A DNA stretch of 64,000 bases, from assembly GCA_041664365.1 (NCBI GenBank), contig JBAYKW010000006.1, positions 7,286-71,285 of the forward strand, given 5' to 3'. Each line of letters begins with the position of its first letter. Within the stretch, counting starts at the first letter, position 1. Source of the DNA: Patescibacteria group bacterium. GTDB lineage: Bacteria; Patescibacteriota; Patescibacteriia; UM-FILTER-42-10. A program made the translations under genes and the position numbers. Shown piece by piece: positions 1-64,000 of this stretch. Under the pieces are notes generated by a model, which was not told the DNA's origin, made no database searches, and saw only the letters and a program-made list of their open reading frames with translations.

Positions 1-1
1 A

Positions 2-172
<171 letters not shown>

Positions 173-309
173 ACCTGTAGCTTTCCAAATAAATATATAA
201 AAACGGGCGTCCTCTTTAAAGGCGCCTGTTTTGGTCTCTAAATCATAAATAATTACTTTGACTTTTACTCATTTTTCATGTTAAAATGAACATTCAATCA
301 GTATAAAAG

Positions 310-2568
310 ATGGCAAATACTCAACCCAAAAAGCGAATAAAAAAGGAAGTCCCCGAAGCGGAGAGGCAACCCATTTTAAACCCCGGAACACGTCGGGGGA
401 TTACTATTGTCGCACTTTTTGTCGTGGCGGCGATCAGTATTTTGAGTTTTTTTGATCTGGCCGGGAGTGTTGGGGTCTATCTGGATCAGTTATTGAAAAT
501 CGTTTTCGGATGGGGTTCATTTGTCTTCCCGATCATCCTCATTATATTCGGTTACCTTTTAATTTTTCCGGACAGATACAAGTTGAAGACTTCAAATTAT
601 CTGGGTGTCTTTTTACTGTTACTTTCCTTTTCAGGTATTCTTCACCTTTTTGTCGGATTAGATACCGCAGTGGAAGCAATCGAAGAAGGACGGGGCGGTG
701 GTTACCTGGGTCTGATGATCAGCTTACCGCTTCTGAAGATTATGGGAATTTGGGCGACCTCTATTGTTTTGATCGCGCTATTCTGTATCGCGATTTTGGT
801 AGTATTCGCGACTTCTCTAAACAGGCTGATTGAAGGCGGCAGTGCCGTCGGGTCGGTGATTATCCGGATCCGGGATTTATTCAGCAGAACCAAATATCGC
901 ATAATATCCAAGAAGCAGGAGAAGGAGGACGTCCAGGATGAGGAAGAGCGTTCCTTCAGTAGAAAAACGATTGCTCAAGATGCGGTACATAATGAAGTGA
1001 AAGAGGATGGGGTTATTACAGAAATTAATGAAGATGTGGAAACCGGTGATCAGATGAAGATTTTTAATAAAAGCAAAAACAGAGTGAAGATCGATATTCC
1101 GATTGACCTTTTGGAGGGAAATTCAGCCAAACCAACGAGCGGTGATATCAATTTGAATAAAGAAAAGATTAAAAAAACTCTGCAGAATTTCGGTATTGAA
1201 GTTGAGATGGGTGAGACGAATGTCGGCCCGACCGTAACGCAATACACACTCAAACCGTCCGAGGGTGTAAGGATCTCACAGATTGATACTTTGCAGAATG
1301 ACATCGCGCTGGCCCTGGCCGCCCATCCGATCAGAGTGGAAGCGCCGATCCCGGGCAAATCGCTTGTTGGAATTGAAGTGCCGAACCAAAAAGTGGCGGT
1401 GGTCAAACTGAAGGAGATTATTCAGAGTGATGGGTTTAAAAAGAGAGAATCCGATCTTAGTATTTCTTTAGGCAAGGATGTGTCGGGCAATCCGTGGGTG
1501 GCAGATTTGGATACCATGCCCCATCTTTTGGTTGCCGGTGCCACCGGATCCGGAAAGAGTGTTTGCATCAATTCGATAATCATCAGTCTTTTATATGAGA
1601 ATTCACCGGACAACCTGAAACTTATATTAGTGGATCCAAAAAGGGTGGAATTAACAATTTATAACGGCATACCGCATTTACTGACCCCGGTGATTACGAA
1701 GGCGGATAAGACAGTCAATGCCCTAAACTGGGCGGTGGCGGAAATGGATCGAAGATTTGAATTATTGGCACAATCGGGTCAAAGGAATATCAAAGGATTC
1801 AACGCGGGGGTCAAAGTGGGCTTGCCGTACATCGTAATCGTTATCGATGAATTGGCGGATCTGATGAGTGTCGCTCCGGTGGAAGTGGAGAGCAGAATTA
1901 TCAGACTGGCGCAAATGGCCAGGGCGGTCGGCATTCATTTGATCGTCGCAACCCAGAGACCGTCCGTGGATGTCATCACCGGTTTGATCAAAGCGAATAT
2001 CACCTCCCGTATCGCCTTTACGGTTGCATCGGGTACAGACTCCAGAACAATATTGGATTTTGCCGGTGCGGAGAAACTGCTGGGCAGTGGAGATATGCTT
2101 TATGTTTCACAGCAACTTTCCAAACCGAAGCGTTTGCAGGGGGCATTTGTTACGGAAAGAGAAATTAGAAACATTGTGGACTTCCTGAAAGAAAAAGGTG
2201 AGCCGGAATATAATGATGAAGTAACGGTCCGGCACGGTGCCAATGTTGGTGAAAAAGGTGAAACATTTTCTGATGAAGAAGATGAATTAATCGATGATGC
2301 GCAGGAAATAATCATGGAATCACAAAAAGCCTCCGCCTCTTTCCTGCAGAGAAGGATGAGGATCGGCTACGCGCGCGCCGCACGCATTTTGGATATTTTG
2401 GAACAGAAAGGGATTATCGGCCCGGCGGATGGAGCCAAACCCCGTGATGTTTATGTAAAGGATAAAGAGGATGTAGATATTGTCACTGACCAGTACGACG
2501 AGGTGGAAGGTGTTGTCGAAGACGAGGCAGTTGGTAAGGATGAGACTGACGAGGAAAATAAACTTTAA
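310..2568 (+). CDS. ftsK: DNA translocase FtsK/SpoIIIE
   Basis: N-terminal TM helices, Walker A GATGSGKS, Walker B VIVIDELADL, C-terminal gamma/winged-helix domain (SASFLQRRMRIGYARAARILDILEQKGIIGP). Confidence 0.9.
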   Translation: MANTQPKKRIKKEVPEAERQPILNPGTRRGITIVALFVVAAISILSFFDLAGSVGVYLDQLLKIVFGWGSFVFPIILIIFGYLLIFPDRYKLKTSNYLGVFLLLLSFSGILHLFVGLDTAVEAIEEGRGGGYLGLMISLPLLKIMGIWATSIVLIALFCIAILVVFATSLNRLIEGGSAVGSVIIRIRDLFSRTKYRIISKKQEKEDVQDEEERSFSRKTIAQDAVHNEVKEDGVITEINEDVETGDQMKIFNKSKNRVKIDIPIDLLEGNSAKPTSGDINLNKEKIKKTLQNFGIEVEMGETNVGPTVTQYTLKPSEGVRISQIDTLQNDIALALAAHPIRVEAPIPGKSLVGIEVPNQKVAVVKLKEIIQSDGFKKRESDLSISLGKDVSGNPWVADLDTMPHLLVAGATGSGKSVCINSIIISLLYENSPDNLKLILVDPKRVELTIYNGIPHLLTPVITKADKTVNALNWAVAEMDRRFELLAQSGQRNIKGFNAGVKVGLPYIVIVIDELADLMSVAPVEVESRIIRLAQMARAVGIHLIVATQRPSVDVITGLIKANITSRIAFTVASGTDSRTILDFAGAEKLLGSGDMLYVSQQLSKPKRLQGAFVTEREIRNIVDFLKEKGEPEYNDEVTVRHGANVGEKGETFSDEEDELIDDAQEIIMESQKASASFLQRRMRIGYARAARILDILEQKGIIGPADGAKPRDVYVKDKEDVDIVTDQYDEVEGVVEDEAVGKDETDEENKL

Positions 2569-2573
2569 AAAAA

Positions 2574-3263
2574 ATGGGAAGTTTCAAAGGCAAAGAAATA
2601 CGCGAAACTCGCACGCTGGGTGATAAACTTCGTGAAGCACGGGAAGAAGACAAAATCTCCTTAGCGGATGCCGGAAATGCAATACAGATACGCAAAGAAT
2701 ATCTGCAGTATTTAGAGGAAGGGGAATACAGTAAACTGCCGGGGGAAGTTTATATCAGAAATTTTCTGATCAAGTATGCTACTTTTCTACATTTGAATCC
2801 CAACAGGGTGATCGAAATATTTGAAGCGGAAAAAAAGATCTTTAAGAATATTACTCCCCTGGAAAAACATCCGACCAACGGCAGAAATGTGGTAAGAAAT
2901 CATCCGATTATCAATCCGAAATTTTTCCGGAACGGAATGGTAATTCTGATCATTATCTCCCTATTAATCTATTTTGGCATAGAGGTAAGCCAGATTATGT
3001 CACCGCCCTCACTGGAAATATATTCTCCCAAGGAAGATAATGTGACAACAAATGAATTTTCCTACGAAATATCCGGCCAAACGGAAAAAGAAACAACAGT
3101 TATGATCAACGGTGAAGAAATACTGGGTGATCCAAACGGATATTTCGAAGCGGTTGTCGCACTGAAGGAGGGGATAAATATTCTGGAAATAACCGCCGTC
3201 CGCAAAAGCAGTAAGGCGAACACAATTTACAAAAGAATCAGAGTGGAGCCGGGAGAAATTTAA
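2574..3263 (+). CDS. RodZ-like XRE-type HTH membrane protein
   Basis: N-terminal HTH (LGDKLREAREEDKISLADAGNAIQIRKEYLQYLEEGEY...VYIRNFLIKYATFLHLN) resembles the RodZ N-domain; single TM segment (MVILIIISLLIYFGI); C-terminal extracytoplasmic domain. Confidence 0.55.
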   Translation: MGSFKGKEIRETRTLGDKLREAREEDKISLADAGNAIQIRKEYLQYLEEGEYSKLPGEVYIRNFLIKYATFLHLNPNRVIEIFEAEKKIFKNITPLEKHPTNGRNVVRNHPIINPKFFRNGMVILIIISLLIYFGIEVSQIMSPPSLEIYSPKEDNVTTNEFSYEISGQTEKETTVMINGEEILGDPNGYFEAVVALKEGINILEITAVRKSSKANTIYKRIRVEPGEI

Positions 3264-3295
3264 ATAATATATATCTTATTTTTAATTAATATACA

Positions 3296-4315
3296 ATGAC
3301 AAAAAATCCAATAGCAAGATCCGACGAAAAAGATAAAGCCGCGCAGGTGGCGATCGACCAGATCAAAGACCGGTTCGGCGCCGGAGCGATTATGAAATTG
3401 GGCGATACGCAAAAAGTAAAAGTTGATTCCATATCAACCGGCTGTGTTTCCCTGGATATCGCGCTCGGCGTGGGCGGGGTTCCGCGCGGAAGAATTATTG
3501 AAATCTACGGTCCGGAATCATCCGGTAAAACAACCCTGGCCCAGCACATTGTCGCTGAAGTGCAGAAGGTCGGAGGAACAGCTGCTTTTATTGACGCGGA
3601 ACACGCGCTGGATCCGGGCTATGCCAAAAAGATCGGAGTGGATACGGAAGAACTGCTGATTTCACAGCCGGATAACGGTGAACAGGCCTTGGAGATATTG
3701 GAAACTTTGGTCCGTTCCAACGCGGTGGACGTAGTAGTGGTGGACTCGGTCGCGGCACTGACACCGAAGGCGGAAATTGAAGGTGATATGGGCGATTCAC
3801 ACATGGGACTGCAGGCCAGACTGATGAGCCAGGCTCTCCGAAAACTGGCCGGCATCATCAGTAAGAGCAATACGGTCGTAATCTTTATCAACCAGATCCG
3901 TATGAAGATCGGTGTATTCTTCGGCAACCCGGAGACGACCACCGGTGGTAATGCGCTAAAATTTTATTCCTCCGTCCGGATCGAAGTACGCCGTTCGGCG
4001 CAGATTAAAAAAGGCGAACAGATTATCGGTAACCGCGTAAAAGCAAAAGTAGTAAAGAATAAAGTAGCCGCCCCTTTCCGAACGACTGAATTTGATATTA
4101 TGTACAATGAAGGGATCTCAATGGCGGGTGATCTGATCGATACTGCCATCCAATACGGAGTCATGAATAAAAACGGCAACTCTTACAGTTACGGAGAAGC
4201 AAAACTGGGAGTAGGCAGAGAAACAGCCAGGGTAGCCTTGAGAGATGACAAGAAGCTGATGAAAGAAATCAAGGAAAAAGTTCTGCTCGCGGTTAAGAAT
4301 ACAGAAGAAAAATAG
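3296..4315 (+). CDS. recA: Recombinase RecA
   Basis: GPESSGKTT Walker [10 protein letters not shown]1/L2 loop region ([37 protein letters not shown]); full length 339 aa. Confidence 0.95.
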
Positions 4316-4330
4316 AAAATCTTTATAATC

Positions 4331-4368
4331 AAAAACCCCCACACTTATCTTAAGTGTGGGGGTTTTAG
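4331..4368. terminator. Bidirectional rho-independent terminator between convergent recA and efp
   Basis: Hairpin CCCCCACACTTA-tc-TAAGTGTGGGGG followed by TTTT. It lies between the recA stop (4315) and the efp stop (4374). Confidence 0.7.
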
Positions 4369-4373
4369 TTTTA

Positions 4374-4943
4374 TTATACTTGATTGACTCTTTCTACGTA
4401 TAAACCCGATTCTGTATTCACCCGGATTGTATCACCTTCTTTGATAAACAGCGGGGCCTGCACCGTATAGCCGGTTTCGACAACCACCGGTTTATAAACA
4501 CTGCCCTGCGCGGTATCGCCTTTCACTCCCGGCGCGGCTTCAGTTACTTTAAGATCTACTTTGGTTGGGATATTGATTGATACCGGTTTACCGTCGAAAT
4601 TCAAGACTTCAATATCGGACTCTTCTTTGACAAAGTTGGAAATTTCCCCGATCTGCGCTTTCGGCAGGACAAACTGTTCAAACGAATCATTATCCATGAA
4701 ATAAAAGTCATCTCCTTCACGGTACAGGAAATTTGCTTTGGTACGGGTGAGATCCGCTTCTTGGATTTTGTCTCCGCCCCGATAAGATATTTCTAAGATA
4801 CCGCCGGAAATGACGTTGCGCATTTTTGTGCGCAGTACCGCTCCGCCGCGGCCCATTTTCAAGTGGTCGGTGGAGATAATAACGAAAGGTTCGCCATTTT
4901 CCACGACTACGGTTCCTAATTTGACTTCATTCATTCCTAGCAT
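4374..4943 (-). CDS. efp: Translation elongation factor P
   Basis: 189 aa with the EF-P KOW/OB architecture; conserved GRGGA loop region (KMGRGGAVLRTKMRNV). Confidence 0.9.
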   Translation of the reverse strand: MLGMNEVKLGTVVVENGEPFVIISTDHLKMGRGGAVLRTKMRNVISGGILEISYRGGDKIQEADLTRTKANFLYREGDDFYFMDNDSFEQFVLPKAQIGEISNFVKEESDIEVLNFDGKPVSINIPTKVDLKVTEAAPGVKGDTAQGSVYKPVVVETGYTVQAPLFIKEGDTIRVNTESGLYVERVNQV

Positions 4944-4956
4944 ATTTTTCTCTAGA

Positions 4957-5196
4957 TTATCTGGTTGTATAAGGAATCAGTGCCATAAACCGGGCGCGTT
5001 TTACCGCCTGGGCCAATTTGCGCTGATGTTTGGAGCAGGTTCCGGTTTTCTTTCTTGGCAGGATTTTGGCATAGGAGGAAAGAAATCTCTGGAATGCTTT
5101 GGTGTCTTTGTAGTCAATTTCCGCAATGCCGTTGGCACAGAAATGACAGACTCTGATTTTTGGTAAACTATTGGTTGTTGTTGTTCGTGGTCTCAT
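4957..5196 (-). CDS. rpsR: 30S ribosomal protein S18
   Basis: 79 aa; CHFC...IDYKD...[31 protein letters not shown] is the S18 signature. Classic rpsF-ssb-rpsR arrangement. Confidence 0.85.
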
Positions 5197-5208
5197 ATTT
5201 ATAGGGGG

Positions 5209-5640
5209 TTAAAAAGGAATATCTTCAACATTGATCTCTTCTTCATCTGACGGAGCCTGTGGCTGTGGTACTGCTTCCGGTCGGGATGCTGCGCTGCCTT
5301 CTGATTTTTCGCCCGGCCTGCCCAGCATGATCATGTTTTCGCCGACTATTTCTGTGCGATAACGTTTCTTTCCGTCATCACCGTCCCAGGAACGGGTCTG
5401 CAATCGGCCTTCGATGTAAACCTGACCGCCCTTTTTCAGATACTGGCCGGCTATTTCCGCCAGCTTGCCCCAGGTGACAATGTTGTGGAACTCGGATTTT
5501 TCCTGCTTCTGTCCGCTTTTGTCCGTCCAGTTGAAACTGGTGGCCAGGGAAAATGTGGTGACGGTTTGTCCGGAAGGAATCGTCTTGGTTTCCGGATCGC
5601 GGGTCAGTCGCCCGATGATTGTTGCTTTGTTTAAGTCCAT
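5209..5640 (-). CDS. ssb: Single-stranded DNA-binding protein
   Basis: OB fold (TIIGRLTRDPE...EFHNIVTWGKLAE), Gly/Pro-rich linker and the canonical acidic C-terminal tail ending DIPF. Confidence 0.9.
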   Translation of the reverse strand: MDLNKATIIGRLTRDPETKTIPSGQTVTTFSLATSFNWTDKSGQKQEKSEFHNIVTWGKLAEIAGQYLKKGGQVYIEGRLQTRSWDGDDGKKRYRTEIVGENMIMLGRPGEKSEGSAASRPEAVPQPQAPSDEEEINVEDIPF

Positions 5641-5661
5641 AGTATTTTTGGTAAAGGTTAA

Positions 5662-6195
5662 TTATGTTCCTAAAATATCGTCATCGAGAATATGATCCAG
5701 TTTCTCGTCCAGTTCCTCGAGCGATACTTTCTTCTGTTCCTTCTTAACCTGTCTTTCTACTTTTTCCTCTTCCACTGGTTTCGGATCCGCAAACGGTATT
5801 CGGTTAATTACCGGCTCTTCAGCTTCGAATAATGGTTTGACTTCTACCGGCTTCTCGATTCTTCTTTCCTTGGCTTCTTTCGCCCGTTTCTCCGCTCTGG
5901 CGATCGCCAGTACGTCCCGGACGGTTATGATGTATCTGGTTACTTCGTCCATGATTGCCAGTTCTTTCTCCATTGTGCGCAGATTAGCACCCGGCAAATC
6001 AAAATCTACCTGCACGTAATAACCATAGCGCTGGTTTTTGATCGGGTAGGCTAGTTTTTTCTTGCCTAGGTTGTTGTCGCGGACGACGGTGCCCTCGTTC
6101 TTCTTGATCAGTTCGAACACTTTGTCGCGAACAAAAGGAATCTCTTCCTCAGAAATTTTGGAAGAGATAATTACTAAAAGCTCGTAATTTTGCAT
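5662..6195 (-). CDS. rpsF: 30S ribosomal protein S6 with long acidic/lysine-rich C-terminal extension
   Basis: Start placed at the internal Met (MQNYELLVIIS...) = residue 44 of the track ORF. The S6 core is followed by ~80 aa of charged tail. The upstream 43 codons of the track ORF overlap the promoter region. Confidence 0.85.
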   Translation of the reverse strand: MQNYELLVIISSKISEEEIPFVRDKVFELIKKNEGTVVRDNNLGKKKLAYPIKNQRYGYYVQVDFDLPGANLRTMEKELAIMDEVTRYIITVRDVLAIARAEKRAKEAKERRIEKPVEVKPLFEAEEPVINRIPFADPKPVEEEKVERQVKKEQKKVSLEELDEKLDHILDDDILGT

Positions 6196-6295
6196 ATTTT
6201 GACCTCTTTCTTGCCTGTCCATCTTGAAATGGTCGTTATCTTCCAAGACATGGGATTGAGCAGGCATTAATTTATAAGTTGTAAAGTTCCCCGCA

Positions 6296-6354
6296 ATCTT
6301 ACCAAAGGCGGGGGAAGGTGTCAACCCCGTTAGAAATATCGATTTCTAACGGGG
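6296..6354 (-). promoter_or_regulatory. Putative rpsF-ssb-rpsR promoter (TTGACA-17-TAAGAT on minus strand) abutted by a 30-bp palindrome CCCCGTTAGAAAT-atcg-ATTTCTAACGGGG
   Basis: On the minus strand the palindrome (6325-6354) is immediately followed by TTGACA (6319-6324), a 17-bp spacer and TAAGAT (6296-6301), about 95 nt upstream of the rpsF ATG. The same palindrome-then-(-35) architecture recurs at 16972, 19989, 20861 and 26541-26569. Confidence 0.5.
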
Positions 6355-6364
6355 TCAAGGGTTA

Positions 6365-6403
6365 TATCCCGCAGGCGCGAATTCGAATTCGCGCCTGCGG
6401 ATA
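6365..6403. repeat. 38-bp near-perfect palindrome TATCCCGCAGGCGCGAATTC|GAATTCGCGCCTGCGGATA
   Basis: Read directly; 19/20 arm match; two adjacent EcoRI sites at the dyad centre. It sits between the rpsF promoter and the first GC-rich cassette. Confidence 0.6.
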
Positions 6404-6417
6404 GGGTTCAGTTCTGC

Positions 6418-6470
6418 AGAAAACCCGATTGCTGTAACCCCAAACTGGTCGCATGTCGGAGCGCGATAAT
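6418..6470 (+). repeat. Dispersed repeat family R1, copy A (CAGAAAACCCGATT...AAACTGGTCGCATGTCGGAGCGCG)
   Basis: The same ~50-bp motif recurs at 9557-9606, 19801-19847 and, inverted, at 26769-26818. There is a partial copy at 7929-7943 and a related CTGGTCGC box at 50478. Confidence 0.5.
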
Positions 6471-6711
6471 TGGACTGACCTGTCCGCCGTATCCGCCGGC
6501 CGGCGGAGAATGCGGGTCAGTCACCACACCCCCTGCGCCATTGACATAAATGGCAATCTGTATTAAAAGGTAGTCAACTGCCAAGCAGGAGTGCGAATAA
6601 CGTGCTTCAAGGCAAAGCAGTGGCCGGCGAATAATGTCGGTCGGCTCTTTCACGAACGGATGCTCCAGGGCGAATATCGTTCCGGCATCTGACAAACAGT
6701 GGAGGTAACTC

Positions 6712-7245
6712 ATGTTTCTCTGGCATCTCATCTGTATGAGCTACGGTTGGAGACGCCGCAAGTGGCAGAGGATCTTCTTCCTCGCTCTGCTCACGCCGCT
6801 CATCATCAACGGCATCTTCGGAAACATCTACGACTACTCGAAGTCGTGGAGCTACGCTGTTCTCTTCGGAGAGCTGGTGCTCTTCCTGTCCATTGACCGC
6901 GTAGTCAAGCGCCAGTTTCGTCGGGCGCTCAAGCGGAGGCTGAGGCCCGTCTGGGATTTTTTTGAGGGTAGTGCGCTTTCCGAAGAGAAGATCATACAGA
7001 GAACTGTTGATGTGTTTCTGGAAGCGATGGCTTGGCGACTCAAGCAACTGACCGAAGATCAGCGGTTGATCGCAACACGGGAGAAGAGTTTTCCCGGTCT
7101 CTGGACAGCCAAGCTGATGATCATCAACAATCTGGTTGCCGTCGCGTTGAAGGATTTCTGGCGGGTCCACTGGCTCGCTCGCGCCCTCGGTTTCAAGGTG
7201 AAGCTTCGCTGGTGGGGCTACCTCCCGAGCGATAACGCCGAATAG
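6712..7245 (+). CDS. Hypothetical protein, GC-rich paralog A (N-terminal TM segment)
   Basis: SD GGAGGT 7 nt upstream of the ATG. Paralogous to the next ORF (shared MF.W.LIC.S, MFGELVL..IDRVV, AMAWR...LTEDQR, ALKDFWRVHWLAR.LG). About 58% GC versus ~40% flanks. Confidence 0.55.
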   Translation: MFLWHLICMSYGWRRRKWQRIFFLALLTPLIINGIFGNIYDYSKSWSYAVLFGELVLFLSIDRVVKRQFRRALKRRLRPVWDFFEGSALSEEKIIQRTVDVFLEAMAWRLKQLTEDQRLIATREKSFPGLWTAKLMIINNLVAVALKDFWRVHWLARALGFKVKLRWWGYLPSDNAE

Positions 7246-7286
7246 GCATTACATACGGGCTCGCTGAACCACAGAGGAGACAAATC

Positions 7287-7829
7287 ATGTTCATTTGGCG
7301 TCTCATCTGCCTGAGTCGGAGGCGTAGCGGGAGAATGAAGTTCTTCTTTCTCTTTCTGCTCGCGTTCCTCCTGATCAACATGGTCCTCTTCCGCATCTTC
7401 AGCATCTTCGACTTCGTGTTGTGGAGGGCTCTCACGATGTTCGGGGAGTTGGTGCTCTACATCATCATCGATCGCGTCGTACTCTTCCTTCACTTCCGCG
7501 CGCTGTGGAAGAAGCTGACACCGCTCCGCGTTCTGTACAACAGCGACCTGGAGTCCAGGGAGGAGGTGATGGCCATCTTGGAAAGCTGCACCTTCCGGTA
7601 CTTGACCGCGATGGCCTGGCGGATCGAGTGTCTGACCGAAGATCAGCGGATTTTCTCGGAGAAGACGAAGTACTTCCCCGATTCCTGCGCAGGACAGGCG
7701 ATGGTCACCAACGACCTAGTCGCTCATGCGCTGAAGGACTTCTGGCGGGTCCACTGGCTTGCTCGCAGTCTCGGCGTGGATGTGTACAACAGCTGGAAGT
7801 ACTACGTTATGCCGGATGACGTCGAGTAG
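7287..7829 (+). CDS. Hypothetical protein, GC-rich paralog B (tandem duplicate of 6712..7245)
   Basis: SD AGAGGAGA upstream; the paralogy given for the previous ORF supports the coding strand. Confidence 0.55.
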   Translation: MFIWRLICLSRRRSGRMKFFFLFLLAFLLINMVLFRIFSIFDFVLWRALTMFGELVLYIIIDRVVLFLHFRALWKKLTPLRVLYNSDLESREEVMAILESCTFRYLTAMAWRIECLTEDQRIFSEKTKYFPDSCAGQAMVTNDLVAHALKDFWRVHWLARSLGVDVYNSWKYYVMPDDVE

Positions 7830-7924
7830 GTATCGCACGAAGCTCGGGCTCGAATCGTACACACGATTTGACCCGGGCATTTTTTATTTTACCTAAAACA
7901 AAAGCAACCGGTTATTATTCAAAC

Positions 7925-8029
7925 CGGTTGTTCGTCGGAGCGCGATTTCTAAACACTTATGGATTCCCGCTTTCGCGGGAATGACAGGGGGATACTAATT
8001 GTCATCCTCGGACTTGATCCGGGGATCCA
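7925..8029. repeat. Dispersed repeat R1 (partial) + R2 hairpin pair (TGGATTCCCGCtttcGCGGGAATGACA ... TGTCATCCTCGGacttgatCCGGGGATCCAT), copy B
   Basis: ~70-bp imperfect palindrome made of two sub-hairpins. Homologous copies lie at 19866-19940 and 26658-26749, with inverted partial copies at 9622-9645 and 9728-9794. Confidence 0.5.
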
Positions 8030-8131
8030 TTATTTTTTTGAATAAGTACAATAACAATTGATATGGTTGGTCAATCCGCGCAAATATGCTACATTAAAAA
8101 CCAGACCCTTTAATCATTAACGAAAAAATTA

Positions 8132-9439
8132 ATGACAAAAAGTGCCAAGGTTAGTATTTTCATAATTATCATTGTGCTAATTTTAGCCGGAATTCTCTGG
8201 TGGCTAAATACCAACACCTCATTTTTATCGCTCGGCAATAACGAACAGGAAATTATTAATAACAATTTCAATAACCAACCGGTAAATACAAGTAATACAA
8301 ACACAGCCGAAAACACCAACACCGAACCACAAGCCCCCGCGCCGGATCTGACTGAGCTTATCGAACAGGATCTGCAAATCCCCGCCCAGTACCAAACCGG
8401 AACATTTGCTACGGCGCGCAAGTTAAACTTACCCGCCGGGTTTACTATCAGTCTGTATGCCGCGGGGCTTACCGCACCGCGCTTTTTTGACTTTGACGAA
8501 GAGAACAATTTAATCGTCGCGGACAAAGGCGCGGGTAAAATATTTCTGCTGAAAGATACAAATCAAGACGGCACCGCGGATGAAAATATAGTGATTGACT
8601 CAGACCTCAAGACAATGCACAGCGTGGACTTTTACAAAGGGGATTTGTTCGCCGGAGAAGAGCATCAAATAATAGTCTACCGCGACTTACAGCCGGACGG
8701 CACTTACAGCGCCAAAGATGTATTAGTAGCAGACCTGCCGTCAGATGGCGGTCACTCCACCCGAACGGTGCTGGTCGGTCCGGATGAGAAGCTGTATGTA
8801 TCAGTCGGATCAAGTTGTAATATCTGCGAGGAAAAGGACGAACGCCGTGCCGCCGTCATGCAGTATGACCTGGACGGATCAAACGGCCGGGTGTTTGCCA
8901 AGGGCTTACGGAACGCGGTTGGCATAGCTTTTTACAAAGGGGATTTATGGTCGGTGACCAATGGAAGGGACCGCTTGGGTGACGACATCCCACAGGAGGA
9001 AGTGGATATTCTGGAAAAAGGCAATCATTACGGCTGGCCGTACTGCTATGGCAAAGGTGTGGTAGATCCCAGCTTCCCCGCACGCGCCGAGTTCTGCGCC
9101 AACGATACTACCGATCCGGTTTATCTCATGCAGGCCCATTCCGCTCCGCTGGGAGTTACCTTCAATGCTGAGAACAGCGTTTTCCCCGTACAACTTCAGG
9201 AAAACATGTTTGTTGGCTTTCACGGTTCCTGGAACCGCAGTGTTCCCACCGGATACAAAGTCGTGCGCATCAACACGGGCGACGCCAAAGCCGAGCCGGT
9301 TAACTTTATTACCGGGTGGCTTGATGAAAACGGGGATGTCTGGGGCAGGCCGGTGGGAGTCGGTTTTGACCAAAACGGCGTTTTCTATATTTCGGACGAT
9401 GAAGCCGGCGCAATCTACCGCGTAACCTATACCGAATAG
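8132..9439 (+). CDS. Glucose/sorbosone dehydrogenase-like beta-propeller protein (N-terminal TM/signal anchor, N/T-rich linker)
   Basis: Motifs typical of the PQQ-dependent soluble GSDH / L-sorbosone dehydrogenase family (GWPYCYG; propeller blades). N-terminal hydrophobic segment plus low-complexity N/T-rich region. Confidence 0.7.
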   Translation: MTKSAKVSIFIIIIVLILAGILWWLNTNTSFLSLGNNEQEIINNNFNNQPVNTSNTNTAENTNTEPQAPAPDLTELIEQDLQIPAQYQTGTFATARKLNLPAGFTISLYAAGLTAPRFFDFDEENNLIVADKGAGKIFLLKDTNQDGTADENIVIDSDLKTMHSVDFYKGDLFAGEEHQIIVYRDLQPDGTYSAKDVLVADLPSDGGHSTRTVLVGPDEKLYVSVGSSCNICEEKDERRAAVMQYDLDGSNGRVFAKGLRNAVGIAFYKGDLWSVTNGRDRLGDDIPQEEVDILEKGNHYGWPYCYGKGVVDPSFPARAEFCANDTTDPVYLMQAHSAPLGVTFNAENSVFPVQLQENMFVGFHGSWNRSVPTGYKVVRINTGDAKAEPVNFITGWLDENGDVWGRPVGVGFDQNGVFYISDDEAGAIYRVTYTE

Positions 9440-9556
9440 TTTCGGAATATAAAGCTTTAGCTTTATAAAAAAAGGTAAGGCTAAAGCCTTACATTCCATG
9501 TTGTTTTATTTTTTAGGGTAAGTTACCACCACACCCAAATTGGGTGTGGGGGCTTT

Positions 9557-9794
9557 CCAAAAAACCCAGATTTAATAATCCCAAACCGGTCGCATGTCGG
9601 AGCGCGCGGGCTGGTTTTAATTTGGATTCCCGGGCCAAGCCCGGCCAATTTGAATAAATCTAAGCCATACATATTTAATGCAAAAATTGGACGGGCAAGC
9701 CCGAGAATAACAGACTTACTCCCTCCTTGTCATTCCCGCGCAGGCGGGAATCCACCATTACTATAGCCCGACTATTGTTTTAGCGGGAATCCAC
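9557..9794. repeat. Composite repeat block: R1 copy C, then R2-like hairpins in inverted orientation
   Basis: CCAAAAAACCCAGATTT...AAACCGGTCGCATGTCGGAGCGCG (R1); TGGATTCCCGGGCCAAGCCCGG and TGTCATTCCCGCGCAGGCGGGAATCCA (R2-like). It separates the GSDH gene from the AT-rich island. Confidence 0.45.
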
Positions 9795-10082
9795 TTTTTT
9801 CTTGCCCTTGCTCTTTCTCTTATCAAAATTCCAGACAGAAGCAAACATTCCAATAACGATTAATATAAAGCCAACTGTGAGTAACCAGGGCGATTCATCC
9901 AAATTCCCATATCCTGTCATTCTTGATCCGAGGGACATAAAGGCAACAAGACATCCTATTCCTAGAAAGAAGATGATAATTGAAATTGTGAATTTGTTCA
10001 TGATGCTTAATAATTTTGCTCGCCTTTTACATTTTATGTGAAGGGGAAAGGACATTAAAAGCGTAAATCTCATTTGCCCCAA
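9780..10082 (-). CDS. Small 2-TM membrane protein (likely true start at internal Met MNKFTISIII, coordinate 10001)
   Basis: Hydrophobic helices IIIFFLGIGCLVAFM and LLTVGFILIVIGMFASVW; lysine-rich C-terminus. Its 3' end overlaps an R2-like repeat. Confidence 0.35.
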   Translation of the reverse strand: MGQMRFTLLMSFPLHIKCKRRAKLLSIMNKFTISIIIFFLGIGCLVAFMSLGSRMTGYGNLDESPWLLTVGFILIVIGMFASVWNFDKRKSKGKKKVDSR

Positions 10083-10087
10083 AAATA

Positions 10088-11809
10088 CTATTTATTTGTT
10101 TTATTGCTTAATCTTTCAACATAGTTAATAACATTTTTTATTTTATCCCACTTCATAACCTCTTCCGTTATCTCATTTGTGTGCATAATAGAATTTCTAA
10201 CAGGCCCAATCTCTTTAGTGTCTTGTTCAAGTCCTTTTCTATATTTTTTTGGTTTCTTATGATTTTTTTGAATTTTTAAATCAATTATTTCACCAAGATG
10301 AAATAAGTGGAGATAATTTAAATAGTGTTCCATTTTGGTAATTTTTCCTTTTAGCGCATGCCTTTCTTCATCTTGTTTTCTAAAGTTTCTAACTTCATTC
10401 AGAGTATTAATTATATCTTTTTCTTCTTCGCATCCATTTGCATCCAATTGTGCTTCATCAATACCTTTAATTCTTATGTATTCCCTAAAAATATTTTCTA
10501 AAATAAAGAGATCTTGATATACCATAGTATTTTTATACGAAAGCGCTCTAAGTTTTTCTTGGAGACTTTTTTTTGTGTTTTTTTCTACAACATTTTTATT
10601 GATTTCTTTTTGAAAGTCTTTCATTCTTCTATTTCTACTATCGTTCATTCTTACTTCATAAGGTGGTCTATTATCTACATCAATATCCCCCTCATCATTC
10701 TCTTTGTTTCTCCAAGGTGTCCAATCCTTTGATATAATATATTGTATTTTTTTTAATTCATCTAGAAATTTGTGGTAAAGAGGGTCATCCTTTATAATCC
10801 CTTCCCTGGAACTTGTAAATCTATCATTTTCATCATCTTCAAATCCATCAACATGTACTTCGCCATATAAATATTCCTCAACTATTTGCTTATTTGTTAT
10901 TTCTTCAAAAAGGTTTTCCTGTCTTAGTCTACCATTACAAAATAAATTTATTCCAGCCTTGTAATCTCCGCCAGAACCGCTTAATAATAAATTTCGAGGG
11001 TGTTTAACTGATGCTATAAATCCTTTTACAGTAATATTTTCTTGCTTAAAATTAAAAGACGTGTTTTCAATTATTTTTGAATTGGCTAAATATTTGTACA
11101 GTTTTTTTCTTTCTGTATTTTCTGTTTCTAGAAACCAAATAAATTGCGTTTTGTCGTGTAGCTCTTGCAAATCTTTTTGAGAAATTCGTTTGTTATTAAC
11201 TTTTATTATAAACTTATCATTCTTTTTTAAACTAAAAACGAAATTAAACTGAGTAGCAAGATATTTTCTAATAATTGCTTCGCTGTTTAACTTTGTTTTC
11301 ATTTTTTCAAAAATAATTTTTGTGCCAGAGCTTTTTTTGATTGGGAATAATTTTAAATTTTCTTGAGATAAGTCTTCTAGGTTATAAGACCCATCTTTCT
11401 TTATTTCTTTATCAAGTTTTGTGTTATTAATTATTCCACCGATTATCTTATTTTCTTTTTTCTTGGATAAGATTGTTACTTTTTGTGAAATAGATAACAT
11501 TGCTAGTTTGCCGATGCCTTTTCTACCAATAACACTCCTTTTTGATTTGTTGTCTTTATCCTCTCTTCTTGAATAGCCGACTTTTAAAAATCTTTTTTGA
11601 AAGTCATAGCTATCCATTCCCTTACCGTTGTCCTCAACAATCAATACGCCGTCTGTTATTGTTATTTTTACTTCTGTTGCCTCAGCATCCCAAGCATTTG
11701 AAATCGCTTCTGCTACTACTGTGGCAAAACTTCTATATAATCCTCTCCCAAGGTGATTTAGTACTTCCAAGGAAAATTCAAAATGGAATGGTTTACTATT
11801 TTGTGACAT
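10088..11809 (-). CDS. GHKL (HSP90/MORC-like Bergerat-fold) ATPase fused to C-terminal HEPN-like domain (Rx4H: VRNSIMHT)
   Basis: N-terminal ATPase motifs: EAISNAWDA (motif I E..NA.DA), VEDNGKGM (DxGxG), GRKGIGKLAML (G2 box). The C-terminal ~50 aa carry RNSIMH, matching the HEPN Rx4-6H nuclease motif. Start placed at the internal Met (MSQNSK...), giving a 14-nt overlap with the upstream MTase stop. The track start 11881 would overlap the MTase by 86 nt. AT-rich (~28-30% GC). Confidence 0.65.
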   Translation of the reverse strand: MSQNSKPFHFEFSLEVLNHLGRGLYRSFATVVAEAISNAWDAEATEVKITITDGVLIVEDNGKGMDSYDFQKRFLKVGYSRREDKDNKSKRSVIGRKGIGKLAMLSISQKVTILSKKKENKIIGGIINNTKLDKEIKKDGSYNLEDLSQENLKLFPIKKSSGTKIIFEKMKTKLNSEAIIRKYLATQFNFVFSLKKNDKFIIKVNNKRISQKDLQELHDKTQFIWFLETENTERKKLYKYLANSKIIENTSFNFKQENITVKGFIASVKHPRNLLLSGSGGDYKAGINLFCNGRLRQENLFEEITNKQIVEEYLYGEVHVDGFEDDENDRFTSSREGIIKDDPLYHKFLDELKKIQYIISKDWTPWRNKENDEGDIDVDNRPPYEVRMNDSRNRRMKDFQKEINKNVVEKNTKKSLQEKLRALSYKNTMVYQDLFILENIFREYIRIKGIDEAQLDANGCEEEKDIINTLNEVRNFRKQDEERHALKGKITKMEHYLNYLHLFHLGEIIDLKIQKNHKKPKKYRKGLEQDTKEIGPVRNSIMHTNEITEEVMKWDKIKNVINYVERLSNKTNK

Positions 11810-12848
11810 TAATATTATTAATATGTTTTTTAATCGTGTTTCCAATAATTTCACCAAGAACAGGGGGTACTGAATTACCAATATGCCTGGCGATAGTAGT
11901 CATGGATTTTATCGGACCAAAATCATAATTCACTGGAAAAGTTTGAAGCAGAGCACCTTCCCTTAAAGAAAGAGCCCTATTCTGTGTGGGGTGCCCAAAG
12001 CGTCCGGATCCTAAGTTAAAAAATTGAGTTGTTATTGTTGGTGCGACATTATCCCAACCCATCCGTCCATAAACTGATGTGTAAGTTTGCCCACTTTCTT
12101 TTTTATAGCAATCCGGTAACAGTTTTTTTTCCCAGTCTCGCCACGTACCATTTTGTTTTGATTGTTTTATTCTCTGAATGTTAATTTTAGAAAGGTTCTT
12201 GGCTTTATGTAATGGGTCATACTTAGAGGTTTGGCCAGCTTTGATTGGTGGCAATTTTTTTATAATTTCTTTAACAGTTACAAATGTTTCTTTAGTATGT
12301 GTTGGCTTTGGTATTTTTATTTCTCCAAGCCTTGAGGCAAGTAAAATTAATCTGCTTCTATTTTGCGGAGCACCGTAATCTGGTACGTATACTATTTTAT
12401 AATCAATATGATAATTATTTTTTTCAAGTACGTCTAAAAACTGTTTAAATATGTTAGTCTTTACTATTCCGCGTACATTCTCCATTGATACTATTTCAGG
12501 AAGTGTATCATCTATTATTTTTCCAAAGTAGCTGAGAAGATCCCACCTGTCGTCGTGATTTTTAACTTTATTTTTGAAAGAATGGGAAGAAAAAGGTTGA
12601 CATGGCGCACAGCCGACTAATACTTTGATAGCATTTGGGCTATATATTTTTTGTATTTCACCAGATCCATATTTTGTTAAATCAGCATTAATAAATTTTG
12701 TTTTATTATTCTTTTCGTATGCATATTTACACGTTTCATCATTATCAATACCAGCTATGACATTAATCCCAGATTTTTTCAATCCATAAGTCAATCCTCC
12801 TATTCCACAGAATAAGTCGATAGTCTCAATTTTAATTTTTGTTTGCAT
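11796..12848 (-). CDS. DNA (cytosine-5)-methyltransferase, Dcm family
   Basis: Motif I DLFCGIGG, motif IV GCAPCQPFS (PCQ catalytic Cys), motif VI ENV, C-terminal LSLREGALLQTFP and GNSVPPVL (motifs IX/X). 350 aa. Confidence 0.9.
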   Translation of the reverse strand: MQTKIKIETIDLFCGIGGLTYGLKKSGINVIAGIDNDETCKYAYEKNNKTKFINADLTKYGSGEIQKIYSPNAIKVLVGCAPCQPFSSHSFKNKVKNHDDRWDLLSYFGKIIDDTLPEIVSMENVRGIVKTNIFKQFLDVLEKNNYHIDYKIVYVPDYGAPQNRSRLILLASRLGEIKIPKPTHTKETFVTVKEIIKKLPPIKAGQTSKYDPLHKAKNLSKINIQRIKQSKQNGTWRDWEKKLLPDCYKKESGQTYTSVYGRMGWDNVAPTITTQFFNLGSGRFGHPTQNRALSLREGALLQTFPVNYDFGPIKSMTTIARHIGNSVPPVLGEIIGNTIKKHINNINVTK

Positions 12849-12945
12849 AGAATCTATGCGGTTACTAAATGTTTTATAAAATAATTTTCATAACAAAGCG
12901 GAAAAAACACCTCATTGTCCCTGCTATAAAAGGAATTAAAAATTT

Positions 12946-13359
12946 TTATCCCCAAGTAGCGGGCTTATTTTTTAGCTCTTCAATTTCCTTTTTTACTTCA
13001 TCAAGCGCACCCACATTAGATGTACTTGGGTTTAATTCAATTTTGGGCTTTGCTTTGATCTTATCGACCAGATCTTTTGTGCTTTTGTGCGATCGTTTCC
13101 AAGCGATGCCGAAAATAATTGCGAGAACCAGTCCCAATATGCCAAAAATGTAGTTCAAAAGTAATGACCAGGTAAACTCGGGTGCATTTTGTTTGGTGGT
13201 TTCAGCGATTGCATTTATAAATGTTGGTAACCCAAAGAAAAGACTTGCAATGCAAACGTCTCTCCATAGAGGTTGCGCTTTTTCAACGATATTATTCAGT
13301 TCATCTTCAGTAACTGAATAGCAGGTTCTGTCCGGATCGTGATGTATATAATCAGTCAT
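12946..13359 (-). CDS. Hypothetical 2-TM membrane protein
   Basis: Two hydrophobic helices (VCIASLFFGLPTFINAI; LLLNYIFGILGLVLAIIFGIAW); lysine-rich coiled C-terminus. Start placed at the Met giving an 8-nt overlap (ATGACTGA) with the upstream gene stop. The alternative track start is 13380. Confidence 0.4.
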   Translation of the reverse strand: MTDYIHHDPDRTCYSVTEDELNNIVEKAQPLWRDVCIASLFFGLPTFINAIAETTKQNAPEFTWSLLLNYIFGILGLVLAIIFGIAWKRSHKSTKDLVDKIKAKPKIELNPSTSNVGALDEVKKEIEELKNKPATWG

Positions 13360-13621
13360 CTTTCTTTTTTGCGTTAACATCTATACCAAGAGCTCCTAAT
13401 GCGAACAAGCGCAAATTGCCACAATTGTTGCAAATTAACCCAGCACACGGTATTTGTGGCTGAGGAAGACGGAAGCCTCCGGATAAATCTGAAACGGGAG
13501 CTGAAACCGCCTGATCGACAACGGCCCAATTATTTTTGTGGCATATTTCGCATTGAGGCATAGCGCCTTTTTCTTTGAGCTTATCTAAAATAAGCTGTTT
13601 GTAGTCATTTGGTAGTGGCAT
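13352..13621 (-). CDS. Small zinc-ribbon protein (CxxC...CxxC)
   Basis: 89 aa with CEIC (res 24-27) and CNNC (res 65-68) pairs. Translationally coupled to the downstream membrane protein. Confidence 0.45.
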   Translation of the reverse strand: MPLPNDYKQLILDKLKEKGAMPQCEICHKNNWAVVDQAVSAPVSDLSGGFRLPQPQIPCAGLICNNCGNLRLFALGALGIDVNAKKKDD

Positions 13622-13725
13622 TTTGTAATTATATTATTACATTTGGTTTAACAAATTTCTGTTTGATTCACTATTGCTATTTATTATTTGGTACTTATCT
13701 TATTTAAGCTATGATATCAGTTTAA

Positions 13726-13786
13726 CACCAAGGTAGTAACTGGGCAATAATCACAAATAACCCCACCTTTTTGCCGAAAGCGGGGA
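13726..13786 (+). repeat. Dispersed repeat family R4, copy 1 (CACCAAGGT..TGGGCAATAATCACAAATAACCCCACCTTTTTGCCGAAAGCGGGG)
   Basis: Related copies at 16374-16416 and 16899-16945. Confidence 0.45.
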
Positions 13787-13791
13787 AGCGC

Positions 13792-13822
13792 TTGACTATG
13801 ACGTAGCGTGATAGTGTATGTT
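13792..13822 (+). promoter_or_regulatory. MerR-type promoter: TTGACT - 19-bp spacer containing quasi-dyad CTATGACGtagCGTGATAG - TATGTT
   Basis: -35 at 13792-13797 and -10 at 13817-13822, spacer exactly 19 bp, with an imperfect inverted repeat inside the spacer. It lies 64 nt upstream of the MerR-family gene. Confidence 0.45.
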
Positions 13823-13885
13823 ATAATAAGGTGGTCTTATACATATATAGATAGGTCGACACCCTAAACCATTATCTGCATTAAT

Positions 13886-14650
13886 ATGCCTTATACCGTA
13901 AAACAACTGGCCGATCTGGCGGGAATCAGTGTACGGACACTGCATTTCTACGACCAGGCGGGAATCCTGAAACCGGACCGGACGAAAGCCAACGGCTACC
14001 GGTATTATGAGGAAAAGGAGCTTCTGAAGCTCCAGCAGATTTTGTTTTTTCGCGAGCTGGATTTCTCCATTCAGGAGATAAAGAAGATTATCTCCGCGCC
14101 GGATTTTGACATGCGCACGGCGCTAAAGGGTCAGCGCAAACTGATTGAGCTCAAGAAAAATCGTCTGGAACGATTGGTGGAAACCATCGACCGGACTATT
14201 CAAAAAATTAATAAGGAAAAAAATATGGCAGACCAAGATTTATACGGCAACTTTTCCAAAGAAGAAATGGACCGTTACACGGAAGAAGCCCGAGAGAAGT
14301 GGGGCAATACCGATGCTTATAAACAGTCCCAAGAGAGAGTGAAGAAAATGGGCAAAGCGGGTTTAAACCAAGTGCTGAAAGAATCGGGACTCTTAACTCA
14401 AGAAATCGCAGAGTGCATGAAAAAGGGCGAGGACCCGAAAGGTGAGACGGTGCAAAAGCTGATCGCCAGGCACTATGACGGACTGCGGGCTTTCTACGAG
14501 CCAAACTTCCAGATCTACCGTGGGCTGGCCGGTGCGTATATCGGCGATGACCGCTTCAAAGCCAACTATGAAAAAGTAGCGGAAGGGCTGGCACAGTATA
14601 TGCACGACGGCATGATCCATTACTGCGACACGCACGAATCGGAAAAGTAA
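13886..14650 (+). CDS. MerR-family transcriptional regulator with TipAS-like antibiotic-recognition C-terminal domain
   Basis: N-terminal MerR HTH (YTVKQLADLAGISVRTLHFYDQAGILKP...NGYRYY), coiled-coil linker, C-terminal TipAS-like helical domain. About 50% GC (above the host). Confidence 0.8.
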   Translation: MPYTVKQLADLAGISVRTLHFYDQAGILKPDRTKANGYRYYEEKELLKLQQILFFRELDFSIQEIKKIISAPDFDMRTALKGQRKLIELKKNRLERLVETIDRTIQKINKEKNMADQDLYGNFSKEEMDRYTEEAREKWGNTDAYKQSQERVKKMGKAGLNQVLKESGLLTQEIAECMKKGEDPKGETVQKLIARHYDGLRAFYEPNFQIYRGLAGAYIGDDRFKANYEKVAEGLAQYMHDGMIHYCDTHESEK

Positions 14651-14667
14651 TCTGGCAGTATCAAAAA

Positions 14668-14703
14668 AACAGGCGCAGGTAATCCCCGCGCTTGTTTTAT
14701 TTA
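14668..14703 (+). terminator. Rho-independent terminator of the MerR/TipAS gene
   Basis: AACAGGCGCaggtaatccccGCGCTTGTT followed by TTATTTAT. A near-identical copy lies at 16443-16473. Confidence 0.6.
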
Positions 14704-14775
14704 TAATTTACCGACAGCTATTCGGTGAGGTTGGTCGGAATGCAATGAAGAGAATAAGTTGATTTAGAGGTACTA

Positions 14776-15099
14776 TTACTTACCATATTTATCGATAAGA
14801 AAACCCAACGCTGAACCAAGAATTAAAGTCATGATAAAAATCGGAATCAGTGAAAATGGTTCTTGCCAACCAATGATAATAGCCGAAGGCAATAAAACAA
14901 GGAATGAGATAATTATACCTTTTGCAATACCTTTTATTTTAAGATTACTTGTCGCGATTAAAAAACCAGAAATTATCCAAAGCGAGAAAGCCGACAGGTT
15001 GGCGTCCCAGGTTAATTTTTGAAGAACCATGGGAACAACATCAATGATTCCGGCTAAAGTCCCAAGTAAAATCCCAAGTTGGGTTTTCTTCATATTCAT
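14776..15099 (-). CDS. Small polytopic membrane protein
   Basis: 107 aa, three or four hydrophobic helices, AT-rich. Confidence 0.4.
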   Translation of the reverse strand: MNMKKTQLGILLGTLAGIIDVVPMVLQKLTWDANLSAFSLWIISGFLIATSNLKIKGIAKGIIISFLVLLPSAIIIGWQEPFSLIPIFIMTLILGSALGFLIDKYGK

Positions 15100-15230
15100 A
15101 ATGGTATCCTCAATTAATTAAAACTTAAATAACTTTCTCTGAGTGTCTCAAAATCAATAACGCCATATACAGACGAGCGTATGCCCGCCTTGACTCGCCG
15201 TCTGCGGCGAGGCAGGCTACGTTGCTAATT

Positions 15231-16166
15231 TTACCTTTTTCTTTCCCGGCCTTTTATATATCTATCCAAAGCCTCTTTTGAGCTTAGCCAATTTCGTCCT
15301 TCTTTGTAGGCCTCGAGTTTGCCCTGTCTTACTAGTAAGTTTAAATATTTAGCTGAGTAAGAAGTTTTTTTTGTTAGTTCCTTCAAAGAAATTAATTTTT
15401 CCTTATTTTTTTTAGAGGATAAAGTCTTTAAGTATATATCAAAAGACCGCTCAACTGTTTGAGCTATGAAGTTAACTAGTGATGCATAATCACCGGTATC
15501 GGCTTTAGCCAAGACGTTGTAGTATTTTTTTCTATCATTTTTTAGTATGATAGTTAGAGGATAGCCACTTTTCATCAATATTAGATTCATAGCTAATCTA
15601 GCCGTACGGCCATTGCCGTCAAAAAATGGGTGAATCTGTACCAATTTGTGATGAAATAAAGCAGCCAGTTCAACCGTTGGGATCTTGCTGTTATTTTTTA
15701 GCCAAACTAATAAACTTTCCATTAATTTCGGCACTTCAATAGCATGGGGTGGTGTATGCTTAGCACCCATGATAAAAACATTGGCAGTTCTGTATTTTCC
15801 AGCTTGTTCTTTTTCTGTTTCTTGGACAACAATTTGGTGGATAGAGCGGATTAACCTTTCAGAAATAGTATTTTGTTTGTTTTTATCAACCAAATCATAG
15901 AGATATTCTAAAGCTGCATATTGGTCTTTAGTTTCCAGGTGGTCTTTTAGAGGCTTGCCTTTAACTGTAATGCCCTCATTGATAACTAAAAAAGTTTCTT
16001 TGAGGGTTAGACTATTACCTTCTATAGCATTAGAATTATAGGTCATTTCTAACCTTAGTTTTTCTTGCAGTTTTTTGACTGCTACTTTAGGCAATGGCCG
16101 TTGTTTATTTAATTCTTTTCTTTTAGCTTCCAAACGAGAGGCGATTGTTTTGTGCAGATATTTCAT
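15231..16166 (-). CDS. Fic/DOC family protein with C-terminal HTH-like domain
   Basis: Fic motif HPFFDGNGRTARL (HPFx[DE]GNGR). 311 aa. The 8-bp inverted repeat ATGGTATA-N15-TATACCAT at 16171-16215 just upstream is a candidate operator. Confidence 0.85.
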   Translation of the reverse strand: MKYLHKTIASRLEAKRKELNKQRPLPKVAVKKLQEKLRLEMTYNSNAIEGNSLTLKETFLVINEGITVKGKPLKDHLETKDQYAALEYLYDLVDKNKQNTISERLIRSIHQIVVQETEKEQAGKYRTANVFIMGAKHTPPHAIEVPKLMESLLVWLKNNSKIPTVELAALFHHKLVQIHPFFDGNGRTARLAMNLILMKSGYPLTIILKNDRKKYYNVLAKADTGDYASLVNFIAQTVERSFDIYLKTLSSKKNKEKLISLKELTKKTSYSAKYLNLLVRQGKLEAYKEGRNWLSSKEALDRYIKGRERKR

Positions 16167-16373
16167 AGTAATTGTTTAATATGGTATAAGTAGTTTATTA
16201 CAGTATACCATATTAAGGAAAAAAGTAAAGTTAGCAATGTAAGCGGACCCTGAGCGCGACCCCGAGCGTATTCAAGGGGGGGGGAAGTCGAAGCGGCCGG
16301 GAGCGATTTCTGCACAACTGGTTATTATACAAAGCTGACTTCACGGTGAAAGTAACATAATCCCTACTAGGAA

Positions 16374-16473
16374 GCAATAATCATAAAAAACCCCAGCTTT
16401 TTCTGAAAGCGGGGGGACGGAAAAGTAATCTTGTATTATAAAAACAGGCGCAGGTAATTCCGCGCTTGTTTTT
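16374..16473 (+). repeat. Empty-cassette remnant: R4 copy 2 fused directly to the last codons (..GGAAAAGTAA) and terminator of a merR/tipAS-like gene
   Basis: GCAATAATCATAAAAAACCCCAGCTTTTTCTGAAAGCGGGGGG + ACGGAAAAGTAA + AACAGGCGCAGGTAATTCCGCGCTTGTTTTT. Compare 13742-13786 plus 14641-14703. The interior of the gene is absent. Confidence 0.45.
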
Positions 16474-16508
16474 GTCCCATCATTGGGGATTTTATTGGAT
16501 ATTAATTT

Positions 16509-16817
16509 CTATTTTTCTTTATTAATCCACTTTTTATCAATTGCATCTTCCAGATCAATATCCAATAGGTGTGCGTTTAATATCGCCATACCAACAACAT
16601 CTGCAAGTTCTTTTGATAATTCTTTTTTGGATATTTCTGCAGATACAAGCTTTTTGGTTCTGCATTTTTTTCTATGTATTAATATGGCTTGCGCAAATTC
16701 TCCCAACTCTTCAACTAATTTAATTAATGCGAAATCCTCGTCTATTTTTATGTTATGCCTTTCTCCATACTGCATGGCATTTTTTACTACCTTTTGTTGT
16801 AATTCTTTGAATTCCAT
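16509..16817 (-). CDS. MazG-like nucleotide pyrophosphohydrolase domain protein (small)
   Basis: 102 aa; EELGEFAQAI motif typical of MazG/NTP-PPase all-alpha domains. Confidence 0.5.
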   Translation of the reverse strand: MEFKELQQKVVKNAMQYGERHNIKIDEDFALIKLVEELGEFAQAILIHRKKCRTKKLVSAEISKKELSKELADVVGMAILNAHLLDIDLEDAIDKKWINKEK

Positions 16818-16898
16818 AATTAAAAAAAATAATAATTAATTTCTAATAACCATTTATTATGCGAAACTTGTTATGTAAAGTTAACAATCTTAGTCTAG

Positions 16899-16945
16899 CA
16901 CCAAGGTTATGAGTGGGCAATACATACGAAAATCCCACCTTTTTG
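16899..16945 (+). repeat. Dispersed repeat family R4, copy 3
   Basis: CACCAAGGTTATGAGTGGGCAATACATACGAAAATCCCACCTTTTTG, compared with 13726-13773. Confidence 0.4.
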
Positions 16946-16971
16946 ATGATGGCGGAGACATGGACTATTGA

Positions 16972-17028
16972 CCCCGTTTGAGGAATTCCGCAAACGGGGT
17001 TGACATAACCGATATCTAGTGTTACCAT
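16972..17028 (+). promoter_or_regulatory. Palindrome CCCCGTTTGaggaattccGCAAACGGGG + TTGACA-N16/17-TTACCAT promoter for GC-rich island 2
   Basis: Same palindrome-abutting-(-35) architecture as 6296-6354. Followed by a ~100-nt leader and the SD TAGGAGG before the ATG at 17117. Confidence 0.45.
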
Positions 17029-17116
17029 GTCCGGTTCGTGTTTGGTGTGTCCCGCTGCCTTGATCACTTGTTGTAGCAATACAACAAACAGCTCTTAGGA
17101 GCCTTAGGAGGATGCA

Positions 17117-17389
17117 ATGTCACGATCCGTGTTCCGCGTGGACGAAAAAACCGAATGCGCGGTCGGTTGGGATGATCCGCTCGGCACGTTTTTCGGTCAG
17201 ATCTACAAAGTGGACCAGGAAGGCGAGCGCGTCGAGGAGGACGAGGACGGCAACGACGGGACGATCCTTTGGGTCGGCACGAAGCCGGCGGAGATCCGCA
17301 CCGTGGACGAGCTTGCGCGCAGGCTCCTGCCCCACGCTATCCTCACGCACGCCATCCACGCCGAGCTCTTCTCCATCGAGTGCGACTAG
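17117..17389 (+). CDS. Hypothetical small acidic protein (GC-rich island 2)
   Basis: Strong SD (TTAGGAGGATGCAATG); ~62% GC; 90 aa; no recognisable motifs. Confidence 0.5.
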   Translation: MSRSVFRVDEKTECAVGWDDPLGTFFGQIYKVDQEGERVEEDEDGNDGTILWVGTKPAEIRTVDELARRLLPHAILTHAIHAELFSIECD

Positions 17390-17572
17390 CACAACTCCTA
17401 CCGAGATCCAAGGAGTATAAATAAGGGTCTTCTTTTTTTGCAAAAAAACACAGTTGTTGAGTAGTTCGTTATGTGTTTAGATATTACCTATGTTCATTGA
17501 CACTAGTAGGTTTTTGTAGTAAAAGTTAGGAACCTGCACAATCACGTTTTCCAAATCGGGGGGAGGTGAATC

Positions 17573-17833
17573 ATGTCGGAGCAAAAGGTTGTTCCAGTCA
17601 CCGAAGGAGATGGGGGCAATGAGCTGAGGGCGGTACGTTTTCAGATCACAGACATCCTGTTTCAGCTTATCGCGAGGAGACTGGAAGAACTTGTGGTTCA
17701 GGATGTGGCTCGACAGGCTAAAACACCGTGGGAACAGCTTCAGGGGATAAAGGTAGAACGGATCGAACTGCGCCCCTCTCTCGAGGGACCCTTGATGTTC
17801 GTTAATCCGTACTACGATGATGATGATGACTAA
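17573..17833 (+). CDS. Hypothetical small protein with C-terminal poly-Asp tail
   Basis: SD GGGGGGAGGTGA 5 nt from the ATG; 86 aa ending YYDDDDD. Confidence 0.5.
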   Translation: MSEQKVVPVTEGDGGNELRAVRFQITDILFQLIARRLEELVVQDVARQAKTPWEQLQGIKVERIELRPSLEGPLMFVNPYYDDDDD

Positions 17834-17890
17834 GCTCCGACGGCTTCCAGTCGCGCAAGTAGCCAGGATTCAATGTCAGGAGGACGTCCC

Positions 17891-18100
17891 ATGTCGTCGG
17901 AACTCAGGGCAGTGATCATCAAGTACACTGCCATGCAGCTCGGTACGAGCGAGAGTAAAGTCACCTCGGACACGGTGATTCCGGACATCTACTGTCTGGT
18001 CAGATTCGTGTCCATTGAGACCGAGCGGTACGCGAAGAACATCAAGGATATCACCGCGAAGCACACCGTGGCGGAGGCCATCGCATTGTTCGAAGAGTAG
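17891..18100 (+). CDS. ACP-like (phosphopantetheine-attachment-like) small protein, paralog 1, lacking the conserved Ser
   Basis: SD AGGAGG 7 nt before the second ATG (MSSELRAV..). Layout ..IIKYTAMQLGTSESKVTSDTVI..........HTVAEAIALFEE parallels ACP (..IAEQLGVDEEEV...DSLDTVELV...TVQDAIDYI). The DSL serine position reads DIYCL. Confidence 0.5.
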   Translation: MSSELRAVIIKYTAMQLGTSESKVTSDTVIPDIYCLVRFVSIETERYAKNIKDITAKHTVAEAIALFEE

Positions 18101-18133
18101 AGGGCGTTTGAAAGACGAATGAGGAGGGTGTTC

Positions 18134-18340
18134 ATGGACTCAAATCTCAGGGCAGTGATCATCAAGCGCACCGCCCAGCAGCTTGGCGTGAGCGAGGATG
18201 ATGTCGCTATGGACACGGTGATCCCGAACATCCACGCCCTGGTCACAACCGTGGCCGCCGAGACCGGCGAGATCGGTTTCTGCAATGACATCCGAAAGAA
18301 GCACACCGTGGCGGAAGCCATCGCATTGTTCGAAGAGTAG
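18134..18340 (+). CDS. ACP-like small protein, paralog 2 (tandem duplicate; identical C-terminus KKHTVAEAIALFEE)
   Basis: SD GAGGAGGG before the ATG (MDSNLRAV..). About 55% identity to paralog 1. The Ser position reads NIHAL. Confidence 0.5.
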   Translation: MDSNLRAVIIKRTAQQLGVSEDDVAMDTVIPNIHALVTTVAAETGEIGFCNDIRKKHTVAEAIALFEE

Positions 18341-18372
18341 GGGTCGGAAGTCTAGACCCCTTTTTTTATTTG
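18341..18372 (+). terminator. Rho-independent terminator (GGGGTC-ggaagtcta-GACCCC-TTTTTTTATTT)
   Basis: Perfect 6-bp stem plus T7 run, immediately 3' of the ACP-like pair. It directly precedes the P2 promoter. Confidence 0.6.
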
Positions 18373-18374
18373 GA

Positions 18375-18404
18375 TTGACGGAAAATAAGCATTTATGATA
18401 AGTT
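18375..18404 (+). promoter_or_regulatory. P2 promoter TTGACG-N18-TAAGTT (copy 1)
   Basis: Duplicated at 21778-21806 (TTGACA-N17-TAAGTT). Both are followed by GATATRC and a conserved ~60-nt leader ending AAAACGAGGGAGA..CC-ATG. Confidence 0.45.
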
Positions 18405-18476
18405 GATATACCCTTGGCCGTTTCATTGGACTTGGGCCGGTATCGTTGAGGTATTGGCAAAACGAGGGAGAGATCC

Positions 18477-18866
18477 ATGTTCAAAGCCCCACGGCCTTAC
18501 TTTGAGGGAGCGCCTACTACCCCTGAGGAGCGTGCGGTTCTGCAAAATGCCGGCTACGTACACATCACCGGCCTTTGGTGCCACACTCGTGACCATGGTA
18601 TCAGGGAAGACGGCTACTATGTCGGCGAGAAGCTTTTTCACAGTCATCTGGGAACATGGCATGACTACTGCGAGCAGTCGGTGATCGTCACCGAGCGGGG
18701 CGAGGTCTGGCTGAAGAGCGGCAGTGGCGTTGCCTCTGTCGTCCACCAGTTCTGCCCGAACGGGCAGAGTGACTACTGGCCATTCGGCCTGGTTAGGCAC
18801 CAGCCGATCGCCGCGATTACTCGCCGGAGAATCGATCCGAATGATGGTCTGATCTACGTCCCTTGA
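18477..18866 (+). CDS. Hypothetical 129-aa protein, family X copy 1 (MFKAPRPYFEGAPTT..)
   Basis: Paralog of 21875..22261 (about 60% identity). Conserved promoter, leader, SD and terminator modules. About 60% GC. Confidence 0.6.
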   Translation: MFKAPRPYFEGAPTTPEERAVLQNAGYVHITGLWCHTRDHGIREDGYYVGEKLFHSHLGTWHDYCEQSVIVTERGEVWLKSGSGVASVVHQFCPNGQSDYWPFGLVRHQPIAAITRRRIDPNDGLIYVP

Positions 18867-18921
18867 TTGCACATCGCCGTTCATACGGCACCCCGCTAAT
18901 CCAAACTAGCTGGGTATTTTT

Positions 18922-19287
18922 TTAGTCTTTGTTTTCAATTTTCTTCGCAACTGTGTGGTTGAGGTCCTTGCGCCAGTTGTCTACATATGTTTTTGCCCCG
19001 CCCAATAGACCGTCGCAGAATGCGGCTACGTCTTGGCCGGTGATATCCAAAACTTGCTTGCTGTCTGCTGCGCCTTCTTCAAAAAGTCCTAGCACACCAT
19101 CAAGAATATCTATTGTATCCATTCCGCTGCCGGCGGAGAGTTTCCACATATATTTTTTTATCTCATCATATGCAAAATGGTAGTCGTTGGGTAGCTTTTT
19201 GGCGCGTGCTTCCATTCTACGCCATCTCTTTTTATCTCCGGTTACTTTTTTCCAGAAGTCGTTGACTGTTTTTAGTATGTTAGCCAT
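18922..19287 (-). CDS. DUF1048-like protein (PadR-associated)
   Basis: 121 aa, helical. It overlaps the upstream PadR stop by 8 nt. This pairing is commonly seen downstream of PadR-family regulators. Confidence 0.45.
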   Translation of the reverse strand: MANILKTVNDFWKKVTGDKKRWRRMEARAKKLPNDYHFAYDEIKKYMWKLSAGSGMDTIDILDGVLGLFEEGAADSKQVLDITGQDVAAFCDGLLGGAKTYVDNWRKDLNHTVAKKIENKD

Positions 19288-19609
19288 TTGATTGTTCCTT
19301 TAGTTTGTTAATACTTTTTGTGACGAACTGCCATTTTGCCCAGAAGGTGGACAGTTCTTTCCGTCCCGCGCTGTTGAGCGTGTAGAATTTGCGCACCGGT
19401 CCGACGTCGGACGATTTTTTCTTGATGTTTACCAGCTTGCCATTCTCGAGGCGTAGCAGAATGGTATAGACCGTTCCTTCCACCACGTCCGTGAAACCCA
19501 GCTCGCGGAGCATGGATGCTATTTCATAGCCGTAGGTTTCCTTCCGGCTGATGATTTCCAGGATACAGCCCTCGAGTACGCCTTTTAACATTTCTGTAAT
19601 GTTTTCCAA
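19280..19609 (-). CDS. PadR-family transcriptional regulator
   Basis: Winged-helix signature (KGVLEGCILEIISRKETYGYEIASMLRELGF...EGTVYTILLRLENGKLV). 109 aa. Confidence 0.8.
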   Translation of the reverse strand: MENITEMLKGVLEGCILEIISRKETYGYEIASMLRELGFTDVVEGTVYTILLRLENGKLVNIKKKSSDVGPVRKFYTLNSAGRKELSTFWAKWQFVTKSINKLKEQSNG

Positions 19610-19639
19610 AGTATTTCTCCTTTCAATTAAACTTGCTTA

Positions 19640-19690
19640 ATATGTAGTATCACTTACTACCACTACATAGTATCACGTAGTAGATTTGGT
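19640..19690. promoter_or_regulatory. Candidate PadR operator: ATGTAGT-N13-ACTACAT inverted repeat plus 9-bp direct repeat TAGTATCAC x2
   Basis: Sequence ATGTAGTATCACTTACTACCACTACATAGTATCACGTAGTA lies 30-80 nt upstream of the PadR start. PadR proteins bind ATGT/ACAT-type inverted repeats. Confidence 0.4.
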
Positions 19691-19790
19691 GTCAAGGGAT
19701 AGGATTTAGGCCCGCCCGGCTCGCCCTTGGCGATGCCAAGGCGGACGGGGGATAGGGGTGAGGGGTTAGGTTTTTTTAGGGTAGGGTTGC

Positions 19791-19940
19791 GTTCCGCGCT
19801 CCAGAAAACCCGATTACTATAATCCTAGACTGGTCGCTTGTCGGTGGACGTATTCTGAAAACATATGGATTCCCACTTTCGTGGGAATGACAGAGGGAGG
19901 GGTAACACTTGTTATCCTCGGGCTTGGCCCGGGGATCCAT
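19791..19940. repeat. Composite repeat copy D: R1 (19801-19847) followed by R2 hairpin pair (19866-19940)
   Basis: Near-identical in structure to copy B (7925-8029) and, in inverted order, to copy E (26658-26818). Confidence 0.5.
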
Positions 19941-19988
19941 GCAATTAATCTGATGCTGATATTAGCTAAAATTAGCCCTTTCATTATT

Positions 19989-20048
19989 GACCTCGTTAGA
20001 GAAGTTTCTCTAAACGGGGTTGACAAAAACCCAATTTAGGTCTATACT
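19989..20048 (+). promoter_or_regulatory. P1 promoter: palindrome CCTCGTTAGAGAAGTTTCTCTAAACGGGG + TTGACA-N17-TATACT (copy 1)
   Basis: -35 at 20020-25 and -10 at 20043-48. Followed by a ~175-nt conserved leader containing a 10-bp inverted repeat TCTCCTTGTT...AACAAGGAGA. Confidence 0.5.
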
Positions 20049-20222
20049 CTGCAGTTAACATTGAGATACTATGTAATAAATTTAAATCTCCTTGTTTGAG
20101 CCTGTGATCAAGAACAATCATGTGTTCTAACAAGGAGATCTACTCCTTGATAATACCGGCTTCGCAGTCCTACTATATCGATTCTTCACGAGTCCGAGGG
20201 TCCAAGTCCGAAAGGGTCAGTC

Positions 20223-20753
20223 ATGCAAAACAACGCAGGGTCCAAAATGACATTCGCCGAGTCTTCGTCGGCGTACTGGAGGAAGGACACTGTCCCTAAG
20301 CTGATCCCTACGCAGGTCATTGTGACCTTCATCGTGTGGGTGCTCTTCGCCGTCACGGTCAGTTCAATTCCCATCGAGTTGGATGGCCCCGCCATCATGC
20401 TCACGATCGCCATCGCGGTGCTCATGAGTGCGTGCGCGGTTATGACGGCTACCAAGGTCGCGTTTTCCGCCGGCTGGATTGGAACCGTGGCCGCCATGGC
20501 GTTTACCACGATCGCCACTGTCGCTGGTGCGAAGTCCCGTTGGCTTGGAGAACTCGATGCATTCAGGTGGCCAGCTGCGACGGCGATTACGTTCTTAATC
20601 GCGCTTGCGCTCGCGCTGGTGATTGGGAGCATCTGCTTCGCCATCGATGACGGTGACCATGCCGGCTGGGCCCTCAAGAAGAGGATCAGTTTCGCGTGCG
20701 TCGTGCAGTTTCTTGTCACGACGATCCCCCTCATCCTCATTCTTTGGAGGTAA
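20223..20753 (+). CDS. Hypothetical polytopic (4-TM) membrane protein, GC-rich cassette
   Basis: Starts GTCAGTC-ATG-CAAAAC as in the duplicate cassette. 176 aa; Ala/Val/Ile-rich helices. Confidence 0.55.
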   Translation: MQNNAGSKMTFAESSSAYWRKDTVPKLIPTQVIVTFIVWVLFAVTVSSIPIELDGPAIMLTIAIAVLMSACAVMTATKVAFSAGWIGTVAAMAFTTIATVAGAKSRWLGELDAFRWPAATAITFLIALALALVIGSICFAIDDGDHAGWALKKRISFACVVQFLVTTIPLILILWR

Positions 20754-20860
20754 TATCGCACATTTCAAGACCGGAGCATGTCTTTCAAGAACTGCTCACC
20801 CGCCAGGTAACTGACGGGTTTTTTCTTTGCCAAAAAAGTTATTCCTTTAAACGGGCTTGA

Positions 20861-20917
20861 CCCCGTTAGAGAAGTTTCTCTAACGGGGTTGACAAAACCC
20901 TGTTTTAGGTGTACATT
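20861..20917 (+). promoter_or_regulatory. P1 promoter copy 2: perfect palindrome CCCCGTTAGAGAAGTTTCTCTAACGGGG + TTGACA-N17-TACATT
   Basis: -35 at 20889-94. The leader is about 85% identical to copy 1 through to the start codon. Confidence 0.5.
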
Positions 20918-21103
20918 ATGCAGTTAAATAGAATTCTGCAAAGAAACTATATTAACGAATTCAAATCTCCTTGTTTGAGCCTGCGATCAAGAATAATCGT
21001 GTGTTCTAACAAGGAGGTTCGCTCCTTGATAATACTGGCTTCACGGTCCTACTGTAATCGCTTCTTCTCGAGTTCAGAGGGTCCAGGTCCGAAAGGGTCA
21101 GTC

Positions 21104-21622
21104 ATGCAAACGACGAGTTACGCTTACAACCACACAACCCGCGGGAGCATAATGCTCCTGCACATCTACCAGATCATCATGACGGTGGTCGTCATGGCGG
21201 TCTACCTTCTCGCCTACGACAAGATGATTGCCACTGCTGGCCCGCTGGGTCCATTGACCGAGTGTGGGTTCGCGGTGGCTGTCGCCTGCGCGGTCCTTAC
21301 CGCTTCTGCGGCAGGGGCGACGGCTCACGTCGTCTATGGGCGAGGAATCTGGATGGGGATCATCCTGTTCGTCATCGCAGTCGCCGGGGCATTCGGTACT
21401 GCATTCATGACGATCGCTGCGATGGTCGTGGCGCCACCGTTGGTGCCGGCTATCATGATCGTTTCAAGTGCAATTGTCGTGTCACTCGTGGTGTGGTCCT
21501 TGGCCGATATCGGGTCAAAAATCACCCACTCCAGGGACGAGACGCCGAGAAAGATTCTGTCTGCGATCCTGCAGACGATCGTCATCAGTGCCTTCGTCCT
21601 GACGCTCAGGCTCTGGTGGTAG
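21104..21622 (+). CDS. Hypothetical polytopic membrane protein, second P1 cassette (start re-assigned to MQTTSYAY..)
   Basis: The track ORF starts at 20909 inside the conserved leader. The homologous position of the cassette-1 start codon (GTCAGTCATGCAAA) is 21104. 172 aa, 4 TM. Confidence 0.5.
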   Translation: MQTTSYAYNHTTRGSIMLLHIYQIIMTVVVMAVYLLAYDKMIATAGPLGPLTECGFAVAVACAVLTASAAGATAHVVYGRGIWMGIILFVIAVAGAFGTAFMTIAAMVVAPPLVPAIMIVSSAIVVSLVVWSLADIGSKITHSRDETPRKILSAILQTIVISAFVLTLRLWW

Positions 21623-21777
21623 TCTCTCCGCGAGATGTCCATCATCCACCACCCTCATCGTTTGGAGGTGATACATGTACATTCAAGACCGGAGCACGTC
21701 TTTCAAGAACTGCTCACCCGCCAGGTAACTGACGGGTTTTTTCTTTGCCCCCCACACCTGTGAACAAGTGTGGGGGG

Positions 21778-21806
21778 TTGACATAAAATCACCTTTGTGA
21801 TAAGTT
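21778..21806 (+). promoter_or_regulatory. P2 promoter copy 2, preceded by palindrome CCCCCCACACctgtgaacaaGTGTGGGGGG
   Basis: See 18375-18404. Confidence 0.45.
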
Positions 21807-21874
21807 GATATGCTTCTGGAGGCTTTGTCGAACCTGCCGGTATCGCTAATGCCGGCAAAACGAGGGAGAAAACC

Positions 21875-22261
21875 ATGTTCAAAGTGCCACAGCCTTACTT
21901 CGAGGGCGCACCGACGACTGCCGAAGAACGCAGGGTTCTGCAATGTGCCGGCTACATACACATGACCGGCCTGTGGTTCCTTACCCCTGACCGTGGCCAC
22001 GGCGTCCACGTTAATTACATGGGCCAGGGCATCGTCCAGGAAGAGATGGGCACGTGGAATGAATTCGACGGACAGTCGGTGATCGTCACCAAGCGGGGCG
22101 AGGTCTGGATGAAGACCGGCAGTAGTGTGACTTCCGCCACCGCACTGCTTTGTCCAAACGGACGGAGCGACTACAAGCCTTTCACCCAGACTGACCGGCC
22201 GATTGACGGAATGATCCGCCGGATCGCCGATCCGAACGACGGCTTGACCTACGTTCCTTGA
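21875..22261 (+). CDS. Hypothetical 128-aa protein, family X copy 2
   Basis: Paralog of 18477..18866. Conserved 3' module TGATYGCACAYYGCCGT..ACGGCACCCCGCT...GGGTATTTTTTT (terminator). Confidence 0.6.
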   Translation: MFKVPQPYFEGAPTTAEERRVLQCAGYIHMTGLWFLTPDRGHGVHVNYMGQGIVQEEMGTWNEFDGQSVIVTKRGEVWMKTGSSVTSATALLCPNGRSDYKPFTQTDRPIDGMIRRIADPNDGLTYVP

Positions 22262-22381
22262 TCGCACACTGCCGTATACACGGCACCCCCGCTCATACAA
22301 ACAGCGGGTATTTTTTTACAAAAAAATAATCCCAGTCTAAGGATTATTAATAGTATTACGTATTACAATTACAATTTACAA

Positions 22382-22876
22382 TTATAATACCTTGGCGTAG
22401 AGATAAGCGTCATGCAGTTCATCACCGCGCCTGGCCGCTTTGCGCATTAGTCCTTCTTTTTTGTATCCGCATTTGATTGCTACTTTTTGACTGCCGGTAT
22501 TTTTCGTATTCATTTTAATTTCAATTCTAACCAATCCCAGTTTCCGGAATCCAATTTTCTCCAGCAGTTTCACCGCTTTGGTGGTGATACCCCTGCCCCA
22601 ATAGGTTTCGTCCAGAAAATACCCGATCTCCCCGCACAGTTTGTTATCCGGGTTGATTTTAATCCCGCAACCGCCAACCATCTTTGTGCCGTACATGATA
22701 GCGAAGTGCTGGTTCAGGCTTTTTTTATTCTGCTTGGCGTGTTTCTGCAGGATTTTTCTTTCCTCCGCAACTGATTTCGGGCAGATCCGGAAATAAATAA
22801 AATTGGGGTTGTTGAGAATCTCATAAAACCTTTTCGCGTCGGATACTTTTTGTTTGCGGATTGTTACTTTGAGCAT
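22382..22876 (-). CDS. GNAT-family N-acetyltransferase (RimJ/RimL-like)
   Basis: 164 aa; acetyl-CoA binding region (GYFLDETYWGRGITTKAVKLL) typical of ribosomal-protein N-acetyltransferase-like GNATs. Confidence 0.7.
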   Translation of the reverse strand: MLKVTIRKQKVSDAKRFYEILNNPNFIYFRICPKSVAEERKILQKHAKQNKKSLNQHFAIMYGTKMVGGCGIKINPDNKLCGEIGYFLDETYWGRGITTKAVKLLEKIGFRKLGLVRIEIKMNTKNTGSQKVAIKCGYKKEGLMRKAARRGDELHDAYLYAKVL

Positions 22877-22887
22877 TAATTAGTCGG

Positions 22888-23571
22888 CTATGTTTTTTTA
22901 GTACCTTTTTTTACAATTTTTTTCTCAATGCTTTTTAAATCCTGCAGAATATGTTGATATGATCCTATTGATCTCATAACACATAATCCCGGAAGTGTCT
23001 CACCAGTTGCTCTGTTCGGTACATATGCTGAAATTATGCCGGAGAACTTTGGCTCACCATTTTTATCAGCATAAAAAACGGGTCCGCCACTAACTCCATT
23101 AATTGCGACTCCGTCAACTAAATATGATTCTTCCTTGGGAATGTGGCAACTGATATGACCGGAAAAAAAACAAAGATCATTAGCAGCTACGGACGGAAAA
23201 CCGCACCAACCGACTTCAAAACCTTGTTGAAGAATTTCGTCTTTGTCTATCAGGTCCAAAGGTTTTGGTATTATTGGAAGATCCTTATTTTTAAATAGGA
23301 TAAATGCCACATCTTTCTCAGGATATCTTGTAATTGTTCTGTCGTTGTGCTTTAAAAGGACAGATTTTCCTGACTGATGGTGAATAATTCTGATTGGTTC
23401 CTCCCAGTCATCTTCATGAGAAATAACATGATCCGCAGTAGCAATACCAAGGAAATTGGTTTTTTCAGAATAAAAAATCTGAAATCCGGTTCCTGATACA
23501 CTCGGAGTTTTGATTTTGAAAATATATGGTGTAATTTTCATTAAAGGATTATGCCAGTTTATTTGTTCCAT
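22888..23571 (-). CDS. Trypsin-like (S1 family) serine peptidase domain protein, no signal peptide
   Basis: Catalytic triad context: TADHV (His), DVAFILF (Asp), GVSGGPVF (Ser in the GxSGGP motif). Confidence 0.55.
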   Translation of the reverse strand: MEQINWHNPLMKITPYIFKIKTPSVSGTGFQIFYSEKTNFLGIATADHVISHEDDWEEPIRIIHHQSGKSVLLKHNDRTITRYPEKDVAFILFKNKDLPIIPKPLDLIDKDEILQQGFEVGWCGFPSVAANDLCFFSGHISCHIPKEESYLVDGVAINGVSGGPVFYADKNGEPKFSGIISAYVPNRATGETLPGLCVMRSIGSYQHILQDLKSIEKKIVKKGTKKT

Positions 23572-23593
23572 AGATTTTATATAAGAATTAATT

Positions 23594-23866
23594 TTATTTG
23601 TTATTGTGATATGAATTTAACCACCATTTCTTAAATAAAGGAATTGTTAAAGTGGAAAGAAAAAATGCAACGGCAGGGACAATCGCATTAATAAAAGGTT
23701 TAGGCAATTTTGCAAAAAAGAAAAAGATAACTATAACAATATAGGTCAGCAGTAGGATAATAAATTTACGGATCCAGCTGGTTTCCCATGCTTTATCCGC
23801 CTCTACACGTTGATTTCGCTTTTTTATTTCTTCTATTTCACGTTGTAAATCGTCGAATGATGGCAT
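23594..23866 (-). CDS. Small 2-TM membrane protein
   Basis: 90 aa; charged N-terminus then hydrophobic helices. Confidence 0.4.
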   Translation of the reverse strand: MPSFDDLQREIEEIKKRNQRVEADKAWETSWIRKFIILLLTYIVIVIFFFFAKLPKPFINAIVPAVAFFLSTLTIPLFKKWWLNSYHNNK

Positions 23867-23896
23867 AAATATGTACAGATTATCGAAACGGTGTGT

Positions 23897-24988
23897 TTAA
23901 CTAGTTGTTGTTTGTTTTGAATCCTGCTGGATTCGTCGGCAACGTTCCAGATGGTAATCATAAAAAATACATCCCTCGCCGATACAACTGGTACGCGGGC
24001 AGACTTCCGCCAGACGGTTCGGGTCAATTGCTTTTTTCAAAATCTCTTTTATTTCATCTAAACTAAGTCTGGTTGGTGTCACGCCTTCCGGTGCGATCCC
24101 GCCGTTCTGAATGCTGTTGGCGGTCGTATCGTAATACCATTCTTCCACCCCTTTCAGGCGGGCAGATTTTGCCAGTTCATCAATACTGGTGATTTCCAGA
24201 ACTGCATCTTTTTTGCGGGCTTCTTCAATACGTAACATGACAGCGACGTCTTTAAGATTGATATCGCGCATTTGCCTGGTGATCAGGTTCGTGTGTCCTG
24301 AAGATAATCGCTGTACTACCACATCCGCTTTGGTGTCCGGGTTTGCCCTTAGGAACCCCACCAGACTGACGTCGTCATTTTCCACGACTACTATTTTAAC
24401 CAGCTTCTTGCCCTGAAACACTTCAAACTGGTCGGTCTTATTATCCTGCTGGAGTTTTTCCCATTCCTGCGGGAGGACAGTCATTCTTTTCCTCTCTTCT
24501 CTATAATGTGAAACAAAAATCGGCATAACGATATTGATAATCTTCTGCGGTTCACTCTGGTATTCGCGGTTCAGATTCATGATCAGACCGGAAAGTCCAA
24601 AGGCCCGGTCGATCGGATCATTGGAAATAATTCCCTTACCTTCCAGATCGTCTCTTTTGACGTAAGTTAGTAGTTTCTTCAAAGCGGGGTCGTTTTCCAC
24701 TTCCAAGTATTTTGCCACCAAAGTGGTGGCACATTCGCCCGTGTTGTCTTTGCCACCTTCCTGGGTATGGTGGTCGAATTTTCCTCCTCCCATATCAATC
24801 AGCAATATCCCTTCAGCTTCATAATCGTCGGTAGTCTTACCTTCCGGCACGCTGTTCCAGAATTCTATTTTACTATTTCTGACCCCCGGGAATTTTTCTT
24901 CACCAAAAAGCTTCAATAACATGATCGCCACAATGTTGTCCGGATGCGGACGGGGGAAGATTACAATTGTATGGATTGGTTGGGGCAT
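23897..24988 (-). CDS. DHH-family phosphoesterase-like protein (NrnA-like core) with C-terminal Cys-rich extension
   Basis: Motif I-like HPDN, motif II LLIDMGGG, motif III FDHH, DHHA1-like SSGH. The C-terminal CPRTSCIGEGC...C cluster is not typical of NrnA. Confidence 0.5.
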   Translation of the reverse strand: MPQPIHTIVIFPRPHPDNIVAIMLLKLFGEEKFPGVRNSKIEFWNSVPEGKTTDDYEAEGILLIDMGGGKFDHHTQEGGKDNTGECATTLVAKYLEVENDPALKKLLTYVKRDDLEGKGIISNDPIDRAFGLSGLIMNLNREYQSEPQKIINIVMPIFVSHYREERKRMTVLPQEWEKLQQDNKTDQFEVFQGKKLVKIVVVENDDVSLVGFLRANPDTKADVVVQRLSSGHTNLITRQMRDINLKDVAVMLRIEEARKKDAVLEITSIDELAKSARLKGVEEWYYDTTANSIQNGGIAPEGVTPTRLSLDEIKEILKKAIDPNRLAEVCPRTSCIGEGCIFYDYHLERCRRIQQDSKQTTTS

Positions 24989-24992
24989 GGGA

Positions 24993-25062
24993 GGTAGTAA
25001 CTAGTAATTGGTAAGTTGGTAATTTGTAAATAGTAATCGGTAAACGGTAATTGGTAATATTA
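24993..25062. repeat. Degenerate tandem heptamers (NNNGGTA/NNNTGTA x ~9)
   Basis: GGTAGTA ACTAGTA ATTGGTA AGTTGGTA ATTTGTA AATAGTA ATCGGTA AACGGTA ATTGGTA. A second array of the same type lies at 48733-48790. Confidence 0.4.
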
Positions 25063-25292
25063 TGTAACCATTGCGAGCGAACACAGAGAGCGACGCAATC
25101 CCGATACTAATTTGGAATGATTATTAATGAGTAGCGGGATTGCTTCACTCCGCCTTGGCGGAGTTCGCAATGGTTTCTTTTGTAAGTATAACGCAAAAAG
25201 CTTTATAAAAAAAGTAGGCCCCCGGGAGTAAACATCTAGCAGAATTGCAGATGAATACTCGAGGGGGCACAGTAGGAAAGAACTTGGAACGT

Positions 25293-26408
25293 CTAGCGGA
25301 TGCACTCCTGAACCAGCTCAACGATCTTGAGCGAGTGGATGCACGACGCCGGCGTGTGACTGCCGGTCCGGGACCAGTTCTGGAGGGAGTTGAACTCCCT
25401 CACGAAGAACCAGATCTTCTCCGGCTTGATTGCGTAGTTGGGGCTGGCGAAGCGTTCCTGGATCAGGATGGACTCGAACAGCTTCTCGAGATGAATCCGG
25501 GACGCAACGCGCTTGTTCGTCAGGATCGAGATGTTCCCTGACCTGCGCCTGATGACCAGGAGGTCAGCCAGGTTCAGATCGAAACATGCCGACGCTACGT
25601 CCTGGTTATCGGTCTCGAGAAGAACTCCCCGGAGACCATTGCCGAACGTGAACGTCCGCGACTTCTTGAAAATCTCCACTGCACGCAGTCTTGCCTGGTG
25701 GCGGGCCTTCTGGTGTTTCGACCAGATCTCCCGCCAGAACTTGACCTCGGAGAGAATCTCCTTGTCAGTGGCGCCGTTGATGGCCATGTTGCGGATGTAT
25801 CCGGAGAGACTCCAGCTACTCTTGTGAGCATGGAACCGCCAGTACTCAGCCATGACCTCGTCGCTACGCAGCTCCGGGTCAGGCTTTCCGCGCGCCATCA
25901 GATGCGCGTCGATGACCTTGAACATCTGGTTCAGAACATTCTTGTTCGCGAATCCCATCTTGCACATCGACAAGATGATCAAGGCGAACGCGTAGGGCAA
26001 GCCCTTCAGCTCACCCGTCTTGTTGTTCTGGTTGGCGAGTGCCACCAGTTCCAACGGTGCGGGGTGGTTGATGCCGAAGTCGTGAGCCACGACTCCGGAA
26101 GAGGAGCCGAACCCACGCTCGCGGTACATGTTGAAGTCCACGTCCACGAGGTAGAGGTTGCGCGAACGGGCGCTCTTCTTCTGAGCGTCCGTCAACCAAA
26201 CTCGGTCGGCGAACTCCAGGGTCGTGTCCTCGAGTTTCCACCCGAGTGTGTGCATCGCCAAGTAAAGCGCGACGACCTTATCGAATTTCAAGGCCGCGCT
26301 GAGAAGTCCCTGATACCGCATCATGGGGTTTCCTCCTGCCATGACAGAGGTTGTTTGTCCCGTTGTTGGGACTTTGTTCCGCGTGAGCAGAACGTTGTCG
26401 AAGAGCAT
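25293..26408 (-). CDS. Hypothetical 371-aa protein, GC-rich cassette driven by a P1-type promoter
   Basis: SD GAGGAG 8 nt upstream of the ATG (MLFDNVLL..; track start 26435 is 9 codons further up). About 56% GC. No recognisable motifs. Confidence 0.5.
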   Translation of the reverse strand: MLFDNVLLTRNKVPTTGQTTSVMAGGNPMMRYQGLLSAALKFDKVVALYLAMHTLGWKLEDTTLEFADRVWLTDAQKKSARSRNLYLVDVDFNMYRERGFGSSSGVVAHDFGINHPAPLELVALANQNNKTGELKGLPYAFALIILSMCKMGFANKNVLNQMFKVIDAHLMARGKPDPELRSDEVMAEYWRFHAHKSSWSLSGYIRNMAINGATDKEILSEVKFWREIWSKHQKARHQARLRAVEIFKKSRTFTFGNGLRGVLLETDNQDVASACFDLNLADLLVIRRRSGNISILTNKRVASRIHLEKLFESILIQERFASPNYAIKPEKIWFFVREFNSLQNWSRTGSHTPASCIHSLKIVELVQECIR

Positions 26409-26540
26409 ACTATGTCTCCTCGTATGAATCGGCAATTTAGAATTGTCGGCTCAAACGAAAAGCTTTCAGGTACCAATGGAGAGATACTGAAAGCGCCGAT
26501 TGTTGACATAGCTCTCTCCAGAATTCTATGTTAACAGGCC

Positions 26541-26569
26541 AGTATATACCTAAATTGGGTTTTTGTCAA
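26541..26569 (-). promoter_or_regulatory. P1 promoter copy 3 (minus strand): AACGGGG-TTGACA-N17-TATACT, identical -35/spacer to 20020-20048
   Basis: Reverse complement of 26541-26580 reads CCCAAACGGGGTTGACAAAAACCCAATTTAGGTATATACT. Only the right half of the palindrome is retained. Confidence 0.5.
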
Positions 26570-26657
26570 CCCCGTTTGGGACAAAGGGAGAGCAAGCTCT
26601 CCACCTACATTCTTGCATCAGTACTTTTTAGCTAATATTAGCAATTAATTAATTCTA

Positions 26658-26818
26658 TGGATTACCGCTGGAGTTTATCCCCGCGAAGGCGGGGACGGGA
26701 ATGACTTGTTGTTTTGATTGTCATCATCGGGCTTGACCCGGGGATCCATTACAATAATATATTGAACCAGCGCTCCGACAAGCGACCAGTTTGGACAACC
26801 AAAATCGGGTTTTCTGCA
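26658..26818. repeat. Composite repeat copy E: R2 hairpin pair (26658-26749) then R1 in inverted orientation (26769-26818)
   Basis: Reverse complement of 26769-26818 = CTGCAGAAAACCCGATT..AAACTGGTCGCTTGTCGGAGCGC. Inverted relative to copy D. Confidence 0.5.
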
Positions 26819-26877
26819 GGGCGGAACGCAACCCCACCCTTAACCTTTAGACAATAGACAAGTATAATTAAAACACT

Positions 26878-28641
26878 ATGCAGAAAAAACTGGAAAACAT
26901 ACCACAGAAGCCGGGTGTCTACTTTTTCAAGGACCAGAAGAATAACATTCTTTATATTGGCAAGGCAACTAACCTGAAAAGCAGGGTGCGTTCGTATTTC
27001 CAGAAATCCGCTTCTTTGGAAATCACTAAGCAGATCATGGTGCAGAAGGCGGTGGACGTGGACTATGTAATAGTGGATTCGCCGACGGAGGCACTGCTAC
27101 TCGAATCCAGTTTAATTAAAAAATACAAACCGCCCTATAATATCAGTTTGAAAGATGATAAATATTTTGTGTATCTGAAAGTAACATTGGATGAAGAGTT
27201 TCCGCGGGTGCTGACGGTGCGCCGGGTGGAAAAAGATAAAAACCGTTACTTCGGTCCGTACGCGTCCGCCACGGCGGTGAAAAATACTTTGCATCTTTTG
27301 AAAAGAATTTTTCCGTATAAAATTTGTAAAAATCCGCCGGAGCAGCCGTGTCTGGGATATCATATCGGCCGGTGTCTGGGACATATTACGGATACAAATA
27401 CGAAAAAAGATTATCAGCAGATCGTCCGGGGGGTGATCAATTTTCTGGAAGGAAAAAATACCAAAATTGTTTCCGATCTGAAAGCGGAAATGAAACTGGC
27501 ATCCAAGCAGAAGAAGTTTGAAAAGGCGGCCCGGCTGCGCGATCAGATTTTTTCCATCGGGTCGGTAATGGAACGGCAGAAAGTGGTGTCCACCAAAAAA
27601 GAAAACCAGGACTTTGTCAGTATCGCCCGCACTGAAAGCATTGCCGCGATCAATCTGTTCATGGTGCGGGAAGGAAAACTGATTCACCAGGAAAGTTTTC
27701 TGCTGGAGCATGTGAAAAACCGACCGGATGAAAAACTGCTGGAGTCATTTTTGAGCCAGTATTATTCACAAGTTTCCCAATTCCCGAAACAGATTTTTAT
27801 TCCCGTAAATATCAGCGATTTTGAAATACTGGAACAGTTCACCAAAGCTAGAATCACCGTTCCGAAAAGAGGACGCAAGCAGAAACTGATTAAACTGGGA
27901 GCGATCAACGCCGAGCAGTATTTGCGCCGGCATGAACTGGAAGTTGCCGGCCGTGATCAGATCGGCATGAAAGCAATTCAGGAGCTTGCGGAGAAACTGG
28001 GCCTGAAAAAACCCCCGCACCGGATCGAGGCATATGATATTTCCAATATCCAAGGTACCAACGCGGTTGGATCCATGGTGGTTTTTACGGATGGAATGCC
28101 GGATAAAGCGCAGTACCGTAAATTTAAAATCAAGACCGTTAAAGGTGCGAACGATCCGGCAATGATGCGTGAGGTATTGAGTAGAAGGTTTGAAAAAGTA
28201 AAAGCCGAAATGAAAAATCGCTGGTTGTTGCCGGATCTGGTTATTCTGGACGGAGGTAAGGGGCAACTGAGCTCGGGGGTTTCGGTCTTGGCGCGTGGCG
28301 GAATTAAAATCCCGATTGTGGCACTTGCTAAACAAGAAGAAGAAATATTTGTTCCGGGAAAAAGCGAATCAATCAGGATCTCCCACGATTCGGAAAGTTT
28401 GAAAATACTGCAGAGGATCCGCGATGAAGCGCACCGGTTTGCAATCGGATTTTATCGTTCAAGACACAGGAAGGCGACACATCGGTCGCTTCTGGACGAG
28501 ATTCCGGGAGTCGGACCTGTCTCTAAGAAAAAACTGATCCGGGAATTCGGTTCGGTGCAGGGGATTCGTGATGCTGATGTTTTGCAATTGGAAAAAGCGG
28601 TGGGTAAAAAATTAGCAAAAATTGTGAGAGAATATTTATAA
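26878..28641 (+). CDS. uvrC: Excinuclease ABC subunit C
   Basis: N-terminal GIY-YIG (GVYFFKDQKNNILYIGKATNLKSRVRSYF), UvrBC-interaction, RNase H-like endonuclease and C-terminal HhH domains. 587 aa. Confidence 0.9.
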   Translation: MQKKLENIPQKPGVYFFKDQKNNILYIGKATNLKSRVRSYFQKSASLEITKQIMVQKAVDVDYVIVDSPTEALLLESSLIKKYKPPYNISLKDDKYFVYLKVTLDEEFPRVLTVRRVEKDKNRYFGPYASATAVKNTLHLLKRIFPYKICKNPPEQPCLGYHIGRCLGHITDTNTKKDYQQIVRGVINFLEGKNTKIVSDLKAEMKLASKQKKFEKAARLRDQIFSIGSVMERQKVVSTKKENQDFVSIARTESIAAINLFMVREGKLIHQESFLLEHVKNRPDEKLLESFLSQYYSQVSQFPKQIFIPVNISDFEILEQFTKARITVPKRGRKQKLIKLGAINAEQYLRRHELEVAGRDQIGMKAIQELAEKLGLKKPPHRIEAYDISNIQGTNAVGSMVVFTDGMPDKAQYRKFKIKTVKGANDPAMMREVLSRRFEKVKAEMKNRWLLPDLVILDGGKGQLSSGVSVLARGGIKIPIVALAKQEEEIFVPGKSESIRISHDSESLKILQRIRDEAHRFAIGFYRSRHRKATHRSLLDEIPGVGPVSKKKLIREFGSVQGIRDADVLQLEKAVGKKLAKIVREYL

Positions 28642-28649
28642 TGTAACAA

Positions 28650-28677
28650 GGGGTGTGGACTGATTAGTCCACACCCC
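28650..28677 (+). terminator. Hairpin GGGGTGTGGACtgattAGTCCACACCCC 3' of uvrC (no T-run)
   Basis: Perfect 11-bp stem. The lack of a U-tract makes intrinsic termination uncertain. Confidence 0.4.
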
Positions 28678-28895
28678 GCTCAAGATAAATAGAATGCCAA
28701 AGAAAATAAATATAGAGGAAGAAAGTGAAGAACTGAAAGCAATCCGCCGTCAGAAAAAGAAAACACCCCGTATGAAAGTTTCGGGGAGTTCAGTTCGGCA
28801 GCTTGCGAGGATAATTAAAGAAAAGTCTGTAAAAAAGTAACCATTGCCCGATACCTTTATTTCATTAATGCCCGGCCTGCAATGTTTGTCCGATC

Positions 28896-31004
28896 TTACC
28901 CTTGTATATATTTATTGGGTATTTCGGTGATAAAACGGGAAGGGACGGACATTCTGGTACTGCCCCAGATTGTTCTTTGTTCAGTATGCGTGATGTATAC
29001 CCTTTTTCTGGCGCGCGTGATCCCAACATAGCACAGCCGTCGCTCTTCTTCTATTTCACCGGGCTCAAACAGGCTGTTAGTATGGGGGAAGAGACCTTCT
29101 TCCATGCCGGCCAGAAAAACAACGTCGAATTCCAAACCCTTAGCGTTGTGGGCGGTCATCAGCGTTACACCCGGCTTAGTGCTGTCCAGAAGGTCAATGC
29201 CGTTAACTAAAGACACTTCTTCCAAATATTGATGGATTCCATCCAATCCTAGAAGGTTATCAAACTTTTTTGCCACGGATTTCAACTCCATAATATTTTC
29301 CCAGCGGGTTTCCCCCTCTGATGTACCGTCCTGCGTAAATTTTTTGTAGCCGGTTTTTAAAAGGATCAGATCGATAATTTCCCCAGGTGTCAGACTATTT
29401 GCTTTGAACTTGATATCTTCAACCATTCCGCCAAAATTCTCGAGCGCCAGTGCCGCGCGTTTGGACAGGTCCGGGATTGATTGCGCTTCCATGGTTGCCT
29501 GCAGGCAGTCAATATTTTTCTCGGCGGCGTACCCGCATAAAACAGACAGCGTCTTTGCGCCGATTCCGCGGGTTGGTTCGTTGATGATTCTTTTCAAGCT
29601 GATGGAGTCTTTCGGCTCTAAAAGTATCCTTAAATATGCCAGCACATCTTTAATTTCTTTACGTTCATAAAACCGTACGCCGCCGACAATCTGGTAGGGC
29701 ACCCCGTAATCCAAAAGCGATTCTTCCAGTGCCCGGGACTGTGCGTTGGTTCGGTACAGGACGACAAATTTTGATAAATCAACTGTATTTCCCCGGATTT
29801 TCTGCTGGATCTCATTTCTGACGGACGGGGATCCGATGCGCATGCTTCTTTTAATTCCCTCTACGCGCATTATTGTATCTAAAATTCCCATTCCTTGGGA
29901 TTCTTCTGATTCATAGACTATTTCATCGCTATCGCTTTCATTTTCTTCTTCGGGATTCAGGCCGAATATTTCTTTGATAATGAAATCACCTTCGTCACTT
30001 TCATCTGTTACCTGCTTCACCACTATTTTGTTGCCTTCCACCTCATCGGTCCAGAGTTTTTTGTCTGTACGTGACGCGTTTTTGGCAATTACGTAGTTGC
30101 TGGCATCAACAATCGTCTTAGTGGAGCGGTAATTCTGTTCCAGGTGGATTACTTTTGCATCAGGATAGTCTTTTTCAAAATCCAGAATGTTCTGAATATC
30201 GGCTCCGCGGAAGGAATAAATACCCTGCCAGTCATCACCGACTACGCAGAGGTTACGGGACTGCTTAGCCAGTAGATTGGCGAGAACATACTGAGCATGA
30301 TTGGTGTCCTGGTATTCATCCACCATAATATATTGAAAACGCTGCTGGTATTTTTCCAGCACCTCCGGGAATTTTTGGAAAAGTTTGACAGTCAGCATGA
30401 TCAAGTCGTCAAAATCCAGGGCATTCAGGTTTTTTAGCTGTCTTTGATATTCAATATAGGCATCCGCGGCGATCTTTTCCAGATGTTCCTTGGCTCTGGA
30501 CTGGAATTCCGCAGGTGTCAGCATATTATCTTTCCCCTGATGACAGATCATGCTTAAAATAGTGCGCGGTGAATATTGTTTCGGATCAATATGGAGAACT
30601 TCAAACACTTCTTTCATTACCGAATTCTGATCATATTGGTCATAAATAATAAAATTGTTGTTGTAACCCAGCGCTCCGATTTCTTTTCTCAGTATTCTGA
30701 CGCAGAAGGAATGGAAAGTTCCGACCCAGGGCTGCCTGTCATTGAAAAGCTGGGAGGGACTGAATTTTGTATGCAAAAGCTGTTCCACCCGCTGACGCAT
30801 TTCAGTAGCTGCTTTGTTGGTGAAGGTAACTGCGAGGACTGATGACGGCTGTACTTGGAGTACGTCTATTAAGTAAGCAATCCGGTGGACCAGCGTGCGG
30901 GTTTTACCGGAACCGGCTCCCGCCAAAATTAAAACAGGGCCATCGGTCTGTTTTACTGCTTCCAGCTGTTTATTATTTAAATCTTTGAGGATAGGGTTTT
31001 CCAT
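28896..31004 (-). CDS. uvrD: ATP-dependent DNA helicase, UvrD/PcrA family
   Basis: Walker A AGAGSGKT, helicase motifs (VDEYQDTN, TFHSF). Full-length SF1A helicase. Confidence 0.9.
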   Translation of the reverse strand: MENPILKDLNNKQLEAVKQTDGPVLILAGAGSGKTRTLVHRIAYLIDVLQVQPSSVLAVTFTNKAATEMRQRVEQLLHTKFSPSQLFNDRQPWVGTFHSFCVRILRKEIGALGYNNNFIIYDQYDQNSVMKEVFEVLHIDPKQYSPRTILSMICHQGKDNMLTPAEFQSRAKEHLEKIAADAYIEYQRQLKNLNALDFDDLIMLTVKLFQKFPEVLEKYQQRFQYIMVDEYQDTNHAQYVLANLLAKQSRNLCVVGDDWQGIYSFRGADIQNILDFEKDYPDAKVIHLEQNYRSTKTIVDASNYVIAKNASRTDKKLWTDEVEGNKIVVKQVTDESDEGDFIIKEIFGLNPEEENESDSDEIVYESEESQGMGILDTIMRVEGIKRSMRIGSPSVRNEIQQKIRGNTVDLSKFVVLYRTNAQSRALEESLLDYGVPYQIVGGVRFYERKEIKDVLAYLRILLEPKDSISLKRIINEPTRGIGAKTLSVLCGYAAEKNIDCLQATMEAQSIPDLSKRAALALENFGGMVEDIKFKANSLTPGEIIDLILLKTGYKKFTQDGTSEGETRWENIMELKSVAKKFDNLLGLDGIHQYLEEVSLVNGIDLLDSTKPGVTLMTAHNAKGLEFDVVFLAGMEEGLFPHTNSLFEPGEIEEERRLCYVGITRARKRVYITHTEQRTIWGSTRMSVPSRFITEIPNKYIQG

Positions 31005-31166
31005 ATTGGTTAACCTACTATATCATATTGAGTTAAAAAATCTACTATAAATAAAGGATATGCCATACCTTTACAAATAGCGCCCCATATGTTAGACTAG
31101 AAACCAATCGCTTTCCGGTAATTAAACATAGGACAAGATTAATTCTTTATTTTTTTTGCGAAAGAA

Positions 31167-31382
31167 ATGCAAAACATCCTAAATATTGTTCAGTTAGTAG
31201 TGGCGGTTATGCTGATAATCGCGATTTTACTTCAAAATAAAGGGGCCGGCCTCGGTGGTGTTTTCGGCGGAGATGGAAACACATATTCAACCAAGCGCGG
31301 CTTTGAAAAAAACTTACATATTATTACTATCGTGCTGGCTGTGTTATTTATCGGGCTGGCACTGAGTAATTTCATCATTTAA
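31167..31382 (+). CDS. secG: Preprotein translocase subunit SecG
   Basis: 71 aa, two TM helices flanking the Gly-rich loop LLQNKGAGLGGVFGG. Confidence 0.75.
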   Translation: MQNILNIVQLVVAVMLIIAILLQNKGAGLGGVFGGDGNTYSTKRGFEKNLHIITIVLAVLFIGLALSNFII

Positions 31383-31442
31383 TTTATATCTTCCTGTCGG
31401 AAGAATTACTTATTCTTAGGTATCCACAAGGACTTATTCAGA

Positions 31443-33353
31443 GTGGGAAAAGATAACAATACAGCGGAAGAAAATCCATCAGTTGAAAAAAATCCTGAAG
31501 GTAGGAATAAATTTTCAAACATGTTTTCAGTTATTAAAAAAAGCAAAAAAAATAACGACGGTTCTTCAGATAAAGACAAATGGATAAAAAAGCATAAACT
31601 GATGGAGAAAAAACTGGTAACTTCGCTGAACGATAAAAAAATTCCGACCTACCGCCAATTCAAATATCTACCGCGCTATTTTACCAAAAAAGAATCTACC
31701 ATTGTACAGATTGCGCTGACTGTTTTCATTATTTCGTTCCTGTTTGTTTTGGTCAGGGTTTATCAGACCGTAACCCATGTTGTTCCTCAATCCGGCGGAA
31801 AGTATACGGAAGCATTGGTCGGATCGCCAAAGTATATCAATCCGATACTGTCTCAAACCAACGACACGGATATGGATATCGCCAGATTAGTTTTTTCCGG
31901 TTTATTGAAAATTGATTCAGATTTGAAATTAGTAAACGATCTTGCGGAAAAGTACGAAATATCCGAGGACCAGAAAGAATACACGGTGTATTTGCGCAAG
32001 GATCTGAAATTCCATGACGGTCAAGACCTGAACGCTGATGACGTATTGTTTACCTTTGAAAGTATCCAGGATACGAGCTATCGAAGCCCGTTATATCTGA
32101 ATTTCAGCGGTGTGGGATTGCAGAGGATTGATGATTATACAGTCAAATTTGTTTTGCAGGAACCTTTCACTCCGTTTTTATCCAGTTTAACTTTTGGTAT
32201 TTTACCGGAACATATTTGGGCCGAAATATCGCCGGAATCAGCGTATCTGGCTGAATATAATTTGAAACCAATCGGTTCCGGGCCGTTTCAATTCAATAAT
32301 TATACAAAAGACAAAAACGGAAATATTAAATCATACGAACTAAAGAAATTTGAAAGTTTTTATGATAATAAACCGTATTTGGATCAGATTACTTTTAAGT
32401 TTTATCCGGATCCTATATCGGCAATGGACGCGGCAAAGAATAAGAATGTTGATGGCGTGAGCTTTGTCGCCAATGAATATAAGGAAGAACTACAAAAAAG
32501 AAATGGAAATATAGAATATCATTCCCTACGTTTACCCCAGTATGCCGCGGTGTTTTTCAACCAGAAGAATGAACTGCTGAAGACCAAAACCGTGAGAGAA
32601 GCGCTGGCCTATGCTGTTGATAAGCAATCAATCCTACAGAATGCGTTAAACGGGGAAGGCGAGATAATCAATGGTCCAATATTGCCGGGTTATGTCGGTT
32701 ATAATCCTGAGATTAGAAAGTATGAGTTTAACCTGGATGAAGCTAGGCGGATTTTGGAGGAAGATGGCTGGAAGTACCCGGATGCTGTTGACGGTGAGCC
32801 GGCGCCTACGGTCCGCGTTAAGGACGGCGCGGAACTGGCGTTCGCGATTTCTACTATTAATTCATCGGAATATCTGGCGACACTTACGATAATTAAACAA
32901 GCATGGGAAAGTATTGGGGTACGTTTAGAGGTAAAGGAATATTCAACCAAAGATATTCAGAAAAGAGTGATTAAGCCACGCGCATATGAGGCGCTGTTAT
33001 TCGGAGAAATAGTCGGAACTGATCCGGATCCGTATCCTTTTTGGCATTCTTCGCAGAGCAGGGACCCGGGCCTGAATCTTGCAGTGTTCTATAATAAAGA
33101 TATTGATCAGCTGTTGGAAGAGGCCAGAAAAACGAATGATGAAGAACAACGTCGACTGAAATATTTGCATTTCCAAAACATTCTAGCAGACGAGATCCCC
33201 GCGATCTTTTTATACAATCCGGTTTATACATACGGTTTGGATGAAAAAGTCAAAGGATTGGAGGGTCAATATATTTCCGTCCCCTCAGACCGTTTCTCCG
33301 GTATTTTAAATTGGTTTATCAAAACCAACCGTAGATGGGGAAAGGAGTCTTAG
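31443..33353 (+). CDS. ABC transporter substrate-binding protein, family 5 (peptide/nickel), membrane-anchored
   Basis: SBP_bac_5-like core. N-terminal lysine-rich stretch then TM anchor (IALTVFIISFLFVL). The track start is an alternative GTG; the true start may be a downstream Met. Confidence 0.8.
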   Translation: MGKDNNTAEENPSVEKNPEGRNKFSNMFSVIKKSKKNNDGSSDKDKWIKKHKLMEKKLVTSLNDKKIPTYRQFKYLPRYFTKKESTIVQIALTVFIISFLFVLVRVYQTVTHVVPQSGGKYTEALVGSPKYINPILSQTNDTDMDIARLVFSGLLKIDSDLKLVNDLAEKYEISEDQKEYTVYLRKDLKFHDGQDLNADDVLFTFESIQDTSYRSPLYLNFSGVGLQRIDDYTVKFVLQEPFTPFLSSLTFGILPEHIWAEISPESAYLAEYNLKPIGSGPFQFNNYTKDKNGNIKSYELKKFESFYDNKPYLDQITFKFYPDPISAMDAAKNKNVDGVSFVANEYKEELQKRNGNIEYHSLRLPQYAAVFFNQKNELLKTKTVREALAYAVDKQSILQNALNGEGEIINGPILPGYVGYNPEIRKYEFNLDEARRILEEDGWKYPDAVDGEPAPTVRVKDGAELAFAISTINSSEYLATLTIIKQAWESIGVRLEVKEYSTKDIQKRVIKPRAYEALLFGEIVGTDPDPYPFWHSSQSRDPGLNLAVFYNKDIDQLLEEARKTNDEEQRRLKYLHFQNILADEIPAIFLYNPVYTYGLDEKVKGLEGQYISVPSDRFSGILNWFIKTNRRWGKES

Positions 33354-33476
33354 TATTGTGACAAATTAAAATCAGGGGATGTGGTGAAACTGCCATAAAC
33401 CGCTAAAGGGTTCATGGCAATCCAGTTGTACGTGATTATTAGACTAACATTTTTAGTGTACGGTTTTTAAAAATTA

Positions 33477-33514
33477 GGGGATGTGGTGAAACTGGCATAC
33501 ACGCAGCGTTCACC
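33477..33514 (+). pseudogene. tRNA-Leu-like 5' fragment (acceptor 5' strand GGGGATG, D-arm, anticodon stem 5' strand; no 3' partner)
   Basis: GGGGATGTGGTGAAACTGGCATACACGCAGCGTTCACC is 34/38 identical to the 5' half of the intact tRNA at 33618. A shorter copy (GGGGATGTGGTGAAACTGCC) lies at 33375-33394. Confidence 0.5.
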
Positions 33515-33617
33515 TGCCCGCCCGTCCATCACGCATATGCGGGATGGACGGACCCGCCATCTTGCCAGATTTATTGGTAAGATATATCTTTTCAAAGTTA
33601 AAGTACATAAAAAACAT

Positions 33618-33704
33618 GCCGAAGTGGTGAAACTGGTATACACGCAGCGTTCAGGTCGCTGTGGGCGCAAGCCTGTGGGAGTTCGACTCTCCCCTTCGGC
33701 ACCA
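33618..33704 (+). tRNA. tRNA-Leu (anticodon CAG), class II with long variable arm, CCA encoded
   Basis: GCCGAAG-TG-GTG-AAACTGGTATA-CAC-G-CAGCG-TTCAGGT-CGCTG-TGGGCGCAAGCCTGT-GGGAG-TTCGACT-CTCCC-CTTCGGC-A-CCA. Anticodon loop identical to E. coli tRNA-Leu(CAG). Confidence 0.9.
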
Positions 33705-33848
33705 AAATTCTATTATTCACTATGGCAAGGCCCGCCCGCCAGAGTGCCTCTGGCACGTCGGGCGCGGCAGGCGGGGGTCGCTGTGGGCGCAAGCCCGTCC
33801 AATTTCTAAGAACACATATCAAATCTTTCTTTGACGCAAAAATTGTAC

Positions 33849-33888
33849 GGGCAAGCTCGTGGGAGTTCGACTCTCCCCATCCCCACCA
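33849..33888 (+). pseudogene. tRNA-Leu-like 3' fragment (variable arm, T-arm, acceptor 3' strand CATCCCC-A-CCA complementary to the GGGGATG fragments)
   Basis: GGGCAAGCTCGTGGGAGTTCGACTCTCCCCATCCCCACCA. A further anticodon-stem/variable-arm fragment GGTCGCTGTGGGCGCAAGCC lies at 33777-33796. Confidence 0.5.
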
Positions 33889-33936
33889 GAAAATTATTTG
33901 AAAGCTATATTATTTGAATTAAATCATTATCAATTT

Positions 33937-35712
33937 ATGAATCCAAAAAACACAAAACATCGTTCAAAACAAAATAACCGGATCAGAGTTTATCGCGCAG
34001 ATACCGCCGAGATAAAGCAGGATAAAAAAGAAGAAATGAATAAAAGAGGCGAGCCGGTACTGAAAGTTATTGTCATGGGTGGAAATGAAGAAGTGGGTCG
34101 CAATATGACGATTCTGGAATACGGCAAGGACATTATTATCATTGATATGGGTCTGCAATTCCCCGAGGAAGATATGCCGGGGATTGATTATATTATCCCG
34201 AATATTTCTTACCTTAAGGGTAAAGAAAAAAATATTAAGGGGGTAATTATCACTCATGGTCACTATGATCATATCGGCGCTATTCCACATATCATGAATA
34301 AAATCGGAAATCCGCCGATTTATGGCAGTCCGTTAACACTCGGTATTATTGCCAAAAGACAGGACGATTTCAAACAAAGCGGAAAATTGAATCTGAATCC
34401 GGTCAGCAATAAGGATATTTTAACTATCGGCCGGTTTAAAATTGAATTCTTCGGCGTCAGTCATAATATCCCGGGGTCATTTGGCGTAATTGTTCATACT
34501 CCGGTTGGTCCGATCGTGCATACGGGAGACTTTAAACTGGATCTTCAGCCGGTCGGTGACGTGGAACCGGATATTGCCAAGATTGCCAGACTAGGTGAAA
34601 AAAATGTGCTGGCTCTATTGTGTGACAGTACCAACGCAACCCAGCCCGGTCATCAGTTCACTGAAACTGAAATCCAGGGGAATCTGGAAGATATTATCCG
34701 AATGGCTCAGGGCAGAATTATTGTCGGAACATTCGCCTCCCTGTTAATGAGGGTTCAGCAAATTATCCAGTTGGCGGAAAAATACAACCGCAAAGTTGTG
34801 ATTGACGGATACAGTATGAAAACAAATATTGAAATTGCTCAAAAGCTTGGGTACTTAAAAATCAACAAAGGCACTTTACTGCCAATGAGTGAATTACAAA
34901 ACTATCCAAGTCGCAGGATTCTGGTACTTTGCACTGGTGCTCAGGGTGAGGGTAGGGCAGTACTGATGCGTATCGCCAACCGCGAACATAAGGTGATCAG
35001 AATTGAGCCGGAAGACACGGTTGTATTTTCATCTTCCGTCGTACCGGGTAATGAAAGATCTGTTCAGAGACTGGTTGATACTCTGTACCGCGAAGGCGCG
35101 GAAGTAATCAACTATAAAATGATGGACATTCATGCGGGCGGACACGCGAAGCAGGAAGACCTTAAATTGATTATTAAACTGATCAATCCAAAATATTTTG
35201 TTCCGATTGAAGGCAATCATTCATTCTTGAAAGTCCATGCTAAAGTAGCAATGTCTGTCGGTTTTGATCCGAAGAAAATATTCGTCGCCGATAACGGACA
35301 AATCATGGAATTTACCAAGACAACCGGACGACTGACCTCAAAAAAAGTTCCATCTGATTATGTGTTTGTGGACGGGTTGGGCGTGGGTGATGTTTCCAAC
35401 GTGGTTCTACGTGATCGTCGGATGATGTCTGATGACGGTATGCTGGTTGTAATAGCCACAATCGATGCAAAGACCGGCAATCTGATCGGCAATCCGGATA
35501 TTATCTCCCGCGGGTTTGTATATATGAAGGAGAATAAAAAACTAATCTCAGATACCCGGGAAAAAGTGAAGAATTTGCTGAATGACAAACATCCGAATTC
35601 ATCGGCCAACGATGCTTACATAAAAAACAAAATCAGGGATGATATCGGTCAGTTCCTATTCAGCAAAACACAAAGGAGACCGATGGTTTTGCCGGTGGTG
35701 ATTGAGGTGTAA
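33937..35712 (+). CDS. rnj: Ribonuclease J (metallo-beta-lactamase / beta-CASP)
   Basis: HGHYDHIGA (HxHxDH), beta-CASP and C-terminal domain. The track start 33859 lies inside the tRNA fragment. Alternative start at MNKRGEPVLKV (34036). Confidence 0.85.
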   Translation: MNPKNTKHRSKQNNRIRVYRADTAEIKQDKKEEMNKRGEPVLKVIVMGGNEEVGRNMTILEYGKDIIIIDMGLQFPEEDMPGIDYIIPNISYLKGKEKNIKGVIITHGHYDHIGAIPHIMNKIGNPPIYGSPLTLGIIAKRQDDFKQSGKLNLNPVSNKDILTIGRFKIEFFGVSHNIPGSFGVIVHTPVGPIVHTGDFKLDLQPVGDVEPDIAKIARLGEKNVLALLCDSTNATQPGHQFTETEIQGNLEDIIRMAQGRIIVGTFASLLMRVQQIIQLAEKYNRKVVIDGYSMKTNIEIAQKLGYLKINKGTLLPMSELQNYPSRRILVLCTGAQGEGRAVLMRIANREHKVIRIEPEDTVVFSSSVVPGNERSVQRLVDTLYREGAEVINYKMMDIHAGGHAKQEDLKLIIKLINPKYFVPIEGNHSFLKVHAKVAMSVGFDPKKIFVADNGQIMEFTKTTGRLTSKKVPSDYVFVDGLGVGDVSNVVLRDRRMMSDDGMLVVIATIDAKTGNLIGNPDIISRGFVYMKENKKLISDTREKVKNLLNDKHPNSSANDAYIKNKIRDDIGQFLFSKTQRRPMVLPVVIEV

Positions 35713-35906
35713 TTAGTGTGAAGTTGACAACTGACGATTTATAGTGTATAATTGCTAGGTAAACATTAATTTAACCTAATGTTTAAGGAGGCAAACACAA
35801 AAAATAACAAATTGATTCAAGTTTTTTGTTATAAGGAATAAGCTGCTGCTACATAGCAGCTTTTTTATTTTATTAAATACGAATTAAATAATTAATAAAT
35901 AAGTAC

Positions 35907-38900
35907 ATGAAAAGTCTCAAAAAACTCGCCAAGTTTGGTGGTATCAGTTTTTTTGCGGTTGCATTACTTCTTTCCGGAGCGAATATTGCTGCTGCGGAAG
36001 ACTATCAAGATCCCCCTATAGATACGCGTGTCACTTCATTCACTGTTACTCCCGAATCGACGGCATTGGGAGCAACTACCACCTACAACATCAGTCTTAC
36101 TTTAAATACGGCAGTAGCGGAGATACCGCTTTGGACCAGCGGGACGGGTGTGCCATTAGGAATAAGTTTTAATACCAGCGGGGGATGTCCACCCGAAGTA
36201 GATTGGCAAGCCTGCGGAGTTGATTTATCAAATGCCGCAATCTCAGGCTTAGCTGGAAGTGTTATTCCTGATAGTTCTCAAAATTATATTTATTTTTTCG
36301 CCGATGATTCTCTGTCCGCCGGGACAATTAATTTCTCTATTACAGGTGTAAAGAATCCTTTATACGGTGGCGGTTTATTCTTCGGTAAAATACAAATTCA
36401 GTCACCGCAGTTGCCACCGGGAGAAATGTGGCCGGAAGCGACTTCACCTAATTTTATTTTGGGAGCCGTATCATTTTACGGCAAGGTGCTGACTCCGAGT
36501 GGAACTCCGATTAACGGAGTCGGTGTCAATGTACGCAATGATAACTTTTCGGTTAACAATAGCTCCGGCGCTGACCCGGACGGAAATTTTGCAATTCCTT
36601 CCACGGGTATGACAGCAGGCGGTGCATATTTTATTGAAATATGGCTGCCGAACGGTACTCAAGGATATATTGCTCCAAATGCCATTCAAAAAACTTATTC
36701 TGGTTCAGCGGAAAACGTCGGAACTATTACATTGGCTGTCGCATCAAAAACAATTACGGGAACGGTTAGTTATGACACCGGCGGAGCGGTGACAACAGCA
36801 AGTGTCAGAGCCTGGAATAATAATGGGGCAAGTTCCCAGGCGGATGTAAATGCTAGTGGTCAATATACTATGACAATCGGCGGTGGAACTTGGGAGCTGA
36901 TGATAGACAAGCAGTATGGACCAAATGGACCAGTAGAAACAGACTGGGTATATAATAATCAGCAAAAACAACAGATATCATTCGCAGACAATAATAGTAC
37001 TGAAGCACAAACAGTTAATTTTTCAGTGCAAAAAACAAACGCGGTTATTAAAGGATGCGTAAAAACTCCTGATGGCAATAAACTTCAAGGAGGCTGGGTG
37101 GACATCCGGTCCGGTGAGGGACAGGGAAACGGTGCCGGTATCGACGGTCAATCCGGTTGTTTTACTGCCAATGTCAAAGACGGGTCTTACAAGTTACAGG
37201 TATTTCCTAATAATCAGGATCCGAGCATGGCTAGATTCTATCTTCCTGAAAGAGATATATCAGTTGGAAATGGAGAAACTGTTAATCTTGGTAATCTGGT
37301 AATGCAAGAGAAAACTTCCCAAATTACCGGTAAGGTATCATTGCAGGATGGAACGGGTGTCGAGGGTATCCGAATCGGTTGTTGGCAGAATAACGGTTCC
37401 GGGTGGGGCGAAGCACAATCCGGTACAGACGGAACTTATTCTCTCTGGTTATCGCCGGGGAAATGGCAATGTGAGGCACAAACCTGGGGTGATTCCTTAT
37501 ATATTCCCATCCGCACAAGCGGTCCGATGAGCTTGTATGAATTAAATGCTAATCAAACAATCACTGGAGTAAATCATTTAGTCCAGATGGCGGATGCTAC
37601 ATTGACAGTAAAAACAGTTGATAAAGACGGCAAGGCAATTTCCGGCAATGCCTATGGCTGGGCTTATGCCAGAGTCAAAGGTTCAGGATATGAAAAGGGT
37701 TCAGAATTTGGCGGTAATCTTGATCGGGGTACAGCAAGTATTAAACTGATCGGCGGTAGTACATTCATTGTCGGTGCAAACATGCCACCGGACCAGGGCG
37801 GATATTTGCTTGATAAAGAAGTGGAAATTGCCGTTCCAAAAAACGGATCAAAAGAAGTAACGCTTACGTTGATTGTACCGGATGCCGAAATTTACGGATT
37901 CCTGAAAGATCAGGACGGCAAAGTGATAACCGGTGTTGAGGCTGATATATATGCCAACGTTGCGGATAAGATGGGTCCGAACAGTAATCCCGGTGCCTTT
38001 GCCAGAGTGAATACGAAAGACGGCAGTTATAGCCTGAAAGTACGCGGAGGATATAAATATGTTGTTGGATATTGGTTCCAGATGAACGACCAATTTGTTC
38101 AGACTCATCCGGATTATTCTCCATTTACGGTTTCAGTAGGCGGGCGAGTACCAAAAATCCTTACCGCGTTCCGTGCTAATTCGTCTGTTGATGTGACACT
38201 GCTCGATCCGAACGGCAAAAAAATTGATTTTGGATTTGTTTGGTGTTCTAATCAATTTTCCATGAAAGATAAAGTACGAGGGGATTTCGAGGGCGGTAAA
38301 GTAATTGAAGCGGGTGGTGATGTAAGAAATGGAATAGCGCATATTCCGCTGATCTCCGGCGAATATGAATGCGGAGCAGGTATGAAAAGCGGAGACAATT
38401 CCTATATGCCTCCGGAAAATGAAGCCATAAAACTGAAGTCCGGTGATGCTAAAAAAATATCATTAGAATTTCGTAACGCAGACGCCACGCTGTCAGGGTT
38501 AGTAACGCGTGATGATGGCGGTGCAGTGCCTTTCGGCTGGTGTCATGCCTGGCAGAATGAGGGTGGATTTTCAGGTGCCGAAGTGTTTGATGGTACGACC
38601 AGCATACCTCTGACAATTGGAACATGGTATGTCGGATGTGATTCAAAAATTGATGATTCCGATAAATTTTTCCGATCGGATGAAATGCAGGTAGTTGTTT
38701 CTGAAAAAGGAAAATTAAGCAAAGATTTTGTTCTGTCTGAAGCATCGTTCAGTATCCCGGAAGGATTGACCGTAGTCTTTGATTCAACAACACTGAAAAC
38801 TATTAATCTGCCGGACGGCACAAGCCTTTCTATTCCGGCAAATGCGCTGGCCACTGAGGGAGACGTCACAGTAATTGCTACGCCGAATGTGAATGTGTTC

Positions 38901-40268
38901 CAGACATCAGACACCAAGATTCCGTTCTATGCCTGGGACTTTGAGGCGCTTGATAGCAGTCAGCAACTGATAACTGAATTCAACAGTAATGTAACTATTT
39001 CCATTCCATATGATCAGGATATTCTGGAGGAATTGGGGATTGAAGAAGAAGGATTAGTCGCAAAGTATTACGATGACACTGCGGGTTCCTGGAAATTGCC
39101 GACCGGCGTTTCCCTGGATACGGAGGGTAATGTAATTGTCGTCCAGGTAAATCACTTTACAAACTACGCGGTTACAACGGGTGAATCCGTAGGTTCTGCA
39201 TCCGCTGAGAACGGTCCGTTTAACCTGGTTGCCACTCCAATGTCAGAAGGCGGTCCGCAGGTTGGCGTCTTCGATAAGGACGGCAACATGATCGCAACCT
39301 GGTTTGCTTATTCCTCTACACTGCGGATGGGTTTAACCACTGAAGTTGCTGATCTGGACGGGGATGGTAATCCGGAAATAATCACGATTCCGGGTGAAGG
39401 ATTTGACGCTCAGTTGCGTGTGTTCGATAAAAATGGAAACGTGTTGAGCCAATTTATGGCATATCCAACAGGATTCAGAAATGGTGTCAGCGTAACCGCA
39501 TATGATTTGGATGGCAACGGTGAAAAAGAGATTATTACTGTTCCCAAAGACGCGGCCGCTGATGTAAAAGTATTTGATCGTGACGGTAAACTGCTGGCCC
39601 GCTTCAATGCTTATGGTTCAGAATTTACCATGGGGGCAGAAGTTGAGGCAATGGATCTGGACGGTGATGGACAGGGTGAGATTGTCGCATATCCGACAGC
39701 CGGTTCCGGACAAGTTCGGGTATTCGACAAAGACGGCAATGTTGTAACTCAATTCAATACTTACGGTGAAGGTTATCGTAATGGCATTCACGTTACTCTT
39801 TCTGATCTGAATGGTGACGGTACGGTTGAAATTATTACTTCAACTAAAGACACTGTCGCACATGTTAAAGTATTCAACAAAGACGGCGGTCTTCTGGCCC
39901 AGTTTATGGGTTATGCCGCAACCTTTGTCGGCGGTACCAAAACCTATACCGGTGATGTTGATGGTGATGGTGACAAGGAAATAGTGTTACTGCCGGACAC
40001 CAATGGTTCCGCTCAAGCCAGAGTATTCGACAAAGACGGCAACCTGCTATCCCAATTCTTCGCCTACCCTTCAGACAGTAAAGGATCTTTCTCTGCCGCT
40101 GTCGGTGATCTGGACGGTAACGGAGTTGCTGAAATAAGCTTTGGTCCGGGATCAGGGCTGGGACCGCAAGTACGCGTATTCGACAAAGACGGCAATGCAC
40201 TGTCCCAGTTTTTCTCACTGCATTCCGGGTACCGTGGCGGTATCAATCTGTCGTTGATTAATCAATAA
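35907..40268 (+). CDS. Giant secreted surface protein: signal peptide, Ig/carboxypeptidase-regulatory-like beta-sandwich region, C-terminal FG-GAP/VCBS-type repeat beta-propeller
   Basis: N-terminal signal (FFAVALLLSGANIAAA). Nine or more tandem ~48-aa repeats (.VRVFDKDGN.L.QF.AY...F..G..V...DLDGDG..EI). 1453 aa. Confidence 0.7.
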   Translation: MKSLKKLAKFGGISFFAVALLLSGANIAAAEDYQDPPIDTRVTSFTVTPESTALGATTTYNISLTLNTAVAEIPLWTSGTGVPLGISFNTSGGCPPEVDWQACGVDLSNAAISGLAGSVIPDSSQNYIYFFADDSLSAGTINFSITGVKNPLYGGGLFFGKIQIQSPQLPPGEMWPEATSPNFILGAVSFYGKVLTPSGTPINGVGVNVRNDNFSVNNSSGADPDGNFAIPSTGMTAGGAYFIEIWLPNGTQGYIAPNAIQKTYSGSAENVGTITLAVASKTITGTVSYDTGGAVTTASVRAWNNNGASSQADVNASGQYTMTIGGGTWELMIDKQYGPNGPVETDWVYNNQQKQQISFADNNSTEAQTVNFSVQKTNAVIKGCVKTPDGNKLQGGWVDIRSGEGQGNGAGIDGQSGCFTANVKDGSYKLQVFPNNQDPSMARFYLPERDISVGNGETVNLGNLVMQEKTSQITGKVSLQDGTGVEGIRIGCWQNNGSGWGEAQSGTDGTYSLWLSPGKWQCEAQTWGDSLYIPIRTSGPMSLYELNANQTITGVNHLVQMADATLTVKTVDKDGKAISGNAYGWAYARVKGSGYEKGSEFGGNLDRGTASIKLIGGSTFIVGANMPPDQGGYLLDKEVEIAVPKNGSKEVTLTLIVPDAEIYGFLKDQDGKVITGVEADIYANVADKMGPNSNPGAFARVNTKDGSYSLKVRGGYKYVVGYWFQMNDQFVQTHPDYSPFTVSVGGRVPKILTAFRANSSVDVTLLDPNGKKIDFGFVWCSNQFSMKDKVRGDFEGGKVIEAGGDVRNGIAHIPLISGEYECGAGMKSGDNSYMPPENEAIKLKSGDAKKISLEFRNADATLSGLVTRDDGGAVPFGWCHAWQNEGGFSGAEVFDGTTSIPLTIGTWYVGCDSKIDDSDKFFRSDEMQVVVSEKGKLSKDFVLSEASFSIPEGLTVVFDSTTLKTINLPDGTSLSIPANALATEGDVTVIATPNVNVFQTSDTKIPFYAWDFEALDSSQQLITEFNSNVTISIPYDQDILEELGIEEEGLVAKYYDDTAGSWKLPTGVSLDTEGNVIVVQVNHFTNYAVTTGESVGSASAENGPFNLVATPMSEGGPQVGVFDKDGNMIATWFAYSSTLRMGLTTEVADLDGDGNPEIITIPGEGFDAQLRVFDKNGNVLSQFMAYPTGFRNGVSVTAYDLDGNGEKEIITVPKDAAADVKVFDRDGKLLARFNAYGSEFTMGAEVEAMDLDGDGQGEIVAYPTAGSGQVRVFDKDGNVVTQFNTYGEGYRNGIHVTLSDLNGDGTVEIITSTKDTVAHVKVFNKDGGLLAQFMGYAATFVGGTKTYTGDVDGDGDKEIVLLPDTNGSAQARVFDKDGNLLSQFFAYPSDSKGSFSAAVGDLDGNGVAEISFGPGSGLGPQVRVFDKDGNALSQFFSLHSGYRGGINLSLINQ

Positions 40269-40310
40269 ATTTAATTCTTCTCTAAGAAGAGAGAATCTAG
40301 AAATAAAAAT

Positions 40311-40336
40311 CCTCCGCAAAGCGGAGGGTTTTTATT
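40311..40336. terminator. Bidirectional rho-independent terminator CCTCCGCaaaGCGGAGG-TTTTTATT
   Basis: Perfect 7-bp stem. A-run 5' and T-run 3'. It lies between convergent genes ending at 40268 (+) and 40412 (-). Confidence 0.7.
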
Positions 40337-40411
40337 ATATAAGCATTTAAAAATAAAAAGTGGCCTGATAGATAAAGTCTCTACCAGGCCCACGAACTAT
40401 TGCGTACTGGG

Positions 40412-40933
40412 TTATTTCCCGAACAGCTTCTTGCGAAGCTCGTAGCTTTTCCCAGCAATACCATAGAAGACCACGTCTGCCATGATCTTCCCAACGAACA
40501 CTCCGACAAGCGGATTGCCGAAGAGTTTTTGCGCGCCGAGCATGCAGGCCGGCCGGATCAGCGAGCTGTCGAAGAACTCGGCGGGGCCGAATTCCAAGAC
40601 CAGGTTCCGGATCGTCCGCCAGATGATGCGCAAGAACGAGATGTCGTCCTTGCGGTGAAGACGGATCTCCCGAACGAAGGCGAATCCGTAGAATCCGACG
40701 TTCTCGCCAGCAGTGCCGGCGTAGGCGGTCGTGATCGGATTCGATGTGGACTGCTGGGCAATCAAGGCGCCAAGCATTGCCGTGATTGTTCCGCAAACCT
40801 CCTGCCAGCCATAGCGCTTAACCAGCATGATCAGGAACTGCCTGGTCTTGTATGGCATTGCTCGCAGAAATCGGACAGTTTGTTCAGCCGTCCCAAGTAA
40901 CCACCTGGTCAGCCCGTGCCTTAGTTTTGGCAC
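40412..40933 (-). CDS. Hypothetical protein, GC-rich (~56%) isolated cassette gene
   Basis: GTG start preceded by AAGGAGAGAG. 173 aa, no recognisable motifs. The antisense track ORFs 40400..40900(+) and 40347..40796(-) are considered artefacts of high GC. Confidence 0.45.
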   Translation of the reverse strand: MPKLRHGLTRWLLGTAEQTVRFLRAMPYKTRQFLIMLVKRYGWQEVCGTITAMLGALIAQQSTSNPITTAYAGTAGENVGFYGFAFVREIRLHRKDDISFLRIIWRTIRNLVLEFGPAEFFDSSLIRPACMLGAQKLFGNPLVGVFVGKIMADVVFYGIAGKSYELRKKLFGK

Positions 40934-41129
40934 TTCTCTCTCCTTAGGAAGGAGCAGTCCTAATTGTTAAATAGGGGTTCTACCCTATATTAACCAAACA
41001 ATATATCAGATATCCATGCAAATGTCAATACCAGTGGAGGTAAAAAATTAATTATGAGATTAGATTGGAAATATTATTTTTAATTGGAATATGTCGATTT
41101 TTTAAAAAAAATGTGTTAGACTGTAATAT

Positions 41130-42119
41130 ATGAAAGAAAAGAAATATATTTTTAGTGGCATTCAACCTTCGGGAGCAATCCATATAGGTAACTATTTTGG
41201 TGCTATAAAGCAGTGGGTTGAACTGCAAAAAGAATATACTGGGATTTTTAGCATTGTTGATTATCATGCCATTACGGTTGATTATGATCCGCATAAGCTC
41301 CAGAGGCGGATTTTAGAAGCGGCAGCAGACTATATTGCTGCCGGAATCGATCCTAAGAAAAGTATGATCTTTGTGCAATCAGATGTTCCGGAACATGTGG
41401 AACTGGCGTGGCTTTTTAATACTATTCTGCCGGTCTCTGAATTACGCCGTATGACTCAGTACAAGGAAAAATCCGGACAACAGCAGTCAGCAAGCGCGGG
41501 ACTTTTAAACTATCCTATCCTGATGGCGGCGGATATTCTGCTGTACAAAGCGATAGGCGTTCCGGTTGGAGAAGACCAGATTCAGCATGTAGAATTAACC
41601 CGTACGATTGCCCGAAATTTCAACCGGAAATTCGGCAAGGTATTTATTGAGCCGAGCGTGATTCTGTCGCGCGGGTCACGGGTAATGTCCTTGTCGGACC
41701 CCAAGAAAAAAATGAGCAAAAGTTTAGGTGAGAAACATTACATCGCGCTTTCTGATAGTCCCAGCGTGATGCGTAAGAAGTTTATGAGTGCGGTTACAGA
41801 TACAGGAGTAACAATGCACGAAAACAAAAAAAGCCCCGGGGTTTATAACCTTTTTGAATTGCTGGAACTGATGACGGATGCGCAGACTGTAGCGGGATTT
41901 GAAAAACAATATCAAACCGGCAGTCTTTCTTATAGAGATTTGAAAGAAACACTCGGTAATGCGGCGGTTGCGATGTTTGCGCCTTTCCAGAAAAAAAGAG
42001 CAGAATTATTATCGGACGAAAAAAAGCTGAAGAAGATATTGGCAGACGGTGCAAGTAGGGCGCGAAAAATCGCTCAAAAAACTTTACTTGAAGCAAAACA
42101 GAAGATGGGGATTGCCTAG
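41130..42119 (+). CDS. trpS: Tryptophan--tRNA ligase
   Basis: Class I HIGH variant (GAIHIGNYFG) and KMSKS. Confidence 0.9.
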   Translation: MKEKKYIFSGIQPSGAIHIGNYFGAIKQWVELQKEYTGIFSIVDYHAITVDYDPHKLQRRILEAAADYIAAGIDPKKSMIFVQSDVPEHVELAWLFNTILPVSELRRMTQYKEKSGQQQSASAGLLNYPILMAADILLYKAIGVPVGEDQIQHVELTRTIARNFNRKFGKVFIEPSVILSRGSRVMSLSDPKKKMSKSLGEKHYIALSDSPSVMRKKFMSAVTDTGVTMHENKKSPGVYNLFELLELMTDAQTVAGFEKQYQTGSLSYRDLKETLGNAAVAMFAPFQKKRAELLSDEKKLKKILADGASRARKIAQKTLLEAKQKMGIA

Positions 42120-42130
42120 TTAAAATACAA

Positions 42131-42158
42131 AGAGACGCTTTATCAGCGTCTCTTTTTG
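42131..42158 (+). terminator. Rho-independent terminator AGAGACGCtttatcaGCGTCTCT-TTTTG
   Basis: Read directly after the trpS stop. Confidence 0.6.
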
Positions 42159-42193
42159 TTTCCAGTTTTTACTTTTAATATTGAGTTTCAGAA

Positions 42194-43003
42194 TCAGCCC
42201 AGTCCTATCGTTTCTGCATTTATTTTTCTGCCTAAGTATTTTTGTGCTGCCGATTCAAACCTGGCGCTGTTTTCAGTAGTATAAAAAATTCTTTTTGGCG
42301 GTTGTGTTTGAGACGGTTTTGCAAATTGCGGATGCTTTTGTAGGTAGATTGCCAGTTTTTCGGCTACAATTTTTCCACTGTCCAAAACTTTAGCTCTTTT
42401 GCCGAAATAGTTTTGAATATCCTTCTGCAGCCAGCCATAATGCGTACAGCCCAAGATAACCGTATCAGGCTGGTAATTTTTCAACGGTCTGATATATTTT
42501 TTCAAAATCATTTTTGTCTCCGGACGTTTTTCCCAGTTTTCTTCAATTAGAGGCACTAGTAGTGGGCAAGCTTGCTGGACTACTTTAATTTTACGGTCTT
42601 CATTCTGCAATTCCCTGACATAAGATTTTGATTCTACTGTACTGCGGGTACCCATAACTGCTACCATCTTTTTTTTGGTTGTAATTGCCGCCTCTTCAGC
42701 CAGTGGCCTGATTACACCCAGGACGTTTTTGTCCGGATATTTTTTCGGTAAGTATTCCTGCTGCAGTTTTGGCAGTGCTTCAGCAGAAGTAGTGTTGCAG
42801 GCCAATATAATCAAATCACACCCTTGGGCAAACAGAAAATCCACAGCTTCTCTAGCATATTGATAGATTACTTCCTGACTGCGATTGCCGTACGGAGTAC
42901 GGGCGTTATCGCCGAGATAGATATAATCATATTGCGGCAGGGTTCCCTCTATATTTTTATAGATTGTCAGCCCACCAAATCCTGAATCAAAGATTCCTAT
43001 CAT
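42194..43003 (-). CDS. murI: Glutamate racemase
   Basis: IGIFDSGFGGLT N-terminal motif, conserved Cys-containing motifs (ILACNTTS; GCTHY). Confidence 0.9.
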   Translation of the reverse strand: MIGIFDSGFGGLTIYKNIEGTLPQYDYIYLGDNARTPYGNRSQEVIYQYAREAVDFLFAQGCDLIILACNTTSAEALPKLQQEYLPKKYPDKNVLGVIRPLAEEAAITTKKKMVAVMGTRSTVESKSYVRELQNEDRKIKVVQQACPLLVPLIEENWEKRPETKMILKKYIRPLKNYQPDTVILGCTHYGWLQKDIQNYFGKRAKVLDSGKIVAEKLAIYLQKHPQFAKPSQTQPPKRIFYTTENSARFESAAQKYLGRKINAETIGLG

Positions 43004-43015
43004 ATTTTTCCTTCT

Positions 43016-44503
43016 TTATACCCAACCTAATCGTCCGGTCAGGCTCATTACTTCTTTTCTGTCTAATTTGTCTTCAATCTCCGGGAACTGTTCCAGGAAA
43101 TCGGCAACAACATTTTTCATTTCGATAACCCGCTCCTTAGTATCTGCTTCAAAACGGACAGTAAGATACGGGCTGGTGTTGGATGCGCGAACGATCGCCC
43201 AGCTTTTATCATCAAAACTCATTCTTACGCCGTCGATTGTGATCGTTTTATATTGTTTGGAGAAATGCACCTGCACTTTTTTGATCACATCGAATTTAAC
43301 TTCATCAGCGCAGGGCAGTTTGAGCTCGGTAGTTCTGACAGTAACCGGGAAGTCTTTAAACAATGCGGAAAATGGCTCATTCGACTCCGCCAGCAGTTCC
43401 AGAATTCTGGCACCGGCATACATACCGTCTTCACTTCGGAACAGTTCTTTAACAAAATAGATGTGTCCGGATACTTCTCCGCCGAAGATGATATCGGGAT
43501 CCTTCCGGAACGTGTCTTTGATCGGCGCATGACCGGTAATATGCATCAGTGGTATTCCCCCGAATTTTGGAATCAGCTCTTCCATCAACCTGGTGCACTT
43601 AACATCATACAAAATTTTCTTTCCCGGATCGGTTTTCAAAGCTTCCCGCGCGAGCAGGAGAATCATCATATCGGTATCAACATATTCGCCGTTTTCATCC
43701 ACGAATCCTACCCGGTCGCCGTCCGCGTCCAGTCCGATCCCGCAATCCGCTTTCGTTTCCACGACTTTTCTGCCCAGCTCCTCCATATTGTTCGGCATTT
43801 CCGGATCCGGCACATGATTCGGGAAGGTCGCGTCCGGTGTGGTGTATAGTTCCACAACTTCGCAGCCGAGTTTGCGGAAAAACTGCGGGGCAAAAAGACC
43901 GGCACTGCCGTTACCGCAGTCAATTACAACCTTCAGTTTACGTTTAATGTTCAGTTTTTTTGTCATGAATTCCTCGTAATCCGGATATACTTCTTTCTTT
44001 TTCAGTACACCTTTTTCCGCCTGGATAAAGTCCTCTTTTTCCACCATTTCTCTGACCACCTGCAGTTCATCACCATAGATTGGCAATACACCCTTGCCGT
44101 TCATTTTAAAACCGTTATAGAAATATACGTTGTGACTACCTGTAACATTTACCCCGCCGTCAAATTCGTAAAAACCGTTGGCAAAATAAACCAGGGGAGT
44201 CAGCGCGATGCCGACATCGGTAACATCGCACCCGGTGGAAAGAATACCGTTAATGAACCCTTGAGTCAGTTCGTTGGAAAACGGGCGCAGTTCCTGCCCG
44301 ACCACGATATTTTTGCCGTTATATTTTCTTTGGATATAAGTTCCGTAAGCTTTGCCCAGTGCTTCGGCTACTTCCAGCGTAATATTAATCCCCGGGAAAG
44401 GGCCGTACCATTTTTCAAACTCTGCGATTGCATCTTTAGAAAATTCTTTTCCCGCGATGCCACGGATATCATACAGGCGGAAGATTGTTGGTGATACATT
44501 CAT
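43016..44503 (-). CDS. Phosphohexomutase (phosphomannomutase/phosphoglucomutase family)
   Basis: Active-site phosphoserine loop TGSHN, metal-binding DADGDR, sugar-binding GEVSGH. Confidence 0.85.
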   Translation of the reverse strand: MNVSPTIFRLYDIRGIAGKEFSKDAIAEFEKWYGPFPGINITLEVAEALGKAYGTYIQRKYNGKNIVVGQELRPFSNELTQGFINGILSTGCDVTDVGIALTPLVYFANGFYEFDGGVNVTGSHNVYFYNGFKMNGKGVLPIYGDELQVVREMVEKEDFIQAEKGVLKKKEVYPDYEEFMTKKLNIKRKLKVVIDCGNGSAGLFAPQFFRKLGCEVVELYTTPDATFPNHVPDPEMPNNMEELGRKVVETKADCGIGLDADGDRVGFVDENGEYVDTDMMILLLAREALKTDPGKKILYDVKCTRLMEELIPKFGGIPLMHITGHAPIKDTFRKDPDIIFGGEVSGHIYFVKELFRSEDGMYAGARILELLAESNEPFSALFKDFPVTVRTTELKLPCADEVKFDVIKKVQVHFSKQYKTITIDGVRMSFDDKSWAIVRASNTSPYLTVRFEADTKERVIEMKNVVADFLEQFPEIEDKLDRKEVMSLTGRLGWV

Positions 44504-44551
44504 ATTTTTTCGGATAAAATATGGCCGAGAAATTCCCGGTCATATTACTGA

Positions 44552-45757
44552 TTATTTATTGCTTTCTGCTAAGTATTGCTTTTTGGTTTCGATGATTGCC
44601 CCGAATGCCCAAATTGCTGTCAGTATATTGATGAACCATCCGATTATCGGGATAGAAGTGATTACATAAACAAATGTAACGCCGATAATCATGGCGAGTA
44701 ATAAAGAAAATGATTTGTCTTTTTTCTTCTTACCTTTAATATTCAGCAGCGCCCAACGGCCGATAAACAGTCCGACAAATATTTTACTGACGTATAATAG
44801 AATCATATAGATGACCATTACGATTATGGACAGCGGTATCCCGATAACAGTAAACAGCAGTATAAAGCATGCAATCGGAACTGTAATAACCAGTACTATC
44901 CCCCAGCCGAAACTTTTCAACGGCTCGGTTTGCATATAGTCTATTACTCTTACACTGCCTTTTTTCAGCATTGAAATAATAATCAAACCCACGATGAACA
45001 AACCGAAGATGCTGGTGATTTTAAAGAATGCCCCAGTTATTCCCGCGAGTTTAAAAAAGTCACTTTTATTGATCGGTTCTATGATTGATTCTTTTTGAAT
45101 TATTTCTCCGCCGACTACAGCCAGATCGGAAACATTCGGCTTATTTATACTTGAGTAGGAAAGATTACCGGCAATGTTTGCTTTTTCGGTCAAAGTGATA
45201 TTTCCATTTTCATCATTGGTATAAATATTCGCATTGCCACCGATTTTTGCGGCAATATAACTGGTGCTCGCTCCTCCGTCCACATGTCCGCCTACAGTGC
45301 CTTTCAGATTCATAGTTTCTGCGCCATACACCAGGCTCCAGCCGATTGAATTGGTCGGAGAAGTTGAAAAAGACTGGGCAAGCACATTGGTGTTTTTTCC
45401 GATTACCGCGTCTAGATTTACTGTGCTGCCGGCAACTCGGACATTCCCCATTACTTCGCCTTTGATGTTAATCGTGTTTCCCGCGGCAATCACATCACCC
45501 TGCACTACAGAATTAATAGTGATAGTAGTCCCGGCTACGATTATGTCGCCGTTAACCGGACCGTTGATTTCAATGTTTTCTCCAAAGCCGACAAAATTGT
45601 CATTAATTGTCTGATCCGAACCGATATAAATGTCTTTTTGGGTAAACATTTGCGTATCGGTAAATGCGGCAAGAGAAGTTTGGGGCTGGCTGAAAATAAT
45701 ACCCAAACTGGCTATAAAAACGACCGCAATTATAGAAAACCTTGTTCCACGTTTCAT
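44552..45757 (-). CDS. Membrane protein with N-terminal signal peptide, bactofilin-like (polymer-forming beta-helix) repeat region and C-terminal polytopic TM domain
   Basis: Repeats of G.V.G..I.AG.T..I-type segments (NGPVNGDIIVAGTTITINSVVQGDVIAAGNTINIKGEVMGNVRVAGSTVNL), then 4 or more TM helices. Confidence 0.4.
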   Translation of the reverse strand: MKRGTRFSIIAVVFIASLGIIFSQPQTSLAAFTDTQMFTQKDIYIGSDQTINDNFVGFGENIEINGPVNGDIIVAGTTITINSVVQGDVIAAGNTINIKGEVMGNVRVAGSTVNLDAVIGKNTNVLAQSFSTSPTNSIGWSLVYGAETMNLKGTVGGHVDGGASTSYIAAKIGGNANIYTNDENGNITLTEKANIAGNLSYSSINKPNVSDLAVVGGEIIQKESIIEPINKSDFFKLAGITGAFFKITSIFGLFIVGLIIISMLKKGSVRVIDYMQTEPLKSFGWGIVLVITVPIACFILLFTVIGIPLSIIVMVIYMILLYVSKIFVGLFIGRWALLNIKGKKKKDKSFSLLLAMIIGVTFVYVITSIPIIGWFINILTAIWAFGAIIETKKQYLAESNK

Positions 45758-45973
45758 ATTATAATATTAATGATTATACTCGCAATTATTGTAGCATTTT
45801 TCATTGGATTTATAAAGAGATCCAGGGGTGTTTGAATAATGTTTATAGATGTGCTAGCCTGGTAAGACAAACATGATCTAATTTTTCAACAATTTTCCAT
45901 AAACCTTCGCCTTATCTGCGCGCGGGTTTTATTTATTGCATTTTTAAGATATTATTCAAGTGAAAGGAAAAAT

Positions 45974-47269
45974 ATGAATACAAATGATTTAAGGGAAACA
46001 GACAAAATAGTCGCAGAAACACTGGAAAAAGAGCTCAACCGTCAACGCAACGGAATAGAGCTGATTGCTTCGGAGAATTTTGTCTCCCAAGCAGTGATGC
46101 GGGCTCTAGGCAGTATCGGCACTAATAAGTACTCGGAAGGGTATCCCAATAAGAGATACTATGGCGGTTGTAAATATGTGGATGAAATAGAAAGCCTGGC
46201 GATTGAGCGGGCGAAAAAGTTATTTAATGTTGATCATGCCAATGTACAACCCTACTCCGGTTCGCCGGCCAACCTGGCGGTTTATTACGCATTGTTGAAA
46301 CCGGGCGATACTGTCTTGGGCGCCAAACTCTCCTTCGGCGGACACATGACCCACGGCTTGAAGGTAAATTTTTCCGGCACGATCTATAACTCGGTTAATT
46401 ATACTTCCGATCAGAACGGCTATCTGGATTTTGATGAAATCCGCAGTCTGGCCAAGGAGCATAAACCTAAACTGATGATTGCCGGTTTCACTGCCTACCC
46501 CAGAATTATTGACTGGGATAAATTCCGGGAGATTGCGGACGAAGTCGGTGCGTTTTTGCTGGCGGACATTTCCCATATTGCCGGACTGATCATCGGCGGA
46601 CAGCATCCTTCGCCGACCAGAATCGCGGATGTTACCATGACCACTTCACATAAAACTTTGCGTGGACCGAGAGGAGCGATGATTCTATCCAACGGCACAG
46701 TTTCCAATTCCAACAAACCGGTGGAGCTGACCAAGGAAAATATCCCGACGCTGATTGACCGGGCTATTATCCCTGGTCTGCAGGGCGGACCGCATAACCA
46801 TACGACAGCGGCGATTGCCGTCGCGCTCAAAGAAGCGATGCAGCCGGATTTCAAGGAATACGCGAAGCAGATTGTGTTGAATGCGAAAGCTTTGGCCAAA
46901 TCTTTAATGGATGAAGGTATGGAACTGGTGACCGGCGGAACGGACAACCACTTGATGCTGGTTGACCTGACTAAAACGGGTATCACCGGCAAGGAAGCCG
47001 AAGTGGCGCTGGGAGAAGCCGAGATCTTTGTAAACAAAAATACCGTTCCCCACGATCTGCGCAAACCAACTGATCCGTCCGGCATCCGTCTGGGCACTCC
47101 GGCACTAACTACCCGCGGACTCAAAGAAAAAGACATGGAAATGATCGGACAGTTGATTGCTAAGGTGATAAAAAATGCTAACGATTCATCAGTGAAGGAC
47201 GAAATAAAAAAACAGGTGAAGGAACTGATGGATGAATATCCTTTGTATGAAGGTTTGAGTTATATCTAA
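45974..47269 (+). CDS. glyA: Serine hydroxymethyltransferase
   Basis: PLP-lysine motif [13 protein letters not shown]. Full length 431 aa. Confidence 0.95.
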
Positions 47270-47416
47270 AAAGTAAATTCGAAATTACAATTCCTAAATA
47301 CGAAATAATATTCAAATTACAATAATTAAAACAACATACTCTTTAATTCTAGAGTATGTAAAATAAAAAATTGTAATTTGTGATTTATTTAGAAATTAGA
47401 ATTTTGATCTTAGGAT

Positions 47417-48250
47417 TTGAAGCATATGGTAAAAATTATCAACGGCCGGAAACTGGCAGTCAGTATTCGCCGGAATCTGAAAAGAAAAATTGCAAAATCA
47501 AATATCCAGCCCGGACTGGCTGCTATTTTGGTCGGCAATGACCCGGCGTCGGAAACTTATGTCGGACTAAAGGAAAAAGCTTCCGCCGAGGTCGGTATCT
47601 ATTTTGAAAAATATCTGTTTCCTGCCAAAACTGCGCAGACAGCCATTATTCAAAAAGTAAAAGAACTGAATCGGGATAAAAAAATTCACGGAATTCTAGT
47701 GCAGTTACCACTGCCCGGTCGGTTGAATGAAAACAAAGTAATCCAGGCGATTGATGTCAGGAAAGATGCGGACGGGTTTCACGCGGAAAATGTAAAATTA
47801 TTTCTGAGAGGGAAATCCATTATACAACCCGGCCTGCCATATGGGATTGTAGTGCTTTTGGTAAGTACTCATATTTCACTGAAAAATAAACACGCACATA
47901 TTCTGGCGAAGAGCCCGATCTTCATCGGCCCTTTGAAAAAGATGCTGGAAGAAAAAGGGGTTAAGGTTACTTCAGGAAGAAAGATTATATCAGCAAAGGA
48001 TGCGGACATTGTAATTAGTGCTTTGGGGAAACCGCATTTTGTCCGAGCAAAACACATTAAAAAAGGCGTGATCATTATTGATGTCGGATACAATCGGAAA
48101 GGAAAAAAAGTTGTCGGTGATGTACATCCTTCGGTAATAAAAAAAGCCGGCTATCTTTCGCCGGTGCCGGGTGGGGTGGGTCCGATGACGGTCGCTTTGC
48201 TTCTGGAAAATACGTACCAGCTGGCAAAGCATATCAGGCGCCATTCATAA
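47417..48250 (+). CDS. folD: Bifunctional methylenetetrahydrofolate dehydrogenase / methenyl-THF cyclohydrolase
   Basis: FolD length and motifs (GILVQLPLP; PGGVGPMTVA). Confidence 0.9.
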   Translation: MKHMVKIINGRKLAVSIRRNLKRKIAKSNIQPGLAAILVGNDPASETYVGLKEKASAEVGIYFEKYLFPAKTAQTAIIQKVKELNRDKKIHGILVQLPLPGRLNENKVIQAIDVRKDADGFHAENVKLFLRGKSIIQPGLPYGIVVLLVSTHISLKNKHAHILAKSPIFIGPLKKMLEEKGVKVTSGRKIISAKDADIVISALGKPHFVRAKHIKKGVIIIDVGYNRKGKKVVGDVHPSVIKKAGYLSPVPGGVGPMTVALLLENTYQLAKHIRRHS

Positions 48251-48692
48251 TCCCTTTGACCCAATCCTTCCACTCACCGTTATTGTCATCTTCTGCTTGA
48301 AAGTGACGCCAAAATTCTTGTGGCTTCACCATTTTTATATTTTTGTATTCGCCAAGGAACAGAAGATCATTGTCTTCCGTCACAATGAATCCGGCCTTTC
48401 CATCGACCGCCGCTTCAATCAGTTTATTATCTTCCTTGTCCCATTTCACTACATTCACCCTGGTTTTGTGCGGGATGTGCTTTGATTTTCTGTAGAAATC
48501 CTCCAGTATCTCAAGATAGGCTTTTTCCCTGATCAATTCCCTTGATTTCTGTCTGTTTTCCTTCAGCAGGGAACGGTTAAAGACCGCCTGAAGCTTCATT
48601 TGCCGGCAGGCTTCAATAATCCGGAAGGAGTAGCTGGATTCGTCCTGCACCCCGGTGATTAATACGTTCGTGTCTAAAACTATTCTGATCAT
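48234..48692 (-). CDS. PIN-domain protein (VapC-like nuclease fold), no adjacent antitoxin gene
   Basis: Acidic residues in PIN positions: LDTNVLI (D6), E.., VTEDNDLL (D101/D103). Confidence 0.6.
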   Translation of the reverse strand: MIRIVLDTNVLITGVQDESSYSFRIIEACRQMKLQAVFNRSLLKENRQKSRELIREKAYLEILEDFYRKSKHIPHKTRVNVVKWDKEDNKLIEAAVDGKAGFIVTEDNDLLFLGEYKNIKMVKPQEFWRHFQAEDDNNGEWKDWVKGIMNGA

Positions 48693-48732
48693 GGTGTTAT
48701 TCTATAGGTCTTGTTACAAGTTAGCAAATATC

Positions 48733-48790
48733 TGGTATGATTGGGTGGTAAATGGTAATCGGCAATTCGTAATTGGTAATTGTATTCTAA
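48733..48790. repeat. Degenerate GGTAA-type tandem heptamers, second array
   Basis: CTGGTAT GATTGGGTGGTA AATGGTA ATCGGCA ATTCGTA ATTGGTA ATTGTA. Followed by the 24-bp perfect palindrome TAGCCGCGAATT|AATTCGCGGCTA at 48826-48849. Divergent promoter region between the PIN gene and ychF. Confidence 0.35.
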
Positions 48791-48889
48791 TATCCATGTT
48801 ACAATAATATGACTATTTACCAATTATAGCCGCGAATTAATTCGCGGCTAACCCTTACCCCTAAAACCTAATTCCTAACAACAACCACC

Positions 48890-49954
48890 ATGTCCTTCTC
48901 TATCGGAATCGTTGGTCTGCCGAATGTCGGAAAATCAACCCTATTTATCGCTTTAACCAAAAAACAGGTAGATGCGTCTAACTATCCTTTTTGTACGATC
49001 GAACCGAATGTTGGAGTAGTGGCAGTGCCGGATGATCGACTGGATAAACTAACTAAAATCTACAATTCAGAAAAAACTATTCATACAACCATAGAGTTTG
49101 TTGATATTGCCGGACTTGTAAAAGGTGCGGCTAAGGGCGAAGGTTTAGGTAATAAATTTTTGGCGCATATCCGGGAAGTGGATGCGATTGTGGAAGTAGT
49201 ACGTGATTTCAAAAACGACGACATTATTCATGTGAACGGAAAAATCGATCCGGAAGAGGATGTCGCGACCATTAATCTGGAACTGATTCTGGCTGATCTG
49301 GAAACTGTGAGTAAGCGGTTAGGACCACTCGAAAAACAAACCAAAGCATCAAAAGACAAGGACCTGTTAAAAAACGTAGAGGTACTGCAGAACCTGAAAA
49401 AGATTTTGGAAAGTGAACAGTTCGCTATAAGTATGGAAGTGAATAAAGAGGATATTAAGTATGTTAAGGAATTGAGCCTTTTAACCTATAAGCCGGTGCT
49501 ATATGTCTATAATGTTTCGGAAGACGAGATCAATACCCTGCGGGACAACCGCAAAACACCCAATCTGGCTATTTGTGCCAAACTGGAAGCGGAACTGGCG
49601 ACACTGCCCGAAGATGAAGTGAAAGAATACCTGGCGGAGATGAAAATAGAACAGACCGGACTAGAAAAACTAATTGTGGAATCATATAAAATGCTGGGGC
49701 TGGTTACCTTCCTGACCGCCGGTCCCAAAGAAACCCGCGCCTGGACAGTGAAAAAGGGAACGCTGGCTCCCCAGGCGGCCGGGGTAATCCATACCGATTT
49801 TGAAAAAGGCTTTGTCCGCGCGGAAGTGACCAACTGGCAGGATCTGGTGGAACAAGGCGGAGAACAGGGAGCGAAAGAAAAGGGCCTAATGCATCTGGAA
49901 GGCAAAGAATACGAGGTAAAAGACGGGGACACGATCTATTTCCGAATTGCCTAG
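48890..49954 (+). CDS. ychF: Ribosome-binding ATPase YchF (Obg-like GTPase family)
   Basis: G1 [17 protein letters not shown]-helical domain, C-terminal MoaD/ThiS-like domain. 354 aa. Confidence 0.9.
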
Positions 49955-50027
49955 TTGCTTTACTCGTCTAAAGTATGATAATATAAAAACAGGGTCACTA
50001 ATGAGTCACTTCTTCTGAGGAGTCGGC

Positions 50028-50198
50028 ATGGACGACGACACAACCAAGCGAACATCTGCTCCGCACAAGAAGAGGTATGTCCCTCCCCCCGCAACCAAGA
50101 ACGGTCTGTTGACCAGAAAGGGGGCCATCGTGCTCCAGTCCCGCAGGGAAGCTCCCCGTACGAGGAAGTTCATGGTTGCCGAGTCAGCTATAAGCTAG
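50028..50198 (+). CDS. Hypothetical 56-aa basic protein (below the ORF-track cutoff), GC-rich mini-island 5
   Basis: SD GAGGAG 6 nt before the ATG. MDDDTTKRTSAPHKKRYVPPPATKNGLLTRKGAIVLQSRREAPRTRKFMVAESAIS. About 60% GC. Confidence 0.3.
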   Translation: MDDDTTKRTSAPHKKRYVPPPATKNGLLTRKGAIVLQSRREAPRTRKFMVAESAIS

Positions 50199-50523
50199 AG
50201 AGGGGGTGATCATATCTCTCTCAAGGGTAGGCGAGAGCCTAAATCTAACCCTTGGGAGTACGAAGGGAGGTGATCCCGTCAGATCGTTTTCATGACCACA
50301 GGTCGTGTTTCAATACTCATGCGCCGAGGCTTATCTGGGAGGGAAGCTTCGGCATTTTTTCTAAATAAATAAAATTTACGGACCACAAAGCGTGGTTTTT
50401 TTGATTAAAAATCCAAATATTTTATTGAGATTCAAAGCGATAGATATTGACAATCTGATGGTTCTTGCTAATATATTGGACTGGTCGCACATTCACAGTA
50501 AAACGAGTGGAGGAGGTGATGCA

Positions 50524-50757
50524 ATGTCACCCAACGATGAGCATGAGTTGAATTCTCACATCTTCAAGGCCAAGTCCATGCAGGAACTCTATAGTCGCAT
50601 GGGAGCCTGGCGGAAGATACGCAGGAGAACCTTTCTCTTTATCAGCATCGAACAAAACGGTGATATGTTCCGTGCTATCGCACTGACCGATCCGAGTGAG
50701 GTGGTAAATACCAGCATGGATGGTAATAGCCATGCCGATGTCACCGAACTCAAATAA
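50524..50757 (+). CDS. Hypothetical 77-aa protein (MSPNDEHELNSH..), own promoter TTGACA-N16-TAATAT at 50448-50475
   Basis: SD GGAGGAGG 7 nt before the ATG. The track ORF start at 50392 lies in an AT-rich promoter region and is probably not used. Terminator ACCACaaagcGTGGT-T7 at ~50380-50405 ends the preceding unit. Confidence 0.35.
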   Translation: MSPNDEHELNSHIFKAKSMQELYSRMGAWRKIRRRTFLFISIEQNGDMFRAIALTDPSEVVNTSMDGNSHADVTELK

Positions 50758-50968
50758 TTGGGCACTAGATAAGAGGATCTATCTACACGGCAATAGACCC
50801 TCTTTTTTCTTTGCAAAAAATTTGCCAGCATTATTAATAATCACATATTTGGCCACTGCAATGTGGTTTTTTGATATCCGTTCAACAAAGAGATCTTATA
50901 AATTAGACAAAAATATGGATATTGACTAGTATGAAAATAGCTTTCGTCTTTCCTTACCGGATTGCAAA

Positions 50969-51199
50969 GTGTGGTCAGCAGACGAGGAGGTGAGCGGAGT
51001 GAATCTCAGCACCTTCACCAGAATGGCAATGGGCCCTGCCCGTGATGATGCGGTTGCTGCGGCATATCGTCAACTCTGGCGCTCGGCTGATCGGGATGCG
51101 GCATTAGACGTACTACACTTCCACCGGCATATGCTGGGATGGCAGCTCTTCATCGAAGATTCCGTTCCCGTTCGGGAAAAGGCAAAACGACCCGCCTAA
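50969..51199 (+). CDS. Hypothetical small protein (likely start at GTG 50999 after the GAGGAGG SD, or at ATG 51023)
   Basis: GC-rich. Followed by terminator AAACGACCcgcctaaagaGGTCGTTTTTTT (51185-51215). Confidence 0.35.
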   Translation: MWSADEEVSGVNLSTFTRMAMGPARDDAVAAAYRQLWRSADRDAALDVLHFHRHMLGWQLFIEDSVPVREKAKRPA

Positions 51200-51330
51200 A
51201 GAGGTCGTTTTTTTAAAATGTTTTTTTGACGGCAATATCAAATAAATCACAAATGATTCTGTTACTTAACTAAAAATCTTAGCCACGCTAGGATTTTTAG
51301 TATTCACGATAGTGAAGATGCATTGATATT

Positions 51331-52083
51331 TTATTGAGGGAAACTAATATTTACGACATCATTTTTGTAATAGAAGTCGATCCAACGGCCACTATAGCTT
51401 GATTGTATTGGAGAATTATTTAAAGTCAATTTATACCAAATATCTTGTTGTTCTGATTGGTAGGTAAGATAAAAATTTGATTTGAATGGATTATTCAAAG
51501 TTAGTATTCTTTCTACATCTTCTGTACATGCTTCTCGTTGTCCGCCATCACCACAAAATGCGTCATAGCTTTGTGTTATTTGTATTTCTCCAACTTTTCT
51601 ATTAGCTAAATAAGCTCGGGCATAAAATTTGCCAGTTAATTGGTCACCATTGCTATCTTCTGTTAAATCAACCTCTAGGGATATTTTTATTTGATCACAG
51701 TTATTACCATATTGTGAACATATAGGCGACATATACTCATTTACTTGAACTGTTTCCCCGGCGATATATGATGAGTTATCTTGTATGTCAATATTGCCAT
51801 TAGTGGTGGGTTGATTTACGTTTGTATTTACTACTTGGTTTGTGTTTGTATTAGCAGTATTATTTATATTTGAATTTAAAGATGTGTTAGCGTTTACAAT
51901 AACTGAATTTGTATTTGTGGTAATCGTGTTTGTATTTTCAGTATCACTCTGAGATACAAAATACCATATTAAACCACCACCGATCAAAACGGCCACTGCT
52001 ATTATGGAAACCATTAATACTGGTGCAATTCCTCTTTTATTTATCATACTTGTTGATATTAATTTTAATTTCTTACTTATCAA
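51331..52083 (-). CDS. Hypothetical membrane-anchored protein with N/T-rich low-complexity region
   Basis: N-terminal TM anchor (IAPVLMVSIIAVAVLIGGGLIWYFV), then an N/T-rich low-complexity region and a C-terminal globular domain with conserved Cys residues. Confidence 0.45.
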   Translation of the reverse strand: MISKKLKLISTSMINKRGIAPVLMVSIIAVAVLIGGGLIWYFVSQSDTENTNTITTNTNSVIVNANTSLNSNINNTANTNTNQVVNTNVNQPTTNGNIDIQDNSSYIAGETVQVNEYMSPICSQYGNNCDQIKISLEVDLTEDSNGDQLTGKFYARAYLANRKVGEIQITQSYDAFCGDGGQREACTEDVERILTLNNPFKSNFYLTYQSEQQDIWYKLTLNNSPIQSSYSGRWIDFYYKNDVVNISFPQ

Positions 52084-52188
52084 ATTATATCACAGACAAA
52101 ATGCGATGTCTTGTCATAAACAAAAAAATGCATCAAAAAAAGTTCGGTTTAATATCTGTCAATTCGGGGTTAGTTCTTATGACTGTCT

Positions 52189-52287
52189 GCAGAGCAAGCT
52201 CTGCACCTACATTGTATTTTGAATGAAATATTACATTTTGGTGTAGGTGGCGAGTTTGCCAGATGCAGTTATTCGCAACTGCACGGG
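52189..52287. repeat. Structured repeat R5, copy 1 (three consecutive hairpins)
   Basis: GCAGAGCaaGCTCTGC; CCTACATTGTATTTTGAATGAAATATTACATTTTGGTGTAGG; GGCGAG-ttgcc...GCTCGCC. Copy 2 at 56036-56114 is about 90% identical over the first 70 nt. A partial copy lies at 26587-26615. Confidence 0.5.
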
Positions 52288-52311
52288 CTTGCTCGCCTAA
52301 CTATTATTCAG

Positions 52312-52557
52312 CTAATGTTTGCGTGTACTCTTATATTTTTCTATACGATAAATTAATATATACGCAATAAAAATTGGAATGAATAATTTAAATGAGAGAT
52401 AATATCTAAAACTAAAAACATCATGCAAGAAATCGCCAATAACGTCACCTAATAAAACGATAAATCCCGCAGTTAAACCAATACGCAATTCACTTATAAT
52501 AGTTGATTTCTCTGAATCAAATTTTGATTTATCCATTTTTTTGAAAAAGTAATACAC
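52312..52557 (-). CDS. Small 2-TM membrane protein
   Basis: 81 aa, hydrophobic helices. Low confidence. Confidence 0.3.
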   Translation of the reverse strand: MYYFFKKMDKSKFDSEKSTIISELRIGLTAGFIVLLGDVIGDFLHDVFSFRYYLSFKLFIPIFIAYILIYRIEKYKSTRKH

Positions 52558-52568
52558 TTAATTTGTAG

Positions 52569-54143
52569 CTATTTACTTTTCTTTTTAATAATTTTTATTA
52601 TACCTTTATTTGCGTTAACTTCTACTAAATCACCGTCATTTAAAACACTGGTTGCTATTTTAGTTCCGATAACGCATGGTTTTTTTAATTCTCTGGCAAT
52701 GATCGCCGCGTGGCAAGTTAACCCTCCATCATCAGTAATAATAGCGCTTGAGTTAAAAATAGCCGGCATGTATTTGGGGCTGGTCATGCCTGCAACTAGA
52801 ATATCGCCTTTTTTTACTTTCCCAACTTCGCTGGCATTGTGTATGATTTTTACTGTCCCGGTAACCATGCCGGTTGATGCTATAGTGCCTTTGATAGAAT
52901 TGCCGGGCACATTTCTTAATGGCTGGTTGCTGTTTTTGAAAACATTTTCTCTTTGCTTGCGTGCTTCTTTACCTAAATAATACTGTTTTACCCCCACAGA
53001 TCCGGGTGAGGCAAAGGCTGCACAAAATTTTTGTTTTTTTTGGGTGTATTGCGGAGTGATTTTATTTTTCTCATTTAACAACTTATTTAATTCATCGTCC
53101 CATAAATATTGAACATCTGTTTTTGTTAGTCCTGCCCGTTTTGAGACCTCTTGATAAAAATTACTGAAGCAATAATGGATATAGTCATCTGTTACGTTTC
53201 TCAAATCTTTGGTATAAGAAATCATTTCCAGTGCGTAAAAAACTTGTTTTTCTTTTTCCTTAAATTTGCAAATTTTGCGAATTTCTTTTTTTGTCGGTAG
53301 CTTTGATTGTATGTAATCCCTTGATTGCAGTAATTCTTTTACAGCCGTTTTATAATTTAAGGCAGGTCCTGTGTAATTAAAACCAACCCAGCAGTATTTA
53401 TTGATAAATCTTTTTATTTCCGCATAAAGCTCCGGATGGTTGCTCATTAGAAATTTTTCACTTCTGTACCCACTCAAAAATTTCTTATATTTTTTTGATA
53501 ATTTTGCAATAACTTTTTCCTTCTCTTGGTAAATAGTTGTGTCATCCGGGACAATAAGGATACCTAATGCCTGGTCGGGGGAAATATTTATTTTATTGAG
53601 CGCCGCACTATATTTATTGATAATTGTTTTAGCGTCACTTTGTAATACAGGAGTACACCATGTTATAAATCCATAAATGTATGATAGGACATATTTATTG
53701 ACGGAATTGGTGTATATTTTTAAAATTTGCTTGTTATTAAATTTTTTCCAATGTTCATTGTCGAATGCCATAGCCGAAATTTTTGCATCATGGCATTTCC
53801 GTTTTAATTTTATTAAATGCTTATTGAGTTTAGATTTTGAATATAATATTTCAGTCGCCCGCTTAATAGCTAAACGATATTCTTTTCCGTGGAGATAAAA
53901 TTCTACATTGTTATCATACCAAAAACATGCAGACGGAATGCCTGCACCGTAAATTTTTTCATTTTCTTTGCTCAGGGCGCTAAATTTTATCTTATACCAA
54001 ACAGGCAAAGGAGGTATGTCAGGTCTTTTAGTTAGTAAAAACCATTCAGTATTAACCGCCTCATTAATTAATCGGTCGATTTTGGAGGTTTTGATCAAAA
54101 TATTTTTATTCTTGCTTTGTGATTTCGTTTGCGCCGAAATCAA
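52569..54143 (-). CDS. PEP-utilizing enzyme mobile-domain protein (PEP synthase / PPDK-like C-terminus)
   Basis: C-terminal phosphohistidine domain GGLTCHAAIIARELKKPCVIGT. N-terminal region of unclear homology. Confidence 0.6.
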   Translation of the reverse strand: MISAQTKSQSKNKNILIKTSKIDRLINEAVNTEWFLLTKRPDIPPLPVWYKIKFSALSKENEKIYGAGIPSACFWYDNNVEFYLHGKEYRLAIKRATEILYSKSKLNKHLIKLKRKCHDAKISAMAFDNEHWKKFNNKQILKIYTNSVNKYVLSYIYGFITWCTPVLQSDAKTIINKYSAALNKINISPDQALGILIVPDDTTIYQEKEKVIAKLSKKYKKFLSGYRSEKFLMSNHPELYAEIKRFINKYCWVGFNYTGPALNYKTAVKELLQSRDYIQSKLPTKKEIRKICKFKEKEKQVFYALEMISYTKDLRNVTDDYIHYCFSNFYQEVSKRAGLTKTDVQYLWDDELNKLLNEKNKITPQYTQKKQKFCAAFASPGSVGVKQYYLGKEARKQRENVFKNSNQPLRNVPGNSIKGTIASTGMVTGTVKIIHNASEVGKVKKGDILVAGMTSPKYMPAIFNSSAIITDDGGLTCHAAIIARELKKPCVIGTKIATSVLNDGDLVEVNANKGIIKIIKKKSK

Positions 54144-55119
54144 TATCTAGTTGTTCTAACCGTGAACGATCTATATAAACACTTCCATTAACATTTCTTC
54201 CCGTTTCAAATATTACCGGAATTTTTTCAGGGATATTGTCGGGGTCTGTGCCAATGTCCAAATAAATAGATTCTGCCGGTTGGATATATCCGCCTAAATC
54301 ATCGGAATCCATTTTATCAATACCGTATATTTCCTCGCCATCTGGTTTAACGAGTATGCCGGCATCTTTTAACAGTGACTCGGCAAACATCCCGTGGGTA
54401 GTAATATTAATTACCACATCTTTTTTTAGTGGGGTATCTTTTCTTTTTTTTGAGTACCGGGCTAATAATTTTTCTTTACTGACCAGTTGATGAGACAAAC
54501 CGGCGGCCATTTTTTTTACGGCATCAGGATTATCTAGCACACTTTCAAAACCAATTTTTTGATGTTTTTGTCTGATCGGTGCAATTTGCTTTTGAATTTC
54601 TTTTGGTAGTTTTTCTATATCTACCATGAGTTCACCATTGGAATTGGCTTTGGTTAAAGTACCGCTTGTGTCTTCGTTCAAAACGGAGTTTATTAACTGT
54701 GCCAATTCCGGGTATTCTGCATTAATTTCATCTAAAGTAGCTTCTTCAATCATTAACTTAGCATCTTTAATAACTGACGGATCAAGCACGTCATACTGAA
54801 TCCCTTTAACCATCCTGGTTTTATAACGCTCTCCGGTCGCAGGAGATTTAACATCAGCTTCTATGCCGATATTTTCCGCCGTTTCGTATGTCCTACCGCT
54901 GGGATGATCGCTGGCGTAAGATTTTAATACCTCAACGTCTTTTAATGCTTCTCCTTTAGCTTTCGCGTGGGCGACACCCTCCGGGCTCAATTCGCCGGAA
55001 GGCATCCGTTCAGCGTGCCTTGTAATCATAATGTAATAGCGAGGTATTTTTTCAACTTCAATATTCGCGGACATTTCCGTTTGTGGTAGTCCTGAAAAGG
55101 TATCTGGTGATTTGTTCAT
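54106..55119 (-). CDS. Hypothetical protein, possible histidine-phosphatase-like N-terminal domain
   Basis: IMITRHAER resembles the RHG(E) phosphohistidine motif. Weak; no other motifs recognised. Confidence 0.35.
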   Translation of the reverse strand: MNKSPDTFSGLPQTEMSANIEVEKIPRYYIMITRHAERMPSGELSPEGVAHAKAKGEALKDVEVLKSYASDHPSGRTYETAENIGIEADVKSPATGERYKTRMVKGIQYDVLDPSVIKDAKLMIEEATLDEINAEYPELAQLINSVLNEDTSGTLTKANSNGELMVDIEKLPKEIQKQIAPIRQKHQKIGFESVLDNPDAVKKMAAGLSHQLVSKEKLLARYSKKRKDTPLKKDVVINITTHGMFAESLLKDAGILVKPDGEEIYGIDKMDSDDLGGYIQPAESIYLDIGTDPDNIPEKIPVIFETGRNVNGSVYIDRSRLEQLDIDFGANEITKQE

Positions 55120-55279
55120 ATATTTAGTATAAATTTATTTTACCATTCTAGTTTCTATTTGAATCATCTCTCTAATCATACCTCCAAATTACCCGAATAA
55201 TCAATAGATCATACAGTGTTCAAGGCTGGTTTTGGTATATAAAAAAACCGCCATATTTCATGACGGGGAAGTCGTGGGA

Positions 55280-55600
55280 CTAGATGCCCCAGGGACGATA
55301 GATGGGGGAGGATGGAAATGAACGTTTGTTGTTGAAACGATCTCCCGGGGAAGGGGGTGTGACCCTGTGTTCGTGCGGCTGGGGCGCGGGGTTTGCGTCC
55401 TTGCCGCAGGCGTTGGGGGATTCGCGGATGATTTCCGCACCGTACTTGTCGTAGAGCACGCCGTGATCCCAATGCCACGGCGTCGGATGCTTCGCGACGA
55501 AGGTGGGCGAATTGGCCCACTTGCGGCGGAAGTTCTTCCGCCGACGCTGTGCCTGCCGGTCGCGAAGCAGTTCGGCATTGGGGTTTTTGCGTCTGGGCAT
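55280..55600 (-). CDS. Hypothetical Arg/Lys-rich 106-aa protein (GC-rich mini-island 6)
   Basis: SD GGAGGGAAG 6 nt upstream of the ATG. Promoter TTGACA-N17-TAGGAT upstream (reverse complement of ~55640-55680). Chosen over the overlapping track ORFs on both strands because of SD and promoter. Confidence 0.45.
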   Translation of the reverse strand: MPRRKNPNAELLRDRQAQRRRKNFRRKWANSPTFVAKHPTPWHWDHGVLYDKYGAEIIRESPNACGKDANPAPQPHEHRVTPPSPGDRFNNKRSFPSSPIYRPWGI

Positions 55601-55726
55601 TTCTCTTCCCTCCGGTTACCGGAAACACAAAAACGACTGGGGAAGGACTTGTTTATCCTAGCTCCGGCTATTTTTCTTGTCAATAAAAAATGCACCAAAC
55701 CACAGGGTCCGATGCGGAGGTACTAT

Positions 55727-55894
55727 TTAGTCTGCATCACGGCGGATGAGACGGCGGAAGGGATTGCCTCTTTTTCGCGGAGGCATGCAGGGGATCGGTG
55801 GACCGCGATAACCATATAGTCGCCGGTAGGCTCGTTCCTCAAACTTGCGAGCAACTATGATGAACCTGCTGGAAGCCACATTGCGCTTTTCCAT
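55727..55894 (-). CDS. Hypothetical 55-aa basic protein (MEKRNVASSRFIIVARKFEERAYRRLYGYRGPP..)
   Basis: SD AAGGAGGG 8 nt upstream of the internal ATG of track ORF 55727..55936. Confidence 0.35.
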   Translation of the reverse strand: MEKRNVASSRFIIVARKFEERAYRRLYGYRGPPIPCMPPRKRGNPFRRLIRRDAD

Positions 55895-56035
55895 TAGCCA
55901 CCCTCCTTTCCGGGAAAAGCTCCAATCCAAAAGCACCGGTATTATCTTATTCCCTATATGTTTTTTGTCAATTATAAGGAACCAGGTTGTTCAGTAAATA
56001 TCGGGATAGTTTTTACTACAGCTTATTGAATGACA

Positions 56036-56114
56036 GCAGAGCAAGCTCTGCGCCTACATTGTATTTTGAATGAAATATTACATTATTTTGGTGTAGGTGG
56101 CGAGCTTGCTCGCC
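56036..56114. repeat. Structured repeat R5, copy 2
   Basis: See 52189-52287. Confidence 0.5.
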
Positions 56115-56240
56115 TGATTATTATTTCCCTACTCATTCATATTTATTAGTTTAATTTCTTGGTTATCTTTAATAATAAAAAATGCACCAAACCACGGGGT
56201 TCGGTGCGGGCGCTGATTCCATGTCAATCAAGTGATGTGT

Positions 56241-56369
56241 CTAGTCGTACCAGTCCGCGCGTGCCTCCCGCGCGTAGGTCTCCCAGCGCATGCGCTCGAA
56301 CCATCTTGCCGCCCCGTTGTAGGCGGGGCATTCCTCATTACAGGATTTCCGACGGCAGTACGGACACAT
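56241..56369 (-). CDS. Hypothetical 42-aa Cys4 zinc-ribbon-like miniprotein (MCPYCRRKSCNEECPAYNG..), not in the ORF track
   Basis: SD GGAGGGAAC 5 nt before the ATG. Promoter TTGACT-N16-TATACT at reverse complement of ~56395-56425. CPYC...C..C motif. Confidence 0.35.
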   Translation of the reverse strand: MCPYCRRKSCNEECPAYNGAARWFERMRWETYAREARADWYD

Positions 56370-56615
56370 GTGGTTCCCTCCAGAGTGATTGAGGTGGATG
56401 GACCAGCTTATCCCAGTATAAGGTAGATAATTATTTAGTCAAATAAAAAAGACCGTCATTACGGACAAGTCCTTTTCTTTATTCGAAAGCACTATCCTTT
56501 AAAACCTATCCTTTGATACCAATGCGGTTTTGATACTGCATCCGGACGCAAAGACTGATCTGCTTCGCTGGAAGTTATGGTGATCGGGTTGTTGCCGAAG
56601 TTTATTCCTATACTA

Positions 56616-56963
56616 TTATTCTTCCATAAGCTCATAAACTCTATCAGCTGCTTTACCGCTGATATGAAATTCTGTATCGCCGACATAGAAAGTAAAGCCT
56701 AGTTTTTCGGGGTCAGAAGTGGGAGATGTTTGGAAATTAGTAATCTCAAAATCTCCTGATTGCAAACTGTCTAGGTCAGCTTTTTTTGGAGCACTAATAT
56801 CGAAATCAAAACCATAATGGTTACTCAATCGTTCCGGGAACATGGCAAATTCTTCAGTGAGAAATTTTGTTATTGCTGATTTAAATCTCTTCTCATGAAC
56901 TTCGTTGGTTTCTTGAGATGGGGTGTCTTGAGATGGGGTGGAACCTACTGAACTTTCTTTCAT
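56616..56963 (-). CDS. Hypothetical protein
   Basis: 115 aa, low GC, Ser/Thr-rich N-terminus. No motifs recognised. Confidence 0.4.
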   Translation of the reverse strand: MKESSVGSTPSQDTPSQETNEVHEKRFKSAITKFLTEEFAMFPERLSNHYGFDFDISAPKKADLDSLQSGDFEITNFQTSPTSDPEKLGFTFYVGDTEFHISGKAADRVYELMEE

Positions 56964-57183
56964 GATAGTACTATTAGATTATTTAATATTTTTTGTATCT
57001 CAGGATAAACTGTCTAAAACAATTTTGGTTATTTCGTACACTGTTATTATGCGAAATTACTCTTTAATTCTACCCCAAATATTCTTTATAATCAAATGCA
57101 TTGCATTGAATTATGAATTAAAAAGTGCACCAAATTGATGCTTGGTTTTTCATTTATTCAAACAAAATTTTGTACAAACTAAT

Positions 57184-57567
57184 CTACAAATTATCATTTA
57201 GGAATTTTTTCAATGACGAAATATCTCTGGTGTCTTTATCGTAATGGTATGTATTAATCCCGATTGATTGAGCGCTTTCTACCGCTTCTTCATTATGCTC
57301 AAAATAAATAACATCTTTTGCATTAAAATTAAAATGTTCCAGCATTGTCTCGTAGTATTTAGGATCGGTTTTTTCCGGATTGTGTTTCAGTGTAAATACT
57401 TCATAGGGCATTTTATCCAGGCCGAATATTTTCATCTGCTCGTCATCGGCGCCGGTTAAAATAATTTTCCTGTTCGGATATTGCTCGAGCAGATCGTGCA
57501 TCGGTTCGTAGATACCCTCGTTCTTAATTACAAACGCATTGACCGCGTCTACTAAGATTGTTTTCAT
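57184..57567 (-). CDS. Hypothetical protein, possibly HAD-like hydrolase fold
   Basis: Weak resemblance only (KIILTGADDE; VIYFEHNEEAVESAQSIGI). Confidence 0.3.
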   Translation of the reverse strand: MKTILVDAVNAFVIKNEGIYEPMHDLLEQYPNRKIILTGADDEQMKIFGLDKMPYEVFTLKHNPEKTDPKYYETMLEHFNFNAKDVIYFEHNEEAVESAQSIGINTYHYDKDTRDISSLKKFLNDNL

Positions 57568-57585
57568 GACTTTTTAGTTTAAAGA

Positions 57586-58158
57586 TTATGTGGTGGCAAT
57601 ATTAGTTGATGATTTAATAGCATTAAATAATTTATTATAGTCAATATCATTAAAATCAGTAGTGTCAATGTCAAATAGTTCACCACCAATATCAATTGAT
57701 TCAATTCTTCCTGTTGATAATATTTTTTTCCATTCCACTAAATTTTGATTATCAATATGTCCAGGATGCCTCTCGCTAGATTCAGAACGTCTTTTAAATC
57801 TGTCAAAAAGTATTTTTCCGTCCGTGATACATCTGATTTGAAATGGAAAAAAATGGTATTCATTTTTTAGCTCTGTTAATTTTTGATTTGCAAATTTTGG
57901 ATCAAAGTTTGTTTCAATAATTAATGAACTATTAGTCTTTAACAGCGATTCAGTAATATAATAAAGTAAATCGTAACTTACGCTACCAATTTTTTTAGAC
58001 CATTTTAGATCAGACCAGCCCAAACTATCAAAAAGTAATTCTTTAATGTCATCTTTACTGATAAAAGGCAAACATAGCTCTTTAGATAATTTTTTGCCCA
58101 AAGTCGTTTTTCCCGTTCCAGGGAGCCCTGTAATTATTATAAGCGTTGTTTTTGGCAT
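57586..58158 (-). CDS. P-loop NTPase / small-molecule kinase-like protein
   Basis: Walker A GLPGTGKTT at the N-terminus. 190 aa. Confidence 0.5.
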   Translation of the reverse strand: MPKTTLIIITGLPGTGKTTLGKKLSKELCLPFISKDDIKELLFDSLGWSDLKWSKKIGSVSYDLLYYITESLLKTNSSLIIETNFDPKFANQKLTELKNEYHFFPFQIRCITDGKILFDRFKRRSESSERHPGHIDNQNLVEWKKILSTGRIESIDIGGELFDIDTTDFNDIDYNKLFNAIKSSTNIATT

Positions 58159-58167
58159 TTTTATAGT

Positions 58168-58650
58168 TTATGCCTTAGTTTTATTATCTATTGCAGAAAT
58201 CAGCCGGGGGATTGACTGATTAATATAATCAACTATTTCAATCATTCTGCCGGGGATTTTTTCATCTGTGCCGGGCGGGGAAATCCGGATGGAAGATTTT
58301 TCATTATTGCACAGTTCATTGAAAAGCGGGGCAGTAACATTAAAATATTTTTTTAAATATTCCTGGTGGTTATCAGCCATCGCGATTACAACATCTCTTT
58401 TATCAAGTAGTCCTTTAGTCACTTGAGTTCTCTTGTGTCCAGATGTATCAATTCCCATTTCCATTAGTTTTTTCAAATGCTCCTGACTAAAAAAACTGGT
58501 ATTGCTGTCTGCGTCTGTTCCGCAGGAAGATACTTCAATATCAAACCGGTTGTTTTTGGACAGCCAGTCTTTCAGCAAGTATTCGGCAATCAGGCTCCGG
58601 CCGAAATTATCACTGCACACAAATAATACTTTTATTGTCTTATCTTTCAT
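58168..58650 (-). CDS. Low-molecular-weight phosphotyrosine phosphatase / ArsC-like protein (paralog 2)
   Basis: P-loop VCSDNFGRS (CX5R variant). N-terminus MKDKTIKVLF identical to the upstream paralog. Confidence 0.6.
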   Translation of the reverse strand: MKDKTIKVLFVCSDNFGRSLIAEYLLKDWLSKNNRFDIEVSSCGTDADSNTSFFSQEHLKKLMEMGIDTSGHKRTQVTKGLLDKRDVVIAMADNHQEYLKKYFNVTAPLFNELCNNEKSSIRISPPGTDEKIPGRMIEIVDYINQSIPRLISAIDNKTKA

Positions 58651-59057
58651 GACGATAGATTATTTTCAACGAGATTTTTTATCTGGTCTCTTATTTTTCG
58701 ATGAAATGCTAAGTCAGTACCCGCTGCATCTTCAATATCCCAAAAAGTCACTTTTCCTGAGCCAAGCAGGTAATCAGGTAGATTTCCCTTTTCATCCATA
58801 ACAATTATTTTATTAGCCACTTTTGCCAGTTCAGGCGTTAATTGCTTTCTGGTTTGTTTTGACAAATCAAATCCAACTTCACGCATTACATCTATTACAT
58901 ATTCATGAATGATTGTACCAGCCCGTTGGCCCACCTGGCTACCGGCATCCATAACGAATAATTCCGGCTTTATTTTTTTCAAAAAAGCGGCGGCCATTTG
59001 ACTCCGGCCGGTATTTGATTTGCAAATGAATAATACTTTTATTGTCTTATCTTTCAT
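58647..59057 (-). CDS. Low-molecular-weight phosphotyrosine phosphatase / ArsC-like protein (paralog 1)
   Basis: P-loop ICKSNTGRSQMA (CX5R(S/T)). 4-nt overlap with the downstream paralog. Confidence 0.65.
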   Translation of the reverse strand: MKDKTIKVLFICKSNTGRSQMAAAFLKKIKPELFVMDAGSQVGQRAGTIIHEYVIDVMREVGFDLSKQTRKQLTPELAKVANKIIVMDEKGNLPDYLLGSGKVTFWDIEDAAGTDLAFHRKIRDQIKNLVENNLSS

Positions 59058-59317
59058 AATTACAAACGTATATATAATGTAATAGTAACATTATAGAATT
59101 ACAGTGGCAATTGAGGAAACAGCTTTTTTTAAAGCTGTTTTCTCTGCATCAGTGGTGTTGTGTGATGTCGAATTTTCTTAAGACAAGATTATTATTTAGG
59201 GGAATTTTTTGGGCTAATCTAGTGGTTGACAAGATTATATACTTATGATACACTACTCCGTTGACCAAAAAAAATGGTCAACTCATCAGGCCCTTGCGTA
59301 AAACAAGAAGGGAAGAA

Positions 59318-59791
59318 ATGGAAAAAACGCTGACTTTCCAAAACAGCTTGTTCTGGAACAAGCTGGGTAAGTACCAGGTGCTAGCGGTTGTTTTGGTCTT
59401 GGCTGTTTTCTTCATCACCTTGCAAGTTGGTGATAAGGAGAGGGCCTTCACCGCCTGCGCCATTGCCGCTTTAGCCTTCACCGTCTTTGCCTTATTTTTC
59501 GCAGGCACCTTTGCGGCATTCGCGGCTTTCAGCAGCGCCGCCTGTGCCCCCTTCATATGCGCCGTCTACTTTGCCGTCTATCCCTGTGCCCCTCTCCTCA
59601 GTGCCGAATTCCGCGCCCGCGGCATCTTCGTCTTCAGCGCTCTCATAGCCTTCGTTTCCTTCATCGCCGACGTCATAGTCTGTGCTGATGGCATGGAGCG
59701 GTATAATGAAGCCAGAAAGGAAGCCGTTTGGCTTTCTTTGATAACGGAGTCAGTAGTCGTTCTTCTTCTTCTCATGTTGCTGGCACACTAG
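59318..59791 (+). CDS. Hypothetical Ala/Phe-rich polytopic membrane protein (GC-rich mini-island 7)
   Basis: Promoter TTGACA-N17-TACACT at ~59226-59254. SD AAGGGAAG before the ATG (MEKTLTFQ..; the track start 59261 is further upstream). Confidence 0.45.
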   Translation: MEKTLTFQNSLFWNKLGKYQVLAVVLVLAVFFITLQVGDKERAFTACAIAALAFTVFALFFAGTFAAFAAFSSAACAPFICAVYFAVYPCAPLLSAEFRARGIFVFSALIAFVSFIADVIVCADGMERYNEARKEAVWLSLITESVVVLLLLMLLAH

Positions 59792-60262
59792 CTGGCAACA
59801 CCCCCAAGAGATCCGGGTCAGAATAGGATCTTTTTTATATATTAAATTTTTTCGCTAAAAGGAAAATTCGATTTTATACAACAGACAAGCGTATGCGACG
59901 TTGGGAGTGAACAGGGTGGTAATACAGCAATGAAGATTATATAAATTCTCTGTTTTTGCGAAGTTTTTTAAGAAATTTGATGACCTAAATCCTTATTTTT
60001 TAATACCCTTATATTTTTTACCTTTTTCTAATTGATTGGCAATCCTCAGATTTTTTGCTAATTCGTTAATCATTTTATTTAAGCTGATCTGAATTTTTTG
60101 TATTGCCTCAATATCCCTTTTTGCCATCTGCAAATAATTTGGTTTTTTTGTAGTCTTTTTCATAGTCACATTGTTAACTGATTAAAATACTAAAATATTT
60201 CTCAAATATTTAATACAAATTACGCTCCAGTTCGGCAATAAATATTTCTAACCTTTTACAAT

Positions 60263-60676
60263 TTATTCGCGTTTATTCAATTCGTCTGCTAAAGCCTGTT
60301 CAAGCTCACCTAATTTCCAAGCGAGTGTTCCGCTAGGATTTTCTTTTGGGTTTGCAGCAGGGTTTTTGAATTCGAAATCGGTGCTTTCTAAAATTCTATC
60401 TATCCTTGCCATCTCAACCGCATCTGTTCTTCTGCCTTGCTCCTGAAAGAATCTAGCCAAGTTCTCTAATATATTCTGTTTAGCAACTGGCCAAGTCGCA
60501 TTAATATCTCTATCATGGAGTACATGAAAAAGTTCTCTAGGCCGCACTCTAAAGAAAAAGAAAACGCTCTTTTTTTCTTGATCTGGCGACTTTGTCTCTT
60601 CCTGCTCTGGCTCTGGAGTATTTTGATCAGGTGGCTTTTGACCGGGTATGACCATACCACTTTCTGATGGGCTCAT
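60263..60676 (-). CDS. Hypothetical protein
   Basis: 137 aa; Pro/Glu-rich N-terminus. No motifs recognised. Confidence 0.35.
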   Translation of the reverse strand: MSPSESGMVIPGQKPPDQNTPEPEQEETKSPDQEKKSVFFFFRVRPRELFHVLHDRDINATWPVAKQNILENLARFFQEQGRRTDAVEMARIDRILESTDFEFKNPAANPKENPSGTLAWKLGELEQALADELNKRE

Positions 60677-60811
60677 AAATTTTTTGTTAATATTAAACTC
60701 ATTTATATTTTATCACAAATAAAGATCAGCTTTCGACGTTTCTAAGATTTTATCTGCTCGAAAACGAATATTTCTCTCATCACTCTTTGATCCGGGCTAG
60801 GATTATAAATT

Positions 60812-61417
60812 TTATGGATTGCGAAGTTTTTGTACCCAATCCAGTCTTTTCCTGGTTTCGTTTTCTTTTTGCGCTTTTTTATCTTCCATTCTTTTTTTAA
60901 TTGTGCCTGGTGTCGGTGCTAATATTCCCAGTGGATCTTTTTTACTGGCACTTAGAGTTTCTATTTCGGTATCAATTCTATTTTCCTCTTTTGTTTTAAT
61001 ATTATCAAGATAAAGAGCAATGCTATCATAATTTGTACCACTATCAAGATTATCAAGTAAAGATTTCAATTCATCAAATTCACGTTGTGTTTTTTGCATT
61101 ACAATTTCAGCGACACCGGGAACTTTAAATTTTTCAGCCAGTTCACTAGTTCCCGGTTGCAAAGTTCTTGGTCTTGGGATTTCCCCCTTTTGCCGAGGTT
61201 TAGTCAATTCAAATGCATCATTTTGTAAATTAATATCCTGTAGTAGGGAGGTTAATTTATCTGTAAGTTCTTGGCGAATTTCAGTTTTTGTTGTTAATGG
61301 CAGTTCAGGAACAACACTTTCAATTTCTGGACTTATTGTTTCTGTAATTTGTGTTTCTTCTTCTGGTGGGGTGTCATGGTTACCAGTATTTGCTCTATTG
61401 AATCCAATTTCTCTCAT
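60812..61417 (-). CDS. Hypothetical protein (coiled-coil-like)
   Basis: 201 aa; charged, helical propensity. No motifs recognised. Confidence 0.35.
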   Translation of the reverse strand: MREIGFNRANTGNHDTPPEEETQITETISPEIESVVPELPLTTKTEIRQELTDKLTSLLQDINLQNDAFELTKPRQKGEIPRPRTLQPGTSELAEKFKVPGVAEIVMQKTQREFDELKSLLDNLDSGTNYDSIALYLDNIKTKEENRIDTEIETLSASKKDPLGILAPTPGTIKKRMEDKKAQKENETRKRLDWVQKLRNP

Positions 61418-61436
61418 AGTTTTTATATTAATAATA

Positions 61437-62684
61437 TTATCTAGCTAGTTCAAACACAAATATTTCCCGCATTACTTTCTGGTCCGGGCGGGAATACAGA
61501 TATCCACCCCGGGAGCTTGCGTCGGTGTACTTTTTTATTTGAAAACCCAGCTTGCTGATTTCTTCCAGGATCGGCAGATAATATTCTTTATTATCTTTCC
61601 TCATCACCGGGAAAATGATTACAATTTTTCCATCCTCTTTGATCAAGTTTCGAAAATTACGGAAGGATTCTATATAGAGTTTCGACAGTTCTTTGATATT
61701 TTCCTCGAGTTGCATTACTGATTCACTGCCCCGAAGCGGTGGTCCAAGGAAAGGTTCGGCTACAATCGCATCTATTTTGGTTTTTAATATTTTTGGCAAT
61801 TCGCGTATGTCGCTTTGGAATACTTGGTAATTTTTTTCGGATAAATTTAATTCCGATGCAACCCATTTTAAATTATTAGTGGTATCGCTGATTGCTCTGG
61901 GGCTGATGTCGGAGCCGATTACTTTTTTTATGCCCAAAAGGAGAGCCTCTTGCAAAATTGTGCCCGATCCGCAGAAAGGATCCAGTAGTATCCCGTCCGG
62001 TTTAATTTGTGACAGGTTCACCATGATTCGGGCGACCTTCGGTGGGAGCATGCCGGAACGCGGGTCGGCGCTCGGCCGGCCGTAATCGAATTTGCCGAAA
62101 GATTTGTAATCCTGTACGGCGATGGTTTTACCGATCAATATTTTGTCTTTTTCAAAAAAGATACAGAGATCTGCTCCGCGCTCGATCAGTTTGTTTTCGC
62201 CGACGATTACCGAGGAAAGTGTCTTGTCTTTGGCCGTCACGAAGCGGGCATTATGACCTTTTCTTTTCAGCCCCATCTTGATCTGAATACCGTTCCTGGT
62301 TACGTCTTTTTCAAAAGAGTTGGAATATGTTCCACCGGTTTTATACAGACTGAAACCGAACGTTATTTTCTGGTCGGTCTGTGGGAGGTATTTGTCGATT
62401 AACCGGTCAACAGTCAAAGTTTTGAAAATTTGTTTATTCCCTTCTGCTTCGTCGATAATTTTTCCGATTTTGATTGTTCCGCCTAAGCGGTCCATCAAAT
62501 CTTTCATCTGAAATCCGTCATCGCCGAATATTTTAAAATCCAAAAAAAGGACATCATCAATCTGGCCAGTGATCCTGTACTCACCGGGCAATGTCGGTAA
62601 TATTGACTCGATCTCCGCCCGTGAAAGACGTGGGGAACGGCCAAGAATAAAGAAATATTTGTGCATATCTGTATTATAGGACAC
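61437..62684 (-). CDS. Class I SAM-dependent RNA methyltransferase (UPF0020/THUMP-associated, putative tRNA/rRNA m2G or m6A MTase)
   Basis: SAM motif I LDPFCGSGTIL. Motif IV-like DAIVAEPFLGPP. N-terminal putative RNA-binding domain. Alternative GTG start at 62684 or ATG at 62666. Confidence 0.6.
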   Translation of the reverse strand: MSYNTDMHKYFFILGRSPRLSRAEIESILPTLPGEYRITGQIDDVLFLDFKIFGDDGFQMKDLMDRLGGTIKIGKIIDEAEGNKQIFKTLTVDRLIDKYLPQTDQKITFGFSLYKTGGTYSNSFEKDVTRNGIQIKMGLKRKGHNARFVTAKDKTLSSVIVGENKLIERGADLCIFFEKDKILIGKTIAVQDYKSFGKFDYGRPSADPRSGMLPPKVARIMVNLSQIKPDGILLDPFCGSGTILQEALLLGIKKVIGSDISPRAISDTTNNLKWVASELNLSEKNYQVFQSDIRELPKILKTKIDAIVAEPFLGPPLRGSESVMQLEENIKELSKLYIESFRNFRNLIKEDGKIVIIFPVMRKDNKEYYLPILEEISKLGFQIKKYTDASSRGGYLYSRPDQKVMREIFVFELAR

Positions 62685-62776
62685 ATGTTGTTAATGGCAA
62701 ACCCCCATATGCTTGACCTTAGATCAAAATGCCTGTATACTGTTATCCATTGATTAAATTTTAATAATATTCCAGT

Positions 62777-64000
62777 ATGTCCGATTCAATCGTCGTAAAA
62801 GGCGCGCGCGTTAATAATCTGAAGAATATCGATATTACCATTCCCCGCGATCAGCTGGTCGTAATAACGGGGCTTTCTGGTTCCGGTAAATCTTCTCTGG
62901 CCTTTGATACGATTTATGCTGAAGGACAACGTCGTTATGTCGAAAGTCTGTCCGCCTATGCCAGGCAGTTTTTGGGTTTAATGGATAAGCCTGACGTGGA
63001 TCAGATCACCGGGCTTTCTCCTGCTATTTCCATCGATCAGAAAACAGCATCACACAATCCGAGATCAACGGTCGGAACGGTAACAGAAATTTATGATTAC
63101 CTCCGTTTACTTTACGCTCGTGCCGGCGTTCCCCATTGTCCAAAGTGCGGTAGGCTTGTAGTGAAGCAGAATGTTGATCAGATTGTTGAACATGTCCTGG
63201 ACCTGCCGGCAAACACCAAAATCATGATCATGGCGCCGGTAATCAAAGATAAAAAGGGTGAACATAAGAAAACTCTGGAAGAGATCAGGAAGGTGGGTTA
63301 TGTCCGGGTGCGTTTGGACGGAGAGATTTACAGCATAGAAGAAGCGGAAGATTTGGATATTGATAAACAAAAAAAACATAACCTGGATGTGGTGGTGGAC
63401 CGCCTAGAGATGAACGCTTCCTTAAAAAAAGACCGGGCCCGTATTTCCGAATCGGTGGAAACCGCTTTGGATCTGGGTAACGGTGTCCTTTTGATTTCAT
63501 TTGCTGATGAGAAAAAAGAAGATCTGATTTTCAGCCAGTATTTCGCCTGTGAAAATTGCGGTATTAATCTTTCCGAAATTGAACCGCGCAATTTTTCATT
63601 CAACAGCCCGCATGGCGCGTGTCCGGCCTGTACCGGACTCGGAACCAAACTGGATGTGGACCAAAATCTGATCATCCCCAATAAAAAACTATCAATCGCC
63701 GAGGGTGCTATCCGGCCCTGGAGCAGAACGTCCTCCAGTCAGACCTGGATGCACAGAATTCTGGAAGCCGTTGCCCATGAAAATAATTTTTCCATCAATG
63801 TTCCGGTCAAAGACATGAAAAAAGAGCATATGGATATTGTTTTATACGGTACCGGCAATAAGGGTTATGATGTGAATAATGACTATGGCACCGGTAAGGT
63901 GAAAGAATTTTGGACAACCTATGAAGGTGTGATTCCGAATCTGGAGCGGAGGTACAAAGAAACGGAATCGGATTACATGCGCTCCGAGATAGAAAGATAC
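62777..64000 (+). CDS. uvrA: Excinuclease ABC subunit A (5' partial; continues beyond window)
   Basis: N-terminal ABC ATPase Walker A GLSGSGKSSLAFDTIYAEGQRRYVESLSAYARQFLG and zinc-finger modules (CPKCGG; CENCG..C). No stop within the window. Confidence 0.9.
   Translation, partial: MSDSIVVKGARVNNLKNIDITIPRDQLVVITGLSGSGKSSLAFDTIYAEGQRRYVESLSAYARQFLGLMDKPDVDQITGLSPAISIDQKTASHNPRSTVGTVTEIYDYLRLLYARAGVPHCPKCGRLVVKQNVDQIVEHVLDLPANTKIMIMAPVIKDKKGEHKKTLEEIRKVGYVRVRLDGEIYSIEEAEDLDIDKQKKHNLDVVVDRLEMNASLKKDRARISESVETALDLGNGVLLISFADEKKEDLIFSQYFACENCGINLSEIEPRNFSFNSPHGACPACTGLGTKLDVDQNLIIPNKKLSIAEGAIRPWSRTSSSQTWMHRILEAVAHENNFSINVPVKDMKKEHMDIVLYGTGNKGYDVNNDYGTGKVKEFWTTYEGVIPNLERRYKETESDYMRSEIERY

Follow-up and report, generated by a model that had tools for sequence, protein, structure and literature searches.

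A complete tRNA-Leu gene within an interrupted tRNA-Leu gene

The locus described here is a cluster of tRNA-Leu sequences in a 64-kb stretch of Patescibacteria DNA (the window, by which we mean the whole stretch analysed), and its neighbours are housekeeping genes, encoding a solute-binding protein (SBP_bac_5) and RNase J. The cluster is real: each piece that the initial annotation had described is present, including two upstream 5′ fragments, which begin at 33375 and 33477 and both start with GGGGATGTGGTGAAACTG, and the GC-rich hairpins between the pieces. The features of the cluster, and one related sequence elsewhere in the window, are as follows.

33375–33392, + strand: oldest relic, 18 nt from the start of a GGGGATG-type tRNA-Leu, running from the 5′ acceptor strand into the D-loop, where the break separates G18 from G19
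33393–33476, + strand: left flank of the older layer, starting with the hairpin CCATAAACC..GGTTCATGG (33393–33417)
33477–33512, + strand: exon 1 of the outer gene, positions 1–35 of a GGGGATG-type tRNA-Leu(CAG), ending with TTCA in the anticodon loop
33513–33775, + strand: insert 1, 263 nt, with termini CCTGCCCGCC...GGCAGGCGGG, carrying the intact tRNA
33513–33524, + strand: 5′ strand of the closing helix, CCTGCCCGCCCG, read from the sequence and pairing with 33759–33771
33522–33551, + strand: left-flank GC-rich hairpin, with 15-nt arms that are 93% complementary; CCCGCC is repeated on the flanks
33562–33590, + strand: promoter-like site TTGCCA-17-TATCTT, a consensus match only, 28 nt upstream of the inner tRNA
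33618–33704, + strand: inner intact tRNA-Leu(CAG), with acceptor stem GCCGAAG/CTTCGGC and an encoded CCA
33731–33771, + strand: right-flank GC-rich hairpin CCGCCAGAG..CTCTGGC, together with the 3′ strand of the closing helix (33759–33771)
33776–33792, + strand: exon 2 of the outer gene, comprising anticodon-loop positions 36–38, the anticodon stem (3′ strand) and the part of the variable arm that precedes its loop (GGTCGCTGTGGGCGCAA)
33793–33854, + strand: insert 2, 62 nt, AT-rich, with paired ends GCCCGTCCAATTT...AAATTGTACGGGC, in the variable-arm loop
33855–33888, + strand: exon 3 of the outer gene, from the variable arm (3′ strand) through the T arm to the 3′ acceptor strand CATCCCC and ACCA
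9632–9703, + strand: second copy of insert 2, in the loop of a GC hairpin (GGGC-CAA^GCCCG), in intergenic sequence dense in GC hairpins

Both ARAGORN and Rfam (RF00005, 50.2 bits compared to a gathering score of 29) identify an 87-nt tRNA-Leu(CAG) at 33618–33704, as had been annotated, and find it to be the single intact tRNA in the cluster; it is presumably the working gene. The sequences around it clearly derive from tRNA-Leu. Residues 33776–33798 match positions 37–56 of the intact tRNA (100%), and 33859–33878 match positions 58–77 (100%) and are followed by CATCCCCACCA to 33888; the fragments have E-values of 8e-11, 3e-7 and 3e-7 by self-BLAST of a 5-kb slice and match the tRNA-Leu profile with values of 1.7e-5 and 9e-5. 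The outer pieces are collinear with each other and, as initially noticed, GGGGATG at their 5′ end is complementary to CATCCCC at their 3′ end, while both differ from the GCCGAAG/CTTCGGC of the intact gene. The downstream fragments are indeed present, but they are not separate pieces; both belong to a single outer gene, as its exons 2 and 3 (33776–33792 and 33855–33888).

When the exons are joined and both inserts removed, the result is an 87-nt sequence that ARAGORN calls as tRNA-Leu(CAG) and that is identical at 85 of 87 positions to an uninterrupted orthologue at the same locus, L082:2370–2456 (loci in other genomes are given L numbers). Exon 1 matches the L082 tRNA at 35 of 36 positions, and 33851–33890 are 100% identical to L082:2419–2458. 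Relative to L082, each insert is an exact insertion, with zero target bases lost or gained in the outer gene at either site. Thus, the proposal that an older tRNA-Leu gene was disrupted and now surrounds a replacement holds, as a GGGGATG-type gene, uninterrupted in L082, is interrupted by a GCCGAAG-type gene. The single insertion of ~330 bp with partial duplications, however, has to be replaced by two inserts, of 263 and 62 nt, in two loops of one gene, with the fragment at 33375 being older.

The outer gene has no disabling mutation, and its inactivity is deduced from the interruptions only. The four-fold degenerate sites of RNase J differ by 50–68% between the window and all relatives, and so a neutral relic this clean must be recent. 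ARAGORN in intron mode reports only the inner tRNA and no second tRNA in the cluster. The two outcomes that the initial annotation had named as contrary to its view, a second functional or intron-containing tRNA and an ordinary tRNA tandem in relatives, did not arise, and the single tRNA-Leu that it expected in relatives is found both in L082 (uninterrupted GGGGATG type) and in L162/L163 (GCCGAAG type, no relics). The GCCGAAG type is the only tRNA-Leu of the locus in L001, L002, L162 and L012, and the nearest relatives of the window have one GCCGAAG-type gene each. Joining the outer halves of other nests for ARAGORN is not a discriminating test, because ARAGORN tolerates many join points.

Anatomy of the inserts and of the older layer

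Insert 1 lies precisely between anticodon-loop bases 35 and 36 of the outer gene (TTCA^GG in L082). Its junctions read TTCA then CCTGCC on the left and GGCGGG then GGT on the right, with no flanking direct repeat; the target duplication is 0 nt, as in L003. Since the 5′ half runs directly into non-tRNA sequence, the target gene is not regenerated at the junction. The insert is non-coding, with no gene besides the tRNA, and its non-tRNA part is 176 nt. Its ends are terminal inverted repeats without coding capacity, in which CCTGCCCGCCCG pairs with CGGGCGCGGCAGG, and this closing helix forms in the minimum-free-energy fold of 33477–33888, which is much better than that of shuffled sequences (z = −6.1). 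Subterminal hairpins lie at 33522–33551 and 33731–33765, and CTTGCCA of the promoter-like site pairs with TGGCAAG at 33723–33729.

Both 10-nt termini of insert 1 are those of the L003 insert, and are terminal in both. Among shorter motifs, CTTGCC recurs in the left flanks of L003 and L006, and CCGCCAGAG within the inserts of L002 and L004. Insert 1 shares only its termini, and shares them only with other genomes; alignment of the window flanks with those of L001, L002, L162, L012, L003 and L006 yielded only GC motifs of 9–12 nt in common. Cassette interiors are not conserved between genomes; sharing is limited to ~10 nt per end and to short GC motifs, and the matches to shared termini and GC motifs are of borderline significance when taken singly.

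No integrase, transposase or recombinase domain was found among the 25 window ORFs (Pfam), no phage gene at the cluster, and no tRNA in the 10 kb upstream on the source contig. Two scans of viral contigs for the cassette termini produced nothing beyond chance matches to GC-rich phages, with none less than 400 nt from a tRNA, and insert 1 itself showed neither an empty/filled polymorphism nor an excision junction. A permissive Rfam scan of 33250–34000 (E up to 10) returned only tRNA-related and chance matches; a tmRNA match (19.9 bits) was rejected as the 3′ relic.

Insert 2 is likewise flanked by terminal inverted repeats (GCCCGTCCAATTT pairs with AAATTGTACGGGC) and has no coding capacity. Its exact boundary is ambiguous by a repeated GCAA, an ambiguous target duplication of 4 nt. 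Insert 2 is present in two copies within the 64-kb window: its local alignment score with 9632–9703 is 48, compared to 18.6 ± 2.0 (maximum 28) for shuffled sequences (n = 200).

The fragment at 33375–33392 is an older layer than the nest. Its break between G18 and G19, with the same flank, is also found in L001 (after positions 1–18 of a GCCGAAG type) and in L012/L081, and 33381–33418 are 94.7% identical to L001:2696–2733, despite a 50% difference at the RNase J four-fold sites between the two genomes. The left-flank family of this layer is found ahead of tRNAs of three types (window, L001 and L012), and gene conversion or allele replacement would be needed to explain this. Hairpins that are GC-rich and have the same end motifs also occur without a tRNA, at 15184–15217 of the window and as CCTGCCTGCCGGCAGGCAGG palindromes in several loci.

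Recurrence of nested tRNA genes and relics

Relics of tRNA-Leu are found at ∼20 of 98 syntenic tRNA-Leu(CAG) loci in Patescibacteria, and their polarity is invariant: upstream relics are 5′ parts, and downstream relics are 3′ parts. At least nine loci are nested with unlike acceptor stems inside and outside, and matching outer halves surround an inner gene of another type in L003, L009, L016, L049 (three layers), L050/L114, L052 and L083. None of 163 loci has only an interrupted tRNA. The arrangement extends to a second isoacceptor: L111 has two 5′ halves of tRNA-Ala(UGC), broken after position 35, and an intact tRNA-Ala that lies between the arms of an 11-bp inverted repeat. GC-rich inverted-repeat flanks are confined to loci with relics.

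The junctions follow a simple rule, in that 13 of 15 left junctions have a relic ending in A and an insert starting with CC, while inserts end in GG. In the window, L052, L073, L004 and L016/L088, the insert follows TTCA; the other left junctions share only the final A. The insertion sites vary (24/25, 35/36, variable loop and T loop), as do target duplications, from 0 nt in the window and L003, through the ambiguous 4 nt of insert 2, to 6–7 nt in L050. No known transposition chemistry fits these inconsistent duplications and differing sites. The minimal cassettes, in L016, L049 and L111, have just 15–23 nt on each side of the tRNA (the non-tRNA part of the L016 insert is ∼30 nt), and those in L016 and L049 lack subterminal hairpins.

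Older outer copies have decayed. The L003 outer copy has a broken anticodon stem, the outermost layer in L049 is without an anticodon arm, and the outer copies of L050 and L114 have a T-T mismatch in common; in L088 the outer copy is largely deleted, while L016, with the same event, still keeps it. Changes in the flank helices of L016/L088 and of L050/L114 are uncompensated, and thus there is no sign of selection on pairing. Direct repeats of a tRNA end are found at this same locus in L001 (18 nt, 5′), L002 (21 nt, 3′) and L004 (33 nt, extending 12 nt beyond the tRNA), with L078, L066 and L068 being similar, and L001 and L002 are two further indels apart. The L114 array, in which 57-nt and 102-nt repeats form three units on the left versus four on the right, is more readily accounted for by unequal crossing-over or a collapsed assembly than by successive insertions.

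No integrase was found next to the nested loci examined, or among translations, read by eye, of the ORFs from the relics to RNase J in L015, L049, L070 and L083. In L049, an apparent IS-type rve transposase lies ∼0.5 kb downstream of the relics, and the other ORFs look unrelated.

Proposed replacement of a resident tRNA gene from within

The best reading of these observations is that small, non-autonomous cassettes with inverted-repeat ends enter tRNA genes at their loops and bring a replacement tRNA with them. For this locus, we give a probability of roughly 60% to a record of serial replacement of the tRNA-Leu(CAG) gene by insertion. The resident gene would have been of the GGGGATG type that is still uninterrupted in L082, and a 263-nt non-coding cassette, with GC-rich ends that pair with each other and with a complete GCCGAAG-type tRNA-Leu(CAG) and a promoter-like site as its cargo, would have entered this gene exactly between anticodon-loop bases 35 and 36. 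The inner gene would now supply the tRNA, leaving the outer gene as a very young pseudogene; a second small paired-end element, with another copy in the genome, would have landed in the outer variable loop, and the fragment at 33375 would be left over from an earlier round. The cassette would have moved as a unit, presumably by the action of a recombinase or transposase encoded elsewhere.

Selection may explain why insert and target are the same isoacceptor: if an insert survives in a single-copy tRNA gene only by restoring that tRNA, then insert and target must correspond. After insertion, the overlapping tRNA segments would be direct repeats, at which recombination could delete one side, and they would also be open to gene conversion or unequal crossing-over. 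A one-sided deletion yields a working tRNA only if inner and outer stems match, which would explain the unlike stems in the nests that last. We raise only tentatively the broader idea of an undescribed class in Patescibacteria, in which tiny selfish cassettes, each a complete tRNA gene with short GC-rich pairing ends, would enter the cognate tRNA gene precisely at single-stranded positions in its loops and would then serve in its place.

The initial annotation instead took the cluster for the usual signature of integrase-mediated integration and excision, in which tRNA-Leu is attB for kilobase elements or prophages that carry tRNA segments in attP and later shrank (CIME-like). That idea fits some neighbouring cases, as the repeats in L001, L002, L004, L078, L066 and L068 are classical-looking tRNA-end direct repeats around short inserts. 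Williams is said to have named, in 2002, the anticodon loop and T loop as preferred sublocations of tRNA-targeting integrases, and these are among the sites used here; inverted repeats at element ends are also expected from core-type integrase binding sites, and in L050 a core of 6–7 nt, (G)GTAGAC, is duplicated at both junctions. The window insert does not conform, however. It has only 263 nt and ends that pair with each other, lacks a direct repeat, and regenerates the target at neither junction; its abandoned 5′ half and complete foreign-type tRNA are not obtainable by a single reciprocal crossover between two tRNAs. Neither an integrase nor a phage gene was found in the window ORFs tested, and the rve-type transposase in L049 is the only mobile gene seen there or beside the nested loci examined. 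Finally, the minimal cassettes (L016, L049 and L111) would demand extreme and exact reduction in each lineage. We therefore consider this origin unlikely for the window nest. Models of site-specific recombination with a shared hairpin-loop core (CAGG, CA or TTCA) were also tried and rejected, since none reproduces both junctions across cases and the fit is limited to (G)GTAGAC in L050. Quite unlikely, in our view, is an origin without any dedicated mobile element, in which foreign or sister-copy tRNA-Leu DNA was captured at breaks by homology-facilitated illegitimate recombination or by fold-back repair at hairpins, and the GC-rich paired flanks are repair by-products or pre-existing palindromic repeats. 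Such capture would account for D-loop-like sequence in several right flanks (TTGGCAGAC in L049, TTGGTAGTC in L111), for left junctions that are nearly palindromic with the preceding relic (GGCAGA|CCTGCC in L009), for junction microhomologies of varying length, and for the tRNA-free hairpins with the same end motifs (15184–15217 and the CCTGCCTGCCGGCAGGCAGG palindromes); Patescibacteria are also believed commonly to encode competence genes. It is difficult to reconcile with two window insertions that are exact to the base relative to L082, which is unusual for illegitimate repair, with identical 10-nt termini at both insert ends in genomes whose neutral sites are saturated, or with the A|CC...GG rule in 13 of 15 junctions.

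A different possibility is that the interrupted outer genes are functional and may still be expressed, through an unknown bacterial tRNA splicing pathway or assembly from two pieces. The inserts would then be introns, one of which hosts a tRNA, removed by an undescribed bacterial pathway, or else GC-rich closing helices would keep the pieces together, in the manner of the Nanoarchaeum split tRNAs. Indeed, the exons have no disabling change and match a working orthologue at 85 of 87 positions where neutral sites are saturated, both inserts are in loops closed by helices that bring the exon ends together (z = −6.1), and GC-rich complementary sequences beside half-genes resemble those reported for archaeal split tRNAs (PMC3293823, PMC4033280). 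Nonetheless, the host is a bacterium; by hand we found no bulge-helix-bulge motif, and Rfam detected no ribozyme, of group I or any other kind; the 5′ junction is preceded by A instead of U; and an intact tRNA with the same anticodon is always present, with no interrupted-only locus. Moreover, outer copies decay elsewhere, with L088 having lost what L016 retains, and the paired flanks of L016/L088 and L050/L114 have changed without compensation, all of which makes function of the outer gene very unlikely. It is highly improbable that the cluster is an artefact of assembly in which strain variants of this tRNA locus were merged, although the data are metagenome assemblies and the 57-nt/102-nt repeats of the L114 array have unequal copy numbers. 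Within the window cluster, no repeat exceeds 55 nt (at 78% identity), a length shorter than the assembly k-mer of 141 that the MEGAHIT prefix ‘k141’ in the contig names appears to denote, which argues against an artefact. In addition, the JGI gene call P0002 (said to be on an 88-kb contig) has as its start the translated sequence from 33859 on, and thus the 3′ fragment is present in an independent assembly too. The GC-rich flanks are unique and do not correspond to strain variants of any sequence, and the pattern recurs across many unrelated assemblies.

Comparison with known systems

If cassettes of this kind do replace tRNA genes, they resemble, but do not match, several known systems. tRNA genes are classic landing sites of mobile DNA, and the known mobile elements at these sites repair the target by carrying the missing piece of the tRNA. 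Like tRNA-targeting integrative elements (prophages, ICEs, genomic islands and CIMEs), the inserts enter tRNA genes, typically in the anticodon or T loop, compensate for the damage with tRNA sequence that they bring, and leave tRNA fragments behind, and the direct repeats in L001, L002 and L004 are of that sort. In contrast, the window insert is 263 nt and non-coding, with no integrase found nearby; it brings an entire tRNA with a different acceptor type, not a segment that rebuilds the target, abandons the 5′ half, has no flanking direct repeat and has ends that pair with each other.

Bacterial group I introns occur in the anticodon loops of tRNA-Leu(UAA), fMet, Arg and Ile, and the window insert is similarly an exact interruption in the anticodon loop of a bacterial tRNA-Leu gene. 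Its last base is G, as in group I introns. It differs in having no ribozyme core (Rfam), an A rather than a U at −1 (TTCA|), and a non-tRNA part of 176 nt (only ∼30 nt in L016); furthermore, the same kind of insert is also found in D, variable and T loops. Threading by hand did not bring the boundaries into agreement with the rules for either group I or group II introns. With short palindromic repeats (MITEs, REP/BIME, Rickettsia palindromic elements, mitochondrial GC clusters and IS200/IS605-derived PATEs), the inserts share small size, GC-rich hairpins, lack of coding sequence, more than one copy in the case of insert 2 (two in 64 kb), and an ability to insert into genes, RNA genes included; the lack of a target duplication at insert 1 is a feature of IS200/IS605 elements. 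The fixed-length target duplication of the MITE type is not observed here, however, and the minimal cassettes have no separate subterminal hairpins. We know of none of these repeats that carries a complete tRNA or is nested in a cognate tRNA gene.

Archaeal disrupted tRNAs include genes with multiple or non-canonical introns and split and tri-split genes, and a Caldiarchaeum tRNA-Thr locus with a 5′ fragment left by a mobile element (PMC3293823). Loop interruptions, sometimes several per gene, and GC-rich complementary sequences beside the pieces are common to both, and the Caldiarchaeum locus likewise has a 5′ fragment upstream of a complete copy brought by insertion. That insert, as described there (PMC3293823), is a 1.8-kb element encoding a recombinase, whereas here the insert itself holds the replacement tRNA. 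The window further differs in its bacterial host, its lack of a bulge-helix-bulge, and an interrupted copy that is apparently dispensable and decays in other lineages. When the window and L016 junctions were threaded by hand onto a bulge-helix-bulge (3-nt bulges with 4 bp between), no 4-bp central helix formed; the partner of CGTT should be AACG, and GGCG is present.

Implications

Our literature search found no report of nested tRNA genes or arrays of tRNA relics in CPR/Patescibacteria. What sets this locus apart is that a whole gene appears to have been replaced from inside by a cassette without genes of its own, and that such replacement seems to be repeated and independent across a large bacterial radiation, in at least two isoacceptors, tRNA-Leu(CAG) and tRNA-Ala(UGC). 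Should the cassettes prove truly mobile, they would be more or less the smallest ‘addictive’ elements on record, as the host could not lose the cassette without losing the tRNA. Mobility would also explain strong acceptor-stem differences between close relatives at one syntenic locus, and would provide a bacterial parallel to the archaeal disrupted tRNAs, making the origin of split and intron-bearing tRNA genes directly testable. Were there a selfish class of the type suggested above, it could account for Russian-doll arrays and for acceptor-stem types that are rapidly exchanged by horizontal transfer at a chromosomal locus that is fixed in other respects.

The relics also bear on annotation. 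They could confuse tRNA counts in metagenome-assembled genomes, and they can be mis-annotated as coding sequence, as one RNase J gene call begins within a tRNA relic.

An intact tRNA-Leu(CAG) lies inside an interrupted one

The window is part of a Patescibacteria (CPR) chromosome, its source contig being ENA ERZ27249449 k141_1477485 (132.8 kb). The tRNA-Leu cluster of the window lies between the genes for a family-5 solute-binding protein and RNase J, the best relatives of the latter being in Patescibacteria metagenome-assembled genomes. The wider neighbourhood includes UvrC, UvrD, SecG and a large FG-GAP protein; Pfam searches of 25 ORFs across the window found housekeeping genes and no recombinase. 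The only intact tRNA in the 64 kb is the tRNA-Leu(CAG) at 33618-33704 (50.2 bits), which the initial annotation had reported and both ARAGORN and Rfam recovered. The flanking tRNA pieces noted there were also found, by repeat finder, self-BLAST and a tRNA-Leu profile in a 5-kb slice (E-values 1e-4 to 1e-11), and, as proposed, GGGGATG (33375, 33477) and CATCCCC (33878-33884) are complementary to each other, but neither of them pairs with the GCCGAAG/CTTCGGC of the intact gene.

We used as reference L082, a 500-kb metagenome contig with an 86% identical RNase J, which has an uninterrupted GGGGATG-type tRNA-Leu(CAG) at the same position. By this comparison, the pieces previously read as partial duplications are in fact exons of one gene, here called the outer gene.

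Features of the tRNA-Leu cluster (exons and inserts relative to the L082 gene)
31443-33353: family-5 solute-binding protein gene, on one side of the cluster
33375-33392: older relic, 18 nt of tRNA 5' end, separate from the outer gene
33477-33512: outer gene exon 1, 36 nt
33513-33775: insert 1, 263 nt
33522-33551: first GC hairpin of insert 1
28 nt 5' of the inner tRNA: promoter-like TTGCCA-17-TATCTT, consensus match only
33731-33765: second GC hairpin of insert 1, after the tRNA
33776-33792: outer gene exon 2, 17 nt
33793-33854: insert 2, 62 nt
33855-33888: outer gene exon 3, 34 nt
33937-35712: RNase J gene, downstream, on the other side of the cluster

The joined exons form an 87-nt gene that ARAGORN calls tRNA-Leu(CAG) and that matches the L082 gene at 85 of 87 positions, with both differences in loops. 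Insert 1 separates bases 35 and 36 of the anticodon loop (TTCA^GG), and insert 2 sits in the variable-arm loop; both insertions are exact, with no target base lost or duplicated, and the sole ambiguity in their boundaries is a repeated GCAA at insert 2. The longest RNase J ORF (33859-35712) has a GTG start within the tRNA relic; this start is used in P0002, the JGI gene call (617 aa), giving a spurious N-terminus (VGVRLSPSPPEN...), while the NCBI/ENA call begins at ATG 33937 (591 aa).

The termini of insert 1 are CCTGCCCGCC and GGCAGGCGGG, and its first 12 nt pair with 33759-33771 in a closing helix that draws the exon ends near each other. The 412-nt region folds far better than its shuffles (z = -6.1), and in the predicted fold the closing helix and the acceptor stem of the outer gene form alongside the inner cloverleaf. 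Rfam found no ribozyme or other known RNA in insert 1. Insert 2 is a repeated element: it and its GC hairpin match window positions 9632-9703 (local alignment score 48, compared to 18.6 +/- 2.0 for shuffles), and that copy likewise sits in the loop of a GGGC-CAA-GCCC hairpin.

Divergence and turnover of the locus

Of 163 related loci taken from collections of genomes and metagenomes (L001-L163), 98 have a tRNA-Leu(CAG) directly 5' of RNase J by ARAGORN; this order is a conserved arrangement. Since four-fold sites of RNase J differ by 33-68%, neutral sequence is close to saturation between these genomes.

Four-fold sites of RNase J that differ
Window and L001 or L002 (96% amino-acid identity): 50%
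Window and L162: 54%
Window and L012: 60%
Window and L082: 68%
L001 and L002: 33%

With only 2 of 87 positions differing between the outer gene and the working L082 gene, either the interruption is very recent on this time scale or the exons are constrained.

The tRNA-Leu locus itself turns over fast. L162 and L163 have a single, relic-free GCCGAAG-type tRNA; L001 has an insertion of 108 nt, in which 18 nt repeat the tRNA 5' end and 90 nt are other sequence; the L002 insertion has 132 nt, with 21 nt that repeat the tRNA 3' end and 111 nt of other sequence; and in L012 and L081 two unlike 5' relics, of GGGGATG and GCCGCGG types, lie upstream of a GCCGAAG gene. In these last two loci the 5' relic GCCGCGGTGGT is split by a perfect GC hairpin, CCCGCCATCCGGCGGG (L012:2780-2830, L081:1310-1360); CCCGCCATC is also found in the left flank of insert 1 (33553-33561). 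Acceptor stems at the syntenic locus include GCCGAAG, GCCGCGG, GCCGGGA, GGGCGAG, GGGGATG, GGGGATA, GCGGACG, GCCCAGG, GCTGGGA and others, and differ by several compensated pairs even where RNase J is 86-96% identical.

The relic at 33375-33392 is older than the outer-gene layer. The flank that follows it opens with a hairpin, CCATAAACC..GGTTCATGG, and both break and flank recur in L001 and L012/L081. Positions 33381-33418, comprising the older relic and the CCATRAACC..GGTTCATGG hairpin, are 94.7% identical to L001:2696-2733, where four-fold sites differ by 50%; this similarity is far above that of neutral sequence and raises the question of function or recent exchange.

Nests and relics in related loci

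The pattern is general and extends beyond the window. By self-BLAST and profile searches, tRNA-Leu relics adjoin the intact gene in about 20 of the 98 loci, and without exception those upstream are 5' parts and those downstream 3' parts. We considered as true nests those in which outer 5' and 3' halves have complementary acceptor strands and the inner gene is of another type.

Nests (acceptor types)
L003: outer GCCGCGG, inner GCTGGGA
L009: outer GGGGATG, inner GGGCGAG
L016: outer GCCGGGG, inner GCCGCGG
L049: outer GGGCGAG, then GGGGATG, inner GCCGAAA (three layers in all)
L050/L114/L057: outer GGGCGAG, inner GGGGATA
L052: outer GGGGATG, inner GGGCGCG
L083: outer GCCGCGG, inner GGGCAAG

Breaks fall in loops: at the D-loop/stem boundary (24/25) in L003, L049 and L111, at 35/36 in the window, L052 and L073, and in the T loop in L002, L004, L068 and L078. 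The isoacceptor of the insert is that of the target in every case, including tRNA-Ala(UGC), which is present in 18 fetched loci and has relics in four. In L111:6460-6749, an intact tRNA-Ala(UGC) within an 11-bp inverted repeat (CGAAAGCAAAT/ATTTGCTTTCG) comes after two unlike tRNA-Ala 5' halves, each of which breaks off after position 35 (TTTG^); the other tRNA-Ala relics are in L062, L074 and L080.

Some loci are more elaborate. L114:1416-2081 and L057:1-282 hold a Russian-doll or tandem array, with three 5' tRNA fragments at 57-nt spacing, an intact GGGGATA-type tRNA-Leu, and four 68-nt 3' fragments at 102-nt spacing. The two sides of the array differ in number, and GGGCGAG is the type of its outermost pair. 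After the tRNA-Leu of L068 (2084-2405), a 161-nt unit, consisting of the tRNA 3' portion from the variable arm with a 108-nt GC-rich T-loop insertion (TTC^GAGT), is repeated twice in tandem. L049:1617-2600 has an IS-type transposase on the minus strand, between the three-layer nest and RNase J, read by eye as an rve/DDE core and preceded by a small HTH ORF.

Only at relic-bearing loci does the intact tRNA have GC-rich inverted-repeat flanks. Of 15 left junctions, 13 have A as the last base of the relic and CC at the start of the insert, and inserts terminate in GG. Although the inserts of the window and L003 hit different tRNA positions and carry different tRNAs, their terminal 10 nt are identical on the left and on the right. 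L049 and L111 share related termini (CTGCCCGCCAGTGC.../...GGCAGACGGG); a second family (CCCCGCACCAA...TTGGTGCGGGGCAGG) is found in L016, L088, L083, L052, L070 and upstream in L004, and a third (CCCGCAC-T6...A5-GGTGCGGG) in L050 and L114. Insert interiors are not conserved. Conserved termini with free interiors, where neutral sites are saturated, are as expected of enzyme-recognised ends.

Fate of the outer gene

The evidence indicates that outer genes are mostly not alive. The anticodon stem is broken in L003, the outermost layer of L049 has mutated G18/G19 and lacks the anticodon arm, a T-T mismatch is common to L050 and L114, and most of the 3' half still present in L016 is gone from its sister L088. 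No locus among those searched has the interrupted tRNA alone, and changes in the flank helices of related cassettes (paired ends plus a complete tRNA) are uncompensated. A protein-spliced intron was rejected on junctions that do not fit bulge-helix-bulge geometry and on the bacterial host, and a group I intron on the A at -1 and the lack of a core in Rfam searches. Because outer genes decay, an intact copy is always present, splicing does not fit and the host is a bacterium, we treat the outer gene of the window as a very young pseudogene; since it carries no lesion of its own, we allow a small chance of its being processed.

Proposed origin of the nests

Given the anatomy and comparative pattern observed at these loci, we propose that a short non-coding cassette inserts exactly into a loop of its cognate tRNA gene and would be tolerated since it supplies the tRNA that its insertion destroyed. 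We infer that the cassette is mobile as a unit and acted on by an enzyme; the strict isoacceptor match would then follow because only tRNA-restoring insertions survive, and homing to sequence would not be needed. The overlapping tRNA segments would afterwards form direct repeats 100-250 nt apart, and recombination between the copies at either end would remove the flank there, leaving one-sided relics such as those of L001 (5') and L002, L004, L078, L066 and L068 (3'). The repeat's acceptor strand is that of the intact gene in all six 3'-only cases; the repeats are 100% identical in five, and 96% across the T-arm/acceptor segment in L066. Where inner and outer stems are unlike, a one-sided deletion would yield a mismatched stem, which would explain why the nests that last have unlike stems. 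Gene conversion between copies would match relic 5' ends to each genome's resident type (GGGGATG occurs twice in the window, and so does GCCGAAG in L001), and unequal crossing-over or assembly collapse would produce the 57-nt and 102-nt arrays of L114/L057 with their unequal counts. The junction and cassette features fit no known chemistry: junction duplications vary from 0 to 7 nt, insertion sites have little in common except a preceding A, and minimal cassettes have merely 15-23 nt on each side.

The initial annotation saw here the signature of site-specific integration and excision, and the one-sided direct repeats of relatives do match classical integrase scars, which may represent a second process running in parallel at this hot spot. 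Insert 1 does not fit: it has no direct repeat, its target is not regenerated, it encloses a whole foreign tRNA, and no integrase was found among the window ORFs tested. Capture of DNA during break repair is suggested by the D-loop-like sequence in some right flanks and by near-palindromic left junctions, but it fits poorly with insertions that are exact to the base and with termini common to several inserts. The shortness of the repeats makes an assembly artefact unlikely, and the independent gene call P0002 also begins within the 3' relic.

Among known systems, integrative elements that target tRNA genes and the disrupted tRNA genes found in archaea come closest; one example of the latter, in Caldiarchaeum, has a tRNA-Thr 5' fragment left behind by a mobile element (PMC3293823). 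The window and the nests differ from both in their miniature non-coding cassette with pairing termini, in a complete replacement tRNA nested in its own target, and in their bacterial host. Full-text searches of one literature library gave no account of nested tRNA cassettes in CPR/Patescibacteria, which is not proof of novelty.

Similar hairpins elsewhere in the window

The intergenic region 9500-9780, which includes the insert 2 copy, is dense in GC-rich hairpins (CCACACCCAAATTGGGTGTGG, CCCGGGCCAAGCCCGG, CCCGCGCAGGCGGG), and GTCGGAGCGCGCGGGCTGG, upstream within it, is similar to the end of insert 1 on its right side (GTCGGGCGCGGCAGGCGGGG). The hairpin CCTGCCTCGCCGCAGACGGCGAGTCAAGGCGGG (15184-15217, minus strand) lies just past the stop of a Fic/DOC-family gene (15231-16166); its end motifs CCTGCCTCG...GAGGCGGG are those of tRNA-less hairpins inserted in D arms of relic tRNAs in L009 (2560-2601) and L052 (2413-2443). 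A 59-nt GC-rich intergenic block (16243-16301) has motifs GACCCCGAGCG and GTCGAAGCGG, similar to GACCCCGAG and GTCGAAGG in the L004 insert 3' of the tRNA (2820-2880). A low-GC island at 10088-12848 (30-36% GC, compared to about 44% elsewhere) encodes an HATPase_c_3 protein and a C-5 cytosine DNA methylase, and looks like a restriction-modification or defence module.
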